The translations under genes and the position numbers were made by a program. Of a DNA stretch of 64,000 nt, positions 1-64,000 are shown piece by piece (position 1 is the first letter of the stretch; each line of letters starts with the position of its first letter). The stretch comes from Dehalococcoidia bacterium (GTDB taxonomy: Bacteria > Chloroflexota > Dehalococcoidia > Lucifugimonadales > G958296245). The stretch lies in assembly GCA_965262055.1 (NCBI GenBank), contig CBDHEI010000002.1, positions 1,108,202 through 1,172,201 of the forward strand. The letters are read 5' to 3'. Below the pieces are notes generated by a model. The model searched no databases, had not been told where the DNA came from, and saw only the letters and a program-made list of their open reading frames with translations.

Positions 1-1483
1 TTTCAGGGAAGTTGGGTCAGTTGCAGGCTGGCAGTTCAGGCGGGGAGTGGAATGGCTCGCAGCCGGGCCATGGCGCGAGTGAACTGGGTTTCCCAAGTCC
101 AATGCTGGGGAAGATGCAGGGTAAGGCGGCGCGCCGAGCGGGTGATCCGTCCCACCAGAGCGAAGACCCGCCGCCTGAGGGTCTTGGTGGTCACGGTCCG
201 TTCGGCCAGACCGATGCGCGCTGTCCAGCGGGCGAGGTTGTGTGCCATCACCTGCACCGCCAGCCAGGCGCCGTTGGCGGCGAAGCGCCCCGAGGGGAGA
301 TGGTTGAGTCCGACGCCGTGTTTCAGGTCTCGAATGGCGTTCTCGATCTCGGCGTGGCGGCGATGATCGGCCTCCAGTTCCAGGGTTTCCCCGTCCCGGT
401 CGGTGATGAAGCCGTGATAGCTGTAGGTGGCGAAGAGGGCCAACTGGGAACCGGGCGTGGGCTTCACCCGCCGGACGATGAGCCGCACCGGCGCGGCGTC
501 GGGTTCACTCTGGAAGGGGGTATAGGTAGTCTCGGCCACATCGGCGGCGCCGTCCATCCAGTAGGGAATCGGCGTCCAGTCCTGCTCGGGGATCGCCTCA
601 ATCAACTCCCGCAGGCCTTTGTGCTGGCGGATGGTGATGGAGAAGCGGACACCCATCTCGCGGCAGACGGCGACGAGAGCGTGGGCGTAGAAACCGCTGT
701 CGGCGCGCACCGTGAGTTGGCCGCTGGCCCCACCGTAGCGCACCCGCCCCACCGTTTCACGCAGGAAGTGGGCAGCGCCGCGAGCGGTGTTGGCACGGCC
801 CTCGCGCAGCCGGGACATCAGCACATCGCCGGTTCCGGCGGCGATGGCCAGCAGTGGGTGATAGCCCCGCGCGCCGGTGTAGTTGTGGTGTCGCGCCCCT
901 TCTTTGTCCAGTCCATAGGTCTCGCAGATGGTGGAGTCCAGGTCGATGGTAAGGGGCGAGTCGCCGGGTCCGGCCCCAGCGGCCCATGCGCGTGCCAGCA
1001 ACTGGCGGCTCACCCGGTCGAGTTGACGGACATGCCCCCACCGGAAGCTGCGCAGGAAGGTGCCCAGGGTGGATGGCGCCTTGACCACGCAGCCGAGAAC
1101 ACCGACCGTCCCACCAGCACGCAGCGCATCGGCGTCGTCGATGAAGTCGCCGCCCGCCAGCGCGGAAGCGACCAGCGTCAGCATTTTGTCCCCCGTGTTC
1201 GCCCGCCCCGATGCGCAGCCTAGGTCGAGGTGATGGTCGACGAGTTCCCGCAGGCCCAGGTGCTGTGCAAGGGTGGCCGGCAGGAGCAGGCCGGCATTGG
1301 CCACCAGGCGGTGGTCGTCAAAGACGACGCGGATACGGTCGGGATTATTCTGTGGCAGCATCTACTGGGTGCTCCTTGTTTCCGGGCGGTTTTCTGTTTC
1401 AAAACCATTCTCCCAGATTCAGAGGAGCACCCTCTGGCTTCTTCAAGGACTGTCCCCAAAGTCGTCTTTCGGTGGATTCGGGC
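1..1483 (-). mobile_element. IS1380-family insertion sequence, type A, copy 1 (left part runs off the window)
   Basis: Near-identical to the complete copies at 34384-36090 and 36214-37918. It ends ...TTCGGTGGATTCGGGC at 1483, followed by TTA. Confidence 0.85.
36..1361 (-). CDS. IS1380-family DDE transposase
   Basis: 441 aa. Catalytic contexts [14 protein letters not shown] and [12 protein letters not shown]. The tail [25 protein letters not shown] is typical of IS1380-family transposases. Confidence 0.9.
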
Positions 1484-1792
1484 TTAGGGCTGAACCTGCA
1501 AGAGGCGTCCTACGTGTTCCACCTGGACCGCTGGTGGAATCCCGCCGTAGAGCGCCAAGCCGAGGACCGGAGCCACCGCATGGGCCAGACGGTCAAAGTC
1601 AACGTCATCAAGTACTCCTGCGCCGGAACAATCGAAGAACGAATAGACAAGATACTGGAGGGCAAACAGGAGTTGTTCGACCAGCTGGTCGACGATGTGT
1701 CGCTGGACCTGTCCGCTCAAATGAGCCGCGAAGAGCTCTTCGGACTGTTCGGCTTGGAACGGGGATCCGAAAAAGAAATTGGCGCTGAATGA
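1484..1792 (+). pseudogene. SNF2-family helicase, 3' remnant cut off by the IS
   Basis: The frame starts exactly at the IS end. [36 protein letters not shown] matches helicase C-terminal motifs V-VI (QxxDRxHRxGQ). There is no start codon or N-terminal domain. Confidence 0.75.
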
Positions 1793-2002
1793 GAGCACGG
1801 TACCTGCCGCATCGCTTTTGTGTCACCCTGTAGCGTGAGCCAAGCTGAAAGACAACGTTCACGGGCAGGAATAACACCGTGAGACCGAGCCGCCGGCCCC
1901 ACGCTCTCCTAATCTATCCTAATGGATAGACGACCGCATACTCCCGCTGTGGCGCGTCCGGCGAGAGGCGTATCCGAAAGCGGGCAGGGATAGCGATTCG
2001 CT

Positions 2003-3419
2003 GTGAGCATGGAAGCGGACGCGGAAATGCTGGAGGGCTGGATCGCCGAGTGGCGAGCGTACTTGCGCCGCCACCGGACGGCGCAGACGCCCGGTATGGA
2101 GGAGCTGGAGGGGCGGCTGCGGGACGAGGCGGCGGCGCTCGAGGGTGCAGGGCTGGACGGTGGGGAAGCCTTTCTGATTGCGGTCAGGCGCGTTGGGGGA
2201 CTCGACGCGGCCACGCGCGAGTTCGGGCGGGCTCACGCCGGGCGGTTGTGGGAAGAGTCCGACGGGGACGACGCTGACGCAGGGTCATTCTTGGGGCGGG
2301 CGCTGACGGTGCTGGTACCCGGTGGTGGGAAGGCCGCGCGTACCGAGTTTGTAGTCGTTCTAGGGCTGGCGGTCGCGGCGGCGCTGCTGGTGAAGGCCCC
2401 GGAGCTTTTCGGCGTCGACATTGGCGGCCGCAGCGATGATGCGGGATTCTACGCCCGAAACCTCAGCCTGTTCGTGTTACCGCTGCTGGCCGGCTACTTT
2501 CGTCTGGAAGCGCGGGTTCGGCGCGGTGCGCGCCTTCTGGTTGGCGCTGGCGTTCGCCGCGGCCGTTGTATTCGCCAACGTCTTCCGGTTCGAGCTGGAC
2601 GACTCCACGCAGATATTGACGGTGCTCCACCTGCCTATCGCGATGTGGGTGGTGGTAGGCGCCGCCTACACCGGGGCCCGTTGGCGTTCTTCCGCGGCGC
2701 GCATGGAGTTCGTACGGTTCTCCGGGGAGTTGTTCATCTACTACGTGCTGATTGCGCTGGGCGGTGGCGTGTTCACGGCCCTCACAGTGCTCATGTTCTC
2801 CGCCGTTGGCGTGGGCGTTGGCGTGCTGTTCACTGAGTGGGTGACGCCGTGCGGAGCGATGGGCGCGGTAATTGTCGGCGCGTGGCTGGTTGAGCAGAGG
2901 CGGGGTCTCGTTGGGGACATAGCGCCGATGCTCGCTCGCGTCTTCACGCCGCTGTTCGCAGTGATGCTACTGGCGCTGCTGGTGGCGATGGTGTTGACGG
3001 GCGGGTGGGCGGACATGGAGCGGGAGATGCTCATCGGCTTCGACCTGCTGCTGGCGCTGGTGCTCGGGCTGCTGCTCTACACGGTGTCGGCGCGCGACCC
3101 GCAGGCGCCGCCCAACGTCTTCGACGGGCTGGCCCTGCTGCTGGTGGTGGCCGCGCTCGCGGTGGACGTGCTGGCGCTGACCGCGATTGCGGGGCGCATT
3201 ACGGAGTTTGGATTCACAGCGAACAGGACGGCGGCGCTGGGGGAGAACCTCGTGCTGCTGTGTAACCTGGCATGGTCTGCGCGGCTCTACGCACGATTCC
3301 TGAGGGGGCGCGGCGCGTTCGCCTCGCTCCCTCGCTGGCAGACGGGGTACCTGCCTGTCTATGGGGCGTGGGCGGGGGCCGTCGTGGTTGTATTCCCACC
3401 GCTGTTCGGGTATGCGTGA
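2003..3419 (+). pseudogene. membrane protein (N-terminal helical 'permease-prefix'-like domain + DUF4153-like polytopic domain) with a +1 frameshift near 2501
   Basis: ORF 2003.. reads ...NLSLFVLPLLAGYF and then degenerates. ORF ..3419 continues sensibly as VWKRGFGAVRAFWLALAF... with many TM helices. Joining the two frames at about 2500/2502 gives one coherent protein. Confidence 0.55.
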
Positions 3420-3456
3420 GGTTTCGTGTCCAAGCGACCGTATACGGAGGTTAGCG

Positions 3457-4389
3457 ATGAGCCCAGCCCAGAAACCGGATATCGTCGTCCTCGGCGGCAT
3501 CAACATGGCCCTGATCGGGACCGCTCCGCGGCTGCCGGAGCCCGGCGAGACGGTGCTGGGCGACGAGTTCTATTTGGCGCCGGGTGGCAAGGGGGGGAAC
3601 CAGGCGGTTGCGGCGGCACGGATGGGCGCTTCTGCCAAGATGATCGGCCGGGTGGGCGGGGACATGTTCGGTCCGGGGCTGCTGGACGACCTCAGGGGCT
3701 ATGGCGTGGACGTGAGCGGCGTCGCGGAGGACACGGGCGCGGCGTCCGGCATAGCGGTGATCCTGCTGGACGCATCCAGGCAGAACCACATAGTGGCGAT
3801 ATACGGCGCCAACAGGCGGTGCAACGATGAGCAGGTCGTAGCGGCGGAGTCGGCGCTGGAGGGGGCGGACGCGCTGATGCTCCAACTGGAGATACCGGCG
3901 GCCACGTCGTTGAAGGCGGCGCGCATCGCGAGGGAGATGGGCGTGAGGGTCGTGTGGGATCCGGCTCCGGCTGTGGGCTTCCCTCCGGAGGCGTACGAGG
4001 TGGTGGACGTTTTGACGCCGAACCAGACTGAGGCCGCCGCGCTGACCGGCGTAGACGTCAGGGACGCGGATTCGGCGGAGTCGGCTGCCAGGGTGCTCGT
4101 CGGGCGCGGGGTGGGGGCGGTCGTGGTTAAGCTGGGCGAGGACGGAGCGTACTACCTGTCGGACGGTGACGCGGGTCACGTGTCGTCGTACGAGGTGGAG
4201 GCGACGGACACGGTCGCGGCTGGGGACGCCTTCGGCGCGGCCATGACGTGCGCCCTTGCCGACGGCGCGTCTATGGGTGAGGCGGTCAGGTACGGCACGG
4301 CGGCGGGGGCACTTGCAGTGACGAAGCCGGGCGCGCAGGAGGCGATGCCGTCCAGGGCGGAGGTGGAGGCGCTGCTGGGGGCGGGTTAG
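3457..4389 (+). CDS. rbsK: ribokinase (PfkB family)
   Basis: GGINMALI...PGETV...APGGKGGNQAVAAARMG and C-terminal DTVAAGDAFGAA...GAALAVTKPGAQ motifs. ATG at 3457 is preceded by GGAGG. Confidence 0.8.
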   Translation: MSPAQKPDIVVLGGINMALIGTAPRLPEPGETVLGDEFYLAPGGKGGNQAVAAARMGASAKMIGRVGGDMFGPGLLDDLRGYGVDVSGVAEDTGAASGIAVILLDASRQNHIVAIYGANRRCNDEQVVAAESALEGADALMLQLEIPAATSLKAARIAREMGVRVVWDPAPAVGFPPEAYEVVDVLTPNQTEAAALTGVDVRDADSAESAARVLVGRGVGAVVVKLGEDGAYYLSDGDAGHVSSYEVEATDTVAAGDAFGAAMTCALADGASMGEAVRYGTAAGALAVTKPGAQEAMPSRAEVEALLGAG

Positions 4390-4391
4390 GG

Positions 4392-5978
4392 CTATTCCGC
4401 CACTTGCTCACGCAGGGCGGAGATGGCGGGGACGGGGTCGTTGCCGAGGTGCACGCGGGCTACTGTGCGGCCTCTCGACTGGAGGGCGGTGAGGTCGGCG
4501 ATGGCTTGGAGGTCGGTCAGGGCGCCGAAGGTGTAGGGCTTGCCGGGTATGGGGAGGTCGTCGTGGTGGGCCGCCGTAAGCTGGAGGAACAGGCCGGAGT
4601 CGGGGCCCCCTTTGTGTAGCTGTCCTGTCGAGTGGAGGAATCGGGGGCCGAAGCCCATTGTGGTGGCGATTCCGTAGCGCTCGGCGATGGCCTTCCTTAG
4701 GGCAGTCATGGCCTCATCGACGGCGGGAGTCGAGTCTATGTAGGCCATGATGGCTAGGTAGCGTCCGGGCTGGGCGTGGGCGAGCAGTTCGTTCAGGCCG
4801 GTGGGGGACTGTGGCTGGGGCGGCGTGACCGAAGCGGCGTGGCCCCCCAAGAGTTCGCGGGTGTTGCGCTTGGTGAGCTCCACGTCCGGCTGGTCGAAGG
4901 GGTATACGCCCAGCGTGGCTCCCGCCAGTGCGGTTGCGAATTCCCACCGGAAGAACTCGGCGCCCATATCGTAGGCGTCTGCCAGCCGGAGCCTGAGCAC
5001 CGGGTGCCCCTCTGCCTCCAGCGCGGCGATCCCCTCGTCTGTGGCAGTGTTGGAGTCGCCGTCGAGGCGCAGGTAGCCGAACAGCCTGTCAGGGCCGCAG
5101 GAGCGGGGGGCCATCAGGGGCTCGCCGGTTACCGGGATGATGCCCGTTCCCTGTTTCCCGGTGCTCTCGGCTACGAGCTGCTCGATCCATAGGGCGAAGG
5201 CCGCTATCGACGGCGAGGTTACCAGTGTCAGCTTGTCGCGGCCGTTTAGGGCGGCGTGCGCCATGGCCGCCCCCAGTACTACGCCGGGATTCTCCTCCAG
5301 CGGCGTCTGCGTCCCACAGCGCAGGCGCATGCTCGCGCCTCGCTCCAGGAGCTTGGGAACGTCGAACCCGGCCAACGCGGCGGGAACGAGTCCGAAGTAT
5401 GAGAGGGCGGAGTACCGGCCCACGACGCCGGGCGGGTCCAGGAAGACTGCCCGGAAGGCGTCCCTGCGGGCCAGCTCTTCCAGGGGCGAGCCGGGATCCG
5501 TGACCGCGACGAAGCGGCGGCCCGCGTTCTGCCTGCCGACTCGGGCTTCCACGTCGTGCCGGAAGTGGCGGTAGAGGGCGTCGGTCTCGGTCGTGTCCCC
5601 CGACTTGGAGGAAACTACGTAGATGGTGCTGGCAGGGTCCAAGGAGCTGGAGACGCGCCGGACCCAGGCCGGCACTGTGGAGTCGAGCACGGTGAGCTCG
5701 GGGAAGCCGGGCTGTGGGCCGAAGGCGAATGCCAGGGCAAGCGAGGCAAGGCTGCTGCCTCCCATACCGATCAGCACGACACGGGTAACGCCTTCGGCGG
5801 CCGCCTCGGAAGGGAGGCGGGAGAGGGTGAGGTAGCTCTGCGGCATCGATTCTGGCAGGTCGAGCCAGCCGAGGGCAGCGCTTTCACCGTGCCTCCACAG
5901 GATATGGTCGCGTTCCCACATCCGAGCGACGGCGCCTGTTCGGCGGAAGCGGTCGATGGCCGGGCCCGTGTCCAGCAC
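4392..5978 (-). CDS. pgi: glucose-6-phosphate isomerase
   Basis: 528 aa SIS/PGI-like protein (LIGMGGSSLAS..., VVSSKSGDTTET). It lies adjacent to transaldolase, as in tal-pgi clusters. Confidence 0.75.
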   Translation of the reverse strand: MLDTGPAIDRFRRTGAVARMWERDHILWRHGESAALGWLDLPESMPQSYLTLSRLPSEAAAEGVTRVVLIGMGGSSLASLALAFAFGPQPGFPELTVLDSTVPAWVRRVSSSLDPASTIYVVSSKSGDTTETDALYRHFRHDVEARVGRQNAGRRFVAVTDPGSPLEELARRDAFRAVFLDPPGVVGRYSALSYFGLVPAALAGFDVPKLLERGASMRLRCGTQTPLEENPGVVLGAAMAHAALNGRDKLTLVTSPSIAAFALWIEQLVAESTGKQGTGIIPVTGEPLMAPRSCGPDRLFGYLRLDGDSNTATDEGIAALEAEGHPVLRLRLADAYDMGAEFFRWEFATALAGATLGVYPFDQPDVELTKRNTRELLGGHAASVTPPQPQSPTGLNELLAHAQPGRYLAIMAYIDSTPAVDEAMTALRKAIAERYGIATTMGFGPRFLHSTGQLHKGGPDSGLFLQLTAAHHDDLPIPGKPYTFGALTDLQAIADLTALQSRGRTVARVHLGNDPVPAISALREQVAE

Positions 5979-6016
5979 TTTACCCGCGGCGGCGGTGGGC
6001 CGCCTGGCAGAGGGGG

Positions 6017-7135
6017 TTAGCGGCTCTTGGCGAGGAGCTTGGACTTCTCCTCGATGTTTGCCAGCAGACCATCGTAGGACTCGGCGAACTGTCGGAGGCC
6101 GTCGGCCAGCAGCCTGTCGGTCACTTCGGTCATACCGATTCCGGCTGCCTCCAACTCCTCCAGTGTCTTCTCGGCCTCGTCGACCTGCCAGTCGATCGTG
6201 CGCCCGGCGGCGCCGTGTTCGAGGAAGGCCACCAGGGTGGCGTCGGGCATTGTGTCCACGGTGTCGGGGCCGATCAGGGCTTCAGGGTACATGACGTCGC
6301 TGTAAGCGGGTTTCTTGGTGCTCGTACTGGCCCACAAGGGGCGCTGCACCATGGCGCCTTTCTCGCGCAGCGCCGCGAATCGCTCGCCGTCGAAGTCCTC
6401 CCGGAAGTCGCGGTAGGCCAGCCTTGCGTTGGCTATTGCAGTCTTGCCGAGCAGCGGTTGCAGCTCCAGGTCGCCACCGCTCGCCCGCTCTTCAATCTGG
6501 ATATCGACCGCGGTGTCCACCCGGCTGACGAAGAAGGAGGCTACCGACGCGGTCTCGCCGAGGTCTCCTCCCGACCATGCAAGGTCCTCCAGACCGGCGA
6601 TGTATGCGTTGCGCACGTCCCTGTAGGCGTCCAACGAGAAGAGCAGGGTGACGTTGATGTTGACACCCTTCCCAATAAGGTTGTGTACGGCCGGCACTCC
6701 CTGCGGCGTCGCCGGCACCTTCACCATGACGTTGGGGCGGTCCAGGGCCTCAAACAGGCGGTTTGCCTCTCCGATGGTCGCCTCTGTGTCGTGGGCCAGA
6801 TGGGGGTTCACCTCCAGAGAGACGTAGCCGTCGGCCCCGTCGGTCCGGTCGTAGTGAGTACGAAGGAGGTCGGCCGCCGCCCTGAGGTCCTCGATGGCCA
6901 GCGCCTCGTAGGTCTCCTCGGGGCCCATGCCCTCGCCGGCGCACCGGAGCAGGGCGTCGTCGTAATCGGAGCTGCCCAGGATGGCCTTTTCGAAGATGGT
7001 CGGGTTGGAGGTGATCCCGCTGACGCCCAGGGAGACTAGCCTCTCCAACTCGCCGGACCGAAGCATTCCCCGCCGGATGTTGTCGAGCCAGACGGACTGG
7101 CCCAGCTTGTTGGCTTCGAGAATCGCGTTGCCCAT
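6017..7135 (-). CDS. tal: transaldolase
   Basis: LGQSVWLDNIRR..., GVSGITSNPTIFEKAI and VMVKVPAT motifs. Confidence 0.85.
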   Translation of the reverse strand: MGNAILEANKLGQSVWLDNIRRGMLRSGELERLVSLGVSGITSNPTIFEKAILGSSDYDDALLRCAGEGMGPEETYEALAIEDLRAAADLLRTHYDRTDGADGYVSLEVNPHLAHDTEATIGEANRLFEALDRPNVMVKVPATPQGVPAVHNLIGKGVNINVTLLFSLDAYRDVRNAYIAGLEDLAWSGGDLGETASVASFFVSRVDTAVDIQIEERASGGDLELQPLLGKTAIANARLAYRDFREDFDGERFAALREKGAMVQRPLWASTSTKKPAYSDVMYPEALIGPDTVDTMPDATLVAFLEHGAAGRTIDWQVDEAEKTLEELEAAGIGMTEVTDRLLADGLRQFAESYDGLLANIEEKSKLLAKSR

Positions 7136-7152
7136 GGCGAATTCAGAGGCTG

Positions 7153-8370
7153 CTAACGCCTATCGGTGTAGACTTGCTTGGCCCGGTCGAGAGACGTCTT
7201 GCGCAGGGCCATAAGGTCGTGCCTCTTTTCACCTGCCCATGCCTGAGAGGCTACCAGGCTGGTCAGGGAGCCTTGGAACTGCGGCATCACGTAACGGGCA
7301 ATGAGCTCGTAGCTGTGGAGCATTTGCTCCCTGTTGGCCCACTCCGTGACCTGTATCAGCACGCCTCCGAAGCCGCCGCTTTCCCCGTCCAGCCGGTTTA
7401 TGGTAGCGACGAGATCGTCCGGGGTGCCTACGCACCAGGCGCCCTCGTCGACCATGTGGTCGATGATCTTCTCGGCGGGCCCGTCGTATACCTTATCGAA
7501 GCCCATCGTGTCCTCGAAGTAGTCGCGCTGGTAGCGGGCCGCGCCCACGCGGGCCTGCTCCACGGCCTCCTTGCGGCTCTCCGCAATGAACGCCGGGACC
7601 ACCAATCGCCACTCCTCGCGGCGCATAGTATTGCCGTGCTCCGCGGCGACCTCCTCGGAGATATTCCAGAACTCACTCAGCTGATTGACGGAACCTCCGC
7701 CCCTGACCGCGCTCACCGACAGCACGCCGGTCCCATGCTTCCCCGCCAACATCATTCCGGACGGCGACTGGGCCGCGGCCACGGCGATGGGGAAGTGAGG
7801 CTGGGTGAATGGTCTGAGGTGAATCTGCGCCTCATGGAGTGTGAACCAGTCCGATTCGTAGGTGATTGGTTCCGTTTCCTTGAGGAGGCGCATGATGATG
7901 CCCAGGGCCTCGTCCATACGGGGCCTCTGCGTGGGCGGATCGATGCCCAGCATGTAGGCGTCGGAGACGAGCGCCCCCGGGCCTACCCCCATCATCGCTC
8001 TGCCCCTGGTCATGTGGTCGAGCTGCACCATGCGGTTTGCCACCATGAGGGGGTGATGATAAGGGAGGCTAATCACCCCGGTGCCTAGCTTGATGTGCTT
8101 GGTGCGCTCGGCGGCGGCGGCGATGAACATCTCCGGGGAGGAGATCGTCTCCCACCCGGCGCTGTGGTGCTCTCCTATCCAGGCTTCGTCGAAGCCCAGG
8201 TAGTCGATCCACTGCAACAGCTCCATGTCTCGCTCGAGGCCAAGCGTCGGATTTTCTCCGAGCCAGTGGAAGGGGGCCAGGAACACACCGAACTTCAATC
8301 TGTCAGGAAGGGTCATCCTGTTTGGGACCTCACTTAGGTATGCGTCCTCGTCCGCTGCGGGCTTCAACAA
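7153..8370 (-). CDS. LLM-class (luciferase-like) flavin-dependent oxidoreductase
   Basis: LKFGVFLAPFH...GFDEAWIGEHHS...KLGTGVISLPYHHPLMVA is the typical LLM fold signature. The start may instead be the internal Met at 8316. Confidence 0.8.
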   Translation of the reverse strand: MLKPAADEDAYLSEVPNRMTLPDRLKFGVFLAPFHWLGENPTLGLERDMELLQWIDYLGFDEAWIGEHHSAGWETISSPEMFIAAAAERTKHIKLGTGVISLPYHHPLMVANRMVQLDHMTRGRAMMGVGPGALVSDAYMLGIDPPTQRPRMDEALGIIMRLLKETEPITYESDWFTLHEAQIHLRPFTQPHFPIAVAAAQSPSGMMLAGKHGTGVLSVSAVRGGGSVNQLSEFWNISEEVAAEHGNTMRREEWRLVVPAFIAESRKEAVEQARVGAARYQRDYFEDTMGFDKVYDGPAEKIIDHMVDEGAWCVGTPDDLVATINRLDGESGGFGGVLIQVTEWANREQMLHSYELIARYVMPQFQGSLTSLVASQAWAGEKRHDLMALRKTSLDRAKQVYTDRR

Positions 8371-8518
8371 CTGCGCTCACGGTCAAGGCGCATGAACATC
8401 CGGGATTCTAGCATGGGCGCGCAAGGCCGGCAAACGCTGGGGCGCCCCCAATGCACTACTTAACGGAGGGGAGAAAACGCGTTGTAACTCCCACCCACCC
8501 CCAACGGGATCCCTCTAA

Positions 8519-8861
8519 ACCCGAATCCACCGAAGGACACCTATGGACGGCGTGAGGACAGCGGCAGGGTGGGTGAGGGAGCTACAGGGGAGATGGCTGG
8601 GCTCATTGGGGTAGATTGGAGGTCGGCGAACGGTCTTCAGTCGCCGCATAGGGCCCCTATGGCCCTCTGCGGGAGCTGCGATGCGCGGGATGGCGAGAGA
8701 ATACGCAGCAGGGAACTCTCGCGGACCGGGGTGGCACGAGTTTGCAGGGAAGTTGGGTCAGTTGCAGGCTGGCAGTCAGGCGGGGAGTGGAATGGCTCGC
8801 AGCCGGGCCATGGCGCGAGTGAACTGGGTTTCCCAAGGCCAATGCTGGGGAAGATGCAGGG
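8519..8861 (-). mobile_element. solo 343-bp terminal fragment of the type A IS (transposase 3'-side end)
   Basis: Collinear with 34384-34727 of copy 3. The first base is mutated (ACCCGAATCCACCGAA) and it is preceded by TAA. It is truncated where copy 2 is inserted. Confidence 0.8.
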
Positions 8862-8864
8862 TAA

Positions 8865-10577
8865 GCCCGAATCCACCGATGGACGGCGTGAGGACAGCGA
8901 AAGGGGGGTGAGGGAGCTGCAGGCGAGATGGCCTGGGCTCCATTGGGGTAGATGGGAGGGCGGCGGACGGTCTTCAGTTGCCGCACAGGGTCCCTATGGC
9001 CGTCTGCGGGGACTGCGATGCGCGGGATGGTGAGAGAATACACAGCAGGGAACTCTCGCGGGCCAGGGTGGCGCGAGTTTGCGGGGACCTTCGGTTGTGC
9101 GGTGGGTAGCTCGGTCACCGACGGCGCCGTCAGGCAGGCAATGGCAGGGCTCGCAATCGAGCCAGGGCGCGACTGACCTTCTCCTGCCACGGCCAGTTCT
9201 TGGGAAGATGGAGGGTGAGGCGGCGGGCCGAGCGGGTGATTCGTCCGGCGAGGGAGAAGAACCGCCGCCGGAGGGTCTTGGTGGTCACGGTCTGCTCACC
9301 CAGGCCGATGCGGGCTGTCCAGCGGGCCAGGTTGTGGGCCATCACCTGGACCGCCAGCCAGGCGGCGTTGGCGGCGAAGCGGCCCGAGGGGAGATGGTTG
9401 AGTCCGACGCCGTACTTCAGGTCTCGGATGGCATTCTCGATCTCGGCGTGGCGGCGGTGGTCGGCCTCCAGTTCCAGGGTCTCCCCGTCCCGGTCGGTGA
9501 TGAAGCCGTGATAGCTGTAGGTGGCGAAGAGGGCCAGTTGGGAACCGGGCGTGGGCTTCACCCGCCGCACGATGAGCCGTACCGGCGCGGCGTCGGGCTC
9601 ACTCTGGAAGGGGGTATAGGTAATCTCGGCCACATCGGCGGCGCCGTCCATCCAGTAGGGAACCGGCGTCCAGGCATCCTCGGGTATCGCCTCGATGAGA
9701 TTGTGCAGGCTTTTGTGCTGGCGGATGGCGATGGAGAAGCGCACGTCCAGCTTGCGGCAGACGGCGACCACGCTATGGGTGTAGAAGCCGCTGTCGGCCC
9801 GCACTGTGAGTTGTCCCCTGGCCCCGCCGTAGCGCACCCGCCCCACCGTTTCCCGCAGGAAGTGGGCGGCGCCGCGGGCGGTGTTGGCGCGGCCCTCACG
9901 CAGCCGGGCCATCAGCACGTCGCCGGTTCCGGCGGCAATGGCCAGCAGCGGGTGATAGCCCCGCTTGCCGGTATAGCCGTGGTGGCGGGCGCCCTCCTTG
10001 GCCAGTCCGTAGGTCTCGCAGATCGTCGAATCAAGGTCGATGGTGAACGGTGCGTCGCTGGGTCCGGCCCCAGCCGCCCAGGCCTGGGCCAGCAGCTCCC
10101 GGCTCACCCGGTCCAGTTGACGGACGTGGCCCCAGCGAAAACTGCGCAGGAAGGTGCCCAGGGTGGATGGCGCCTTGATCGTGCCGCCCAGGATGCGAGC
10201 CGTCCCACCGGCGCGCAGCGCATCGGCGTCGTCGATGCAGTCGCCGCCAGCCAGCGCGGAAGCGACCAGCGTCAGTATCTTGTCCCCCGTGTTGGCCCGC
10301 CCCGGCGCGACGCCCAGATCGAGGTGATGGTCGACGAGTTCCCGCAGGCCCAGGTGCTGGGCGAGGGTGGCCGGAAGGAGCAGCCCGGCATTGCCCACCA
10401 GGCGGTGGTCGTCGAAAGAGACACGGATGCGGTCGGGGTGGTTGCGTGGTAGCATCTATTGGGTGCTCCTTGTTCTGGGGTCGGTTTGCTGTTACAAAAC
10501 CATTATCCCAGATTCATGGGGCACCCTCTCGCTTCTTCAAGGGCTGTCCCCAAGGCCCTCCTTCGGTGGATTCGGGC
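8865..10577 (-). mobile_element. IS1380-family IS, divergent type A variant, copy 2 (inserted into the fragment above)
   Basis: Termini GCCCGAATCCACCGA...TTCGGTGGATTCGGGC. TAA lies on both sides (8862-8864 and 10578-10580). Confidence 0.85.
9130..10455 (-). CDS. IS1380-family DDE transposase (divergent from the other three copies; identity not counted)
   Basis: 441 aa, collinear with 36..1361, with scattered substitutions. Confidence 0.9.
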   Translation of the reverse strand: MLPRNHPDRIRVSFDDHRLVGNAGLLLPATLAQHLGLRELVDHHLDLGVAPGRANTGDKILTLVASALAGGDCIDDADALRAGGTARILGGTIKAPSTLGTFLRSFRWGHVRQLDRVSRELLAQAWAAGAGPSDAPFTIDLDSTICETYGLAKEGARHHGYTGKRGYHPLLAIAAGTGDVLMARLREGRANTARGAAHFLRETVGRVRYGGARGQLTVRADSGFYTHSVVAVCRKLDVRFSIAIRQHKSLHNLIEAIPEDAWTPVPYWMDGAADVAEITYTPFQSEPDAAPVRLIVRRVKPTPGSQLALFATYSYHGFITDRDGETLELEADHRRHAEIENAIRDLKYGVGLNHLPSGRFAANAAWLAVQVMAHNLARWTARIGLGEQTVTTKTLRRRFFSLAGRITRSARRLTLHLPKNWPWQEKVSRALARLRALPLPA

Positions 10578-11034
10578 TAAGAAAGCCGTTCGCGGAGCAT
10601 GGAGAGTGACCTTGGTCTCCAAGTGGCCGCCACGTCATTTCCCGTGCTTGGCCTCTCGGCGCCGATCACTACCGGACTCGCGCTCGCCGATGGGACCCTT
10701 TTTCATCATCGGTGGTGCCGGTGGCAACCAGCATGGCGAATTCGTGGGAGACACCACCACTCCCCAGGCGAGGTCTCCACCCTCTGCGCTCCCCGAGGGT
10801 TGTTAGCTCACCAGGTTGGCACATCTTCACGACACCGAGAGGCGGTTGGCAGTGCCTTCCGTACGTGGTCAGGTGGGAATCTGGGACGCCGCTGCGCCGC
10901 TCGGGGGGTGAAGCGCGAATCTTGACATGCTTTTCACGGATATGCTAGACTTCCGCCGGCCTGAAGAATCGGTACCTTCGGGCAACATTTGGAAGACATT
11001 AGAAGATGGATAGATGTATAGAGGAGGGCGTTTG

Positions 11035-13035
11035 ATGCTGAAGAAGTCTAGGTTGTTGCTTGCGATTGCAGCGGTATTAGCAATGGTCGCTGCCGTCGCG
11101 TGTACACGGGAAGTGATCAAGGAAGTGAAGGTGCCTCAGGTCGTCACCGAGACGGTGGTGAAAGAGGTACCGGTTGAGGTGGTGGTCGAGAAAGAGGTGA
11201 TCAGAGAGGTACCGGTTGAGGTGGTGGTCGAGAAAGAGGTCATCAGGGAGGTAGAGGTACAGGTCGAGAGGGTGGTCGAGAAAGAGGTCATCAGGGAAGT
11301 AGAGAAGCCGGTCATCGTTGAGAAAGAGGTGGTGAGGGAGGTAATAGTTGTAGAGGAGGTTGTGGTGGACCGGGGGGATGTCTCGAAGGTTCTTAACCTG
11401 CGAGCCTCTAGCGCGGTCACCAAGCTGTCCCCTTACACGGCGGTCAGCGGGTACGTAGGCCTCATCGGCAACCACATCTTCTCGCGGCTGCTCATCGCAG
11501 ACCCGCACGAGCAGAGGTTCATCCCCGAGCTGGCCGAGCGGTGGGAAGTTTCTGAGGACGGCGCCTCGGTCACGTTCTACCTAAGGAAGAATGCGTTCTT
11601 CCACGACGGCGAGCAGGTAACCGCGGACGACATCAAGTGGTCGTTCGAGTCCTACATGAACCCGACGACCAAGAGCCGCCAGGTCCAGCGTCTCTCCATG
11701 ATAAAGGGAGGGGATGCTTTCGCCGAGGGCACCGCTGATTCCGTAGAGGGCATCGTAATCGTCGACGACTACACGGTCAGGTTCGACATGGCGTTCCCCA
11801 CGGGCCAGTTCATACCGGCGGCGGGCGGGAACATCCTACCGGAGCACATACTCAGCAGCATCCCGCCCGAAGACCTGGACGACCATGAGTTCTTCATCGG
11901 TCTGGGCAGCAGCCAGCCCATCGGCTCCGGCGCTTGGCGGTTCGTCAAGCACGAGCCCGACCAGTTCCATGAATTGATCGCTGTGGACGACTACTTCCTG
12001 GGCAAGGCCAAGATCGATAGGGTGTTCGTGCACGTGATTTCGTCCGCTGACGCGACGCAGATCGCCATGCAGAGGGGCGAGATCGATGCCAGCAGGCGCG
12101 GCGGCTTCACTCCCGAGGTCAACGAGTCCTTCCTGGCAGACCCGCGGTTCCTGATCGCGGCCACTGGCCGGCGCAACAACGGCGGCGGTTACTCGTTCAA
12201 CTTCCGCACCGACTGGATCCGCGACTCGCGCATCCACCAGGCGCACATCTGGGCGCTGAACCGCAAGCAGCTCGTGGATACCTTCGAGGGCGGCTTGGGC
12301 TTCATCCACAACACGAGCCTCTTCGTCCCCACGGGCGTCGAGACCCCCGAGATGATGGCCCGGTACACGCCTGAGGGCGACACTGCCAAGGCGCGTCAGC
12401 TCTTGGAAGAGGCCGGCTGGGACTTCGACCGTGAGGTCACCGAGAAGGCTCCTGGCTACTCCGGGCCGATCCTGGTCCAGTTGGCGGCCGAGCAGCAGAT
12501 GCTGGCGGACGCCGGTCTGAAGGTCAAGTTCGAAACCATGGAGACGCCTGTTTGGGCGGCAGTCTACTACGAGAACTACAACTACGACTCCGTCCGCGTT
12601 GGAGGCTGGGGCGGCGCAGTCACCAGCCTGAACTACTACTTCCATAGCGCCAACACCGATGCTATGGGGTATGCCACCCCAGAGCTCGACGCACTTCTGG
12701 ACGCAGTGCCCAGGGCGCTGACGGACCAGGAGCTCGTGGACATAGGCATCAAGATCAACGATATGTTCATCGAGGACCTGCCGATCGTCATCATCTCGTC
12801 CCCGCTGCGCCTCTACACCTACGGCGCCCACGTCTGGGTACCCGGGTTTGGCCGGCGTCCGCAGCCCAACCAGTTGGCGGACATCCAGTTCACTCCTGAG
12901 TTCGGCGGGCAGCGCGATAGCTGGGAGTACCTGATGCACCAGACCGACGTGGTGGAGTTTGGCACGACCCATCCTCTGAACTCGACCGGGCCTCTGGCCA
13001 AGCAGATCCAGATTCAGATGATGATGGGCCCGTAA
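11035..13035 (+). CDS. ABC transporter substrate-binding lipoprotein (family 5, Opp/Dpp-like) with a V/E/K-repeat linker
   Basis: Signal peptide plus lipobox-like AAVAC. An 87-aa repeat linker is followed by a family-5 SBP core (WEVSEDGASVTFYLRKNAFFHDGEQVTADDIKWSFE). ATG at 11035 follows GAGGAGGG. Confidence 0.85.
   Translation: MLKKSRLLLAIAAVLAMVAAVACTREVIKEVKVPQVVTETVVKEVPVEVVVEKEVIREVPVEVVVEKEVIREVEVQVERVVEKEVIREVEKPVIVEKEVVREVIVVEEVVVDRGDVSKVLNLRASSAVTKLSPYTAVSGYVGLIGNHIFSRLLIADPHEQRFIPELAERWEVSEDGASVTFYLRKNAFFHDGEQVTADDIKWSFESYMNPTTKSRQVQRLSMIKGGDAFAEGTADSVEGIVIVDDYTVRFDMAFPTGQFIPAAGGNILPEHILSSIPPEDLDDHEFFIGLGSSQPIGSGAWRFVKHEPDQFHELIAVDDYFLGKAKIDRVFVHVISSADATQIAMQRGEIDASRRGGFTPEVNESFLADPRFLIAATGRRNNGGGYSFNFRTDWIRDSRIHQAHIWALNRKQLVDTFEGGLGFIHNTSLFVPTGVETPEMMARYTPEGDTAKARQLLEEAGWDFDREVTEKAPGYSGPILVQLAAEQQMLADAGLKVKFETMETPVWAAVYYENYNYDSVRVGGWGGAVTSLNYYFHSANTDAMGYATPELDALLDAVPRALTDQELVDIGIKINDMFIEDLPIVIISSPLRLYTYGAHVWVPGFGRRPQPNQLADIQFTPEFGGQRDSWEYLMHQTDVVEFGTTHPLNSTGPLAKQIQIQMMMGP
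11110..11370 (+). repeat. in-frame tandem repeats (about 42-48 bp units) encoding (EKEVIREVPVEVVV)n
   Basis: Units gaggtaccggttgaggtggtggtcgagaaagaggtSatcagR are repeated back to back, with degenerate copies on both sides. Confidence 0.85.
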
Positions 13036-13055
13036 GGCCTACCGGCATTAAGTAG

Positions 13056-13093
13056 AAAGGGCCAGGCACTCGAGTGCCTGGCCCTTTCTTTTT
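13056..13093 (+). terminator. rho-independent terminator after SBP1
   Basis: Perfect palindrome aaagggccaggcactc/gagtgcctggcccttt followed by cttttt. Confidence 0.75.
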
Positions 13094-13304
13094 CCCCTTC
13101 GTCTCCGGGCGTATGGCCCTCGCCGGCGGGGCGACCCTGTGTCATACGGCCCAACTCGTACCAATCTGGCGGCGGCCTCGTAAGCGTGAATAAAATCACT
13201 AAGTTGACACGTGGTCTAATTCATGCATATATAGGGGCGCCCCGCTTCGGGGGCATAGGTTTGTGTCCATAGGGATTTTGGATCTCAGCAACTGGAGGAG
13301 CCAA

Positions 13305-15455
13305 ATGAATACGGTCTGGAAATCGGTATTGGTCTGCATTGCGGCTGCGGTCGCCGCGCTGTTATTCCTTGCGGCCTGCGGCACTAGGGAAGTGGTCAAA
13401 GAGGTGCCTGTGGAGGTGGTGGTGAAGGAAGAGGTCGTCAAGGAGGTAATGATACCCGGCGAGACGATCGTGGTGGAAAAGGAAGTCATCAGAGAAGTGA
13501 AGGTGCCTGTAGAGGTGGTGGTGGAGAAGGAAGTAGTCAAAGAGGTGAGGGTGCCCGGTGAGACGGTGGTGGTGGAGAGGGAAGTAGTCAAAGAGGTGCA
13601 GGTACCCGGTGAGACGATCGTGGTGGAGAAGGAAGTAATCAAAGAGGTGAGGGTGCCCGGTGAGACGGTGGTGGTGGAGAAAGAGGTGGTCAGGGAGGTC
13701 GAGGTAGAGGTGGTGGTCACCAAGGAGGTGGTCAAGGAGGTGCCCAGGGAGGTGGTGGTCACCCAGGAGGTGGTCAAAGAGGTTGAGGTGATCAAAGAGG
13801 TTGAGGTGATCAAAGAGGTTGAGAAGATCGTGGAGGTCGCGAGGCCGGAGGAGGAAAAGGTGCTCCGGGTCCGCATGGTCAACATGCCTGCGGCATTCCC
13901 TCCCCACACCGGTGGCAGCGGCGCCGTGACGATCGTGCTCGGGTGGACGTTCTCGCGCCTGGTGCAGCCCGGCCCCGCTACGGGGACGTGGGCTCCTGAC
14001 CTGGCGGCAGGCTGGGAAGTGAACGAGGACGCGACCGAGTACACGTTCTACCTCCAGAAGCACGCCAAGTGGCATGACGGCACGCCCGTGACCGCGAACG
14101 ACGTTGCGTTCACGGTGAAGTCACTCCTGAATCCCCAGAGCGCCGAGTGGATGGTGAACACCTACATCTCGGTCAAGGGCGCCAAGGCCTACCAAGAAGG
14201 CAATGCGATGGACGTAGAGGGGATACAGATAGTAGACGACTACACGATCAAGCTGACGATGGAGCGTCCCAACGTCACGTTCCTCGACGAGCTGGTCGTC
14301 GTCGCGGCGCTGAGCCCGGCTCCCATTCTGCCGGAGCACGCGCTGAAGGACATCCCGGACGACCAGCTATTTGAGCACGACTTCTGGTCCCAGGGACTGA
14401 TGGGCTCCGGCCCGTTCAAGTTCGTGAGCTGGGTGCCCCAGCAGGCCATGGTCCTGGAGGCGAATGACGACTTCTACTTCGGGCGTCCGAACATCGACAA
14501 GCTGATTCTGGAGATCATCCCCTCCAACGACGCGACCCAGATCGCCCTGCAGCGAGGGGAGGTCGATACGACGGTCCGCGGCGGGGTGTCGCTGGCCGCG
14601 AACAAAGAGTTCTTCCAGGACCCGCGGTTCGACGTGTACGGGACCCAGGCCGGCCTGATCTCCTCCTACGCCTGGAACCAGCGCATCGAGCGCCTGAGGG
14701 ACCCGCGGATCCGCGAGGCCTTCTGGATTGGCGTAGACTGGCAGAAGATATGCGATAGGTTCTACGGCGGCCTGTGCAATGTCAAAGGCTCGCCCCTGTT
14801 CCAGTCGTTCGTCTACAAGCCGGAATGGGACACGCGGTTCGCGTACAACCCGAACAAGGCAATATCGCTGATGGAGGCTGCCGGCTACAGCCTCAGCAGT
14901 CCCATCGACATCACGATGATTACGCGCCCCATCACCAACGCCGACTACAGGGCCGAGCTGGCGGTCCAGCAGGACATGCTCAAGGACGTGGGGATCAACT
15001 TCATAGTCAAGGAACAGGACACGGCCGCGGGCCAGAGCGCCTGGTACGACACCTACGACGCCGAGATCATAAGCTGGGCCGCGGGGCAGGGGAGCGAGCC
15101 CGGCGTCTTCCTCCTCTCGAACCTTGGCCTGACGGGCGGCGAGAACGCGTTCGGCATTCACCTTCAGTACCCCGAGTTCTACACGGCGATGGAAGAGGGC
15201 GCGGCGATCGTGGACAGGGGCGAGCGCGCCAAGTTCTTCCAGGACTTCACGGAGACGTGGCTGTGGGACGTCCTGCCCTGGACTTCCATCAAGGAAGCGG
15301 CAAGGGTGAAGATCCAGAACAACAGGTTCCGGATGCCGATCTTGGGGGACGTTCCCAAGCCCTCAAGGTACGCCGACATGCCGATCTACCCGATTCACGC
15401 GGGACGCGACGACAACTGGATATACCACATGGAGCAGTGGGACATTAAGCAGTAG
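13305..15455 (+). CDS. second ABC substrate-binding lipoprotein (family 5) with a longer V/E/K-repeat linker
   Basis: Lipobox LAAC, a 150-aa linker, then the SBP core (WEVNEDATEYTFYLQKHAKWHDGTPVTANDVAFTVK). ATG at 13305 follows GGAGGAG. Confidence 0.85.
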   Translation: MNTVWKSVLVCIAAAVAALLFLAACGTREVVKEVPVEVVVKEEVVKEVMIPGETIVVEKEVIREVKVPVEVVVEKEVVKEVRVPGETVVVEREVVKEVQVPGETIVVEKEVIKEVRVPGETVVVEKEVVREVEVEVVVTKEVVKEVPREVVVTQEVVKEVEVIKEVEVIKEVEKIVEVARPEEEKVLRVRMVNMPAAFPPHTGGSGAVTIVLGWTFSRLVQPGPATGTWAPDLAAGWEVNEDATEYTFYLQKHAKWHDGTPVTANDVAFTVKSLLNPQSAEWMVNTYISVKGAKAYQEGNAMDVEGIQIVDDYTIKLTMERPNVTFLDELVVVAALSPAPILPEHALKDIPDDQLFEHDFWSQGLMGSGPFKFVSWVPQQAMVLEANDDFYFGRPNIDKLILEIIPSNDATQIALQRGEVDTTVRGGVSLAANKEFFQDPRFDVYGTQAGLISSYAWNQRIERLRDPRIREAFWIGVDWQKICDRFYGGLCNVKGSPLFQSFVYKPEWDTRFAYNPNKAISLMEAAGYSLSSPIDITMITRPITNADYRAELAVQQDMLKDVGINFIVKEQDTAAGQSAWYDTYDAEIISWAAGQGSEPGVFLLSNLGLTGGENAFGIHLQYPEFYTAMEEGAAIVDRGERAKFFQDFTETWLWDVLPWTSIKEAARVKIQNNRFRMPILGDVPKPSRYADMPIYPIHAGRDDNWIYHMEQWDIKQ
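13389..13838 (+). repeat. in-frame tandem repeats (51-bp VPGETVVVEKEVVKEVR units and 18-bp EVEVIK units)
   Basis: Four VPGET(I/V)VVE(K/R)EV(I/V)KEV units, plus EVEVIKEVEVIKEVEKI. Confidence 0.85.
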
Positions 15456-15502
15456 AGAAGGCTGGGGCCTTTAGGGCCCGGAAAAGAGCGGTGATCGGAG
15501 CT

Positions 15503-15542
15503 GGTAGGGGGGCGACGCGAGACTGCGAGCGTCCCCCTACCT
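15503..15542 (+). terminator. strong hairpin between the SBP and permease genes (attenuator or mRNA-stabilising stem)
   Basis: ggtagggggg...cgtccccctacc followed by tcttt, lying 10 nt before the permease start. Confidence 0.45.
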
Positions 15543-15552
15543 CTTTAAGCCA

Positions 15553-16509
15553 ATGCAGCAATACATCATCCGGAGGCTGCTCGTCTCCATCCCCGTCCTC
15601 CTGGTCATCTCGATCATGACCTACGGCTTCGCCAATCTCGTGCCGGGAGACCCCGTCTCGGCAATGGCGGACCCGGAGTTGATGACGGGCTCGGGAGGGG
15701 ACGCCCTTCGCGAGAGGCTGGGCCTGAACCAGCCGGTCCACATACGCTACGTCATCTGGCTCCGCGAGGTGCTCACGGGTAACTTTGGCTATTCCTACCA
15801 TTCGGGTGAACCCGTTCTGAAGGTCATCAGCAGGGCGGTGCTGCCCACGGTGGAGCTCACCTCGGTGGCCCTGGTGATGTCGGTGGTCCTGGGCACCGTC
15901 TTTGGGGTGGTCGCCGCGCTGCGGCAGTACAGCGTGTACGACTACGTGCTCAGTATCGCGGCCCTCTTTGGCGTATCTATCCCGGTGTTCTTCTTTGCCC
16001 TGATAGCACTATATCTCTTCGTGGCTCTTTGGGAGCTGTTCCCTTCTCATGGGATGGCCGCAGCGGGCGCCGAGTTCTCGTTAGTGAGCAATCTTCATCA
16101 TCTGGTCCTGCCCGCCGTCGTACTTTCCCTCGAATCGATGGCCGGCAACACCCGGTATGCCCGCACGGCGATGCTCGAGGTGATGCAGTCGGACTACGTG
16201 CGCACGGCCCGGGCGAAGGGGTTGCCAGAGCTTGCGGTCATCGGGAGGCACGCCTTCAAGAACGCCCTGATGCCTCTGATCACGGTGACGACGCTGCGCC
16301 TGCCGGGCCTGTTCAGCGGGGCGCTGCTCATCGAGTTCATGTTCGCGTGGCCTGGGATGGGCCGTCTCTCGGTGGAAGCCATCTATCTGAGGGACTACAC
16401 GCTGCTGATGGGGCTGACGATGATCATCGCCACGCTGGTGCTGGGAGCCAATCTGCTGGCCGACGTAATGTACGCCTACGCAGACCCGCGCATCCGCGTC
16501 AGGGGGTAG
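15553..16509 (+). CDS. ABC transporter permease (DppB/OppB-like)
   Basis: 318 aa, N-terminal MQQYIIRRLLVSIPVLLVIS, EAA-like loop region ...YVRTARAKGL. Confidence 0.9.
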   Translation: MQQYIIRRLLVSIPVLLVISIMTYGFANLVPGDPVSAMADPELMTGSGGDALRERLGLNQPVHIRYVIWLREVLTGNFGYSYHSGEPVLKVISRAVLPTVELTSVALVMSVVLGTVFGVVAALRQYSVYDYVLSIAALFGVSIPVFFFALIALYLFVALWELFPSHGMAAAGAEFSLVSNLHHLVLPAVVLSLESMAGNTRYARTAMLEVMQSDYVRTARAKGLPELAVIGRHAFKNALMPLITVTTLRLPGLFSGALLIEFMFAWPGMGRLSVEAIYLRDYTLLMGLTMIIATLVLGANLLADVMYAYADPRIRVRG

Positions 16510-16528
16510 CGAAATCAAGGAGGAGACC

Positions 16529-17428
16529 GTGGCGACTTCCGCTGCCGGTAACGTAGCCGCCAGCGTAGAGCAGGCCCCGCGGAGAGGCAAGAAGCGAGTA
16601 TGGCGGCGTTTCCGTCGCCACAGGCTAGCGCTCGTGGGAACGGCGACCCTGGTCGTCTTCACATTCATGGCGGCCTTCGCCCCCCTGGTGACGTGGCACG
16701 AACCGAACGACACCGACATCGACGCCTTACGCACCCCGCCGTCTTGGAGCCATATCATGGGCACCGACGAGGCGGGGCGCGACCAGTACGCCAGGGTAGT
16801 CTACGCCGGACGCGTCTCCATCGCGGTCGGCCTGGTTGCGGCCGCCATCTCGACGATCATCGGCACGCTCCTGGGCATAGTCTCGGGGTACGTGGGCGGC
16901 TGGCTGGACAACCTCATACAGAGGGCCGTCGAGATAGTGATGATGTTCCCGACGCTGTTCGCCCTCATTCTCCTCGTCGCCGTGATCGGGGCGAGCGTGT
17001 TCAACATTATGTTCATCCTCGGCATACTCGGCTGGACGGGGATAACCCGGCTCGTCCGGGGCCAGGTGCTGTCCCTGAAAGAGATGGACTTCGTCCTCGG
17101 CGCGCGGGCGGTGGGGGCGGGGCACTGGCGCATCATGCTGGTCCACATCCTGCCGGGCGTCGTGCCCTACGTGATCGTAGCGACCACGCTGACCATTGCG
17201 GGGGCGATCCTCAGCGAGGCGTCCCTCAGCTTCCTAGGGCTGGGAGTCCGGCTGCCGACCGCGACGTGGGGCAACATGATGAACGCGGCGCAGTCGCTCA
17301 ACGTCCTCAAGAACCAGCCGTGGCTGTGGCTGCCGCCGGGCATCGCCATATCCGCGACGGTCATTGCGGTGAACTTCCTTGGCGACGGGCTGCGGGACGC
17401 CCTCGACCCGCGGAGCACCATCGACTAG
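16529..17428 (+). CDS. ABC transporter permease (DppC/OppC-like)
   Basis: 299 aa; HIMGTDEAGRDQYARVVYAGR and ...FVLGARAVGAG motifs. Confidence 0.9.
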   Translation: MATSAAGNVAASVEQAPRRGKKRVWRRFRRHRLALVGTATLVVFTFMAAFAPLVTWHEPNDTDIDALRTPPSWSHIMGTDEAGRDQYARVVYAGRVSIAVGLVAAAISTIIGTLLGIVSGYVGGWLDNLIQRAVEIVMMFPTLFALILLVAVIGASVFNIMFILGILGWTGITRLVRGQVLSLKEMDFVLGARAVGAGHWRIMLVHILPGVVPYVIVATTLTIAGAILSEASLSFLGLGVRLPTATWGNMMNAAQSLNVLKNQPWLWLPPGIAISATVIAVNFLGDGLRDALDPRSTID

Positions 17429-17453
17429 CAGCGGCCCCGCAGGCGGAGGTGAC

Positions 17454-18527
17454 ATGATGACGGAACCCGACTTCCAGATAGTAGCGCCTCACAGCGCCGC
17501 GTGGCCGCGAAACTCCGAGGGAGACATCGCCGTCTTCCCCGACGGCCGCTGGCTGATGGCGTGGTCGGCCTTCTACGGCGGCGCGCGCGACCACTCACCC
17601 GCACACATTATGGGGAGGTGGTCCCACGACAAGGGGGAGACGTGGGGCGACCCCGTCATGCTCCTGGAGAACGACGGTGGCTGCAACGTCATATCGGTCA
17701 GCGTCAAGGTCTACCGCGACGGCACGGTGGGCTTCGCTCACAGCCGGACCGACGACGAGAGCTGCTACTACGCTTGGCCCTTCTACCGCTGGTCCGAGGA
17801 CGGCGGCGAGAGCTGGAGCGCCCACGAGCCAATGGTCGACATGAAGACCCAGTTCGGCTTCCCGTGCAACGGGCGGCTCATGGAGCTTTCGAGCGGCCGC
17901 CTGGTGCTGCCGTTCCAGTTGAACACGCGGCCCCCGACGACGCGCGAGGGTGAGAGTCTCACACACGCGGCTTACTCGGACGACGCGGGGCGGACATGGA
18001 AGCTCTCCAACCCCGTGGCGGTCAGGGGGGCGACCTCGGACGGGATAGCGAGGAGAGGAGCCGACGAGCCGGCCGCCTTCGAGCGGAAGGACGGGACCAT
18101 AATGTTCCTGATGCGCACGCGTCTGGGGAAGATCTACGCCGCCGAGTCGTCGGACGGCGGGGAGACGGTATCGGAGTCGTACGACACCGGACTGGACAGC
18201 CCGGCGGCGCCGTGCTCGGCGGCGCGGGTGCCGGCCACGGGCGACGTGGTCCTCATCTGGAACAATTCCAAGCCTGACGCGCCGGGCTCCGGGCGGCCGC
18301 GGGCGCCGCTGACGGCGGCGGTCTCGCGCGACGACGGGCGGACCTGGAGCAACTTCAAGGACATCGAGCCGGACACGAGCCGCTGCTACATGTACCCCGT
18401 GATCGTCTTCGACGGCGACACTGCCCTGGTGCTCTACTCCGAGGGCGGGTACGAAGGCGGCCCCTTGACCTGGGACGACACATCGTTGAAGCTGGCGCGC
18501 ATCCCGTACCAGTGGTTCTATGAGTGA
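17454..18527 (+). CDS. Asp-box (BNR) beta-propeller, sialidase-like protein, paralogue 1
   Basis: Asp-boxes SHDKGETWG, SEDGGESWS, SDDAGRTWK, SSDGGETVS and SRDDGRTWS. No signal peptide. RBS GGAGGTGA. Confidence 0.8.
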   Translation: MMTEPDFQIVAPHSAAWPRNSEGDIAVFPDGRWLMAWSAFYGGARDHSPAHIMGRWSHDKGETWGDPVMLLENDGGCNVISVSVKVYRDGTVGFAHSRTDDESCYYAWPFYRWSEDGGESWSAHEPMVDMKTQFGFPCNGRLMELSSGRLVLPFQLNTRPPTTREGESLTHAAYSDDAGRTWKLSNPVAVRGATSDGIARRGADEPAAFERKDGTIMFLMRTRLGKIYAAESSDGGETVSESYDTGLDSPAAPCSAARVPATGDVVLIWNNSKPDAPGSGRPRAPLTAAVSRDDGRTWSNFKDIEPDTSRCYMYPVIVFDGDTALVLYSEGGYEGGPLTWDDTSLKLARIPYQWFYE

Positions 18528-18574
18528 GAATGGGGCGACACCCGGCAAAGGCGCTTCACAGCGGAGGTGACTCG

Positions 18575-19645
18575 ATGACGAGACCCGACTTCCAGATAGT
18601 AGCGCCTCACAGCGCCGCGTGGCCGCGAAACTCCGAGGGAGACATCGCCGTCTTCCCCGACGGCCGCTGGCTGATGGCGTGGTCGGCCTTCTACGACGGC
18701 TGGCACGACCACTCCGCCGCCCACATCATGGGATGCTGGTCCCACGACAAGGGGGAGACGTGGGGCGACCCGATCATGCTGCTGGAGAACGACGGCGGGC
18801 GCAACGTCATCTCCGTCAGCGTCAAGGTGTACCGCGACGGTACGGTGGGCTTCGCTCACAGCCGCACCGACGACGAGAGCTACCACTACGCCTGGCCCTT
18901 CTACCGCTGGTCGGAGGACGGTGGCGAGAGTTGGAGTCCCCACGAGCCGATGGTCGACATGGAGACCCAGTTCGGCTTCCCGTGCAACGGCCGCCTCATG
19001 GAGCTTTCGAGCGGCCGCATGGTGCTGCCGTTCCAGCTCAACACGCCGCCCCCGACGACACGCGAGACGGAGGGCTTCGTACACGCGGCTTACTCCGACG
19101 ACGCGGGGCGGACATGGAAGCTGTCCAATCCCGTGGCGGTCAGGGGGACGACCGCGGACGGAATAGCGAGGAGGGGGGCCGCGGAGCCCGCCGCCTTCGA
19201 GCGGAAGGACGGTACGATAATGTTCCTCATGCGCACGCCGTTGGGGAAGATATACGCCGCCGAGTCTGCTGACGGAGGGGAGACGGTGTCGGAGTCCTAC
19301 GACACGGGGCTGGACAGCCCGGCCGCGCCGTGCTCGGCGGCGCGGGTGCCAGCCACGGGCGACGTGGTGCTGGTCTGGAACAATGCGAAGCCGGACGCGC
19401 CCGGCTCCGGGAAGCCGCGGGCGCCTCTGACGGCGGCGGTCTCGCGGGACGATGGGCGGACGTGGGGCAACTTCAAGGACATAGAGCCGGACACGAGCCT
19501 GACCTACATGTACCCCGTGATCGTCTTCGACGGGGACACGGCCCTGGTACTCTACTCCGAGGGCGGGGAGGACGGCGGCCCCGTGAATTTTAACAACACG
19601 TCGTTGAAGCTGGCCCGGATACCGTACCAGTGGTTCTATGAGTGA
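18575..19645 (+). CDS. Asp-box sialidase-like protein, paralogue 2
   Basis: About 90% aa identity to paralogue 1 by hand alignment. The same 47-bp leader with GGAGGTGA is present. Confidence 0.8.
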   Translation: MTRPDFQIVAPHSAAWPRNSEGDIAVFPDGRWLMAWSAFYDGWHDHSAAHIMGCWSHDKGETWGDPIMLLENDGGRNVISVSVKVYRDGTVGFAHSRTDDESYHYAWPFYRWSEDGGESWSPHEPMVDMETQFGFPCNGRLMELSSGRMVLPFQLNTPPPTTRETEGFVHAAYSDDAGRTWKLSNPVAVRGTTADGIARRGAAEPAAFERKDGTIMFLMRTPLGKIYAAESADGGETVSESYDTGLDSPAAPCSAARVPATGDVVLVWNNAKPDAPGSGKPRAPLTAAVSRDDGRTWGNFKDIEPDTSLTYMYPVIVFDGDTALVLYSEGGEDGGPVNFNNTSLKLARIPYQWFYE

Positions 19646-19692
19646 GAACGGGGTGACACCCTACAAAGGCGCTTCACAGCGGAGGTGATTTG

Positions 19693-20763
19693 ATGACGGG
19701 ACCCGACTTCCAGATAGTAGCGCCTCACAGCGAGGCGTGGCCGCGCAACTCGGAGGGCGACATCGCCGTCTTCCCGGACGGCCGATGGCTGTTGGCGTGG
19801 TCCGCCTTCTACGGCGGTTCCCACGACCACTCCGCCGCCCACATCATGGGGCGGTGGTCGCACGACAGGGGGGAGACGTGGGGCGACCCGATCATGCTGC
19901 TGGAGAACGACGGCGGGTGCAACGTCATCTCGGTCAGCGTCAAGGTGTACCGCGATGGCACGGTGGGCTTCGCGCACAGCCGGACGGACGACGAGAGCTG
20001 CTACTATGCCTGGCCCTTCTACCGCTGGTCGGAGGACGGGGGCGAGAGCTGGACCCCCCACGAGCCGATGGTCGACATGGAGACGCAGTTCGGCTTCCCG
20101 TGCAACGGGCGCCTCATGGAGCTTTCGAGCGGCCGCCTGGTGCTGCCGTTCCAGCTCAACACGCGGCCCCCGACGACGCGCGAGGGTGAGAGTCTCACAT
20201 ACGCGGGTTACTCGGACGACGCAGGGCGGTCGTGGAAGCTGTCGAATCCAGTGGCTGTGAGAGGCACGACCGCGGACGGGCTCTCGCGGCGGGGAGCCGC
20301 GGAGCCCGCCGCTTTCGAGCGTAAGGACGGCTCGATAATGTTCCTGATGCGGACTCCGCTGGGGAAGATCTACGCCGCCGAGTCGTCGGACGGCGGGGAG
20401 ACCGTGTCGGAGTCGTACGACACCGGGCTGGACAGCCCGGCGGCGCCGTGCTCGGCGGCGCGGGTGCCGGCCACGGGCGACGTCGTGCTGGTCTGGAACA
20501 ACGCGAAGCCGGACGAGCCTGGCTCCGGACGGCCGCGCACCCCGCTGACGGCGGCGGTCTCGCGCGACGACGGGCGGACGTGGAGCAACTTCAAGGACAT
20601 CGAGCCGGACACGAGCCGCAGCTACATGTACCCCGTGATCGTCTTCGACGGGGACACTGCCCTGGTGCTTTACTCCGAGCGCGGCCAGGGGGGCGGGCCC
20701 GTGAGCTGGAACAACACTTCGTTGAAGCTGGCCCGCATCCCGTACCAGTGGTTCTACGAATAA
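19693..20763 (+). CDS. Asp-box sialidase-like protein, paralogue 3
   Basis: Collinear with paralogues 1 and 2, with the same leader. Confidence 0.8.
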   Translation: MTGPDFQIVAPHSEAWPRNSEGDIAVFPDGRWLLAWSAFYGGSHDHSAAHIMGRWSHDRGETWGDPIMLLENDGGCNVISVSVKVYRDGTVGFAHSRTDDESCYYAWPFYRWSEDGGESWTPHEPMVDMETQFGFPCNGRLMELSSGRLVLPFQLNTRPPTTREGESLTYAGYSDDAGRSWKLSNPVAVRGTTADGLSRRGAAEPAAFERKDGSIMFLMRTPLGKIYAAESSDGGETVSESYDTGLDSPAAPCSAARVPATGDVVLVWNNAKPDEPGSGRPRTPLTAAVSRDDGRTWSNFKDIEPDTSRSYMYPVIVFDGDTALVLYSERGQGGGPVSWNNTSLKLARIPYQWFYE

Positions 20764-20785
20764 GGACGGGGGTGACCCCCGCTCC

Positions 20786-21496
20786 ATGCGGAGACTGGTC
20801 GAGGGCGCGGCGGCGCTGTCCATCCCCCTAGACGGCGCGCAGGTGGAGCAGTTCCGCAGGTACAGCGACGAGTTGGCCGCGTGGAACAGGCGCGTCAACC
20901 TTACGGCGGTAACGGACCCGGGCGAGGTGGTCGCGAAGCTCTTCCTCGACTCCCTGTCCGTTGCGGCGGCGTTGCACGACGGCGAGCGCGAGCACGGCCT
21001 GAGGCTGCTGGACGTCGGCTCCGGCGCGGGCTTCCCGGGCATCCCTCTCAAGATAGCTTTCCCGCAGTGGAGGGTGGCGATGCTCGAGGCGACGGGCAAG
21101 AAGGCCGTCTTCCTGGAGCACGTCATTGGGGCGCTGGGGCTGGACGGCACCACCGTGCTCGCCGGGCGCGCGGAGACGATAGCCCACGACCCCAAGCAGC
21201 GCGAGGCCTACGACGTGGTCGTCTCCAGGGCGGTGGCGCCGATGCCCGTCCTGGCGGAGCTGTGCCTGCCGTTCTGCCGACCCGGCGGGACCTTTATCGC
21301 GCAGAAGTCCAGGGCCGCCCACGACGAGGTCTCCGAAGCGCGGCGGGCCATAGAGACGTTGGGCGGGACGCTGGCCCGCCTACAGGAGGTCGGCTACGAG
21401 GGCGGGGATGGCCTGCTGGTCGTGGTGGAGAAGAGCGCCCGGACGCTCGCCCGATACCCGAGAAGGCCTGGCATTCCCGCGAAGCGTCCTCTATAG
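20786..21496 (+). CDS. rsmG: 16S rRNA (guanine527-N7)-methyltransferase
   Basis: WNRRVNLTAV..., LLDVGSGAGFPGIPLKIAFP, ...LEATGKKAVFL. Confidence 0.85.
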   Translation: MRRLVEGAAALSIPLDGAQVEQFRRYSDELAAWNRRVNLTAVTDPGEVVAKLFLDSLSVAAALHDGEREHGLRLLDVGSGAGFPGIPLKIAFPQWRVAMLEATGKKAVFLEHVIGALGLDGTTVLAGRAETIAHDPKQREAYDVVVSRAVAPMPVLAELCLPFCRPGGTFIAQKSRAAHDEVSEARRAIETLGGTLARLQEVGYEGGDGLLVVVEKSARTLARYPRRPGIPAKRPL

Positions 21497-21517
21497 TGCC
21501 GCCCTGAGCCAATCGCA

Positions 21518-22592
21518 GATGGACACGGGCCCCGGCACCCAGGACATAGCAACAACTCTGAGGCGGCGGATTTTCTCCGTCCCTACGCTGCTGTCGCTCG
21601 GCATAGCTGGTGCGTTCATATACTTCCTGGCGGCCCGATTCGACATCGACCTGGCGAGTACATGGGAGAGCATCAGGGCGATGGACCCCTGGTCCTACGC
21701 GCTGGCACTCGCCCTCTACTACCTGAGCTTCATCTTCAGGGGCGTGCGTTGGCGCATACTTGCCGTCAACGCCGGCATCCACGACGAGCAGCCGGCCCGG
21801 CTCCCGTCCGTCCCCAGGGCGTCTCAGCTCATAGTGGTCGGGTGGTTCGTCAACGCCATCGCGTGGCTGAGGCTGGGCGACGCCTACAGGGCCTACGCCT
21901 TCGCCGAGGACTCGGGGCGAAGCTTCTCCTGGAGCCTGGGCACCGTGCTGGCGGAGCGGGTGGTCGACATGGCGACCGTGCTGGTAATGATCACCGTCGG
22001 GATAGCCCTCTTCTCGATTGCCACGACCGCGGAGGGCGCGGTGTACGTAGCGCTGTTCGCGGCCCTCTTCATGGCGACCGCCCTGGTGGCATTGCTGGTG
22101 CTGATGAAGGGGTACGGCACCTGGTTCGCCCGGCTGCTCCCAGCCCGGCTCGCGGACTCATTCACCCGGTTCCGGCAGGGCACGCTGGGCAGCCTGAAGC
22201 AGCTCCGGATCGTCTTCCTGCTGGGTCTCGCCGCGTGGCTCCTCGAAGCGGGGCGCCTCTACTTCGTAGTGCAGGCCCTCGACCTCAGCATCTCACTGCC
22301 GCTCGTGCTGATAGTGTCCCTGGGACACGCCATACTGAGCACCGTACCCACGCCGGGCGGCGTCGGCGCCGTGGAGCCCGGAACGACGACACTGCTGCTG
22401 CTCGGCCTCGGCAAGGCCGACGCGGCGTCCGTCGCCCTGCTGGACCGCTCTATCACCTACCTGAGCGTGGTCGTCTTTGGTGGGCTGGCGTTCGCGGCGT
22501 GGAACCTGCGCAGGCGCCGTCAAAAGCCGGCCATTGCTGCGGACGGTGGGTCATCCCCGCAGGGTACGGGAAGGCGCGAGACGGCGGGCTGA
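21518..22592 (+). CDS. flippase-like / lysylphosphatidylglycerol-synthase TM-domain (UPF0104) membrane protein
   Basis: Polytopic protein with a C-terminal STVPTPGGVGAVEPG motif typical of this family. Confidence 0.65.
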
Positions 22593-22613
22593 ACGGCCCC
22601 CAACTACGGCCGC

Positions 22614-22622
22614 TGCTATAAT
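22614..22622 (+). promoter_or_regulatory. possible extended -10 promoter (TGcTATAAT) for ilvD
   Basis: ctgcTATAAT lies 43 nt upstream of the ilvD ATG. There is no good -35. Confidence 0.3.
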
Positions 22623-22664
22623 CTATCTCGTACCGTAGGCACCTACGCCTCCCAGGAGAAGACG

Positions 22665-24350
22665 ATGACCACTGCCTCCAAGTCCCGCCTGAAGCACAAG
22701 AGCCTCGCCGTCACGGAAGGACCCCACAGGGCACCGGCCAGGTCCATGCTGAGGGCCGTGGGGCTGACGGACGAGGACATGGACAAGCCGTTCGTCGCCG
22801 TCGGCAACCTGGCCAGCGACGTTACCCCCTGCAACGTCCACCTCACGCGCATAGCCGAGAGGGTGAAAGAGGGCGTCCGGGACTCCGGGAGCATCCCCTT
22901 CATGTTCGGGACCATCACCGTCAGCGACGGCATCTCCATGGGCACCGAGGGAATGAAGGCTTCGCTGGTGAGCCGCGAGGTCATAGCGGACTCCATTGAG
23001 ACGATAACCTTCGCCGAGAGCATGGACGGCCTGATCGTCGTGGCCGCCTGCGACAAGAACATGCCCGGCGTCATGATGGCGATGGCGCGCCTCAACGTCC
23101 CGGCGCTCTTCGTGTACGGGGGCGCCATCCTGCCCGGCCACTTCAACGGCGAGGACGTGAACATCCAGGACATGTTCGAGGCCGTAGGCGCCTACTCCCA
23201 GGGCAAGATGACGCTCGACGACCTGCTCGGCATGGAGCGCGTCGCGTGTCCGGGCGAGGGCGCCTGCTCCGGAATGTTCACCGCGAACACGATGGCGTCG
23301 GCCATTGAGGCGATGGGGATGTCCATCCCCGGCGCGGCGTCTATCCCGGCGGTGGACCCGCGGGGCGAGGATGTCGCCGCGAGCGCCGGGCGGGCGCTCA
23401 TGGACATGCTGGAGCGGGACGTCAAGCCGCGCGACATCCTGACCCGCGAGGCCTTAGAGAACGCCATCATGGTGGTGCTGGCCATGGGCGGCTCCACGAA
23501 CGCCGTGCTGCACCTGCTGGCCATCGCCCACGAGGCCGGAGTGCCTCTGGAGATCGACGACTTCGACCGCCTCAGCCGCACCACACCGTACCTCACGGAC
23601 CTGCGCCCCGGCGGGCGGTTCGTCATGTCCGACCTGGACAAGACCGGGGGCGTACCGGTCGTCATGAACGAGCTGTTGAAGGCCGGCCTGCTGCATGGAG
23701 ACGCCCCGACCGTCACCGGCAGGACCATAGCGGAGAACCTTTCCGACTTCGACTCCCCGCCGGACAGCAGGGTCGTATACCCCGTGTCGTCGCCGCGCAG
23801 CCCGACGGGCGGCCTGGTTATCCTGAAGGGGAACCTGGCACCGGAGGGCGCCGTGATGAAGGTGGCGGGCACCAAGCACCTGAAGCACAGCGGGCCCGCG
23901 CGGGTGTTCGACGGTGAGCGTGCGGCGTTTAGCGCGGTCACGAACAGCGAGATCCAGCCGGGCGACGTGCTGGTGCTGCGGTACGAAGGACCCAAGGGCG
24001 GTCCCGGAATGCAGGAGATGCTGGCGGTGACGGGCGCAATCATGGGCCAGAGGCTGGGAGACAGCGTGCTGCTCATGACGGACGGACGCTTCTCCGGCGC
24101 CACCTACGGCCCGATGATCGGCCACGTGGCCCCGGAGGCAGCCGTGGGCGGCCCCATCGCCCTGATAAGGGACGGCGAGACCATCATGATGGACGTCGAG
24201 TCCCGGCAGCTGAACGTGGACGTGCCGGAGGAGGAGCTGGAGCGCCGCCGCAGCCAGTGGAGCCCTCCGGCCCCGCAGTACACGACCGGGGTCATGGCCA
24301 AGTACGCCAAGCTGGTCTCCACCGCCTCCAAGGGCGCCGTCACGACGTAA
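22665..24350 (+). CDS. ilvD: dihydroxy-acid dehydratase
   Basis: 561 aa; CDKNMPG and MTDGRFSG motifs, and full-length collinearity with IlvD. Confidence 0.95.
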
Positions 24351-24431
24351 TGTCGAAGATAATCTACGTCTGCTTCAGGAACGGCCTCCCCGTTACAGCC
24401 GAGCAACGCGTCCGGGAAGCCTGCAAGAGGC

Positions 24432-26042
24432 TTGAGCCGGGACAACATCGTTCCGCGGCCTGCGAGGGTCGTGCGGCACGGCAACAGCGTGTACGGCGTT
24501 GTTAATCCCTCGCCGTCGATGCTGGAGTCCAACGGCAGTGTGGCCATTGGACACCTGCTTGGAGACAAGGAACAGCGTGAGGATGCCTTGTCCCGCGGCA
24601 CCCCAGACGGTTCATTCGCCCTATTCCGCGATAGCGGGGACTCCCTCGAAGTCATGAGCGACCCGGCAGGGTCGAGGACGGTCTGGTACTACCGAGACGA
24701 AGAGACCTTTATCGCATCTACGTCGCAAAGGGCGATCGTAGGGTTCGCCGGCGGCTTTCAGTTCAACGAACAGGTCGTCCCATGGGTGCTGTCTACCGGC
24801 AGCCTGGGTCCCTCTCTATCGTGGGACAAGCGAATAGAGATGCTGTCCCCCGACTCGTCGGTGGTGCTGAACAAGAAGGACTGGTCGGTCTCCATCAAGA
24901 CGACGCCCATCGAGTTCACGCCGCTGGACCAACCGTATGAGCAACATGAACGGATATTGCTCGAGGCGCTCGAAGAGACATTTGCGTCCCTCGATCTAGA
25001 TCTTACGACGTGGGTGTTGGCACTATCGGGAGGGTATGACAGCCGCAGCATCTTGTACATGCTCCGCGACGTGGGCAAAAGCATCGACAACTTGAGGACG
25101 GTTACCTGGGGCCTGGCCTCGCGCCGGAGCCGGGAGGGAAGCGACGGCGCGGTCTCCAAAGCGCTGGCGGATGCGCTAGAAGTGTCGAACGACTACTACC
25201 CTACCGACTTTACCGGGGAGCCGATAGACCGAGTGCTCGACCGCTTCGTCCGCCTGGGAGAGGGGCGTGTCGACCATATGTCGGGCTACATGGACGGATT
25301 CGCGATGTGGAAGGCCATGTTTGAGGACGGCGTCGAAGGGCTGATCAGAGGCGACGAAGGTCTTGGCTGGGACAAGCCCAAGCTCCCACTGGATTCAGCT
25401 GTGAGAGTCGGGGTTGGGTGCGCTCCTTGTTCCGACTTCCGCAATTTCCAAGGTTACGGCTTGGCGGCCCAGGAATTGCCACCGAGTCTGCTCAAGGAAA
25501 AGGGAGAAACTCTGGCCGCATGGCGCGACCGGCTATACCACCAGTTCCGTCTACCCACAATCATCTCCGCCCTGAGCGACCTGAGACTCGCCTACGTGGA
25601 GCAAGCCAGCCCACTATTGTCCCGGAAGGTCCTACTCGCGGTAAGGCAGCTTCCGGACTCACTGCGCACGGACAAGATACTGTTCAGGAGCATTGTCGGC
25701 GCCATGAGCCCAAGGGTCCACTTCGCGTCGAGCGGGGCAATCGCGTCGCCTCAACAGATCTTACGGGAAGACCGTATTGTGAACCTCTTAAAGGATGAGA
25801 TCTCCTCGGAGACCGTAAGGACGATAGTCCCTTCCGAGTTGGTGGAGAAAATAGTTCAGAGACTGGAGACAGGGCCATTCAGAACATCCAGATTCGATAC
25901 GCAATTGCGCAGAGTAAAGAGGCTACTCCTAGGTGCAGAGGTAGACCATAACGTTCTGGCCTTCAGGGTGTTCATCATCAGCCGGATGAACACCATCCTG
26001 AGCCAGGATTCTCGTGACTCTGTCAATACAGTCCGTTCGTAG
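24432..26042 (+). CDS. asparagine-synthase-like PP-loop protein (AsnB family, no N-terminal Cys nucleophile)
   Basis: LALSGGYDSRS PP-loop. The N-terminal domain resembles a GATase-II fold (DGSFALFRDSGDSLEVMSDPAGSRTVWYY). A probable 5' extension to the ATG at 24350 requires a frameshift near 24437. Confidence 0.65.
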   Translation: MSRDNIVPRPARVVRHGNSVYGVVNPSPSMLESNGSVAIGHLLGDKEQREDALSRGTPDGSFALFRDSGDSLEVMSDPAGSRTVWYYRDEETFIASTSQRAIVGFAGGFQFNEQVVPWVLSTGSLGPSLSWDKRIEMLSPDSSVVLNKKDWSVSIKTTPIEFTPLDQPYEQHERILLEALEETFASLDLDLTTWVLALSGGYDSRSILYMLRDVGKSIDNLRTVTWGLASRRSREGSDGAVSKALADALEVSNDYYPTDFTGEPIDRVLDRFVRLGEGRVDHMSGYMDGFAMWKAMFEDGVEGLIRGDEGLGWDKPKLPLDSAVRVGVGCAPCSDFRNFQGYGLAAQELPPSLLKEKGETLAAWRDRLYHQFRLPTIISALSDLRLAYVEQASPLLSRKVLLAVRQLPDSLRTDKILFRSIVGAMSPRVHFASSGAIASPQQILREDRIVNLLKDEISSETVRTIVPSELVEKIVQRLETGPFRTSRFDTQLRRVKRLLLGAEVDHNVLAFRVFIISRMNTILSQDSRDSVNTVRS

Positions 26043-26163
26043 GGCAATTTCGTCTCTCCGAATCGGGGTGAGAGACGGCGAGTTCCGGTAGCTCAACGTG
26101 GACGTGCTGGAGCAGGAGCTGGAAGCCGCCACAGCCGGTGGAGCTGTATGGAGGCTGAGTATT

Positions 26164-26420
26164 GTGGCCAACATCACAGTGCGCAATCTGGATGAAGGGT
26201 TGAAGCGGCAACTGCGCATCCGGGCAGCCGAGAATGGCGGGTCCATGGAGCAAGAGGTCCGCAGTATCCTGAGGGCGGCGCTGGACTAGGAACCTCCTAC
26301 GAGGGAGGATCTAGCCAGCGCCATCCGAGCCCGGTTCGCGCCTCTCGGTGGTGTCGAGCTAGAGCTGCCACCCCGTGGGGCTATGCGCGAACCGCCCCAA
26401 TTCGACGGCGGCGGCGGCGA
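26164..26420 (+). pseudogene. FitA/VapB-type RHH antitoxin with an in-frame TAG (26287-26289), 3' end separated from its toxin by an IS
   Basis: (V)ANITVRNLDEGLKRQLRIRAAENGGSMEQEVRSILRAALD*EPPTREDLASAIRARFAPLGGVELELPPRGAMREPPQF. The conserved C-terminal half lies beyond the stop, in the same frame. Confidence 0.7.
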
Positions 26421-28296
26421 CCCAGATTCCCCACCTAACATAGTTTGGTGTGGCCTTCGTGGATTTACGCCCGTGTTGAGTATCGATTCGGTGGTTCCAT
26501 ATGGTCGGATCGGGCCGTAGGTAGGACCTTGGCCGAAGACTTTGAGGGTATGGGCATCGGAGCCGCACCGATTATGGCTGTCCTCAGGCCGAAGAAGGCA
26601 TGGCGCAGCCTGGGCGACCTTGCTGAGTCGCCTTCAACCGATGCACAGACAGGACCGCTTATGGTTGGTACGGCTCGGCGGACAGCGCCAATATCCTCTG
26701 ACGTGCCCTGATCAACAACTCGTATGAGGGATGGCCCCGCGCCAGACGGATGATCAGCTTCCTGGCGTGTCGCATCACCCGGCCCGGAAGGGCGATCAGG
26801 GCGAAGCGCACTGCCTTGAGACGCTTGCTCACCCACTGTCCTCCCAACGCCAGCCGCTTCATCGCAGAGCTCAGGTTGAAGGCCAGCACCGCTATGGCCC
26901 ACCATGCGGCGTTGGCTCCGAACAGCCCCGACGGGAGCCTGCCCGCAGCCAGGTCACTCTTCAGGACGCTGTGGACCTGCTCGCCTTTACCGCATCTCTG
27001 CCTGTACCACCGGATCATCTCATCTCCCGGAAGGTCTCGGTTGGTCACCAACCCGGAGACCTTGTGCCAGGCTCCGCCGGCCAGCCTCATCACGGGGAAG
27101 GGCAGTTCCAGCTGCAGTTCCATTCCCGGCAGAGGCTGTTCGCTCAGCGGCTCCCTGATAGCGATGAACCGGTATTCAGGGTTCTTCTTGCTGTAGGCTA
27201 TCCAGTCTGGTTCGAAGTTCACCTCCGCCCACTGTTGACCTGTCTCGACCCAGGTGGCGCCCAGTCTGCGGTGCGGGGCATGCCAGTCTTGTTCGGCAAC
27301 CTCGGACACCGCGCGCCTGAACTCCGGCGTCACGTTGAGCCCTACCGCAAACTCGATCACTCCGAAGCGCTCGTCTCTGCCCTCGGCGCAGTACCGCAGC
27401 AACTCGTGCTGATACCCAGCCGCGTCCGACCGCAGCATCACCTTGTCCACCGCACAAGGCAGATGCTCCAACGCTTCGGTCAACACTCGCAGTTGCTGAT
27501 AGCCAGCAGGTACGTTGCCGTCCCGAAACTCCGAATGCACTATCAACTCAGCCTCGGCCCAGTAGGTCGTCAGAGGCTGATACGCCTTGTACTTCTTGTA
27601 GCTGTAGAGCGCCTGCTGCTTGTGCGTCTCCACCAGCGTGGCGTCCATGTCCAACGTGGCTTGAGCGCAGGGCGAACGGCTCTGTACGAAGCTCACCATA
27701 TCGGCGTTCACCTTATGCAGACCCCCCAGCGCTTCGTTGGGTGAAGGTATGAACGCTCTGTGAGCTTCCCGACTAGACTCCTCGCCCGCCTCGTGGAATC
27801 TCTCCAGGTACCGGAACACCGCCGACTCCGATGGCATGCTCCGCCGACGCTCTACACGCCATCGCTCTTCCAACGCTCTACGCTCTCGACGACCCATCCC
27901 ATAGCTCTCGACTTCCCGAAGCACCCTGCACAACCCCGCGTCCTTCTCCAAAACATCCAGATCGACCACTGACTCACCGCCTGCCAGGTTCAGCAGTATC
28001 AGCGAGCTGACCACTTGGCTGTCCGTCCAGCCCTGACCACACTCCCGCAGTCCCACGTGGCGCTCTACCGACGACCTCAAACCTGCTGCGTGCATCAACT
28101 CCAAGTACGTCATCATCCCCGCCATCGCCGTCATGCCCGGCGAGCTCTTCTCCTGCTCGTACTGGAACGGCAGAACCCCTTACTTCATAATAGGTGCACC
28201 TCGTTGGTGATCGTTTCTCTCTTCCAAGAAACATCTTAGCCCCCTTCACGGCGGGCTCCAACGAGGTCTTCCTCTTCTCTAGGTGGGGAATCTGGG
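26421..28296 (-). mobile_element. IS1380-family IS, type B (1876 bp)
   Basis: 17-bp terminal inverted repeats CCCAGATTCCCCACCTA (26421-26437, and the reverse complement at 28280-28296). The 4-bp direct repeat GCGA occurs at 26417-26420 and 28297-28300. Confidence 0.85.
26659..28134 (-). CDS. IS1380-family DDE transposase (type B)
   Basis: 491 aa; LDMDATLVE, LRSDAAGY and the tail LPSGLFGANAAWWAIAVLAFNLSSAMKRL. Confidence 0.8.
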   Translation of the reverse strand: MTAMAGMMTYLELMHAAGLRSSVERHVGLRECGQGWTDSQVVSSLILLNLAGGESVVDLDVLEKDAGLCRVLREVESYGMGRRERRALEERWRVERRRSMPSESAVFRYLERFHEAGEESSREAHRAFIPSPNEALGGLHKVNADMVSFVQSRSPCAQATLDMDATLVETHKQQALYSYKKYKAYQPLTTYWAEAELIVHSEFRDGNVPAGYQQLRVLTEALEHLPCAVDKVMLRSDAAGYQHELLRYCAEGRDERFGVIEFAVGLNVTPEFRRAVSEVAEQDWHAPHRRLGATWVETGQQWAEVNFEPDWIAYSKKNPEYRFIAIREPLSEQPLPGMELQLELPFPVMRLAGGAWHKVSGLVTNRDLPGDEMIRWYRQRCGKGEQVHSVLKSDLAAGRLPSGLFGANAAWWAIAVLAFNLSSAMKRLALGGQWVSKRLKAVRFALIALPGRVMRHARKLIIRLARGHPSYELLIRARQRILALSAEPYQP

Positions 28297-28299
28297 GCG

Positions 28300-28686
28300 A
28301 TGATAGTCCTTGACACCAACGTCGTCTCGGAGTTGATGCGCCCCAGTCCCGTCGCTAGTGTTATCGAATGGGTTGCCCTGCAAGCAGCCCCAAGTCTGTA
28401 CCTCTCCGCCATCACCGAAGCGGAGCTGCGTTACGGCGTTGAGATCTTACCGGTAGGCCAACACCGTGACAGGCTGCGCGGCGAGATCGAAGGAATGCTC
28501 CGGGAAGATTTCGCGAGGCGCGTCCTCCCCTTCGACAGGAGCACCGCCCAAGCCTATGCCGTGATCAGCGGCGGTCGCCCGATCCATAGGGGCACCGGTC
28601 GCAACGAGAGACGTGGGCGAGTTCGAAGGGTGTGGGATCGACTTAATCAATCTATGGGCGACCGGATGATCGCGGGCGCTCCGTGA
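28300..28686 (+). pseudogene. FitB/VapC PIN-domain toxin, internally deleted and frameshifted
   Basis: MIVLDTNVVSELMRP...AITEAELRYG is a PIN N-terminus. The conserved C-terminus ATRDVGEFEGCGIDLINLWA is only readable in the +1 frame, which stops at 28667-28669. Confidence 0.7.
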
Positions 28687-28737
28687 CGAGCGCCTCAGGG
28701 ACTCTTCCTAAGTTGGAGCAGCAGGGTGCTTTGGCGT

Positions 28738-29928
28738 CTAGGTGTCGGGCCAGTCGTCGAGGATGACGGTCACGCGGATCGGAACGTTGTCTCGTAGGAC
28801 AGTCAGGGCGATGCGGTCACCGGGGCGGCGCGTGTTCAGGAGGCTGACGATATCCGTGACCGAGGACACCGCCTCCTCGTCCAGCGCAAGGATGACGTCG
28901 CCGTCGCCCGCCGGGCGGGTGAAGGAGGGTCGGCTGTCGCCCCTCAGCTTCGCCTGGGCGGCGGGGCTGTCCGGCATCACCTCGGTGATGTAGACGCCGC
29001 TCTCCACTGAGAGCCCCATCTCAGCCGCGCTGGTGTTGTTGAGCTCCGAGCCCCTGATGCCAAGCCACGGCCGCCGCACCTGATCCCCCGCCTTCATCTC
29101 GGGCAGCAGCTCCGCCACGGTGTTGCTTGGGACAGCGAAGCCGATCCCCACCTGCACGCCTGACTCTATCCTGACTGCGGAGTTAACGCCGATTACCTCG
29201 CCGTTGCGATCCAGGAGCGGGCCCCCGGAGCTGCCCGGGTTCAGGGCCGCCGTGGTCTGCACGAGGTCTGCTACGGGCCTCTGCAGGATGCTGCCCGACT
29301 CCTGGCCGCGGTCCCGCGGGCGGGTCTCGCTCCTGCCCACGCCGCTCACGACGCCCACGGAGATCGAGTTCTGCTTGCGGAACGGGCTGCCTATGGCGAT
29401 GGCCAGCTGGCCGGGCCGGAGCTCGTCGGAGTCGGCCAGGTCGAGAGGGTCGATGTCGCGGACTTGATCAGGGTCCACCCGCAGCACCGCAAGGTCGTCT
29501 GCGGGGCTGGAGCCCAGGGGAGTGGCGTCGAGCTCCCTACCGTCATGGAACTCCACGGTGATCCGGTCCGAGCCGGCGACGACGTGGTGATTGGTGACGA
29601 TGTGGCCGTCGTCGTCAACCAGGAAGCCGGAGCCGCTGGTCTGGAAGAGCGGCAGGTTCCCGGTAGAACGGGCGACGGTGATCTCGACCACGGCCGGGCT
29701 GGCCCTGTCGAATACCTCTACGACCTGCTGCTCGTCGTAGAGGGTGGCCCGCTGGTCTGGCGAGCCCCACGGCAAACCGAACGACACCCAACCGAGCGCG
29801 TAGCCCAAAAGCATGCCCAGGGCCAGCACGAGCAGCGCCAGCACCCCGACAAGCCGGGCGCCGGGGCCTTTCGCGGGCGAGGGAGCCGAACGTGCTGGAG
29901 TCCCCTCTCGATTGTGCGGAAACGACAT
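28738..29928 (-). CDS. HtrA/DegP-type S1C serine protease with a PDZ domain
   Basis: TM anchor, catalytic contexts TNHHVV, ...DDLAVLRV and LNPGSSGGPLL, and a C-terminal PDZ-like region. Confidence 0.85.
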   Translation of the reverse strand: MSFPHNREGTPARSAPSPAKGPGARLVGVLALLVLALGMLLGYALGWVSFGLPWGSPDQRATLYDEQQVVEVFDRASPAVVEITVARSTGNLPLFQTSGSGFLVDDDGHIVTNHHVVAGSDRITVEFHDGRELDATPLGSSPADDLAVLRVDPDQVRDIDPLDLADSDELRPGQLAIAIGSPFRKQNSISVGVVSGVGRSETRPRDRGQESGSILQRPVADLVQTTAALNPGSSGGPLLDRNGEVIGVNSAVRIESGVQVGIGFAVPSNTVAELLPEMKAGDQVRRPWLGIRGSELNNTSAAEMGLSVESGVYITEVMPDSPAAQAKLRGDSRPSFTRPAGDGDVILALDEEAVSSVTDIVSLLNTRRPGDRIALTVLRDNVPIRVTVILDDWPDT

Positions 29929-30067
29929 CTCTCTTACCCCAAAGCCGGATTGCCGACTATTCCACCTCACTATTTGATTCTACAACGCCCGCGACGGCAA
30001 TGTAGTTAACACCGCATCCGCGTCCAATCCATGCTAGAGCACGACCGCGCCGCGACGCGGCCCTGTG

Positions 30068-30076
30068 TGATATACT
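30068..30076 (+). promoter_or_regulatory. possible extended -10 promoter (TGaTATACT) for rpsU
   Basis: gTGaTATACT lies 58 nt upstream of the proposed TTG start. There is no clear -35. Confidence 0.3.
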
Positions 30077-30133
30077 TGCTCGGTTCGCATTTCGGATCTA
30101 TATGTGTCCGTCCGGTGCGGACAGGAGGTCGTA

Positions 30134-30331
30134 TTGGCATTCGTCACGCTTCGGGAAGGAGAGGACACGGAAGGTCTTCTCAAGAGGTTTCAGACCACTA
30201 TGCAGCGCTCGGGTGTCTTGCGCGAGCTCAGGACACGTCGCTTCTTCCGCTCCAAGGGCGAGCAGACCCGGCTCGACAAAGCCCGCAGCCTGAGGCGTCT
30301 CCGCCGCCGGCAGCGCACCAACAGGACGTAG
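30134..30331 (+). CDS. rpsU: 30S ribosomal protein S21
   Basis: ...LREGEDTEGLLKRFQTTMQRSGVLRELRTRRFFRSKGEQTRLDKA... has the S21 pattern. TTG at 30134 lies 6 nt after AGGAGG. Confidence 0.75.
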   Translation: MAFVTLREGEDTEGLLKRFQTTMQRSGVLRELRTRRFFRSKGEQTRLDKARSLRRLRRRQRTNRT

Positions 30332-30393
30332 AGCCCCCCGCCCCTTCCCGTACAGGTCCCATTAGGCACCCCTCACGCCCCGCACTGGGCGAG

Positions 30394-31239
30394 CTATGTG
30401 GGTCGCTTTGAGACGCGCCCGGTTGGCTCCCGCCACGCCATGCCGTCGGTCAGCCTGAGAAACTCCTCGTGCAGCCTCGCGTTGGCTGCGATCAGGCCGT
30501 CGCTGGCCAGGCCGGCGGGGCCCCCGTTGCGGTCCGTGACCACGCCTCCGGCCTCGCGCACCAGCAGGATGCCTGCCACCTGGTCCCACGGCTCCAGCCG
30601 GTGGTGGAAGTACAGGTCGTGCCTGCCCGCCGCCGTGTACGCGATCCCAAGGGCCGCCGAGCCCATGACCCGCGCAGTCTGAAAGCCGGGCCACATGCTG
30701 CGTATGACGTCCAGCCCGTTGGCCGCGCCGCCACCGTCGTAGCTGAGGTCCGTTCCCACTATGGCCTCCGACATGGAAGATTTTTTGGACACGGCGATCG
30801 GCTGCCTGTTCAAAAAGGCGCCGCCGCCCAGCTCCGCCTCGAACATCTCGTCGCGGACGGGGTCGTAGTTCACTCCCACCAGCGCCCTGCCGTCCAGGGC
30901 AAGGCCTATGACGACGGAGAAGTGCGGGACGCCGCACGCGTAGTTGCGGGTGCCGTCGAGCGGGTCCACGATCCAAACGTACCCGTCGTCGTAGGGGAGG
31001 CCCGGCGACTCCTCTCCCAGCACCGCCATGTCGGGGTACTCGCTGCGCAAGCGCTCTTCGATAAGGCGCTCGGCGGCTAGGTCGACATCCGTGACAGGGT
31101 TGCCCGGCCCCTTGAACCTGATGTCCCTCACGTTCCCGAATCTCCGGAGTAGCAGGTCGCCGGCCTCGCGGGCCGCCATACGCGCCACCAGGAGCGCGCT
31201 CCTGCCGTTGACGCTCTTCGGGATGCGTTCCGAGGTCAC
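30394..31239 (-). CDS. inositol monophosphatase family protein
   Basis: VLGEES..., WIVDPLDGTRNY and ...GSAALG motifs. Confidence 0.85.
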   Translation of the reverse strand: MTSERIPKSVNGRSALLVARMAAREAGDLLLRRFGNVRDIRFKGPGNPVTDVDLAAERLIEERLRSEYPDMAVLGEESPGLPYDDGYVWIVDPLDGTRNYACGVPHFSVVIGLALDGRALVGVNYDPVRDEMFEAELGGGAFLNRQPIAVSKKSSMSEAIVGTDLSYDGGGAANGLDVIRSMWPGFQTARVMGSAALGIAYTAAGRHDLYFHHRLEPWDQVAGILLVREAGGVVTDRNGGPAGLASDGLIAANARLHEEFLRLTDGMAWREPTGRVSKRPT

Positions 31240-32378
31240 TGGTTGGTGTAGGAGCCGTCCCGGCGGTGCAGGTGGGGGGCCTCCCAGAAGCGGAACGGCT
31301 CGCCCACAGCATCTTCGTTGAACTCGACCCCCAAGCCGGGGCCGGTCGGCACCGGGTACCGCACGCCCTCTATCCTGGGCTGCACCGGGAACATCTCGTC
31401 GCTGAAGACCAGGTCGGACGTGCGCTCCTCCAGCCAGGCGTAGTTGGGCACGGCGGCGGCGAAGTGCAGGTTGGCGGCGGTGCTGATGGGGCCCAGCGGG
31501 TTATGGGGCATCATGTCGATGTAGTGGGCCTCGCACCAGCCGGCGACCTTCATCGCCTCCGTGAACCCACCGACGTTGCAGATGTCCACCCGCGCAAAGT
31601 TGACTATCCCCTGCTCGACGTACGGCAAAAAGGCCCACTTGCTGGAGAACTCCTCGCCGATGGCGAACGGGACGTCGGTCATGCTCCGCAGCGACTGGTA
31701 CGCCGCGGGCGTCTCGTCGCGTATGGGCTCTTCGAGGAAGTCCAGCGTCCCCCTGGGAAGCTTCTGGCAGAAGGAGGCCGCCTCGGCCACGCTGAGCCTG
31801 TGATGGTACTCCAGCCCCACCACCGGGCCATTGCCGACGGCCTCCCGCACCTTCGTCATCCACTCGGTGGTCAGCGCGATCGATTCCCTCGGCTCGAAGA
31901 GGCGGTCGTCTTCCGATTCGGGCACGCCGAAGATGCAGCGTATGGCCGGCCAGCCACGGGCGACCATTCCGGCCACGTCCTCCACGATCCTAGGCCCCAT
32001 GGGCGCGTGGGAGGTTGTGAAGCAGGGCACGTGGTGGCGCTGCGCGCCGCCCAGAAGCTGGTAGACCGGTACGTCGAGGCTCCGGGCCACGACATCGTGC
32101 AGCGCGACGTCTATGGCCGAAATCGCGGCTGTGAGCACGCGGCCGCCCTCGAAGTACTGGCTCCGGTACATCTCCTGCCACAGCGCGCCAATCCGACGGG
32201 GGTCCTTGCCTACGAGAAACTCCCTGTAGTGGCGGACCGCTCCCGCAACGGCCAGCTCCCGCCCCACAAGCCCGGACTCGCCCCAGCCGTGGTGGCCAGT
32301 GTCCGTCTCGACTTTGACGATGCACAGGTTCCGCCAGCCGCCCCACACCGGCATCGCCTTGACTTCGGTGATCTTCAC
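31236..32378 (-). CDS. enolase-superfamily dehydratase (D-mannonate/D-galactonate dehydratase-like)
   Basis: MKITEVKA...GWGESGL.GRELAV...AISAIDVALHDVVARSLDVPVYQLLGG resembles the ManD/DgoD subgroup. Confidence 0.75.
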   Translation of the reverse strand: MKITEVKAMPVWGGWRNLCIVKVETDTGHHGWGESGLVGRELAVAGAVRHYREFLVGKDPRRIGALWQEMYRSQYFEGGRVLTAAISAIDVALHDVVARSLDVPVYQLLGGAQRHHVPCFTTSHAPMGPRIVEDVAGMVARGWPAIRCIFGVPESEDDRLFEPRESIALTTEWMTKVREAVGNGPVVGLEYHHRLSVAEAASFCQKLPRGTLDFLEEPIRDETPAAYQSLRSMTDVPFAIGEEFSSKWAFLPYVEQGIVNFARVDICNVGGFTEAMKVAGWCEAHYIDMMPHNPLGPISTAANLHFAAAVPNYAWLEERTSDLVFSDEMFPVQPRIEGVRYPVPTGPGLGVEFNEDAVGEPFRFWEAPHLHRRDGSYTNQ

Positions 32379-32459
32379 TGCTCGCTCCCCATGCGCAATA
32401 GGTCTGCAGCTATGCGGTCACAATACTACAGCACCCGGCACGCGCCCACACACCACGTG

Positions 32460-33218
32460 TCAGGAACGCGGGCGGATGTCTTCAAGCGGCTCAGGCCGCC
32501 GTCTCCCAACGGCGGTCGTCCGATCGGGCCGGACATCTATGCCGTCTTCGGGCGCGGCCCAGAGCACCGCGTTCTTGATTACCTGGAGGACCTTCTCGTG
32601 GTAGTAGATCGGATAGTCCTGGTCCCCCGGTCGGAAGTAGAATACCTTGCCTCGCCCCCTCTTGTAGCAGCAACCGCTACGAAAGACCTCCCCTCCTTCG
32701 AACCAGCTGATGAACACCAGGGAGTCAGGCTCCGGTATGTCGAACGGCTCGCCGTACGTCTCCGCCCTGGGGATCTCAAAGTACTCGCCGATTCCGCTGG
32801 CTATGGGATGCCCAGGATTGACAACCCAGATGCGCTCCCTCTCGTTGTTGCTGCGCCAGGTCAGTCCGCAACTGGCCCCCATCAGCTTCTTGAATATCTT
32901 GGAGAAGTGGCTGGAGTGAAGGGGCACGAATCCCATCCCGTCCAGCACTCTCTGATGCACGCGGGCCACGACCTCGTCGCTCACCTCCTGATGGGCCATG
33001 TGACCCCACCAGACGAGGACATCCGTCTGCTCCAGCGCCTGTTCGGTCAGCCCATGTTCGGGCTCATCCATGGTCGCCACCCTTACCGAGAACCCCTGGC
33101 CTTGCAGGTACGCGACAATGGGTGCGTGCAGTCCATCAGGGTATATCTCGGCTGGCTTCCCTATCATTCGTTCGTGCCGGTACTCGTTCCAGACCGTTAC
33201 CCTGGGTAGCTTCGACAT
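32460..33218 (-). CDS. ThuA-domain protein
   Basis: [10 protein letters not shown]...[14 protein letters not shown]...[14 protein letters not shown]... is the ThuA pattern. Confidence 0.75.
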
Positions 33219-33261
33219 CTCGCGCTCCTGCCCTGCCTTATCCGGTCCCTGGTCGTCCCGT

Positions 33262-34341
33262 CTACGTCCGCACGGGCGCTCCGTCCCGTTCGGCAGACTG
33301 CTTTATTGCGTCCCATATGAGGGCCATTCTGAGTCCGAGCTCTGGCGGAGACGGGTTCTCGATCAGGCCCTCCCGCGCGGAGAGGAATTCTTCCCACACC
33401 CCTCGGGAGTCCCTCACGTCGACCGGCTCCCACCCCTCTTCGCGGCTTGATCCGGTCAGGCGCCAGCCCTGGGGCTGACACTTCATGATCTCCAGCGAAC
33501 GGCCCCAGACGGTGGTCCGGAGAACACCGTTGGAGCAGAAGACACGAACGTCCGACGCGCAGGATGGGGCGGTGTCGCCGCAGGCGTTGATGGTTACCAA
33601 CGCGCCTGACCGGAGGCGCCCCATGATCACGGCGTTGACCTCCACCGGCCCACCCTTGTTATCCAGGAGAGCGCTGATGACTGTAAAGTCCTCACCTGCG
33701 AGGTCGCAGACTGTATTGAGCATATGGGCTCCGGTGTCGAACAGGAAGCCTCCACCGGAGACCGCAGGATTTAAGCGCCAGGCGTCGGCGAACAAGCCGC
33801 CCCAGTTCTGCCAGACCACTCCGGAGATACTCTGCACGGGCCCCAGCTCCTGAGAGCGAAGCATCTCCACGGCCCTTCGCACCTGCGGCGACAGGCTGCC
33901 CTGGAAGCTCACCACCACGAGGCGGCCAGTGCGGTCACGGGCTTCTATGAGCGCCCTGGCCTCCCGCGCATTCATCACCATAGGCTTCTCGACCAGCACG
34001 TCCAGCCCGGCCTCGAGACAGGCCTTGGCCTGGCTGAAGTGCAGGACATGGGGCGTTGCTATGTACACCGCATCGAGACCGCTCGCATACTCGTCGAGCA
34101 TACGCTCCAGGTCAGAAACGTTGGCGGGCGCCTCACGCCCGGCGGCCTGGAAAACATCCTCCATCTGTCCGTACGATTCCATGGAGGGCTCGCACACCAC
34201 CTCGATGCGAGTGTTGTGGAAGCCGGACAGGATGCCCCTCACGGTCGCCCTCGCCATATTTCCGCACCCGATGATCGCAGCTCTTGTGGGTGGGTCGAAT
34301 CTCATTTCTGGCTCCCATGGGTAGACATTAGCAGTCAACAT
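33262..34341 (-). CDS. Gfo/Idh/MocA family oxidoreductase
   Basis: Rossmann N-terminus [10 protein letters not shown], and ...[27 protein letters not shown]. Confidence 0.85.
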
Positions 34342-34383
34342 GGACCTAGAAGGATTCTATCGTTGCTTCGTTGGCCTCTGTTA

Positions 34384-36090
34384 GCCCGAATCCACCGAAG
34401 GACACCTATGGACGGCGTGAGGACAGCGGCAGGGTGGGTGAGGGAGCTACAGGGGAGATGGCTGGGCTCATTGGGGTAGATTGGAGGTCGGCGAACGGTC
34501 TTCAGTCGCCGCCTTGCGCCCCTATGGCCCTCTGCGGGAGCTGCGATGCGCGGGATGGCGAGAGAATACGCAGCAGGGAACTCTCGCGGGACCGGGGTGG
34601 CACGAGTTTTCAGGGAAGTTGGGTCAGTTGCAGGCTGGCAGTTCAGGCGGGGAGTGGAATGGCTCGCAGCCGGGCCATGGCGCGAGTGAACTGGGTTTCC
34701 CAAGGCCAATGCTGGGGAAGATGCAGGGTAAGGCGGCGCGCCGAGCGGGTGATCCGTCCCACCAGAGCGAAGACCCGCCGCCTGAGGGTCTTGGTGGTCA
34801 CGGTCCGTTCGGCCAGACCGATGCGCGCTGTCCAGCGGGCGAGGTTGTGTGCCATCACCTGCACCGCCAGCCAGGCGCCGTTGGCGGCGAAGCGCCCCGA
34901 GGGGAGATGGTTGAGTCCGACGCCGTGTTTCAGGTCTCGAATGGCGTTCTCGATCTCGGCGTGGCGGCGATGATCGGCCTCCAGTTCCAGGGTTTCCCCG
35001 TCCCGGTCGGTGATGAAGCCGTGATAGCTGTAGGTGGCGAAGAGGGCCAACTGGGAACCGGGCGTGGGCTTCACCCGCCGGACGATGAGCCGCACCGGCG
35101 CGGCGTCGGGTTCACTCTGGAAGGGGGTATAGGTGGTCTCGGCCACATCGGCGGCGCCGTCCATCCAGTAGGGAATCGGCGTCCAGTCCTGCTCGGGGAT
35201 CGCCTCAATCAACTCCCGCAGGCCTTTGTGCTGGCGGATGGTGATGGAGAAGCGGACACTCATCTCGCGGCAGACGGCGACGAGAGCGTGGGCGTAGAAG
35301 CCGCTGTCGGCGCGCACCGTGAGTTGGCCGCTGGCCCCACCGTAGCGCACCCGCCCCACCGTTTCACGCAGGAAGTGGGCAGCGCCGCGAGCGGTGTTGG
35401 CACGGCCCTCGCGCAGCCGGGACATCAGCACATCGCCGGTTCCGGCGGCGATGGCCAGCAGTGGGTGATAGCCCCGCACGCCGGTGTAGTTGTGGTGTCG
35501 CGCCCCTTCTTTGTCCAGTCCATAGGTCTCGCAGATGGTGGAGTCCAGGTCGATGGTCAGGGGCGAGTCGCCGGGTCCGGCCCCAGCGGCCCATGCGCGT
35601 GCCAGCAACTGGCGGCTCACCCGGTCGAGTTGACGGACATGCCCCCACCGGAAGCTGCGCAGGAAGGTGCCCAGGGTGGATGGCGCCTTGACCACGCAGC
35701 CGAGAACACCGACCGTCCCACCAGCACGCAGCGCATCGGCGTCGTCGATGAAGTCGCCGCCCGCCAGCGCGGAAGCGACCAGCGTCAGCAGTTTGTCCCC
35801 CGTGTTCGCCCGCCCCGGTGCGCAGCCGAGGTCGAGGTGATGGTCGACGAGTTCCCGCAGGCCCAGGTGCTGTGCAAGGGTGGCCGGCAGGAGCAGGCCG
35901 GCATTGGCCACCAGGCGGTGGTCGTCAAAGACGACGCGGATACGGTCGGGATTATTCTGTGGCAGCATCTACTGGGTGCTCCTTGTTTCCGGGCGGTTTT
36001 CTGTTTCAAAACCATTCTCCCAGATTCAGAGGAGCACCCTCTGGCTTCTTCAAGGACTGTCCCCAAAGTCGTCTTTCGGTGGATTCGGGC
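34384..36090 (-). mobile_element. IS1380-family IS, type A, copy 3 (complete, 1707 bp)
   Basis: Termini GCCCGAATCCACCGAA / TTCGGTGGATTCGGGC. TTA lies at 34381-34383 and 36091-36093. Confidence 0.9.
34643..35968 (-). CDS. IS1380-family DDE transposase
   Basis: 441 aa; only a handful of substitutions relative to 36..1361 and 36336..37661. Confidence 0.9.
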   Translation of the reverse strand: MLPQNNPDRIRVVFDDHRLVANAGLLLPATLAQHLGLRELVDHHLDLGCAPGRANTGDKLLTLVASALAGGDFIDDADALRAGGTVGVLGCVVKAPSTLGTFLRSFRWGHVRQLDRVSRQLLARAWAAGAGPGDSPLTIDLDSTICETYGLDKEGARHHNYTGVRGYHPLLAIAAGTGDVLMSRLREGRANTARGAAHFLRETVGRVRYGGASGQLTVRADSGFYAHALVAVCREMSVRFSITIRQHKGLRELIEAIPEQDWTPIPYWMDGAADVAETTYTPFQSEPDAAPVRLIVRRVKPTPGSQLALFATYSYHGFITDRDGETLELEADHRRHAEIENAIRDLKHGVGLNHLPSGRFAANGAWLAVQVMAHNLARWTARIGLAERTVTTKTLRRRVFALVGRITRSARRLTLHLPQHWPWETQFTRAMARLRAIPLPA

Positions 36091-36213
36091 TTAAACCCTC
36101 TGAGGACAGAGTACGCCCCTCGGGGTGAGAAGCCAGGGGAGTGTCTCCATATTACGCCAAGCCGCCCCAAGGGTCTTCCCCTGAGGCGGGACGGCATGAT
36201 GAATTGTAGCTTA

Positions 36214-37918
36214 GCCCGAATCCACCGAAAGACGACTTTGGGGACAGTCCTTGAAGAAGCCAGAGGGTGCTCCTCTGAATCTGGGAGAATGGTTTTGAAA
36301 CAGAAAACCGCCCGGAAACAAGGAGCACCCAGTAGATGCTGCCACAGAATAATCCCGACCGTATCCGCGTCGTCTTTGACGACCACCGCCTGGTGGCCAA
36401 TGCCGGCCTGCTCCTGCCGGCCACCCTTGCACAGCACCTGGGCCTGCGGGAACTCGCCGACCATCACCTCGACCTCGGCTGCGCACCGGGGCGGGCGAAC
36501 ACGGGGGACAAACTGCTGACGCTGGTCGCTTCCGCGCTGGCGGGCGGCGACTTCATCGACGACGCCGATGCGCTGCGTGCTGGTGGGACGGTCGGTGTTC
36601 TCGGCTGCGTGGTCAAGGCGCCATCCACCCTGGGCACCTTCCTGCGCAGTTTCCGGTGGGGGCATGTCCGTCAACTCGACCGGGTGAGCCGCCAGTTGCT
36701 GGCACGCGCATGGGCCGCTGGGGCCGGACCCGGCGACTCGCCCCTGACCATCGACCTGGACTCCACCATCTGCGAGACCTATGGACTGGACAAAGAAGGG
36801 GCGCGACACCACAACTACACCGGCGTGCGGGGCTATCACCCACTGCTGGCCATCGCCGCCGGAACCGGCGATGTGCTGATGTCCCGGCTGCGCGAGGGCC
36901 GTGCCAACACCGCTCGCGGCGCTGCCCACTTCCTGCGTGAAACGGTGGGGCGGGTGCGCTACGGTAGGGCCAGCGGCCAACTCACGGTGCGCGCCGACAG
37001 CGGCTTCTACGCCCACGCTCTCGTCGCCGTCTGCCGCGAGATGAGTGTCCGCTTCTCCATCACCATCCGCCAGCACAAAGGCCTGCGGGAGTTGATTGAG
37101 GCGATCCCCGAGCAGGACTGGACGCCGATTCCCTACTGGATGGACGGCGCCGCCGATGTGGCCGAGACCACCTATACCCCCTTCCAGAGTGAACCCGACG
37201 CCGCGCCGGTGCGGCTCATCGTCCGGCGGGTGAAGCCCACGCCCGGTTCCCAGTTGGCCCTCTTCGCCACCTACAGCTATCACGGCTTCATCACCGACCG
37301 GGACGGGGAAACCCTGGAACTGGAGGCCGATCATCGCCGCCACGCCGAGATCGAGAACGCCATTCGAGACCTGAAACACGGCGTCGGACTCAACCATCTC
37401 CCCTCGGGGCGCTTCGCCGCCAACGGCGCCTGGCTGGCGGTGCAGGTGATGGCACACAACCTCGCCCGCTGGACAGCGCGCATCGGTCTGGCCGAACGGA
37501 CCGTGACCACCAAGACCCTCAGGCGGCGGGTCTTCGCTCTGGTGGGACGGATCACCCACTCGGCGCGCCGCCTTACCCTGCATCTTCCCCAGCATTGGCC
37601 TTGGGAAACCCAGTTCACTCGCGCCATGGCCCGGCTGCGAGCCATTCCACTCCCCGCCTGACTGCCAGCCTGCAACTGACCCAACTTCCCTGCAAACTCG
37701 TGCCACCCCGGTCCGCGAGAGTTCCCTGCTGCGTATTCTCTCGCCATCCCGCGCATCGCAGCTCCCGCAGAGGGCCATAGGGGCCCTATGCGGCGACTGA
37801 AGACCGTTCGCCGACCTCCAATCTACCCCAATGAGCCCAGCCATCTCCCCTGTAGCTCCCTCACCCACCCTGCCGCTGTCCTCACGCCGTCCATAGGTGT
37901 CCTTCGGTGGATTCGGGC
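36214..37918 (+). mobile_element. IS1380-family IS, type A, copy 4 (complete, inverted relative to copy 3)
   Basis: The same termini as copy 3. TTA lies at 36211-36213 and 37919-37921. Confidence 0.9.
36336..37661 (+). CDS. IS1380-family DDE transposase
   Basis: 441 aa, near-identical to copy 3. Confidence 0.9.
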   Translation: MLPQNNPDRIRVVFDDHRLVANAGLLLPATLAQHLGLRELADHHLDLGCAPGRANTGDKLLTLVASALAGGDFIDDADALRAGGTVGVLGCVVKAPSTLGTFLRSFRWGHVRQLDRVSRQLLARAWAAGAGPGDSPLTIDLDSTICETYGLDKEGARHHNYTGVRGYHPLLAIAAGTGDVLMSRLREGRANTARGAAHFLRETVGRVRYGRASGQLTVRADSGFYAHALVAVCREMSVRFSITIRQHKGLRELIEAIPEQDWTPIPYWMDGAADVAETTYTPFQSEPDAAPVRLIVRRVKPTPGSQLALFATYSYHGFITDRDGETLELEADHRRHAEIENAIRDLKHGVGLNHLPSGRFAANGAWLAVQVMAHNLARWTARIGLAERTVTTKTLRRRVFALVGRITHSARRLTLHLPQHWPWETQFTRAMARLRAIPLPA

Positions 37919-37994
37919 TTAGGGCGGCGTAGTTGGCGAGGTGTAGCTGGGTGTGGTTGTCCGGTCTCTCAGGTGTCGCTGCCCGACGTTAGCC

Positions 37995-38225
37995 CTAGCT
38001 CGCCACCTTCGCGATGGGCTGGGGCTTGACGGGCTCGATGCCGAGCTCCTTGCACGAGTCCAAGTACACGTCGATGGAGATACGAAACTCCCGCTTTATC
38101 CCTTCAACGTCAGTTGCCTCAGCATTTGCAATCGGATACGGGCCACTGTTAATGACCCTAGCGTGCAGGACCTCCGCCTCATCGTCATACACGACCTCTC
38201 CCAAATAGCCCTTGTGCTCCAACAT
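37995..38225 (-). CDS. hicB: HicB-family antitoxin
   Basis: MLEHKGYLGEVVYDDEAEVLHARV...EGIKREFRISIDVYLDSCKELGIEPVKP matches the common HicB N-domain pattern. Confidence 0.75.
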   Translation of the reverse strand: MLEHKGYLGEVVYDDEAEVLHARVINSGPYPIANAEATDVEGIKREFRISIDVYLDSCKELGIEPVKPQPIAKVAS

Positions 38226-38479
38226 CAGTCAGCTCCTACTATCCGTTCGATGAATTCAGCAATGTCGCGGACGGTATCGCGCCTAACCTCGGGGCGAGGA
38301 TGGGGCCGGTGTATGACGATAGACTCCGCACCCTTCACCAGGTGGACCCTTGAACCTGAGCGCTCGTACATGCTCACTCCCAGCGCCCCCATCAAGGACT
38401 CGACCTCCTCCCACCGGATGTCCGATGGGGTCGGCCTTGCGAGGATGCGCTCAAGAATTACCCGGTGCCTCCTTCTCAT
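38225..38479 (-). CDS. hicA: HicA-family toxin
   Basis: ...PSDIRWEEVESLMGALGVSMYERSGSRVHLVKGAESIVIHRPHPRPEVRRDTVRDIAEFIE matches the I.W.DIE.LL..LGA...EG.GSRV......FHRPHP pattern. It overlaps hicB by 1 nt. Confidence 0.7.
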   Translation of the reverse strand: MRRRHRVILERILARPTPSDIRWEEVESLMGALGVSMYERSGSRVHLVKGAESIVIHRPHPRPEVRRDTVRDIAEFIERIVGAD

Positions 38480-38573
38480 GCCGATATACTATAGGTTGGC
38501 GTCGGTAATGGGTTCCGCCCTCCGCACAGCGTATTTCGCAGGCTGTTTGGGTATGGTAGAGGCACCGCGCTTC

Positions 38574-38724
38574 CTAGCAGGCTGCGGAAGAACTCTTCCA
38601 AATCTTCTTCTGGGCTCTTCCCTGTTCTCAGGGAAGAGAGGAGTTATATCTGAGGGACACCCTCAGACTCCCCGGCAAAGGGGCTTCGCCTCTCTGCACA
38701 CCCCGTTTTTCAGCAGCCTGCTAG
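38574..38724. repeat. MITE-like palindromic element, copy 1 (151 bp)
   Basis: About 20-bp TIRs CTAGCAGGCTGCGGAAGAAC / GTTTTTCAGCAGCCTGCTAG. Internal hairpins are CTCTTCCCTG-TTCT-CAGGGAAGAG and TCTGAGGG-ACA-CCCTCAGA. A second copy lies at 42868-43017. Confidence 0.8.
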
Positions 38725-38741
38725 TGGCGGGCTCTACGCGC

Positions 38742-38775
38742 GCCGGTCTGCCCCGGCGGGCCGGGGCAGACCGGC
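38742..38775 (-). terminator. GC-rich hairpin just 3' of the Zn-ribbon gene
   Basis: A 15-bp perfect stem, CCGGTCTGCCCCGGC / GCCGGGGCAGACCGG, with its arms directly abutting (38743-38772). No U-tract follows. Confidence 0.4.
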
Positions 38776-38778
38776 CCA

Positions 38779-38988
38779 TTAGGCGACCCTGGCCACGGCG
38801 GCCGCCGGCTTCCTTCCCCGCTTCGGCCCCGCGAACCCGACCTTGGCGACCGCGGCCGCCAGCGCCTCGTCGGCAGTCTGCACGTCCTCCATGAAGCCGC
38901 ACTGGAGGCACTCCTTGTAACGCCCGTAAATATCTTGGTTGAAGTGAATGTCTCCCTTGCACCTTGGGCATGACTTGAAGAACAACAT
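38779..38988 (-). CDS. small zinc-ribbon protein (CPRC...CLQC) with a basic tail
   Basis: 69 aa, two CxxC pairs and a C-terminal GPKRGRKP. Function unknown. Confidence 0.55.
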   Translation of the reverse strand: MLFFKSCPRCKGDIHFNQDIYGRYKECLQCGFMEDVQTADEALAAAVAKVGFAGPKRGRKPAAAVARVA

Positions 38989-39061
38989 CGTTACTTACCT
39001 CCTTCCAAAATGCCGTACACCTCACGGCCTGTCTTCTCTGATTTGTTGAATGTTGGGGCCG

Positions 39062-39090
39062 TGCGCAACCCTGGGGTAAGGGGTTGCGCA
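39062..39090. promoter_or_regulatory. perfect 10-N9-10 inverted repeat (TGCGCAACCC-N9-GGGTTGCGCA) in the divergent intergenic region
   Basis: Read directly. It lies 42 nt upstream of the -35 of the hspR promoter. It is a candidate operator or a 5'-UTR hairpin of the Zn-ribbon gene. Confidence 0.35.
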
Positions 39091-39131
39091 TGACCGATAT
39101 CATTAGCCTTGACTATCTCACAGCATTACCC

Positions 39132-39160
39132 TTGACACACTCCGAATCAACTACTATACT
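39132..39160 (+). promoter_or_regulatory. sigma70-type promoter: TTGACA-17 nt-TATACT
   Basis: -35 TTGACA (39132-39137), a 17-nt spacer and -10 TATACT (39155-39160), directly upstream of hspR. Confidence 0.6.
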
Positions 39161-39201
39161 ATGACCGTCGTATTTCAGTGTCAGAGGAGGCAGACTTCCC
39201 A

Positions 39202-39693
39202 GTGACATCCGGTCCGCGAAGACGCCGGGAGAGCCGCGTTCCTAACAGTAGAACGGCGGAAGCCCTGTTCGGGTTAGGCCCTGGCGGCGGCGAGATGCCA
39301 GGCGACCCAAGGGCCGGGGTCGATAGCGGGACTGGCGGCGTGGAGGGCGTCTACATAATCAGCGTTGCGGCGCGCATCCTGGAGATGCACCCGCAAACCT
39401 TGAGGAAGTACGAGCGGGCGGGACTGGTCAGGCCCTCGCGCACCGTCGGGATGCTGCGCCTCTACTCCGAAGAGGACATCGCCCGGCTCAGGCTGATCAA
39501 GCACCTCGTCGGCGATTTGGGGCTCAACCTCGCGGGGGTGCAGCTAATGCTCCAGCTTTTCAACCGCATGCTGGAGATCAGGGCAAAGCTCCCGCGCGTT
39601 CCAGACGAGAGGCTGGGCCAATTCGTTGACATGAGCCTCGACGAGCTATTCGAGCTGATCCACGCCCACGAAGGGCGAAAGACGCAGCGATAG
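39202..39693 (+). CDS. hspR: MerR-family heat-shock regulator (HspR-like)
   Basis: YIISVAARILEMHPQTLRKYERAGLVRPSRTVGMLRLYSEEDIARLRLIKHL is a MerR HTH of HspR type. The start is uncertain: GTG at 39202 lies after GAGGAGG, while the ORF opens at 39178. Confidence 0.75.
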   Translation: MTSGPRRRRESRVPNSRTAEALFGLGPGGGEMPGDPRAGVDSGTGGVEGVYIISVAARILEMHPQTLRKYERAGLVRPSRTVGMLRLYSEEDIARLRLIKHLVGDLGLNLAGVQLMLQLFNRMLEIRAKLPRVPDERLGQFVDMSLDELFELIHAHEGRKTQR

Positions 39694-39714
39694 AAGTGGG
39701 AGGCATCGGACCGC

Positions 39715-40403
39715 ATGAGTGATGAAGCAAGCCCGGGCTGCGCGCCCGAAGATGGAGACTCCGTCCCGGACGACCAGATCGAGCTGGAGGAGGCGCTCCG
39801 GGAGAAGGACCAGTTCCGAAGACTGGCCCAGCGCTCCCAGGCCGACCTGCTCAACTACCGCCGCCGCGCAGCCGCCGAGATTGAGGAGGTCCGCCGCCGC
39901 GCCAGCGCCGACATACTGCTGAAGGTGATCGGCGTCGTCGACGACCTGGAGAGGGCCCTGGGCATGGTGCCCGAGGACGCCGTCGCGCCCGGATGGCTGG
40001 AGGGCCTGAATCTCGTCATGCGCAAGATGGAGAGCGTCCTGGAGACGTCGGGCGTGCAGAAGATCGAGGCCCTGGGCCGGCCCTTCGAGCCCTGGCAACT
40101 GGAGGCCGTGCACTATGCGGAGACCGCGGAGTACGAGCCCGGTGTGGTGACCGAGGTATTCCGGGAAGGATATATGCTTGACGACATGGTGCTGAGGGCC
40201 GCACAGGTGGTCGTAGCCAAGGAGCCAGAGCCACCGGCTCAAGCGGACACACCCGTGGCCGAAACCGAAGATGTGTGCGAGACAGAGGCCATGGCCGCAA
40301 CGGAAGACGCATGCGAGACGGAAGCCGTGGCCGAAGCGGAAGACGCAACAGCGGCGGAGGCCGCAGCCGAGACAGAAGATGCAAAGGATAAGGAGACTAG
40401 CTA

Positions 40404-40404
<1 letters not shown>
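39715..40404 (+). CDS. grpE: nucleotide exchange factor GrpE with an acidic repeat tail
   Basis: [24 protein letters not shown]...[12 protein letters not shown]...; the C-terminal tail is [39 protein letters not shown]. Confidence 0.9.
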
Positions 40405-42323
<1,919 letters not shown>

Positions 42324-42430
42324 GGTCATCTGCAACCCTTAGCGATGTCGAGCCTCTACTCGGAGTAACGGCCCTGGAGGAGGCTCCCGTCGACGCGGCT
42401 CAAGGGATTTGAACAGGGAAGGACATCATC

Positions 42431-42660
42431 ATGCCGACACGCCGCCTGACCGCAGTTATCGAGCGCGATGGAAACGGCTATGTTGCGCTGTGCCCTGAGT
42501 TGGACATCGGAAGCCAAGGCGACGCCGTGGAGGAGAGCCAAAACAACCTTCAAGAGGCCCGTGCAACTTTTCCTGGAAGAGGCCAGCCCTTCGGAGGTTA
42601 GAAAGCGCCTCCATGGCGAAGTGTACGTCACGAGCATTGAAGTAGCAGTTGGCCGAGCTA
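42431..42660 (+). pseudogene. HicB (UPF0150-type) antitoxin, frameshifted
   Basis: MPTRRLTAVIERDGNGYVALCPELDIGSQGDAVEESQNNLQEA is followed, in another frame, by ...QLFLEEASPSEVRKRLHGEVYVTSIEVAVG. Confidence 0.7.
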
Positions 42661-42871
42661 AGAGTCCTGTCCGGCCGCTAGGTCTGCGCGGTCCTCGACG
42701 AGTACGGGTTCGTTGAGGTGCGCAGACCCCGGTAGTCGCATCATCATGCAGCTCAGGACGAACGAGACTACTGTAACGGTTCCGGTGCCCGATCACCATG
42801 AGATTCGCATCGGCACCCTCAGGTCGATTATCAGACAGTCGGGACTCCCAAGATCGCTGTTCGAAGTCTAG
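42649..42871 (+). pseudogene. HicA toxin with an in-frame TAG (42679-42681) and a 1-nt frameshift near 42729
   Basis: (M)AELRVLSGR*VCAVLDEYGFVEVRR.. is followed, after a frame shift, by GSRIIMQLRTNETTVTVPVPDHHEIRIGTLRSIIRQSGLPRSLFEV*. Confidence 0.7.
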
Positions 42872-43017
42872 CAGGATGCGGAAGAACTCTTCCAAATCTT
42901 CTTCTGGGCTCTTCCCTGTTCCCAGGGAAGAGAAGAATTAAATCTGAGGGACACCCTCAGACTCCCGGCAAAGGGGCTTCGCCCCTCCGCACACCCCGTT
43001 CTTCAGCAGCCTGCTAG
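42868..43017. repeat. MITE-like palindromic element, copy 2 (150 bp)
   Basis: Near-identical by eye to 38574-38724, with a few substitutions and a 1-bp length difference. Its CTAG termini contain the stop codons of both convergent flanking genes. Confidence 0.8.
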
Positions 43018-43643
43018 AGCAACTTCCCGGCAGACATCTCGCGGATGGTCCAGAGGTGGCGTTCGGGGCTGTACGAGGTACACACGAAGCAGGCGTCGCC
43101 GAAGGCGAAGCGTACGCCGCTTCCAGTGGGCGGCGGCGAGATGCCCAGTATACAGTGCATGGCGGCGCTGATGATGCCCCCGTGGGCCACCACGAGGTAC
43201 GAACCGGGGCCTCTTCTGACGACGCGCTGCAGGGCACCCGCGGCGCGCGTCAGCAGGTCCCACCCGCTCTCGCCCTCGCCAGTGGCGGCGACGTAGGGCT
43301 CAAACGGGTTGGCGAACTCTGGCTTGGGGTACCTCTCCCTGGCCACGTCGAAAGGGAGCCCCGCCAGAGGGCCGTTGTCCCGCTCCATCCAGCCGGGGTC
43401 GTACTTGATGGGGATGTCCAGCACTTCACCGACGATCTGCGCGCTCCCCGCGGCGCGTACCAAGGTGCTGGCGACGATCAGGTCGAAGGTGACGGCGGAG
43501 CACTTCCACTCCTCAGCCCGTGACCTGACCTGAGACCGTCCTGCGTTGGTGAGCGGCGCGTCGTACCTTCCCTCATGCACCATCTCGTCGTCTGCGAGCG
43601 AGCGGCCATGCCGCATCAGGGTTATCTGGATCTCAGGGGGCAT
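43014..43643 (-). CDS. histidine phosphatase family protein (phosphoglycerate-mutase-like)
   Basis: ITLMRHGRSLADD...PLTNAGRSQ contains the RHG motif, and there is a downstream ...VVAHGG. Confidence 0.8.
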   Translation of the reverse strand: MPPEIQITLMRHGRSLADDEMVHEGRYDAPLTNAGRSQVRSRAEEWKCSAVTFDLIVASTLVRAAGSAQIVGEVLDIPIKYDPGWMERDNGPLAGLPFDVARERYPKPEFANPFEPYVAATGEGESGWDLLTRAAGALQRVVRRGPGSYLVVAHGGIISAAMHCILGISPPPTGSGVRFAFGDACFVCTSYSPERHLWTIREMSAGKLL

Positions 43644-43689
43644 GGGAAAGGGGGGCAGGGCGAATTGCCGGAACGTCCTGCGAGGCCGG

Positions 43690-44508
43690 TCACACCCTGA
43701 CGGCAACTACGTCGAGCCAGTTGCGGGGGACGTAGCGGAGGTCCATCTCCTCGAAGGTCTGCCTCAGACCTGACTTGAGGACGGCGCTCGCCTTGTCGAG
43801 CGGGACGCCGGGCATGGTCCCCACGATGAAGTCCTCGAAGGAGCTGATGTCGAGCCAGCCCTGGATCGGCACGTTGACGGTCTCGACCTCCTGCCTGGCG
43901 ATGCGGAAGCCGTGGTTCTCCAGCAGGTCGCGGTACTCCTCCGGCGAAAGGTGCCTGCGAGCCTCCACCTTGTCGGCCCTGGACGGTGAGAGGCCGTACT
44001 CCTTGCGCAGGGACCTGGCTGCCTTCATCATCCAGCGCCGGTAGAACTGGCGCGTCTCCGGGAGGTGCGCCCCCTCGTAGAAGGAGGTGTTGAAGGCGAG
44101 CTTGCCTCCGGGCTTGAGGGTATCGGCGATCTCGTTCAGCAGCGCGCCCTTGTCCGGGACGTAGTGGATGGCGTTGCAGAATATCACCGCGTCCGCGCGA
44201 TCCTTGACGGCCTCGGATATGTTCTCGACGCCGCTCTGCACGAACTGGATGGCCGCGTCTCGGACGTCCTTCAGGTCCTCCATGGCCAGCTTGAGCGCCG
44301 AAGCCGAGTGGTCTATGCCGATTATCGCGGAGTCGCGGGCGCCCTTGAGGCGGTCGGCGATTATCCGCGTCACGCCACCGGTGCCGCAGGCGAGATCGAC
44401 GATGCACTGGCCGGAGCCGACCTCCACCATGTCCACGAGGTGGGCATTCTGCTCCGTGTAGAAGCGGTTTATCGAGAAGTTCTTGAAACCGAAGTCTTCG
44501 GAAGCCAT
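43690..44508 (-). CDS. class I SAM-dependent methyltransferase
   Basis: Motif I IVDLACGTGGVT, and ...DAVIFCNAIHYV. Confidence 0.8.
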   Translation of the reverse strand: MASEDFGFKNFSINRFYTEQNAHLVDMVEVGSGQCIVDLACGTGGVTRIIADRLKGARDSAIIGIDHSASALKLAMEDLKDVRDAAIQFVQSGVENISEAVKDRADAVIFCNAIHYVPDKGALLNEIADTLKPGGKLAFNTSFYEGAHLPETRQFYRRWMMKAARSLRKEYGLSPSRADKVEARRHLSPEEYRDLLENHGFRIARQEVETVNVPIQGWLDISSFEDFIVGTMPGVPLDKASAVLKSGLRQTFEEMDLRYVPRNWLDVVAVRV

Positions 44509-44615
44509 GGCTACCCTCCGCTGCGCGGCTCGGGCTATGGAGGCGGCTGTATGTGTCTCAATATACCAAAGGCCGGCGGGCCGCGTCTAACGGCGCCCCT
44601 CCCCCTGAGGGGAGC

Positions 44616-45575
44616 TCAGCCGAGCCCCAGGTCGTCGAGAATCGCGGGGATCTGCTCCTTTTCCTCATCGGTGAGCGGGCGGAGGGGGCGCGTGACCGTG
44701 TCGTGGTCGATGACGCCCATGGCCTTGAGGGCCGACTTGATTCCTGAGAAGGTGGCCGCGTTTGGCCCGCCGCCCGCGGCGAGGCGGGTAACCCTCGTGG
44801 CGGACATGAGCAAGGCCGTCTGGCGGGTGACCGCCTCCCGGTCGCCGGCCTCTCCCGCTTCCCACAGGCTGGCCGCGATGCCGGGGACGAAATTGCCGAT
44901 CCCGGGAATCACGCCGTGGGCACCAACCGCGCCAGCCGTCCCTATGCGGAATATCGTGCCCAGGAAACGGTACATCTCGAAGCCGCCCTGCTCGCCAAGG
45001 GCCACAAGCTGCGCGAGCAGCTCGCCGGCTCCCGACGAGTCCTTAACGCCGACCACGGCACCTTCGGAAGCGAGGGTGGCCATGGTTGCGGGTTCCACGA
45101 CGGTCTTGACCGTCACCGGGATGTTGTAGACCCACAACGGCAGCCCCACGCGGTCGTGTATGTGCCTGTAGTGGTCCAGCAGCTCGTCCTGCGCGCACGG
45201 GTAGTAATAAGGAGGCGTGGCCGCTATGCCGTCCAGCGGCAGTTCCTGCACGTCGGCGGCCAGCTTGACTGCGGCCTCCGTACCGGCGCCCGATACGTTG
45301 GCGATGATCGGGACGCGACCGCTTACCTCGTCGACTATCGTCTCGGTAACGAGCGCTCTCTGGGGGTCGGTGAGCGAGGCGAACTCGCCGGTAGTGCCGG
45401 CGGTCCAGATGCCGTGGACGCCGTTGTCGATCATGTACGCTACGAGGCGCCTGAGGGAGGATGTGTCCACCTCGTAGTCGGGCGTCAGGGGCGTGACTAT
45501 GGGGATTATTACCCCTCTGATCCTGTCGTCGGCCACCGGGCCCTCCCTTGCCACTGACGCAGCGGAGGCGGGCAC
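44616..45575 (-). CDS. dihydrodipicolinate synthase/N-acetylneuraminate lyase family (DapA-like) aldolase
   Basis: GVIIPIVTPLT...GIWTAGTTGEFASLT... The start codon is uncertain. Confidence 0.75.
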   Translation of the reverse strand: MPASAASVAREGPVADDRIRGVIIPIVTPLTPDYEVDTSSLRRLVAYMIDNGVHGIWTAGTTGEFASLTDPQRALVTETIVDEVSGRVPIIANVSGAGTEAAVKLAADVQELPLDGIAATPPYYYPCAQDELLDHYRHIHDRVGLPLWVYNIPVTVKTVVEPATMATLASEGAVVGVKDSSGAGELLAQLVALGEQGGFEMYRFLGTIFRIGTAGAVGAHGVIPGIGNFVPGIAASLWEAGEAGDREAVTRQTALLMSATRVTRLAAGGGPNAATFSGIKSALKAMGVIDHDTVTRPLRPLTDEEKEQIPAILDDLGLG

Positions 45576-45620
45576 GGATCCCGCCTCCGCCGATGTAGAC
45601 GATCTAGCCGCTGGCGCCTG

Positions 45621-45884
45621 TCATCCGCCGCCCACGGCGGGGATGAAGTGCACCTCGCTGTCCTCCTGGACCTTCTCCAGCAGCCCGAGGCGGCATACCT
45701 CGCCGTCGACGGCCACCGATATATTCCTCTTCACGCGCCCGTCCTCCACCAGCCGGTCCTTGAAGCCCGGGTAAAGCTCATCCAGGCTGGCGATTACCTG
45801 GCGCACGGTGGCACCGCGCACCTCCACCTGTTCTCTTCCGTCGGTGAGCTTTCGCATAAGCGATGGTATGAATACCGTCGGCAT
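45621..45884 (-). CDS. MoaD/ThiS-family ubiquitin-like beta-grasp protein
   Basis: 87 aa ending ...HFIPAVGGG (C-terminal Gly-Gly). Confidence 0.7.
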   Translation of the reverse strand: MPTVFIPSLMRKLTDGREQVEVRGATVRQVIASLDELYPGFKDRLVEDGRVKRNISVAVDGEVCRLGLLEKVQEDSEVHFIPAVGGG

Positions 45885-45890
45885 TGGCTT

Positions 45891-48185
45891 CTACCCGCAG
45901 TTGCTCTTCAGGGCCTCCACGATCGAGGTCGGCTTCATGGGGGCCTGCCGCAGCCGTACGCCCACCGCCGCGTTTATCGCGTTCGACACCGCCGCCAGCG
46001 GGGGTATGATGGGGACCTCGCCAACACCGCGGACACCGTACGGGTGGCCGGGGTTGGCTACCTCCACGATGACCGTATCGATCATCGGCAGGTCGAGGGA
46101 CGTGGGCATCCTGTAGTCCAGGAGCGTGTTGTTGGCCATGCGGCCCTCGGAGTCCATGAAGTACTCCTCGTTCAGCGCCCAGCCGATTCCCTGCGTTGTG
46201 CCTCCCTGCATCTGGCCCTCGACGTAGCTCGGGTGGATCGCCTTGCCGGCGTCCTGCACGGCGGTGAGCCGGAGCACGTCCGTCTTGCCGGTGTCGGGAT
46301 CTACGCGCACGTCGACAATCAGGCCGGCGAACGCCCCACCCTCGCCGGAGGGGTTGACGTTGGCTGAGCCGACGATGGTCCCGCCCGTCTCGTCCATCCG
46401 GGCGGCTATCTCCTTGAAGGTCATCTTGAGCTCCGGGTCAGCCTTGGAGCTGATGACGCCCTTGTTCATCTCCAGCGAATCGGCGTCCACGTCCCAGATA
46501 CTGGCCGCGCGCTCGATCGCCGTCTTCTTCACGTCCTCGGCGGCCAGGTAGGCGGCCCATCCGGTGGCGAAGGTGACCCGGCTGCCGCCGGTCCCAAGCG
46601 TGTACCCCACGGAGTCGGTGTCCACAACCGAGGGGTGAACGTCTTCAACCGGGATACCCAACGCTTCGGCGGCCTGCATCGCAATGGTCGTGCGGGTCCC
46701 GCCGATGTCCGTGGACCCTTCGATAAGGCTGATCGTGCCGTCCTTGCTGACGTTGATGTTGACGCTGGACTGCTCACCGACGTTGAACCAGTATCCGACG
46801 GCCACTCCGCGCCCAGTGTTCTCGCCCTCCAGCGGCGCCGTGTAGTGCGGGTGGTCTCTCATAGCCTCCAGCACCTCGACGCAGCCGATCCTCTTGAAGG
46901 TCGGGCCGTCGACGCGCCGCGTGCCCTCCTTGGAGGCGTTCATGAGCCGCAGCTCCAGGGGGTCGATGCCCAGCTTGGCTGCGATCTCGTCCACCACGGA
47001 CTCCGACGCGAACTCGGTGTTCGGGGCGCCCGGCGCGCGGTAGGCGCCGGTCACGGGCTTGTTGACGACCACGTCGTAGCCGTCCACGAGCTGGTTCTCT
47101 ATGTCGTACGGCCCGAAGACGCACATGGCTCCGGCGCCCACCGGGTTCTTGCCGGGATACGCGCCCGCCTCGAACGCGATGCAGGCCTGACCGGCGGTCA
47201 GCTTGCCGTCCCTGGTGGCGCCCATCTTGACGCGCACGTGAGAGCCGGGCGTGGGCCCGGTGGCCTCCAGCTCTTCGGCGCGGGTCATCAGCATCTTGAC
47301 CGGGCGGCCTGTCTTCTTGGAGAGCAGGGCCGCAACGCTTTCGCCGTAGGTCTCCCACTTGCCGCCGAACCCGCCGCCGATCTCCAGCGGCGTCAGCTTG
47401 ACGTCGGTCGGGGCCAAGCCCAGCAGGCCGGCCGTGTTGTCGCGGACGTCGAACGCCGCCTGCGTGCTCGTCCATATATACACTCGCCCGTCCCTGTTCC
47501 AACTCACGGTGCAGGCGTGGGGCTCAATGTAGCCCTGGTGCACGGTGGCCGTGTCGAAGGAGCGCTCGATGACGACGTCTGCCTCCTCGAATCCCTTCTC
47601 AACGTCGCCGAGGGAGTGCTGGAGGTGCTCGTTGACGTTCGAGGGCTTGTCGCCGGTGGAGTCGAGCTCCTTGGTGCGCATGTCGTCGTGCAGGATAGGC
47701 GCGTCGCCGGCCATACCTTCGGGGGCGGTCATGACGGAGGGGAGCACATCGTACTCGACCTCGATCAGGCGGACGGCCTCCTCGGCGTCGTGGACGCTGG
47801 CGGCCGCCACGGCGGCGATGGGGTGGCCCTTGTAGAGGACCTTCTCGGTCGCTAGGTTGTTCTCGCGAATGCGCTTGAGGCCGAACTCGCCCAGGGCGCC
47901 GGTCCAGGTCTCGCCCGGCTTGGTCTCGGGGAAGTCGTACCCCGTGACCACGGCGCTTACGCCCGGGTGCGCCTCCGCCTTGCTGGTGTCTATCGACTTG
48001 ATTCTTGCGTGGGCGTGCGGGCTGCGGAGCCACTTGGCGAAGAGCATCCCCGCCGTGGCGTAGTCCTCGCCGTACTTGGCGGCCCCGGTCACCTTATCGG
48101 GGCCGTCGTGGCGGGCCGGCCGCGTGCCGACTACCTCGAACTCCTCCTGGACCAGGACGATATTGGGCTCGTAGGTGAGCGTCAT
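45891..48185 (-). CDS. xanthine dehydrogenase-family molybdopterin-binding large subunit
   Basis: 764 aa; ...VTGAAKYGEDY..., GGGFGGK, TGAYRAPGAP. There is no CODH active-site loop (VAYRCSFR/AYRGAGR). Confidence 0.85.
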   Translation of the reverse strand: MTLTYEPNIVLVQEEFEVVGTRPARHDGPDKVTGAAKYGEDYATAGMLFAKWLRSPHAHARIKSIDTSKAEAHPGVSAVVTGYDFPETKPGETWTGALGEFGLKRIRENNLATEKVLYKGHPIAAVAAASVHDAEEAVRLIEVEYDVLPSVMTAPEGMAGDAPILHDDMRTKELDSTGDKPSNVNEHLQHSLGDVEKGFEEADVVIERSFDTATVHQGYIEPHACTVSWNRDGRVYIWTSTQAAFDVRDNTAGLLGLAPTDVKLTPLEIGGGFGGKWETYGESVAALLSKKTGRPVKMLMTRAEELEATGPTPGSHVRVKMGATRDGKLTAGQACIAFEAGAYPGKNPVGAGAMCVFGPYDIENQLVDGYDVVVNKPVTGAYRAPGAPNTEFASESVVDEIAAKLGIDPLELRLMNASKEGTRRVDGPTFKRIGCVEVLEAMRDHPHYTAPLEGENTGRGVAVGYWFNVGEQSSVNINVSKDGTISLIEGSTDIGGTRTTIAMQAAEALGIPVEDVHPSVVDTDSVGYTLGTGGSRVTFATGWAAYLAAEDVKKTAIERAASIWDVDADSLEMNKGVISSKADPELKMTFKEIAARMDETGGTIVGSANVNPSGEGGAFAGLIVDVRVDPDTGKTDVLRLTAVQDAGKAIHPSYVEGQMQGGTTQGIGWALNEEYFMDSEGRMANNTLLDYRMPTSLDLPMIDTVIVEVANPGHPYGVRGVGEVPIIPPLAAVSNAINAAVGVRLRQAPMKPTSIVEALKSNCG

Positions 48186-48187
48186 GT

Positions 48188-48667
48188 TTACGCCTCCTGC
48201 ATTCGGTTGGCGGCGTCGAGCACCGCCCTCACGATCTTATCGTAGCCGGTGCACCTGCACAGGTTCCCGGCCAGCCAGAAGCGGACGTCGTGCTCGGTGG
48301 GGCAGGGGTTCTGCTCCAGGAGCGCCTTGGAGGCCACGATGAAGCCCGGGGTGCATACCCCGCACTGCAACGCGGCGTTCTCCAGGAATGCCTGCTGGAT
48401 CGGGTGAAGCCCCGCCGGCGTAGCCACTCCCTCGATGGTGAGTATCTCTTTGCCGGCGGTCTCGACACCCAGCACCAGGCACGAGTCCACAATCCGCCCG
48501 TCCAGGTTCACGGTACAGGCGCCGCAGTTTCCGTCGTTACAGCCCTCTTTGCTGCCGGTGAGCTGCAGGTTGTCCCGGAGGACCTCCAGCAGGCTCTCTC
48601 GCGGCTCGCAGAGGAGCTCTACGTCTTCGCCGTTGATCCTTGTGTGTACGTACGTCTTGGCGGGCAT
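48188..48667 (-). CDS. (2Fe-2S)-binding small subunit of the XDH-family enzyme
   Basis: CNDGNCGACTV and QCGVCTPG...LCRCTGY cysteine clusters. Confidence 0.9.
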   Translation of the reverse strand: MPAKTYVHTRINGEDVELLCEPRESLLEVLRDNLQLTGSKEGCNDGNCGACTVNLDGRIVDSCLVLGVETAGKEILTIEGVATPAGLHPIQQAFLENAALQCGVCTPGFIVASKALLEQNPCPTEHDVRFWLAGNLCRCTGYDKIVRAVLDAANRMQEA

Positions 48668-49540
48668 CTATTCCCCTCCCCTGGCTCTCTCGACCGCGGT
48701 GTTGAGCGCCCTTCTGGTAAGGACCTCGCATAGCTGCTTGCGGAACTCTATGGTGCCGCGCATGTCGTTGATGGGCGTGGCGGCGTCGCTGGCTATCCTG
48801 GACGCCTCCGCGATGCTCTCGGCGTTCACGGGCTTGCCCGCCAACGCCTCCCCGGCCTCCTTCACGAAGAGAGGGACCGGGGCAACGGCCGCCAGGGCGA
48901 CCCTGGCGCACTTGAAGGAGCCGTTGTCCAGCACGACTGAGACCCCTGCTCCGGCGACGGCGATGTCCATCTCGTTGCGCGGGATGAAGCGTATGTAACG
49001 CGCCCCGAAGCCTGCGGGAGGCGCGGGGAAGTGCAGGGAGACGAGAAGCTCGTCGGGCGCGAGCACATTGCGGCTCGGCCCGGTGCAGAAGTCCTCGACC
49101 GCGACCTGCCGCCTGCCGTTGGGGCCGGCGATGTTGCAGGTCGCGCTGTGGGCAATCAGCGCCGGTATCGTGTCGGCGCTGGGCGTGGAGTTGCACAGGT
49201 TGCCGCCGATGGAGGCCCTGCCCTGGATCTGGATGCCTCCGATGAGGGAGGCGGAGTCTACGAGGCCCGGATATGTGCGCGCTATGGCCCGGTTGCCGTA
49301 CACCTTGTAACAGGGCACCGCCGCTCCCAGGGTCAGGCCGTCCTCGGTGTCGAGGGTGATCTCGTTGAGCTCGGGGATACCCTTGCCGTCGATGACCAGG
49401 TCCGGCTTCAGGACGTGGTTTCGGAGCTGCACTATCAGGTCCGTGCCGCCGGCGAGAACCCTCGCCTTGCCGCAGTTCTGGGAGAGCAGGCTTACCGCTT
49501 CTTCAACGCTGTGGGGACTTGCATAGTCAATCCACTTCAA
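48668..49540 (-). CDS. FAD-binding medium subunit of the XDH-family enzyme
   Basis: VLAGGTDLIVQLR..., ...GGNLCNSTPSADTIPAL. Confidence 0.85.
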   Translation of the reverse strand: MKWIDYASPHSVEEAVSLLSQNCGKARVLAGGTDLIVQLRNHVLKPDLVIDGKGIPELNEITLDTEDGLTLGAAVPCYKVYGNRAIARTYPGLVDSASLIGGIQIQGRASIGGNLCNSTPSADTIPALIAHSATCNIAGPNGRRQVAVEDFCTGPSRNVLAPDELLVSLHFPAPPAGFGARYIRFIPRNEMDIAVAGAGVSVVLDNGSFKCARVALAAVAPVPLFVKEAGEALAGKPVNAESIAEASRIASDAATPINDMRGTIEFRKQLCEVLTRRALNTAVERARGGE

Positions 49541-49783
49541 TGAACGCCTCCTTGTCAGGAAGTTTGCGGGCGCCGCCCGCGCTCAGGCGCGGTACGGCGA
49601 TGCGCAGCCTTCAAGAGAGTGCCTCCCCCGAAAGGCGGCACTAAGTATAGCAAGATGGGGTTTGGCGGTAAAGTGGGTGTGCGCCGTTCGATGGACGGCT
49701 TCTAGCAGCTAGGCCCTCGCTTTGGTAGACTTCATCTACTATCGCCCTCCAATTGGACTGTCAGGCAAGTAGCGCCACAGGAG

Positions 49784-50407
49784 TTGCAGGACTTGCAGAG
49801 ACAGAACGGAGACCGCCTAGCCGCAGTGTATCTGGACGCAACCGCTCCACGGCTGCTCAAGGCCTTGAACCGCAAGACTTCCATCGGGTGGGGTGATCTG
49901 CCAGGTGTAGTTGGTGGCGAGTGGGATGATGTACTCAGATCCGTGGCCCTCTTGTCCGGGGCCGACCTATGCGAGGCAAGCACAACCGGTCTCAGGCTCA
50001 GTGAGCACGGGGAAAGGTTGCTCGCCGATGGCCCAGACAGCCCTTCACACGATGCCGGCTTGAGCGACGCTCTGCGGGACCTCCGTGAGACAATCGACGA
50101 GGCTCGGGAAGAGGGAACCCCCCTGCCGTCCAATGCGGCGCTAGAAAGCGCGGAGCGCCTGTTGAGGGAAATGTACCGGATCTCCCCTCGCCGGTTCGAG
50201 GTCTATTCCACGCCGGACGGCGAGGTCGCCATCTACGCCCCAAGCTGCGGGAGCTCCGTCCTTATGTTGTGCGACTCGGATGGGGGCGCACTCTGCCTGG
50301 TCAACGTGGACGGCACGCACCGCCGCGCCCGCTATTCGACTACCCGGACGCTTCCCGACGGGTTTGTGCGCGAGGCCCTGGTCGAGTTGGCGCAGCACGA
50401 CGCTTGA
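49784..50407 (+). CDS. hypothetical protein (possible N-terminal winged-helix-like region + unknown C-terminal domain)
   Basis: 207-aa ORF with protein-like composition. TTG starts at 49784 or 49793 follow AGGAG. I recognise no family. Confidence 0.5.
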   Translation: MQDLQRQNGDRLAAVYLDATAPRLLKALNRKTSIGWGDLPGVVGGEWDDVLRSVALLSGADLCEASTTGLRLSEHGERLLADGPDSPSHDAGLSDALRDLRETIDEAREEGTPLPSNAALESAERLLREMYRISPRRFEVYSTPDGEVAIYAPSCGSSVLMLCDSDGGALCLVNVDGTHRRARYSTTRTLPDGFVREALVELAQHDA

Positions 50408-50817
50408 CCCAGTCACCTCCCGCGATCGTTGGGCCATGGGAGGACCTCGAGCGTGGTGTCTTCTCCAGCAGGAATGCAAGTAGGGCTCGGCGCTCCCGTA
50501 CGCCGCATCACGTTTTTCTGACTGAGCCGGGCCAACCCAATATCTCGGTCGATCGGCTGAGCACGGCCCCTCCTTCGGATGCGGCGGCTATCGGCGACAG
50601 GGTGGCCTCGGCCCGCACCGCCACGTTCTACGGATGGGCCGTCGTCACTGTCGGAGGGGCCAGCGCCAATAGCAGGCAGGTAGTTTCCGCCCCTCTAATC
50701 GACAACCCATTTCACGCGAACATCGTCCTGCCTGGACCTGCAGCCGAAGATCGGGAGGAACAGAAGCGGCACGCGCAGGAGCTAGCGGATGCTTCGCGCT
50801 GGCGTGAACGACCATAG
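50404..50817 (+). CDS. hypothetical protein, TTG start overlapping the upstream stop (TTGA)
   Basis: The frame carries ...ISVDRLSTAPPSDAAAIGDRVAS...FYGWAVVTVGGASANSRQVVSAPLIDNPFHANIVLP..., a motif pattern I recall from uncharacterised proteins. There is no ATG, and TTG at 50404 overlaps the TGA of the previous gene. Confidence 0.4.
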   Translation: MTQSPPAIVGPWEDLERGVFSSRNASRARRSRTPHHVFLTEPGQPNISVDRLSTAPPSDAAAIGDRVASARTATFYGWAVVTVGGASANSRQVVSAPLIDNPFHANIVLPGPAAEDREEQKRHAQELADASRWRERP

Positions 50818-50837
50818 GGCGGCCTTGGGCGGCACGT

Positions 50838-51473
50838 CTACGCGTCCCGATTAGCAGCGTCGCGCAGCTCGGCCAGGGCGCGTATGCACCTCGACAGGCT
50901 TGGTGACACCTCTACTGCAGAAGAGGGCTGCCACTGCCCACGTCCCTGTTTGCCGACGAACTCGGACATACGGGACGTGTAGGCGGGGCCCACGGATGCG
51001 CCGCTTCCTGGCCGCGGCAGCATGTCTTCACGAATCGCTCTCCGTCGGGAGCCTCTGGCCAGATTGATGAGCGTTTCCTTGGGATCGTCGAGGTCGTCGA
51101 CGGTGCGGGGAATCCTGCTCCTCGGGACGCCCAAGAACGACGCGATTCCCGCCCGGTCGGCAAGCAGCCAGCTCTCTATCTCGCGGACTGCTACGCGGAA
51201 ACACATGTGCTCAGCCGGGGCCGAAAGCCACTCTGCCCGAAGCGACGGCGCGCATTCGAAGTCGTTATCGAGGTCCACCAGGACTATCCAGGGCGAGAAC
51301 CTCGCAGCCCGGTTGTATCCGTCGATAATGGCTTTCAGATGGGACTTGCCGTTCCTCCCAAACACCCTTCCAACGGATAGTCCGACATCCTCAGCCAGTT
51401 TGCGCAAGACTACTTCGTCGAGGGTCCCTTCGACGGCTCCGGAGACGGCTAACCTGGACTCGCCGGAGTTCAA
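50838..51473 (-). CDS. TOPRIM-like small protein (DUF4276/DUF4435-like)
   Basis: N-terminal ...AVSGAVEGTLDEVVL (conserved Glu) and ...WIVLVDLDNDFE (DxD), then ...REIESWLLAD. The TTG start overlaps the ATPase TGA stop (TTGA). Confidence 0.6.
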   Translation of the reverse strand: MNSGESRLAVSGAVEGTLDEVVLRKLAEDVGLSVGRVFGRNGKSHLKAIIDGYNRAARFSPWIVLVDLDNDFECAPSLRAEWLSAPAEHMCFRVAVREIESWLLADRAGIASFLGVPRSRIPRTVDDLDDPKETLINLARGSRRRAIREDMLPRPGSGASVGPAYTSRMSEFVGKQGRGQWQPSSAVEVSPSLSRCIRALAELRDAANRDA

Positions 51474-52645
51474 AGGTCTGCAAACATCGTCAACTGCTCG
51501 GAATTCTCAGGACGCGTATAGGGAATTGCTGCGTCGGCCATGCTCAGACCTGCCTCGAGCAGTCGTCGTATCTGAAGGTCCCACCCGGCGGTATGGACCT
51601 TGGTGCCCTCGTTGGCCGGTATCAACAGCAGCACCTCATCCATGCCGATGCCTGTGTCCTGGAGCAGGTCGGCCGAATGTGTGCTCATGATGATCTGCCG
51701 GCCGCTCCCCCGCTGCGCACGCGCAATCAACTGTGGGAGGTGTCGTACTACTTCGGGGTGCAGCGAAAGCTCCGGCTCCTCGAGCAGGAGGGGGCCGTCG
51801 CCCTCGATAACCGACCAGAGGAACCCCAGCAGTCGAAGAGTGCCGTCGGACAACTCCCGCTCGCTCTGCCAGGCGCCCTGCGAGCGCCAGTGCTCGTATC
51901 TGCCGCGAAGGTGCGGCGTGCCGCGCTCGTCTCTCCGCAGCTCCAGGTCCTGAAGCTGCGGAACCGCCACCTGGAGGGCCTTTGTTATGCGGCGCAGCCG
52001 GGAACGGAGGGTCCTAGTCTGAGTGCGCGCTAGCTGGTCGAGGAAGTCGCCCCCAAAGGGATCGTTCTCACGGCCGATCGAACGGTCCGGATCACGAACA
52101 AGCTGGGGGACTATGTGCCTATAGCGAACCGAGCCTAGGAAATCGACCAGCTCCCTAAACTCCCTGTTGACGTTTACTTGCTCCAGGTACGTCTGCGACT
52201 TTCTTTGAGGGTCGGCCTCGTCCTCCGCGTTTGGCCTCTGGAAGAGGACCTCGCCGTTGTGTAGGACGGTCTCCTCCTTGATAAACGGGCGGCGGATGTT
52301 GTCCTGGGCAAATCGGAGGTGGTACTCCCAGCGGCCCTCGCTCTCGTCATCGCCTACCACCACGCGAACTCCGATGTCGGGGTAGCGCCGGGCGGCTAGG
52401 GCACGCATCCCGGACACACCGCCACGCTTCCTGACGGCTTCCTGGAACCCGCCGCCGACAGCCGCGATGTCATAGAGGAAGCGGAACGCATCGAGGAGAT
52501 TGGACTTGCCAGATGCGTTGGGGCCGACGAGGAACGTGCGCCGTTGCAGCTCCACGTCGGCGCTCACGAAGTTTCGCCAGTTCTCCAGCAACAGCCCCGT
52601 GAACCGGTACGTCCTTCGGTTGTCCTGCCTCTTGCGACCGGCCAT
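51470..52645 (-). CDS. ABC/SMC-type AAA ATPase (AAA_15/AAA_21-like; AriA/AbiLi/OLD-ATPase-like)
   Basis: Walker A GPNASGKSN, Walker B LLLLEEPELSLHP, H-loop IIMSTHS. Confidence 0.75.
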   Translation of the reverse strand: MAGRKRQDNRRTYRFTGLLLENWRNFVSADVELQRRTFLVGPNASGKSNLLDAFRFLYDIAAVGGGFQEAVRKRGGVSGMRALAARRYPDIGVRVVVGDDESEGRWEYHLRFAQDNIRRPFIKEETVLHNGEVLFQRPNAEDEADPQRKSQTYLEQVNVNREFRELVDFLGSVRYRHIVPQLVRDPDRSIGRENDPFGGDFLDQLARTQTRTLRSRLRRITKALQVAVPQLQDLELRRDERGTPHLRGRYEHWRSQGAWQSERELSDGTLRLLGFLWSVIEGDGPLLLEEPELSLHPEVVRHLPQLIARAQRGSGRQIIMSTHSADLLQDTGIGMDEVLLLIPANEGTKVHTAGWDLQIRRLLEAGLSMADAAIPYTRPENSEQLTMFADL

Positions 52646-52672
52646 CAGAACCTCGCGCGCCTCGTTCCGATT

Positions 52673-54313
52673 CTACACCGTGTCGTCCATGGCGGCCTGG
52701 CGGCCTTCGGGGCGCTGGACGCGCTGGGCGGGCTGGTACATGGACGGGGCGTACGGGATGTCGAACTCGTTGCCGGCGAGAAGCTCGGCGACGGTGCGTA
52801 TCTGCATCCTGGGGTAGTCGCGCTGCCATATGTCCGAGTGGTAGAAGCCGGCGCTGGCGGCCTCGGCGCCCATGGCGCGGGTCGGCTCCTCCAGGGTGAT
52901 GAAGAGGCCCAGGTCGGCCTTCTCGCGCTCGACGGTCCCCTTCAGGTCGCGTATATGGGGCGATGAGACCTTGCCGCTCTTGACCTGCACTATGGCTTTC
53001 CTGGTAGAGCGGCGCGGGCCGTCGATGAAGTGGACTACGCCGTCGATACCCCTGTCTGCGCCCCGGCGCCGGTCCTGCTCACGGGGCATCGCCTCCAGGA
53101 GGGACATGGCCCAGTACTGGAACTGGTAGCGGTCCTGCTCGGCCAGGGCGCGGGCGCCGCCGACGTCCGTGGGCTCGCCGACGACCTCGTAGTCTGTGCC
53201 GGGGTGGAGGTCGAAGGCGGTCCTGAGCCGGCTCTTCATCAGGGCGACGGCAAGGTGGGTGACGTCGATGCCCACCCAGCGGCGCTTCAGGTTCTCGGCG
53301 GCCGCCACGGCGGTGCCGCAGCCGCAGAATGGGTCGAGCACCACGTCGCCCTCGTTGGAGGACGCCTCTATGATGCGCTCCAAGAGGGCCTGCGGCTTCT
53401 GGGTGGGGAAACCTAGACGCTCTGCGTTGGAACCAGATAACGAATATATGTCCGCCCACACATCTTGTATGGGAACCCCACGAGACTCATCCAAATATAG
53501 CTTCCGGCGAGGATATCCAGTCCTCGAATAATACAGCCGGTTTTCTTCATCCAGTCGGTGCATCGTCTCCCGGTTGTATCGCCATGCTCTCACGTGTCCA
53601 TTCCACTCATACACAGGGTTACCTTTCTCGGCACCCCCCGGTCCAGTCAGTGGGGTCGTCGTAAACTTCCTCCCTGTGTCCTCATCGACGTACCTATATG
53701 TGCTCTTGACATACTCCTCGTCCAACGGAGTGAATCCTTGGTGCCACGTGACCGAACCAGTCTTGCCATAAAGCAAGATGATGTCATGCACTCTACCGAA
53801 TCGGGTAGAACCCTGACCGACATCGTTGTGAGCACCATAACGCTTCCACGTAATCTCATTCCGGAAATTATCTGCCCCGAACACTGCGTCCATGAGCAGC
53901 TTGAGGTAGTGGCCGGCCGTCGGGTCACAGTGGAGGTATATGGAGCCGGTGGGATTGAGGACGCGGCGCAGCTCGACGAGGCGGGGCGTCATCATGACGA
54001 GGTAGGCCATCATGGCGTTGCTGCCGATGAACTGGCGAAAGGCGGAGACCATCTCCTTGACGTTTGCGGGCGTGCCGGGGTTGGTGATGATCTCCTGCTC
54101 GTAGGTGCGCTCGGCCTCCTGCGTCCACTCCCAGGTGTCGGTGAAGGCCCTGATCTGGGCGGGGGAGGCCTCGCCGGACTGCTCCTTGAACAGCACGTTG
54201 TAGTTGGCGTTGGAGTTGAAGGGCGGGTCGAGGTAAACGAGGTCGACCGACTCGTCGGGGACGTGCTGCCGGAGGATGTCGAGGTTGTCGCCGTAGTAGA
54301 GGGTGTTGTTCAT
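52673..54313 (-). CDS. beta-class N6A/N4C DNA methyltransferase fused to a C-terminal Mrr-like PD-(D/E)xK domain
   Basis: MNNTLYYGDNLDIL..., motif IV DLVYLDPPF, motif I VVLDPFCGCGTA. The C-terminus ...RGIDGVVHF...AIVQVKSGKVSSPHIRDLKGTV...GLFITLEEPT resembles Mrr_cat. The ORF opens at 54361, but ATG 54313 follows GGGGGTGGAG. Confidence 0.8.
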   Translation of the reverse strand: MNNTLYYGDNLDILRQHVPDESVDLVYLDPPFNSNANYNVLFKEQSGEASPAQIRAFTDTWEWTQEAERTYEQEIITNPGTPANVKEMVSAFRQFIGSNAMMAYLVMMTPRLVELRRVLNPTGSIYLHCDPTAGHYLKLLMDAVFGADNFRNEITWKRYGAHNDVGQGSTRFGRVHDIILLYGKTGSVTWHQGFTPLDEEYVKSTYRYVDEDTGRKFTTTPLTGPGGAEKGNPVYEWNGHVRAWRYNRETMHRLDEENRLYYSRTGYPRRKLYLDESRGVPIQDVWADIYSLSGSNAERLGFPTQKPQALLERIIEASSNEGDVVLDPFCGCGTAVAAAENLKRRWVGIDVTHLAVALMKSRLRTAFDLHPGTDYEVVGEPTDVGGARALAEQDRYQFQYWAMSLLEAMPREQDRRRGADRGIDGVVHFIDGPRRSTRKAIVQVKSGKVSSPHIRDLKGTVEREKADLGLFITLEEPTRAMGAEAASAGFYHSDIWQRDYPRMQIRTVAELLAGNEFDIPYAPSMYQPAQRVQRPEGRQAAMDDTV

Positions 54314-54353
54314 AGCAGCAACTCCACCCCCATTCGGGCATAACCCGCGCCCA

Positions 54354-54614
54354 TCATCCACGCTCCTTGAGGAACGTATCCAAGGCGCCGTCCACGCACA
54401 CGCCGCCCTCGAATGGAGTCCTTGGCTTACGAGGCCGGACCAGGACCCCTCTCCGCTCTAACTCCTGGACCCTCCGCTCCATCATCACTAGTCTCTCCAG
54501 CGGACTGGTTTCTGAGACCTGCCCGCCCTCTCCGACGCTCACGCTGATGCGCAGCGGCTGCAGGCAGTCGTGCCCAACGGACAGTCCCGAGCGAGGCAGG
54601 TTATTCATTGGCAT
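54354..54614 (-). CDS. small hypothetical protein (coiled-coil-like ERLVMMERRVQELERRG)
   Basis: 86-aa ORF immediately upstream of the MTase on the same strand. No family recognised. It could start at the internal MM. Confidence 0.3.
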   Translation of the reverse strand: MPMNNLPRSGLSVGHDCLQPLRISVSVGEGGQVSETSPLERLVMMERRVQELERRGVLVRPRKPRTPFEGGVCVDGALDTFLKERG

Positions 54615-54693
54615 CTTCTTCCCCTACGTCCGCTACTATTGCCAGCCATCCAGGGTCAATCAGGCCCGCTGGCGCATCCGTGGCCACTCATGG

Positions 54694-55233
54694 CTAGCCA
54701 AAGGCTGCGGCGGCCTTTCCCCGCAGCTTGCCTATCTCCTCGACGGCCTCGCGGGCGTCGGGGACGGAGATGTGAGGCTTGATCTCGTTGATTCTCCGGG
54801 CGACCTTGCTGTCTTCCATGCCTGGGTGCTCAGTCTGTATGAGGAACGTTGTAGATAAACGCTCGAGGGAACGCACCACCTCGGTGGATAGCTCCCTGGC
54901 GACGAATTCGACGGCAGCGTCGTATTGCGACACGAGGCCAAGGTCGAGCTCGCCCCGCGGCCCAAGGATAACCGAGGGGCCGTAAGGATAGCGGGGCTCA
55001 ACGTCCAACTGGAAGCGGGCACCCATGACGGCCATCTCGCGCTGCAAGTCAAAGCTGTACGGGCCGTGCTTGTAGAGTATGAAGTCATAGCCCGCCGGGA
55101 CCTTCATCAGATTCTGGAGGAAGTAGAGGCACTTCTGTATATGCGTCTCGCCCGTCCAACTCCCCGCGCCTCGCATCGCCTTCACCAAGCGGCAGACGAG
55201 GGCCCTGCGCTCCTTCTGCGTCATCGGCTCCAT
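54694..55233 (-). CDS. YwgA-like / SocA (Panacea, DUF4065)-like protein
   Basis: ETHIQKCLYFLQNLMKVPAGYDFILYKHGPYSFDLQREM matches the QK.LYF....P....F..Y.(H/Y)GP(Y)S..L core. ATG 55233 follows AGGAGG and lies 4 nt after the HD gene stop. Confidence 0.6.
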   Translation of the reverse strand: MEPMTQKERRALVCRLVKAMRGAGSWTGETHIQKCLYFLQNLMKVPAGYDFILYKHGPYSFDLQREMAVMGARFQLDVEPRYPYGPSVILGPRGELDLGLVSQYDAAVEFVARELSTEVVRSLERLSTTFLIQTEHPGMEDSKVARRINEIKPHISVPDAREAVEEIGKLRGKAAAAFG

Positions 55234-55237
55234 GGGG

Positions 55238-56587
55238 TCACCCTCCTGTGTCCTGGGACAAGATGTGTCCCCTATTTTCTCCAAACCACCTCAAGGCATC
55301 CTCATATATCTCTGGGTCGATGAGGACGACACCGGTGTCCACGATGGGAATCTGGCGCAGAACATTCGAGGCCGCGTGGGAAGATACCACCTCTCCCTCC
55401 AAACTGCGAACAGGGAAGTGGGGGACCTGCCTACTCTGAGTGTACTCGGCCATGTGGACCTTGTCCTTGCCATACTTCTCGCCGCAGGCCTGAATCGCAG
55501 CGGTGAGAGGGTCTCCGTATTGGGCTTTGTCCTCGTGCGTTGGGCTGTACAGCCGTCGAAAGTGGTGCCTGTTCACAATCCTGTACGCAGCTTCATGCCC
55601 GGGGGCGGATGGGCTTTGGGCAGCCTGCGATATGGCGTTAAGCACTTCGTTGTCGTTAAGCCGCTGGTGCATAACCGTATCCGTCGAGAAGCGGCCACAC
55701 GGCAGCCAGGCCTGTAGGAATTGTTGAAGGTGAAAGTCGTAGGCCAGCCTTACGCGGTGGTAGTAGACCTGCATGAACATGAAGTATCGCGCTAGGAGCA
55801 TGGCTTCGGCAGCGTGAATCCCGCCACCTTCTACGCCCAAGGCCGGTTCGTCAGCCCGTTCGCTGGATGGCAATACCCTGATGGTATCTACCAATCTGTA
55901 ATGGTCGAACTTGCCATAGGCAACTCCGGCGTGGTGTGAGTCCCTCAACAGATAATCCATCCGGTCGACGCCCAAAGTGTCACTGATGATGATCTCCGAC
56001 AGCAACGCCTCCAAGTTGGAGAATCTGGTGTCCCTCATCTTCTCCGGGCCCACGGCGATTTTCGCGACGTCCTCGGGATCGAGGAGCGGCCGCATGGTTC
56101 GCCAGACATCCTTCATTTCGTCGCCCCGAATCAATTCAGCGGTGATCCGCTCGTGGTTCCACCCGTTGGGTAGCAGCTCCTTCTCGGCGGCGTGTGAGAA
56201 TGGGAGGTGGCCGATGTCGTGGCACAGGGCAGCCATCCTCAGCACCTTGCGCCAGTAGTCCCTGCTGTCACTTCTTGTTATCTCGGGGACAACCTCCCTG
56301 ACCGATGGGTGAATGTTGTGGTCGGCCGTAACGACGTCGAAGACTCTCCCCGCTAGCTCCATCACCCCCAGGCTGTGCTCGAAGCGCTTGTGAGTCGCGC
56401 CAGGGTAGACCAAGTACGACATCGCCAACTGGTGGACGTGCCTCAACCTCTGGACCGGGCCTGAGTTGAGGACCCGTCTCTCGTCACTGTCCAACCTGAC
56501 GAAGTCGTGGATGGGATCCCGTATCTCGTGATACTGTTTCAAGCTGCCCCCTACGGCTTCACGCGGCATAAGGCCTGACGAAGGCAA
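55238..56587 (-). CDS. SAMHD1/dGTPase-like HD-domain phosphohydrolase
   Basis: IRDPIHDFV...QRLRHVHQL...THKRFEHSLGV...AALCHDIGHLPFSHAAE...GVDRMDYLLRDSHHAGV is the dNTP triphosphohydrolase-type HD signature. Confidence 0.8.
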   Translation of the reverse strand: MPSSGLMPREAVGGSLKQYHEIRDPIHDFVRLDSDERRVLNSGPVQRLRHVHQLAMSYLVYPGATHKRFEHSLGVMELAGRVFDVVTADHNIHPSVREVVPEITRSDSRDYWRKVLRMAALCHDIGHLPFSHAAEKELLPNGWNHERITAELIRGDEMKDVWRTMRPLLDPEDVAKIAVGPEKMRDTRFSNLEALLSEIIISDTLGVDRMDYLLRDSHHAGVAYGKFDHYRLVDTIRVLPSSERADEPALGVEGGGIHAAEAMLLARYFMFMQVYYHRVRLAYDFHLQQFLQAWLPCGRFSTDTVMHQRLNDNEVLNAISQAAQSPSAPGHEAAYRIVNRHHFRRLYSPTHEDKAQYGDPLTAAIQACGEKYGKDKVHMAEYTQSRQVPHFPVRSLEGEVVSSHAASNVLRQIPIVDTGVVLIDPEIYEDALRWFGENRGHILSQDTGG

Positions 56588-56697
56588 TCATAGCACATGC
56601 GTTCTCTGCATTGCAAGCATGCCTCAGCAGGGCTCAGTCCACGCGAGGCGGGACCCCTTGCGGCATGGACACTCTGCCGGCGCGTGGGGACGGCGTG

Positions 56698-57138
56698 TCA
56701 GGACTGGATCAACCCCTCCTGGGGCTGCGTCCAGGGCAGGTTGTAGACGGACGCAAACTGCGGGGCGCGCAGTATCGGCATCTCTCCGAAGGGCACGTCA
56801 ATGACCACCGGCGCTTCTCGCTCCAGGGCCAGCGGGATCAGGGTCTCCAGCTCCAGCGGGTCGTCCGCCCTCATGCCTACGGCGCCAAACGACTCGGCGA
56901 ACTTGACGAAGTCCGGGTTGTGCAGGTCGGTCCCGTACGCTCCCGGTTTCCCCGACGCCCGAGCATAACCGTCGGCCATGTAGGTCGTGGCCTGCTCATT
57001 CCGGGTCGTGACCATGCGGATGCCCGGCTCGTCGCGCAGCGCGGCGACGATCCCGTACATCTGTATGCCGGGGATCCCGAATACGACCTCGACGCCCTCC
57101 CTTACGAGCGACTTGACCAGGGCTTCGCCGCCACTCAT
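56698..57138 (-). pseudogene. thiamine-diphosphate enzyme (acetolactate-synthase-like) remnant with a large in-frame internal deletion
   Basis: About 67 N-terminal residues (MSGGEALVKSLVREGVEVVFGIPG...ADGYARASGKPGA) are joined directly to the extreme C-terminus (NPDFVKFAESFGAVGMRADDP...APVVIDVP). Roughly 400 aa of middle and PP domains are missing. Confidence 0.7.
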
Positions 57139-57233
57139 CTTGACCAGGGCTCACCCCCCTCGTTCTGTCGGGACGAGTCTATTCGCTTGACGCGGACTCG
57201 TGATATGAGCGGTATGGGAATAGCTCGCTGGAG

Positions 57234-58775
57234 CTATGAGCCGACCATTCGGCGGGGGAGGGCCGGGTCGGTGTCCATGATCTCGTCCAGCAGCGCCAGC
57301 CGGAGGTCGTCGCGGACCGCCTTATGCGCGGGGTCGTCCCACAGGTTCCGGAGCTCCCCGGGGTCTTTCTGGAAGTCGAATAGCTCGCCGTACGAGTGTC
57401 CCGAGTACGCCGTGAGCCGGTAGCGGCTCGTCACCAGGGTCCTGACACGGAAGCCGAGATTGTCCTGGTCGTCCTCTATCAGCGCCCTGCCCTTACCATG
57501 GCCGGACCCCTCCAGCACGGGGACGAGGCTGCTTCCGGGCCAAGCCGGCGGCGCTTCAGCGGCTACCGGCGTGGGCGGGCCGTGTCCCTCGGGGACTGGC
57601 ACGCCGGCAATGTCCAGGATGGTAGGCGCAAAGTCTACGAGACTGACAACAGAGTCGTGGACCCGCCCCTGGGGGAAGCGCCGCGGCCAGCTTATCAGCA
57701 GAGGGACCCTGACTACAGAGTCGTAGTGGAACGGGCCCTTTCCCCACATGCCGTGGTCGCCAAGGGCCTCGCCGTGGTCGGCCGTGACCAGGATGACGGT
57801 CTCGTCCTCCTGGCCATTCCGCCTCAGCGCATCGAGGATGCGGCCGACCTGGTAGTCGATCATCTCGATCAGCCCGTAGTAGTGCGCCGCGCACTCGGAG
57901 CGGTAGGGCGCTATCTGCAGTCCCTGGTCCTCGTACCGGTGCCGATGGTGCGGCGGCAGCAGATCGAACTCGTTCTCGTCGAAGATAGGCGGCTGCACGT
58001 CGTCAGGGTCGTACCTGTAGCACCAGGGCGCGGGCGGGGCCAGCGGGACGTGCGGCAGCTCAGTGGAGAACCATAGGAGGAAGGGCCGCTCGCCGGCGCG
58101 CGGGTCGTCCAGGAAGTCAATGGCGCGATCGGCAGACCAGGCCGTGGGATGGAGCTCGCTTGGCAGCGCCCACTTGAAAGAGCCTGTATAGAAATCGATA
58201 GCCGGGGACGGGGGCTCCAGCGCCACGGCGTCGTGGAAGAGGTGCGCCTCGTTCGGATGCTCCCTGTCGAGCCAGGCAGGGAACTCTCCCCAGCCGTCCC
58301 GAGGCCGGTGTGCGTTCTGGAAGTCCGTACTTTCGAAGCCGTAGTACGGCGACGGCAGCTTCGTGATCCTCCCCGAATTCCACATATCCCGGGCTTCGGG
58401 GAACTCGTGTGGGTCGGCCTGGTCCAGCGGGACGCCTTTCGGTATGAGCGACGACCTGAGGTGTATCTTGCCGACGCAGTGAGTCCTGTACCCATCCTGC
58501 CGGAGCGCCTCGGTGAACGTCGGAACGTCGTAGTCGAGCTGTATGCCGTTCATGCGGACGCGATGGCCCCGGGTGTTGAGGCCAGTGAACATAGTCGCCC
58601 TGAACGGGGTGCAGAGCGGGTTGGCGACGTAGGCGCGGGTAAAGTTCGTTCCGCGGGCGGCCAGTGCGTCGAAGTTCGACGTTCGCACCAGCGGGTGGCC
58701 CGCGTACCCGAAGCACGTCGGATTGTGCTGGTCGGTCGTGATGATGAGGAGGTTGGGCCGTCTCGCTTCGGGCAC
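57234..58775 (-). CDS. formylglycine-dependent sulfatase
   Basis: PNLLIITTDQH and the CTPFR (CxPxR) signature in NPLCTPFRATMFTG. GTG at 58775 lies 9 nt after the comM stop. The rest of the 676-aa ORF overlaps comM and is spurious. Confidence 0.8.
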   Translation of the reverse strand: MPEARRPNLLIITTDQHNPTCFGYAGHPLVRTSNFDALAARGTNFTRAYVANPLCTPFRATMFTGLNTRGHRVRMNGIQLDYDVPTFTEALRQDGYRTHCVGKIHLRSSLIPKGVPLDQADPHEFPEARDMWNSGRITKLPSPYYGFESTDFQNAHRPRDGWGEFPAWLDREHPNEAHLFHDAVALEPPSPAIDFYTGSFKWALPSELHPTAWSADRAIDFLDDPRAGERPFLLWFSTELPHVPLAPPAPWCYRYDPDDVQPPIFDENEFDLLPPHHRHRYEDQGLQIAPYRSECAAHYYGLIEMIDYQVGRILDALRRNGQEDETVILVTADHGEALGDHGMWGKGPFHYDSVVRVPLLISWPRRFPQGRVHDSVVSLVDFAPTILDIAGVPVPEGHGPPTPVAAEAPPAWPGSSLVPVLEGSGHGKGRALIEDDQDNLGFRVRTLVTSRYRLTAYSGHSYGELFDFQKDPGELRNLWDDPAHKAVRDDLRLALLDEIMDTDPALPRRMVGS

Positions 58776-58786
58776 GGGGAGCTCGC

Positions 58787-60334
58787 TCAGCCCCAGGCGG
58801 TGGGACGGTACTGCAGTGCCTCGCCGAGGTGGGAGGCGCCTATGACCGGGGCGCCGGCGAGGTCCGCGAGGGTGCGGGCGACCTTGAGTATGCGGTGGTA
58901 GCCGCGGGCAGACAGGTGCATGCGCTTCATGGCGGCTTGCAGCAGGCCCTTGGCCGACTCCTCCACGGAGCAGTGGTCCCATACCTCTACCGGCCCCATC
59001 TCGGAGTTCGACACGATGTCCATGCCCTCGAAGCGGCCTCCCTGCAAGGTGCGGGCCGCCTGTATGCGGTTGCGGATGCGGATGCGCTCCGAGGTCTCGG
59101 CACGGTCCGGCTGGACCAGCTTCTCGTACTCGACCCGGGGCACCTCTACGAACAAGTCTATCCGGTCGAGCAGCGGTCCGCTGATGCGCTTCTTGTACCT
59201 GGCGACGGCGCTCGGCGAGCATGTGCACTCTCGGACGGGGTCGCCGTAGTAGCCGCAGGGACATGGGTTCATCGCAGCGACCATCATGAAGTTCGCGGGG
59301 AAGGTGAGGGTGCCCTGCGCCCGGCTGATCGTAACTATCTTGTCCTCTATGGGCTGGCGCAGCACCTCCAGGACGGAGTGGCCGAACTCTGGCAGCTCGT
59401 CCAAGAAGAGTACCCCCCTGTGACTCAGGGTTATCTCTCCCGGCCTCGGCAGCCTGCCTCCGCCCACGAGCCCGGCGTTCGAGATCGTGTAGTGGGGCGC
59501 CCTGAAGGGACGCTCCATGATCAGCGGCGCCGACTGCGGCAGCAGCCCGCTCACGCTGTATATCTTGGTCACGTCGAGGGCCTCATCGTTGGTGAGGGCG
59601 GGCAGTATGGACGGCAGGGTCCTGGCGAGCAGGGTCTTGCCGCTGCCGGGCGGGCCGAGCATGAGCAGGTTGTGTCCGCCTGCGGCGGCGACCTTCAAGG
59701 CGCGCTTCGCGTGCTCCTGGCCCCGTATGTCGGCCATGTCGACCCGGCCCGGCACGCCGGAAGCCGCGCTCTCCCCGGCGCCGTTCATGGAAACGGCACC
59801 CGCAGGGTCCGCGGAGTCGATGTGGCTCTCACCCCTCAGGTGGGAGACGAGCTCGGCGAGCGTCGTGACCGGCACGACGTCGATCCCGGTGACCAGAGCG
59901 GCCTCCTGGGCGTCGATGGCCGGCACGAAGACCTGCCGGTACCCCTGGCCCCTGGCCACCGCGACCATGGGCAGGATGCCGTTCGTATGTCTCAGGCCGC
60001 CGTCCAGGGCGAGCTCGCCGAGGAAGATCACCGATTCGGGAAGCTGCGATACCTGGCCGGATAAGAGCAGCACGGCCAGCGCGATGGGCAGGTCGTAGGC
60101 CGGCCCCGCCTTTCTCAGGTCGGCGGGGGCAAGGCTGGCGGCGATGCGGCGCATCGGGAACTCGCAGCCGGAGTTGCGTATCGCTGCCCGGACGCGCTCG
60201 CGGGCCTCCTGCACGGCGGCGTCAGGCAGGCCGACGACATGGAAGGCCGGCAGGCCGGGTGAGATGTCCACCTCGACCTCGACGATGTAGCCGTCAAGGC
60301 CCACTACCGCGCACGTTGTGGATTTAGCCAGCAA
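58787..60334 (-). CDS. comM: YifB/ComM family Mg-chelatase-like AAA ATPase
   Basis: N-terminal Lon-like domain (VGLPDAAVQEARERVRAAI), Walker A GPPGSGKT, ...GVLFLDELPEF. Confidence 0.9.
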   Translation of the reverse strand: MLAKSTTCAVVGLDGYIVEVEVDISPGLPAFHVVGLPDAAVQEARERVRAAIRNSGCEFPMRRIAASLAPADLRKAGPAYDLPIALAVLLLSGQVSQLPESVIFLGELALDGGLRHTNGILPMVAVARGQGYRQVFVPAIDAQEAALVTGIDVVPVTTLAELVSHLRGESHIDSADPAGAVSMNGAGESAASGVPGRVDMADIRGQEHAKRALKVAAAGGHNLLMLGPPGSGKTLLARTLPSILPALTNDEALDVTKIYSVSGLLPQSAPLIMERPFRAPHYTISNAGLVGGGRLPRPGEITLSHRGVLFLDELPEFGHSVLEVLRQPIEDKIVTISRAQGTLTFPANFMMVAAMNPCPCGYYGDPVRECTCSPSAVARYKKRISGPLLDRIDLFVEVPRVEYEKLVQPDRAETSERIRIRNRIQAARTLQGGRFEGMDIVSNSEMGPVEVWDHCSVEESAKGLLQAAMKRMHLSARGYHRILKVARTLADLAGAPVIGASHLGEALQYRPTAWG

Positions 60335-60421
60335 ACCGCGTCAGCACTCCAAGGGGGATAGGGTAGATGGTACGTGCACACGCGCCGTCAGGTCAAACGG
60401 GACTGAGGGCTGGCCGGCTGT

Positions 60422-60868
60422 CTAGCCGTACCTGGGATGCCAGCCGCTGGCCCACGTCGTGATCCTCTCGGGGCTGATCCTGAGCAGGTACCGGGGCTTG
60501 TCGATGGTGGCCTGAAGGTACGCGAGGCCCGGCTCGCCGGCGTACCTGAGCACCATCTCCCTGGCGATTTCGAGCATGCGCCCCGTCATGGCCGCCGGGC
60601 CGTCTACGATCTCGGCCGTCCCCTCTATCAGCACCCGGGGATGGTCCGGGTCCACGTCGTCGGCGCACGAGACGGCGACGCGGGGCTCGTTCCTGACGTA
60701 CTCGACGAAGCTGGACTTCTCGCGCGGGATGATGAACATCGAGCCGTCGTCCCAGTACTGCCAGACGGGAACGACGTAGGGCGCCCCATCGGGCTTCACC
60801 GTCGCCAGCCTGGCGATGATCGGACCCGCAAGCAGCTCGTCCATCTGCTCCGAAGTTAGACCTGGCAT
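60422..60868 (-). CDS. pyridoxamine 5'-phosphate oxidase family protein
   Basis: ...IARLATVKPDGAPYVVPVWQYWDDGSMFI... is the split-barrel pattern. Confidence 0.7.
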   Translation of the reverse strand: MPGLTSEQMDELLAGPIIARLATVKPDGAPYVVPVWQYWDDGSMFIIPREKSSFVEYVRNEPRVAVSCADDVDPDHPRVLIEGTAEIVDGPAAMTGRMLEIAREMVLRYAGEPGLAYLQATIDKPRYLLRISPERITTWASGWHPRYG

Positions 60869-60923
60869 CGCATCCTCCGAACCGTTAGCTTAGGAGGCCG
60901 GCCCGCCTGCTTTCCTGACCCTA

Positions 60924-62658
60924 CTAGATACCGTAGGAGTAAGGCCATACCCGCGCAGCCACCTGACAGAGTCGTCTGGCCCGCTCCACGATCGCCGCTT
61001 CGTCCCATACATCGAGGGCGTCGTCAAGCAGAGTCTTGTTGAGGAACAGGGTAGTGTGTTCGTTCAGCGTCGCTCGCTTTTCCGCCCAAGACGCATTGGA
61101 TAGGGCCGAGTTGAGGCGGTTATTCACGAGGGTCAGATTGCCTATTGAGTGAATGATCCGGTCCCGGTGTTCGGCTTCTTCAGCCTCGTCTTCCCCAACT
61201 CCGTTCAGCGGCCATTTGTCTCGCCACTGCCGGGGCATGGTGTGCTCGATTGTTAGGCCATGTGGCACAGACTGGGATTCCGACTTGTCAGTCCGCAACT
61301 CTTGCTCTATCCCTTCCAGAACGATTCGGAGCCGTCCTCGGGTCAGCAGCCTGTACAGGGGAAGGTTAACGAACGCGTTTTCTATCTGCCGGTCGTTCGG
61401 CCACAGGCCCACATCAGAGTCCTGGTCTCGAAGGAACTTAACCACTGCGTCACCGGCGTGTTCCGCTCCTATCTCCTCCAGGCGCTCCACCAAGCTAATG
61501 AAGAGCCGATTGTAGCCTCTCGTGGTCATGCGGCAGACCATCCGCCGCAACTGGTGGCTTTCTAGTGCGCGAAGTCCCTTACTCATTTGTTCTTCGGGCA
61601 CCTCTGACGAAAGCAGCCACAACAACACCGGAGTCATAGCGCCCGCCTGCATCACTCCCCATCGTTACAGAAACGTGGCCATATCGGGATCAGAGGCTTC
61701 TTCCAGCATACGATAAGACTTCCCGGTGCTGCCAATATCGTCTGCGATGATTTCAATCGGTTCGTCCCTATCCCCATAGTAGCGTACGCATGACAAGCCA
61801 ATAATTCAAGAAAACGTCGATGCGCGGACGGTAGAGCCTCCCCTGTCGTATCTCGCGTCTCCACCAACTATCGTTGAAGCCCCACAGCCGAGCTACCCCT
61901 TCGGAGTTACTTGTGGCGCCTGCCTTCGCTGCCTAGAATAGAACCATATTTTTGATCAGGTCCGACTGAAGCAATGGCGTCCCGCGTGCGTTGAGCGTCT
62001 CGAAGATGACATGAGGGTCATCTGACTGATCGAGATCAATCACAACCAGTTCCAAGAGATTTGATACGGTTTGCCCAAGTGCTTCCGCTCCTCGCGATTC
62101 ATTCTCCTCCGAATTCTTATCGAGCCACTGACGGATCTGGAGCTTGAAGAATTCATGAGCCCGAACGATAAGTGACTCCTTGGACTCTTCCGAAGACAGG
62201 TCGTTGTGCATCGTGTTGCGGAAGGCCGCCTGGTCGGCCATTGTGGGCCAGACCTTAAAGGCGTGATCGTCGTTATCGCCACGGAACGCCTCATGGTTCA
62301 GCACCAGAAGCTCAAGACGCTTCGCCGCAGTGTCAATCCCGCGTCGCTCGAACACTTCTTGGACTGCGTCTAGGAGCAATTGTAGCGTGGTCAACCGCTG
62401 CTGTCCATCGACTACGAGTCGCGTCATGAGCATCGGAGTCGGAACGTGTTGCTGCTGGAGAACTACAGCTCCAAGAAAGTGAGTTATAGACTGGCTCCCC
62501 GGCTTTTCTAGGTAGTGCTCTGCTGTGTTCTGCACGTCCTCCCAGAGCGAGTCCCATTGCCTCTCTTGGTTCCAGATGTATGGGCGCTGGAACAATGGAA
62601 TCTCGTAGCGTCCGGGGCTGGCGAACAATTTTTGCAGATTCACGATATTGACGTCCAT
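60924..62658 (-). pseudogene. GmrSD-type (DUF262 + DUF1524) type IV restriction enzyme, disrupted
   Basis: The N-terminal ORF has YEIPLFQRPYIWN (DUF262). The C-terminal ORF has LTIEHTMPRQ...IHSIGNLTLVNNRLNSALSN (DUF1524 His-Me). The 277-bp gap reads through in the conserved sequence ...WWRREIRQGRLYRPRIDVFLNYWLVM... only if TAG 61930-61932, a frameshift and a TAA are ignored. Confidence 0.75.
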
Positions 62659-62998
62659 CTTCTTCTCCCTTTGCCGACGCCTCTCGCAAAGTCAGCCAGC
62701 GTTTAGCCTTCCCTTGTTCTCTTCGCCGGGCAGAGACGGCGCAAGGCTATCACAGGATCCCAAAGCGGTCACTCTTCTTCTGGCGGCAGATTTGCTTGCT
62801 CTTGGGTTTCACTCAAACGGGGAGGCCCCTGCATATCCAACCCACATTTCCCATATCAACCCTGCAGGGCTTGCCGTAATCAGCAACAGCGATACCCGAT
62901 GTAGCCGAATAGCAGAGCACAGTGGTTATCATGAGTGCTAGACTGGTCGCGAGCGACTGCTTTGGCTGTTGATAACGTACTGTCCTCGGAGGCACCCA

Positions 62999-64000
62999 AT
63001 GGGTGAAAGCACCAACCCCCGCGCCACGCTCCGTTTCGACCGCCGTGTACGGTTGGAGTTTCGCGGCGCTACCATCACCTCGGACGCCGGACTGTTGGCC
63101 TGTCGCGAGCTGGATGATGCACTGGGACTGATGGAGACGGCGAATGAATGTCTACAGGAGAGTCGGGGCGGTCGTAACGTGCAGCACCGATTGGTGGGCC
63201 TCCTCAGGCAGTCAGTGTACAGTCGTCTCGCAGGCTACGAGGATACCAACGATGCTGAACGGTTGGCCGACGATCCGACGATGCGGGTAGTCGTTGGAGA
63301 CCGAGGCATCGACAGACCAGCGGCAAGCACCAACACCATGAGCCGGTTCGAGACCGAGGTGCTTACCCAGGACGGCAACGTGGAAGGGTTGGGCCGAGTG
63401 AACGCTAAGTGGGTGGACGGAGCTATGTCCCGCACGCCGCACCGGCGGGTGATCTTGGACATGGACAGTTCGGAGAGCCCGGTACATGGAGAACAGGAGG
63501 GAGCATCGTACAACGGTCACTTTGGGAGCACGTGCTATCACCCTTTGTTCGTGTTCAACCAGTTCGGTGACTGTGAGGGCGCGATGCTCCGCGCGGGGAA
63601 CGTACATAGCGCGCACAGGTGGCGTGATGTATTGGATCCGGTCCTGTCCCGCTACGGGGCGACAGGAGTGCGGCGGTACTTTCGTGCCGATGCCGCATTC
63701 GCCAAGCCGGACATCTATGAGTACCTCGAGGAGCGGCACGTCCTTTACGCTATAAGACTCCCCGGCAACGAGGTGCTGCAACGGGAGATCGCCCCTCTGC
63801 TCAGGAGGCCTGTGGGCAGGCCGCCGAAGCGTCCAGTGATCCTATACGACGACTTTTGGTATCGTGCCGGGAGTTGGGACCGGGCACGGCGGGTGGTGGC
63901 CAAGGTGGAGTGGCACAGGGGAGAGCTGTTCCCTCGGGTGGGCTTCATCGTCACGAGCATGACGGCTGGCCCCGAAGGAGCGGTGCGATTCTACAATGGT
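62999..64000 (+). CDS. IS1380-family DDE transposase, type C (partial, runs off the window; not in the supplied ORF track)
   Basis: Hand translation from ATG 62999 is open for 334 codons: MGESTNPRATLRFDRRVRLEFRGATITSDAGLLACRELDD...VILDMDSSESPVHGEQEGASYNGHFGSTCYHPLFVFNQ...YFRADAAFAKPDIYEYLEE...VRFYNG. Confidence 0.8.
   Translation, partial: MGESTNPRATLRFDRRVRLEFRGATITSDAGLLACRELDDALGLMETANECLQESRGGRNVQHRLVGLLRQSVYSRLAGYEDTNDAERLADDPTMRVVVGDRGIDRPAASTNTMSRFETEVLTQDGNVEGLGRVNAKWVDGAMSRTPHRRVILDMDSSESPVHGEQEGASYNGHFGSTCYHPLFVFNQFGDCEGAMLRAGNVHSAHRWRDVLDPVLSRYGATGVRRYFRADAAFAKPDIYEYLEERHVLYAIRLPGNEVLQREIAPLLRRPVGRPPKRPVILYDDFWYRAGSWDRARRVVAKVEWHRGELFPRVGFIVTSMTAGPEGAVRFYNG

Follow-up and report, generated by a model that had tools for sequence, protein, structure and literature searches.

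Which anti-phage system, if any, is encoded by a pair of overlapping genes in a Dehalococcoidia genome, one for an ATPase and one for a small protein with conserved acidic residues? We analysed this pair within a 64,000-nucleotide stretch of genomic DNA (hereafter the window). A sequence-only reading had likened it to the PARIS, AbiL and OLD-family modules and had raised the prospect of a variant architecture. The features on which our analysis relies are collected in Table 1.

Table 1. Features of the gene pair and its upstream neighbour (window coordinates; residues are numbered within each protein).
Feature	Position	Strand	Basis
HEC-01A-type ABC ATPase, 391 aa	51470..52645	minus	ATG start; ORF list
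HEC-01B-type small protein, 211 aa, divergent DUF4276	50838..51473	minus	TTG start; ORF list
4-nt overlap TTGA	51470..51473	minus	TTG start of small gene and TGA stop of ATPase gene
N6_N4 DNA methyltransferase fused to C-terminal Mrr_cat/NA-iREase1 domain; neighbour, not a required part	52673..54361	minus	Pfam N6_N4_Mtase 7.6e-43, Mrr_cat 3.5e-12
ATPase: Walker A/P-loop GPNASGKS, residues 41-48, K47	52502..52525	minus	Read from sequence
ATPase: probable Q-loop glutamine Q181	52103..52105	minus	Q181 invariant (32 homologues)
ATPase: ABC signature LSDGT, residues 265-269	51839..51853	minus	S266, D267, G268 and T269 invariant (32 homologues)
ATPase: Walker B PLLLEE, residues 285-290, putative catalytic E290, then D-loop SLH	51776..51793	minus	Residues 284-292 invariant (32 homologues)
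ATPase: H-loop histidine H323 (MSTHS)	51677..51679	minus	H323 conserved in at least 90% of 32 homologues
Small protein: candidate Toprim glutamate E15, with D19 and E20 (AVEGTLDE)	51414..51431	minus	Directly after beta-strand 1
Small protein: candidate DxD, D67-L68-D69	51267..51275	minus	End of beta-strand 3
Small protein: further acidic residues E100, D106 (VREIESWLLAD)	51156..51176	minus	After beta-strand 4

The two genes are arranged as a compact unit. Where they meet, the plus strand reads tcaa and the minus strand thus TTGA, and the earlier description of an ATPase stop codon overlapping the TTG start of its neighbour is correct. Of 80 loci drawn from Acidobacteria, Planctomycetes, Chloroflexi, Deltaproteobacteria and other groups, 79 have the ATPase gene immediately upstream of the small gene and on the same strand; the sole exception is a locus cut by a contig end. 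Across 75 related loci, the commonest intergenic spacing is -4 nt (21 loci) and the largest is +9 nt. The overlap and the tight spacing suggest that translation of the two genes is coupled. Measured against four diverged Dehalococcoidia relatives, dN/dS was 0.09-0.10 for the ATPase gene and 0.17-0.20 for the small gene. These sequence comparisons show that both genes are under purifying selection, with their predicted catalytic motifs intact and their synteny conserved. Neither is a chance open reading frame, given the AAA_21 match, the many homologues, the conserved acidic residues and the low dN/dS. A scan of positions 50300-56800 for promoters and terminators returned sites no more numerous than expected by chance.

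The ATPase matches the PADLOC model for HEC-01A (PDLC04180) over nearly its entire length (E=7.1e-153, 507 bits; residues 14-387 on model positions 2-380 of 382). The runner-up PADLOC systems score far lower: AriA/AAA_21 at 132 bits, AbiLi at 82, mad3 at 65, Old at 55 and GajA at 53. Pfam assigns the protein to AAA_21 (E=4e-38) and AAA_15 (E=5e-15) and, together with the ABC motifs, bears out its earlier classification as an AAA_15/AAA_21-type ABC ATPase. The full set of ABC motifs (Walker A, Q-loop, signature, Walker B, D-loop and H-loop) is invariant or nearly so among 32 homologues, including G41, P42, N43, G46, K47 and S48 of Walker A and the S321 and T322 that stand beside the H-loop histidine. 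Two of the three motifs quoted from the sequence-only reading, Walker A as GPNASGKSN (residues 41-49) and the H-loop as MSTHS, are present as given, but the Walker B motif has three leucines, not four: it is PLLLEE rather than LLLLEE, within the context G-P-L-L-L-E-E-P-E-L-S-L-H-P. The signature LSDGT and the Q-loop residue, which that reading did not mention, are present too. Q181 is probably the Q-loop glutamine. It follows a strand at residues 174-177 in the AlphaFold2 (AF2) model, and the loop after it (181-202) is nearly invariant and modelled with low confidence (pLDDT <50 for residues 179-198).

The AF2 model of the ATPase as a whole has a pLDDT of 78.8. A Foldseek search of the PDB with this model gave 154 matches at E<=1e-3, led by PtuA and by Rad50 and SMC heads, and all of the top 50 matches were ABC heads. 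The modelled 391-residue protein lacks a coiled-coil insert of the Rad50/SMC kind, and NCBIfam models of repair and transport proteins score far under their cut-offs (RecF, 30 bits versus 172; Rad50, 22 versus 1000). PADLOC, NCBIfam and Foldseek therefore group the protein with defence ABC ATPases and not with transport or repair proteins, the kinship on which the earlier reading had depended. Judged by its profiles and its predicted structure, the fold is that of a defence-type ABC ATPase.

The small protein matches the HEC-01B model (PDLC04194) in the same full-length manner (E=4.5e-63, 211 bits; residues 10-206 on model positions 6-200 of 204). It had been guessed to belong to DUF4276 rather than DUF4435, and the family as a whole settles the matter in favour of that guess. 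The window protein itself scores 18.7 bits against DUF4276 (PF14103; E=0.0021), below the Pfam cut-off of 30.2; 42 of 42 relatives match at E<=1, and in a more diverse sample of 150 relatives 130 match at E<=0.1 (best E, 1.5e-9). DUF4435 matched neither the window protein nor any of these 192 relatives. By these profile matches, the protein is a member of a divergent and distinct DUF4276 subfamily whose helical C-terminal half is conserved. A word-indexed search recovered 1383 homologues and an exhaustive search 2562 cluster representatives, corresponding to a family of about 2,500 sequence clusters at 50% identity. Identity is 71-100% within Dehalococcoidia and at most 59% to other members, and on this sequence divergence the Dehalococcoidia copies are a lineage-specific subclade of HEC-01.

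Both acidic motifs quoted earlier, VEGTLDE (E15, D19, E20) and DLDND (D67, D69, D71), are present in the 211-residue translation. Five acidic residues (E15, D19, D67, E100 and D106) are invariant among 42 relatives, in which E20 reaches a conservation of at least 90% and position 69 is D or N. Among the 150 diverse relatives, D67 is the only invariant column, with E15, D19, E100 and D106 each conserved in at least 90%.

The AF2 model of the small protein (pLDDT 88.9) has a Toprim-like core at residues 9-105, in which strands 9-14, 33-39, 62-67 and 90-95 alternate with helices, the first of them at 17-29 after strand 9-14, and the helical half that follows is conserved. In this predicted beta-alpha-beta-alpha-beta-alpha-beta core, E15 after strand 1 and D67xD69 at the end of strand 3 occupy the positions of the Toprim pattern. 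DUF4276 has been described as a Toprim-superfamily nuclease domain (PMC12065111), and the metal-binding site of BpOLD is reportedly common to HEC-01B (Payne et al., 10.1101/2024.01.29.577857). Weak matches to OLD-like_TOPRIM occur in 14 of 150 relatives. A Foldseek search with the model returned nothing at E<=1e-3 from the PDB or BFVD; its top matches were generic Rossmann-like folds, and the best by probability was an RloB-like phage protein (0.63, not significant). Neither phmmer nor a family profile found a match among PDB sequences, and the family alignments, compared with P2 Old by hhalign, reached a probability <1%. The best local placement in that alignment sets AVEG on the LLVEG motif of P2 Old, which we do not count as evidence. 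The earlier description of the protein as TOPRIM-like is thus upheld by DUF4276 membership, by motif placement and by the literature, but we obtained no significant match on comparing its fold and profile with solved Toprim proteins.

Because both proteins match the HEC-01A and HEC-01B models over their full length, the pair is, by profile, a clear member of HEC-01, an already catalogued family of anti-phage candidates. The name stands for "Hma-embedded candidate 01" (Payne et al. 2024, bioRxiv 10.1101/2024.01.29.577857). Embedding within Hma is the origin of the name and not a requirement, the candidates having been picked for occurring outside Hma too (Payne et al., 10.1101/2024.01.29.577857). 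At least 20 of 79 homologous loci in our survey are embedded in this way, between an SNF2/NOV_C (Hma-type) helicase and a DUF1156 methylase. The window pair shares with HEC-01 the two proteins, their order and the combination of an ABC-fold ATPase with a Toprim-like partner carrying conserved acidic residues. It differs in lying outside any Hma system, in a Dehalococcoidia defence island beside a methyltransferase-Mrr fusion. With the two models already catalogued and matched in full, the idea of a variant architecture does not hold. Published tests of the family have been mixed. The representative that Payne et al. put to the test protected against none of their phages (10.1101/2024.01.29.577857), and because of this result a defence role for the family is not firmly established; a representative from a cold seep gave E. 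coli B protection from at least one of T4, T5 and T7 (10.1101/2024.09.26.614923).

How, then, does the pair relate to the systems with which it had been compared? PARIS has the same general plan, a split ABC ATPase and a Toprim-family partner in a tight two-gene operon, with an AAA_15/AAA_21 ATPase gene preceding that of a small Toprim-like protein. The pair would be a strict variant of PARIS (AriA/AriB) or AbiL if it sensed anti-restriction proteins and released a tRNA-cleaving, AriB-like nuclease. The ATPase does match the PADLOC models for AriA (PDLC02980, 8.7e-39) and, partially, for AbiLi (1e-23), and AriA is among the nearest solved sequences for its C-terminal part (8ux9, E=5.6e-5). The AriA model, however, aligns to residues 37-328 (model positions 2-303 of 304), the same span as the generic Pfam AAA_21 profile, and the PADLOC AriA hits taken together coincide with AAA_21 and AAA_15; the phmmer alignment to solved AriA covers residues 256-327 alone, and AriA falls outside the top 50 structural matches of the ATPase model. 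The sizes differ as well: the ATPase has 391 residues against 464 in the solved AriA chain, and the DUF4276 partner has 211 against about 300 (~35 kDa) in the DUF4435 protein AriB. At E<=0.1 the PADLOC AriB model had no match in the small protein, nor did the AbiLii/RloB models match it, and the small protein is not AriB because it belongs to a DUF4276 subfamily of which no relative matches DUF4435. PARIS is also often encoded in viral genomes, whereas the HEC-01 family is absent from phage records. We consider a strict PARIS or AbiL variant very improbable. What survives of the earlier comparison with PARIS, AbiL and OLD is the broad kind, a split ABC ATPase with a Toprim-like protein; the more specific likeness fails, as there is no AriB/DUF4435 or AbiLii match.

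The remaining comparisons place the pair among relatives of the same broad kind. MADS likewise combines an AAA_15/21 ABC ATPase (Mad3) with a DUF4276 protein (Mad4) in association with DNA methylation genes, but the window ATPase scores 64 bits against the Mad3 equivalog model NF047739, whose cut-off is 420. The small protein matches none of the NCBIfam models, that of Mad4 among them, and the seven ORFs scanned around the pair contain no match to other MADS components. OLD and Gabija use the same two catalytic modules, and GajA (8sm3, E=1e-5) is the closest solved sequence to the ATPase N-terminus; in OLD and GajA the modules are fused, whereas here they are split over two genes with no GajB helicase, and the Old and GajA PADLOC models match only short segments of the ATPase. 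The best structural matches to the ATPase model are Septu PtuA and retron-associated PtuA (9l7p, 9e90, 8eea; E ~1e-10 to 1e-11), which are only 14-18% identical to it in sequence and whose partner is the HNH nuclease PtuB, not a Toprim/DUF4276 protein. By these profile comparisons, the pair is not PARIS, AbiL, MADS or Gabija. The module is a cousin of PARIS and no new architecture, and PARIS, whose ATP-dependent sensor sets free a tRNA-Lys-cleaving nuclease, is by analogy its best mechanistic template.

Around the pair is a variable defence island in a Dehalococcoidia-like genome. Its neighbours there are not Hma genes but the methyltransferase-Mrr fusion, an HD protein and a xanthine-dehydrogenase-like operon. 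GmrSD genes lie about 9 kb away, and toxin-antitoxin pairs are frequent beside the pair in relatives. A Phd-like small ORF upstream of the methylase gene was considered as a part of the module and rejected: its counterpart in relatives encodes the antitoxin of an ordinary Phd-PIN pair, and the window copy retains the C-terminal half alone. A phage-satellite lifestyle like that of PARIS was likewise rejected, as a search of phage records with the small protein gave no match and a search of plasmids gave a single weak one, to a Ralstonia megaplasmid. No tRNA genes were found in the window, and so no tRNA-linked integration site can be proposed.

The methylase raises the question of whether the functional unit is larger than the pair. 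In Dehalococcoidia, the three genes could form a methylation-linked unit akin to Hma or MADS, in which methylation by the fusion protein would label self DNA and leave unmarked DNA open to attack by the ATPase-nuclease pair as the restriction arm. The methyltransferase-Mrr gene ends 27 nt before the ATPase gene begins, on the same strand, and all three genes stay together at 7 of 9 Dehalococcoidia loci, two of which (L007 and L009) have flanking genes unlike those in the window. Other loci often have the pair embedded beside the Hma methylase, and validated MADS also joins methylation to an ATPase and a DUF4276 protein. Such a unit would amount to a compact counterpart of Hma or MADS, and it would explain both the frequency of HEC-01 beside methylases and the failure of HEC-01 alone in one heterologous test. 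The pair nevertheless occurs without this fusion at the other two Dehalococcoidia loci (L006 and L008) and at all 76 more distant loci. At two loci (L002 and L003), gene calling splits the methylase into two ORFs beside an intact pair. Such a state would be hazardous in a true restriction system, although errors in long-read assembly could account for the split. Adjacency within a defence island is expected by chance, and the Mad3 score is far from that of an equivalog. A three-gene unit of this kind seems unlikely to us. A lack of any immune role is about as doubtful, perhaps slightly more so: the pair would then be a selfish addiction-type module, or a RecF/Rad50-like repair or maintenance ATPase with a Toprim partner, travelling with mobile DNA. 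The negative phage test of Payne et al., the Pfam description of AAA_21 as a putative AbiEii type IV toxin-antitoxin domain, the Rad50 and SMC heads among the structural neighbours and the frequent toxin-antitoxin neighbours are consistent with such a role. The low RecF and Rad50 scores and the missing coiled-coil insert argue against a repair ATPase, and the patchy spread over many phyla, the repeated embedding inside Hma defence systems and the protection reported from the cold seep argue for immunity.

We favour the reading that the locus is a self-contained HEC-01 operon encoding an ATP-controlled, metal-dependent nuclease module for phage defence, and put its probability at about 0.7. The defence-like neighbours (the methyltransferase-Mrr fusion, the HD protein, GmrSD and, in relatives, toxin-antitoxin pairs) and the reported cold-seep protection underlie the defence part of this reading, and the mechanism is proposed by analogy with PARIS, OLD and Gabija. 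On this reading the module has spread by horizontal transfer. Translational coupling would probably yield the two proteins in a fixed ratio, and they would form a complex. Candidate contact sites are the ATPase loop 181-202 and a conserved C-terminal tail, IPxTRPxxxEQLxLF. By binding and hydrolysing ATP (K47, E290, H323), the ATPase may detect an infection cue and hold or release its small partner. The partner would be a Mg2+-dependent nuclease using E15, D67/D69 and possibly D19, E20, E100 and D106, and would cut phage or host nucleic acid (DNA or tRNA) and thereby stop infection.

A routine PADLOC run would annotate the window locus, which changes no current view and adds one more environmental example, from Dehalococcoidia, of a widespread defence candidate. 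Our survey indicates that the two genes are inseparable, forming a tightly coupled unit across many phyla, and that HEC-01 adjoins methylases in two unrelated settings, Hma systems and the methyltransferase-Mrr fusion. It could guide the choice of constructs for finding the substrate of HEC-01B and the trigger of HEC-01A.

The two ORFs share four bases (51470–51473; TTGA as read on the minus strand, tcaa on the plus), and the TTG start of the small gene thereby overlaps the TGA stop of the ATPase gene, as had been proposed from the sequence alone. The catalytic motifs are intact, and each of four named in that sequence-only reading (GPNASGKSN, MSTHS, VEGTLDE and DLDND) was found in the translations. 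The Walker B motif it named is present as well but was quoted with slightly wrong letters; the true reading is PLLLEEPELSLHP, with three leucines. We also identified an ABC signature motif in the ATPase, LSDGT (residues 265–269), and a probable Q-loop at Q181; the ATPase motifs, including these two, are invariant or nearly so across 32 homologues.

Features of the window discussed in the text
Feature	Positions	Strand	Remark
ATPase ORF, 391 aa, ATG start	51470..52645	minus	ORF list
Small-protein ORF, 211 aa, TTG start	50838..51473	minus	ORF list
N6_N4_Mtase methyltransferase with C-terminal Mrr_cat/NA-iREase1 fusion	52673-54361	minus	stop codon 27 nt from ATPase start
196-aa protein	upstream of pair, within 54694-56587	minus	overlaps HD gene
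HD/HD_assoc_2 protein, 449 aa	upstream of pair, within 54694-56587	minus	Pfam
86-aa ORF	54354-54614	minus	upstream of methylase
146-aa ORF	56698-57138	minus	TPP-enzyme remnant
207-aa protein	49784-50407	plus	convergent to pair
GmrSD_C ORF	60924..61655	minus	2.8e-26
GmrSD_N ORF	61933..62658	minus	1.1e-36

By profile matching, the pair belongs to the catalogued candidate system HEC-01 ('Hma-embedded candidate 01'; Hma is a helicase, methylase, ATPase defence system). The PADLOC-DB models HEC-01A (PDLC04180) and HEC-01B (PDLC04194) match the ATPase and the small protein, respectively, over their full lengths (E=7.1e-153 and E=4.5e-63). Other PADLOC systems score far lower on the pair (AriA 132 bits, AbiLi 82, mad3 65, Old 55, GajA 53), and the AriA match to the ATPase spans the same coordinates as AAA_21, a generic profile. 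What had been taken for a possible variant architecture is thus already catalogued, and a routine PADLOC run would annotate the locus as HEC-01; public sources label these proteins just 'hypothetical protein' or 'predicted ATPase'.

In Pfam, the ATPase matches AAA_21 (4e-38) and AAA_15 (5e-15), and NCBIfam models for repair, transport and MADS proteins all fall far under their own cut-offs. Its AlphaFold2 (AF2) model (pLDDT 78.8) gave 154 significant PDB matches; every one of the top 50 is an ABC head, with PtuA (from Septu and retron systems), Rad50 and SMC in the lead. Among solved proteins, GajA is nearest in sequence to the N-terminus and AriA to the C-terminal part. Two further elements are conserved: a nearly invariant stretch, VPQLVRDPDRSxGRxNDPFGGDFL (residues 179–202, with 179–198 modelled at pLDDT <50), and a C-terminal tail, IPxTRPxxxEQLxLF (within residues 374–389). 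We speculate that loop 181–202 and this tail could be contact sites for a partner or substrate.

For the small protein, the suggestion of DUF4276 rather than DUF4435 proved correct. DUF4276 is its sole Pfam match, and a weak one (18.7 bits; cut-off 30.2); the Pfam scan found no DUF4435, and none of the NCBIfam models matches. Its relatives are numerous (1383 homologues in a word-indexed search; 2562 cluster representatives at 50% identity in an exhaustive search, 1138 with E<=1e-30), and most of the best 150 are ~190–220 aa long, with a few shorter fragments and longer forms. DUF4276 was detected in 42/42 relatives scanned at E<=1 (best 3.6e-8) and in 130/150 scanned at E<=0.1 (best 1.5e-9), OLD-like_TOPRIM in 3/42 (best 0.046) and 14/150 (best 0.0022), and DUF4435 in 0/42 and 0/150. 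E15, D19, D67, E100 and D106 are invariant in the 42 relatives; across the 150 more diverse ones D67 is the only invariant column, the other four being at least 90% conserved. In the AF2 model (pLDDT 88.9), a beta-alpha-beta-alpha-beta-alpha-beta core (residues 9–105) precedes a helical C-terminal half. The placement of E15, directly past strand 1, and of D67xD69, where strand 3 ends, follows the Toprim pattern. Foldseek searches of this model against PDB and BFVD returned nothing at E<=1e-3, and profile searches of the family against PDB sequences and P2 Old were negative, so the Toprim assignment is based on DUF4276 membership, the position of the motifs and published work. DUF4276 has been described as belonging to the Toprim superfamily, and it is the domain of Mad4 in MADS (PMC12065111).

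The sequence-only reading had likened the pair to PARIS, AbiL and OLD, a likeness that holds in outline but not as membership. The PARIS structure paper groups AbiL and MADS3-4 with the AAA15/21 ATPase and Toprim systems (PMC11464382), and our pair resembles PARIS, OLD and MADS3-4 in the same general way. However, it lacks the DUF4435/AriB of PARIS and the AbiLii of AbiL, the Mad3 model scores far under its cut-off on the ATPase, and, unlike in OLD, ATPase and nuclease are separate genes rather than a fusion.

Scanning one genome per species yielded 80 loci from many phyla, and pairing is obligate: in 79/80 the small gene is immediately preceded by a same-strand ATPase homologue (56–92% identity), the sole exception being cut off by a contig end. 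The genes are tightly coupled, with at most 9 nt between ATPase stop and small-gene start and a 4-nt overlap as the commonest arrangement (21/75 loci). Purifying selection acts on both, with dN/dS values against four diverged Dehalococcoidia relatives of 0.09–0.10 for the ATPase and 0.17–0.20 for the small gene. Synteny, spacing and dN/dS together indicate an inseparable, selected and horizontally spread unit. In one relative (L003, 8829–10636, compared with 50838–52645 of the window), the small gene is almost identical (dS 0.019) whereas the ATPase beside it has clearly diverged (93% identity, dS 0.36), a contrast in sequence that points to recombination within the module, between strains.

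The context is of a defence type. Among co-directional neighbours scanned with Pfam, an SNF2/ResIII/Helicase_C plus NOV_C helicase lies upstream in 14–17 of 79 loci and DUF1156 downstream in 9 of 79; a tblastn survey with representatives found both in at least 20 loci. The survey thus reproduces the Hma embedding that gave HEC-01 its name. The window copy is set differently, between a xanthine-dehydrogenase-like operon and a TPP-enzyme gene remnant, where G+C dips slightly. In close Dehalococcoidia relatives the pair occupies the same chromosomal site while its neighbours vary (a PIN-Phd toxin-antitoxin pair, MerR/DUF433 genes, a transposase), as is typical of hot spots for defence islands.

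The methyltransferase fusion upstream of the ATPase raises the question of a three-gene system. It accompanies the pair in 7/9 Dehalococcoidia loci, two of which (L007, L009) are flanked differently, and is absent from L006, where the pair adjoins a phage portal gene, from L008, and from all 76 more distant loci. Given this distribution, we treat the methyltransferase as a lineage-specific neighbour of the two-gene HEC-01 unit; we consider a three-gene system improbable. The methyltransferase gene probably begins at the ATG at 54313 (MNNTLYYGDN...). In L002 and L003 it is called as two ORFs, and either a frameshift or an error in long-read assembly may explain this.

The HD protein again occurs with its 196-aa partner in L002, L004 and L005. 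The partner has weak similarity to the central region of DarG and PADLOC PDC-M19A, and the two genes may form a further defence candidate. The separate GmrSD ORFs, in a patch with a G+C of 0.54 versus about 0.66, represent a GmrSD-type type IV restriction gene that is split or disrupted, ~9 kb from the pair. In the 146-aa ORF, the first 67 residues of TPP_enzyme_N run straight into the end of TPP_enzyme_C; an intact 559-aa gene occupies this position in L002–L004, identifying the ORF as an internal-deletion remnant at the island edge. The match of the 86-aa ORF to a Phd/YefM-type antitoxin is confined to the C-terminal ~63 residues of the latter, and the ORF seems to be a remnant that has lost its toxin; in relatives (L006 7977–8635, L007 5146–5804, L008 8536–8817) the antitoxin is intact, paired with a PIN toxin and adjoining the HEC-01 module. 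The 207-aa protein has no Pfam, PADLOC or NCBIfam match, is 80–96% identical in five same-site relatives (L001–L005) and is absent from other loci.

HEC-01 was described as an ABC ATPase with a Toprim-like partner, nested in Hma systems and also found outside them, with HEC-01B reported to resemble the BpOLD Toprim domain, metal site kept (Payne et al., bioRxiv 10.1101/2024.01.29.577857). Experimental evidence is mixed: the representative in that study protected E. coli against none of the tested phages (10.1101/2024.01.29.577857), and one in a later cold-seep study is reported to have protected E. coli B from one or more of the phages T4, T5 and T7 (10.1101/2024.09.26.614923). In PARIS, AriA senses a trigger ATP-dependently and releases AriB, which cleaves tRNA-Lys. 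By analogy with PARIS, OLD and Gabija, the HEC-01 ATPase would detect a cue from infection and regulate the small protein, a putative Mg2+-dependent nuclease built on E15, D67 and D69.
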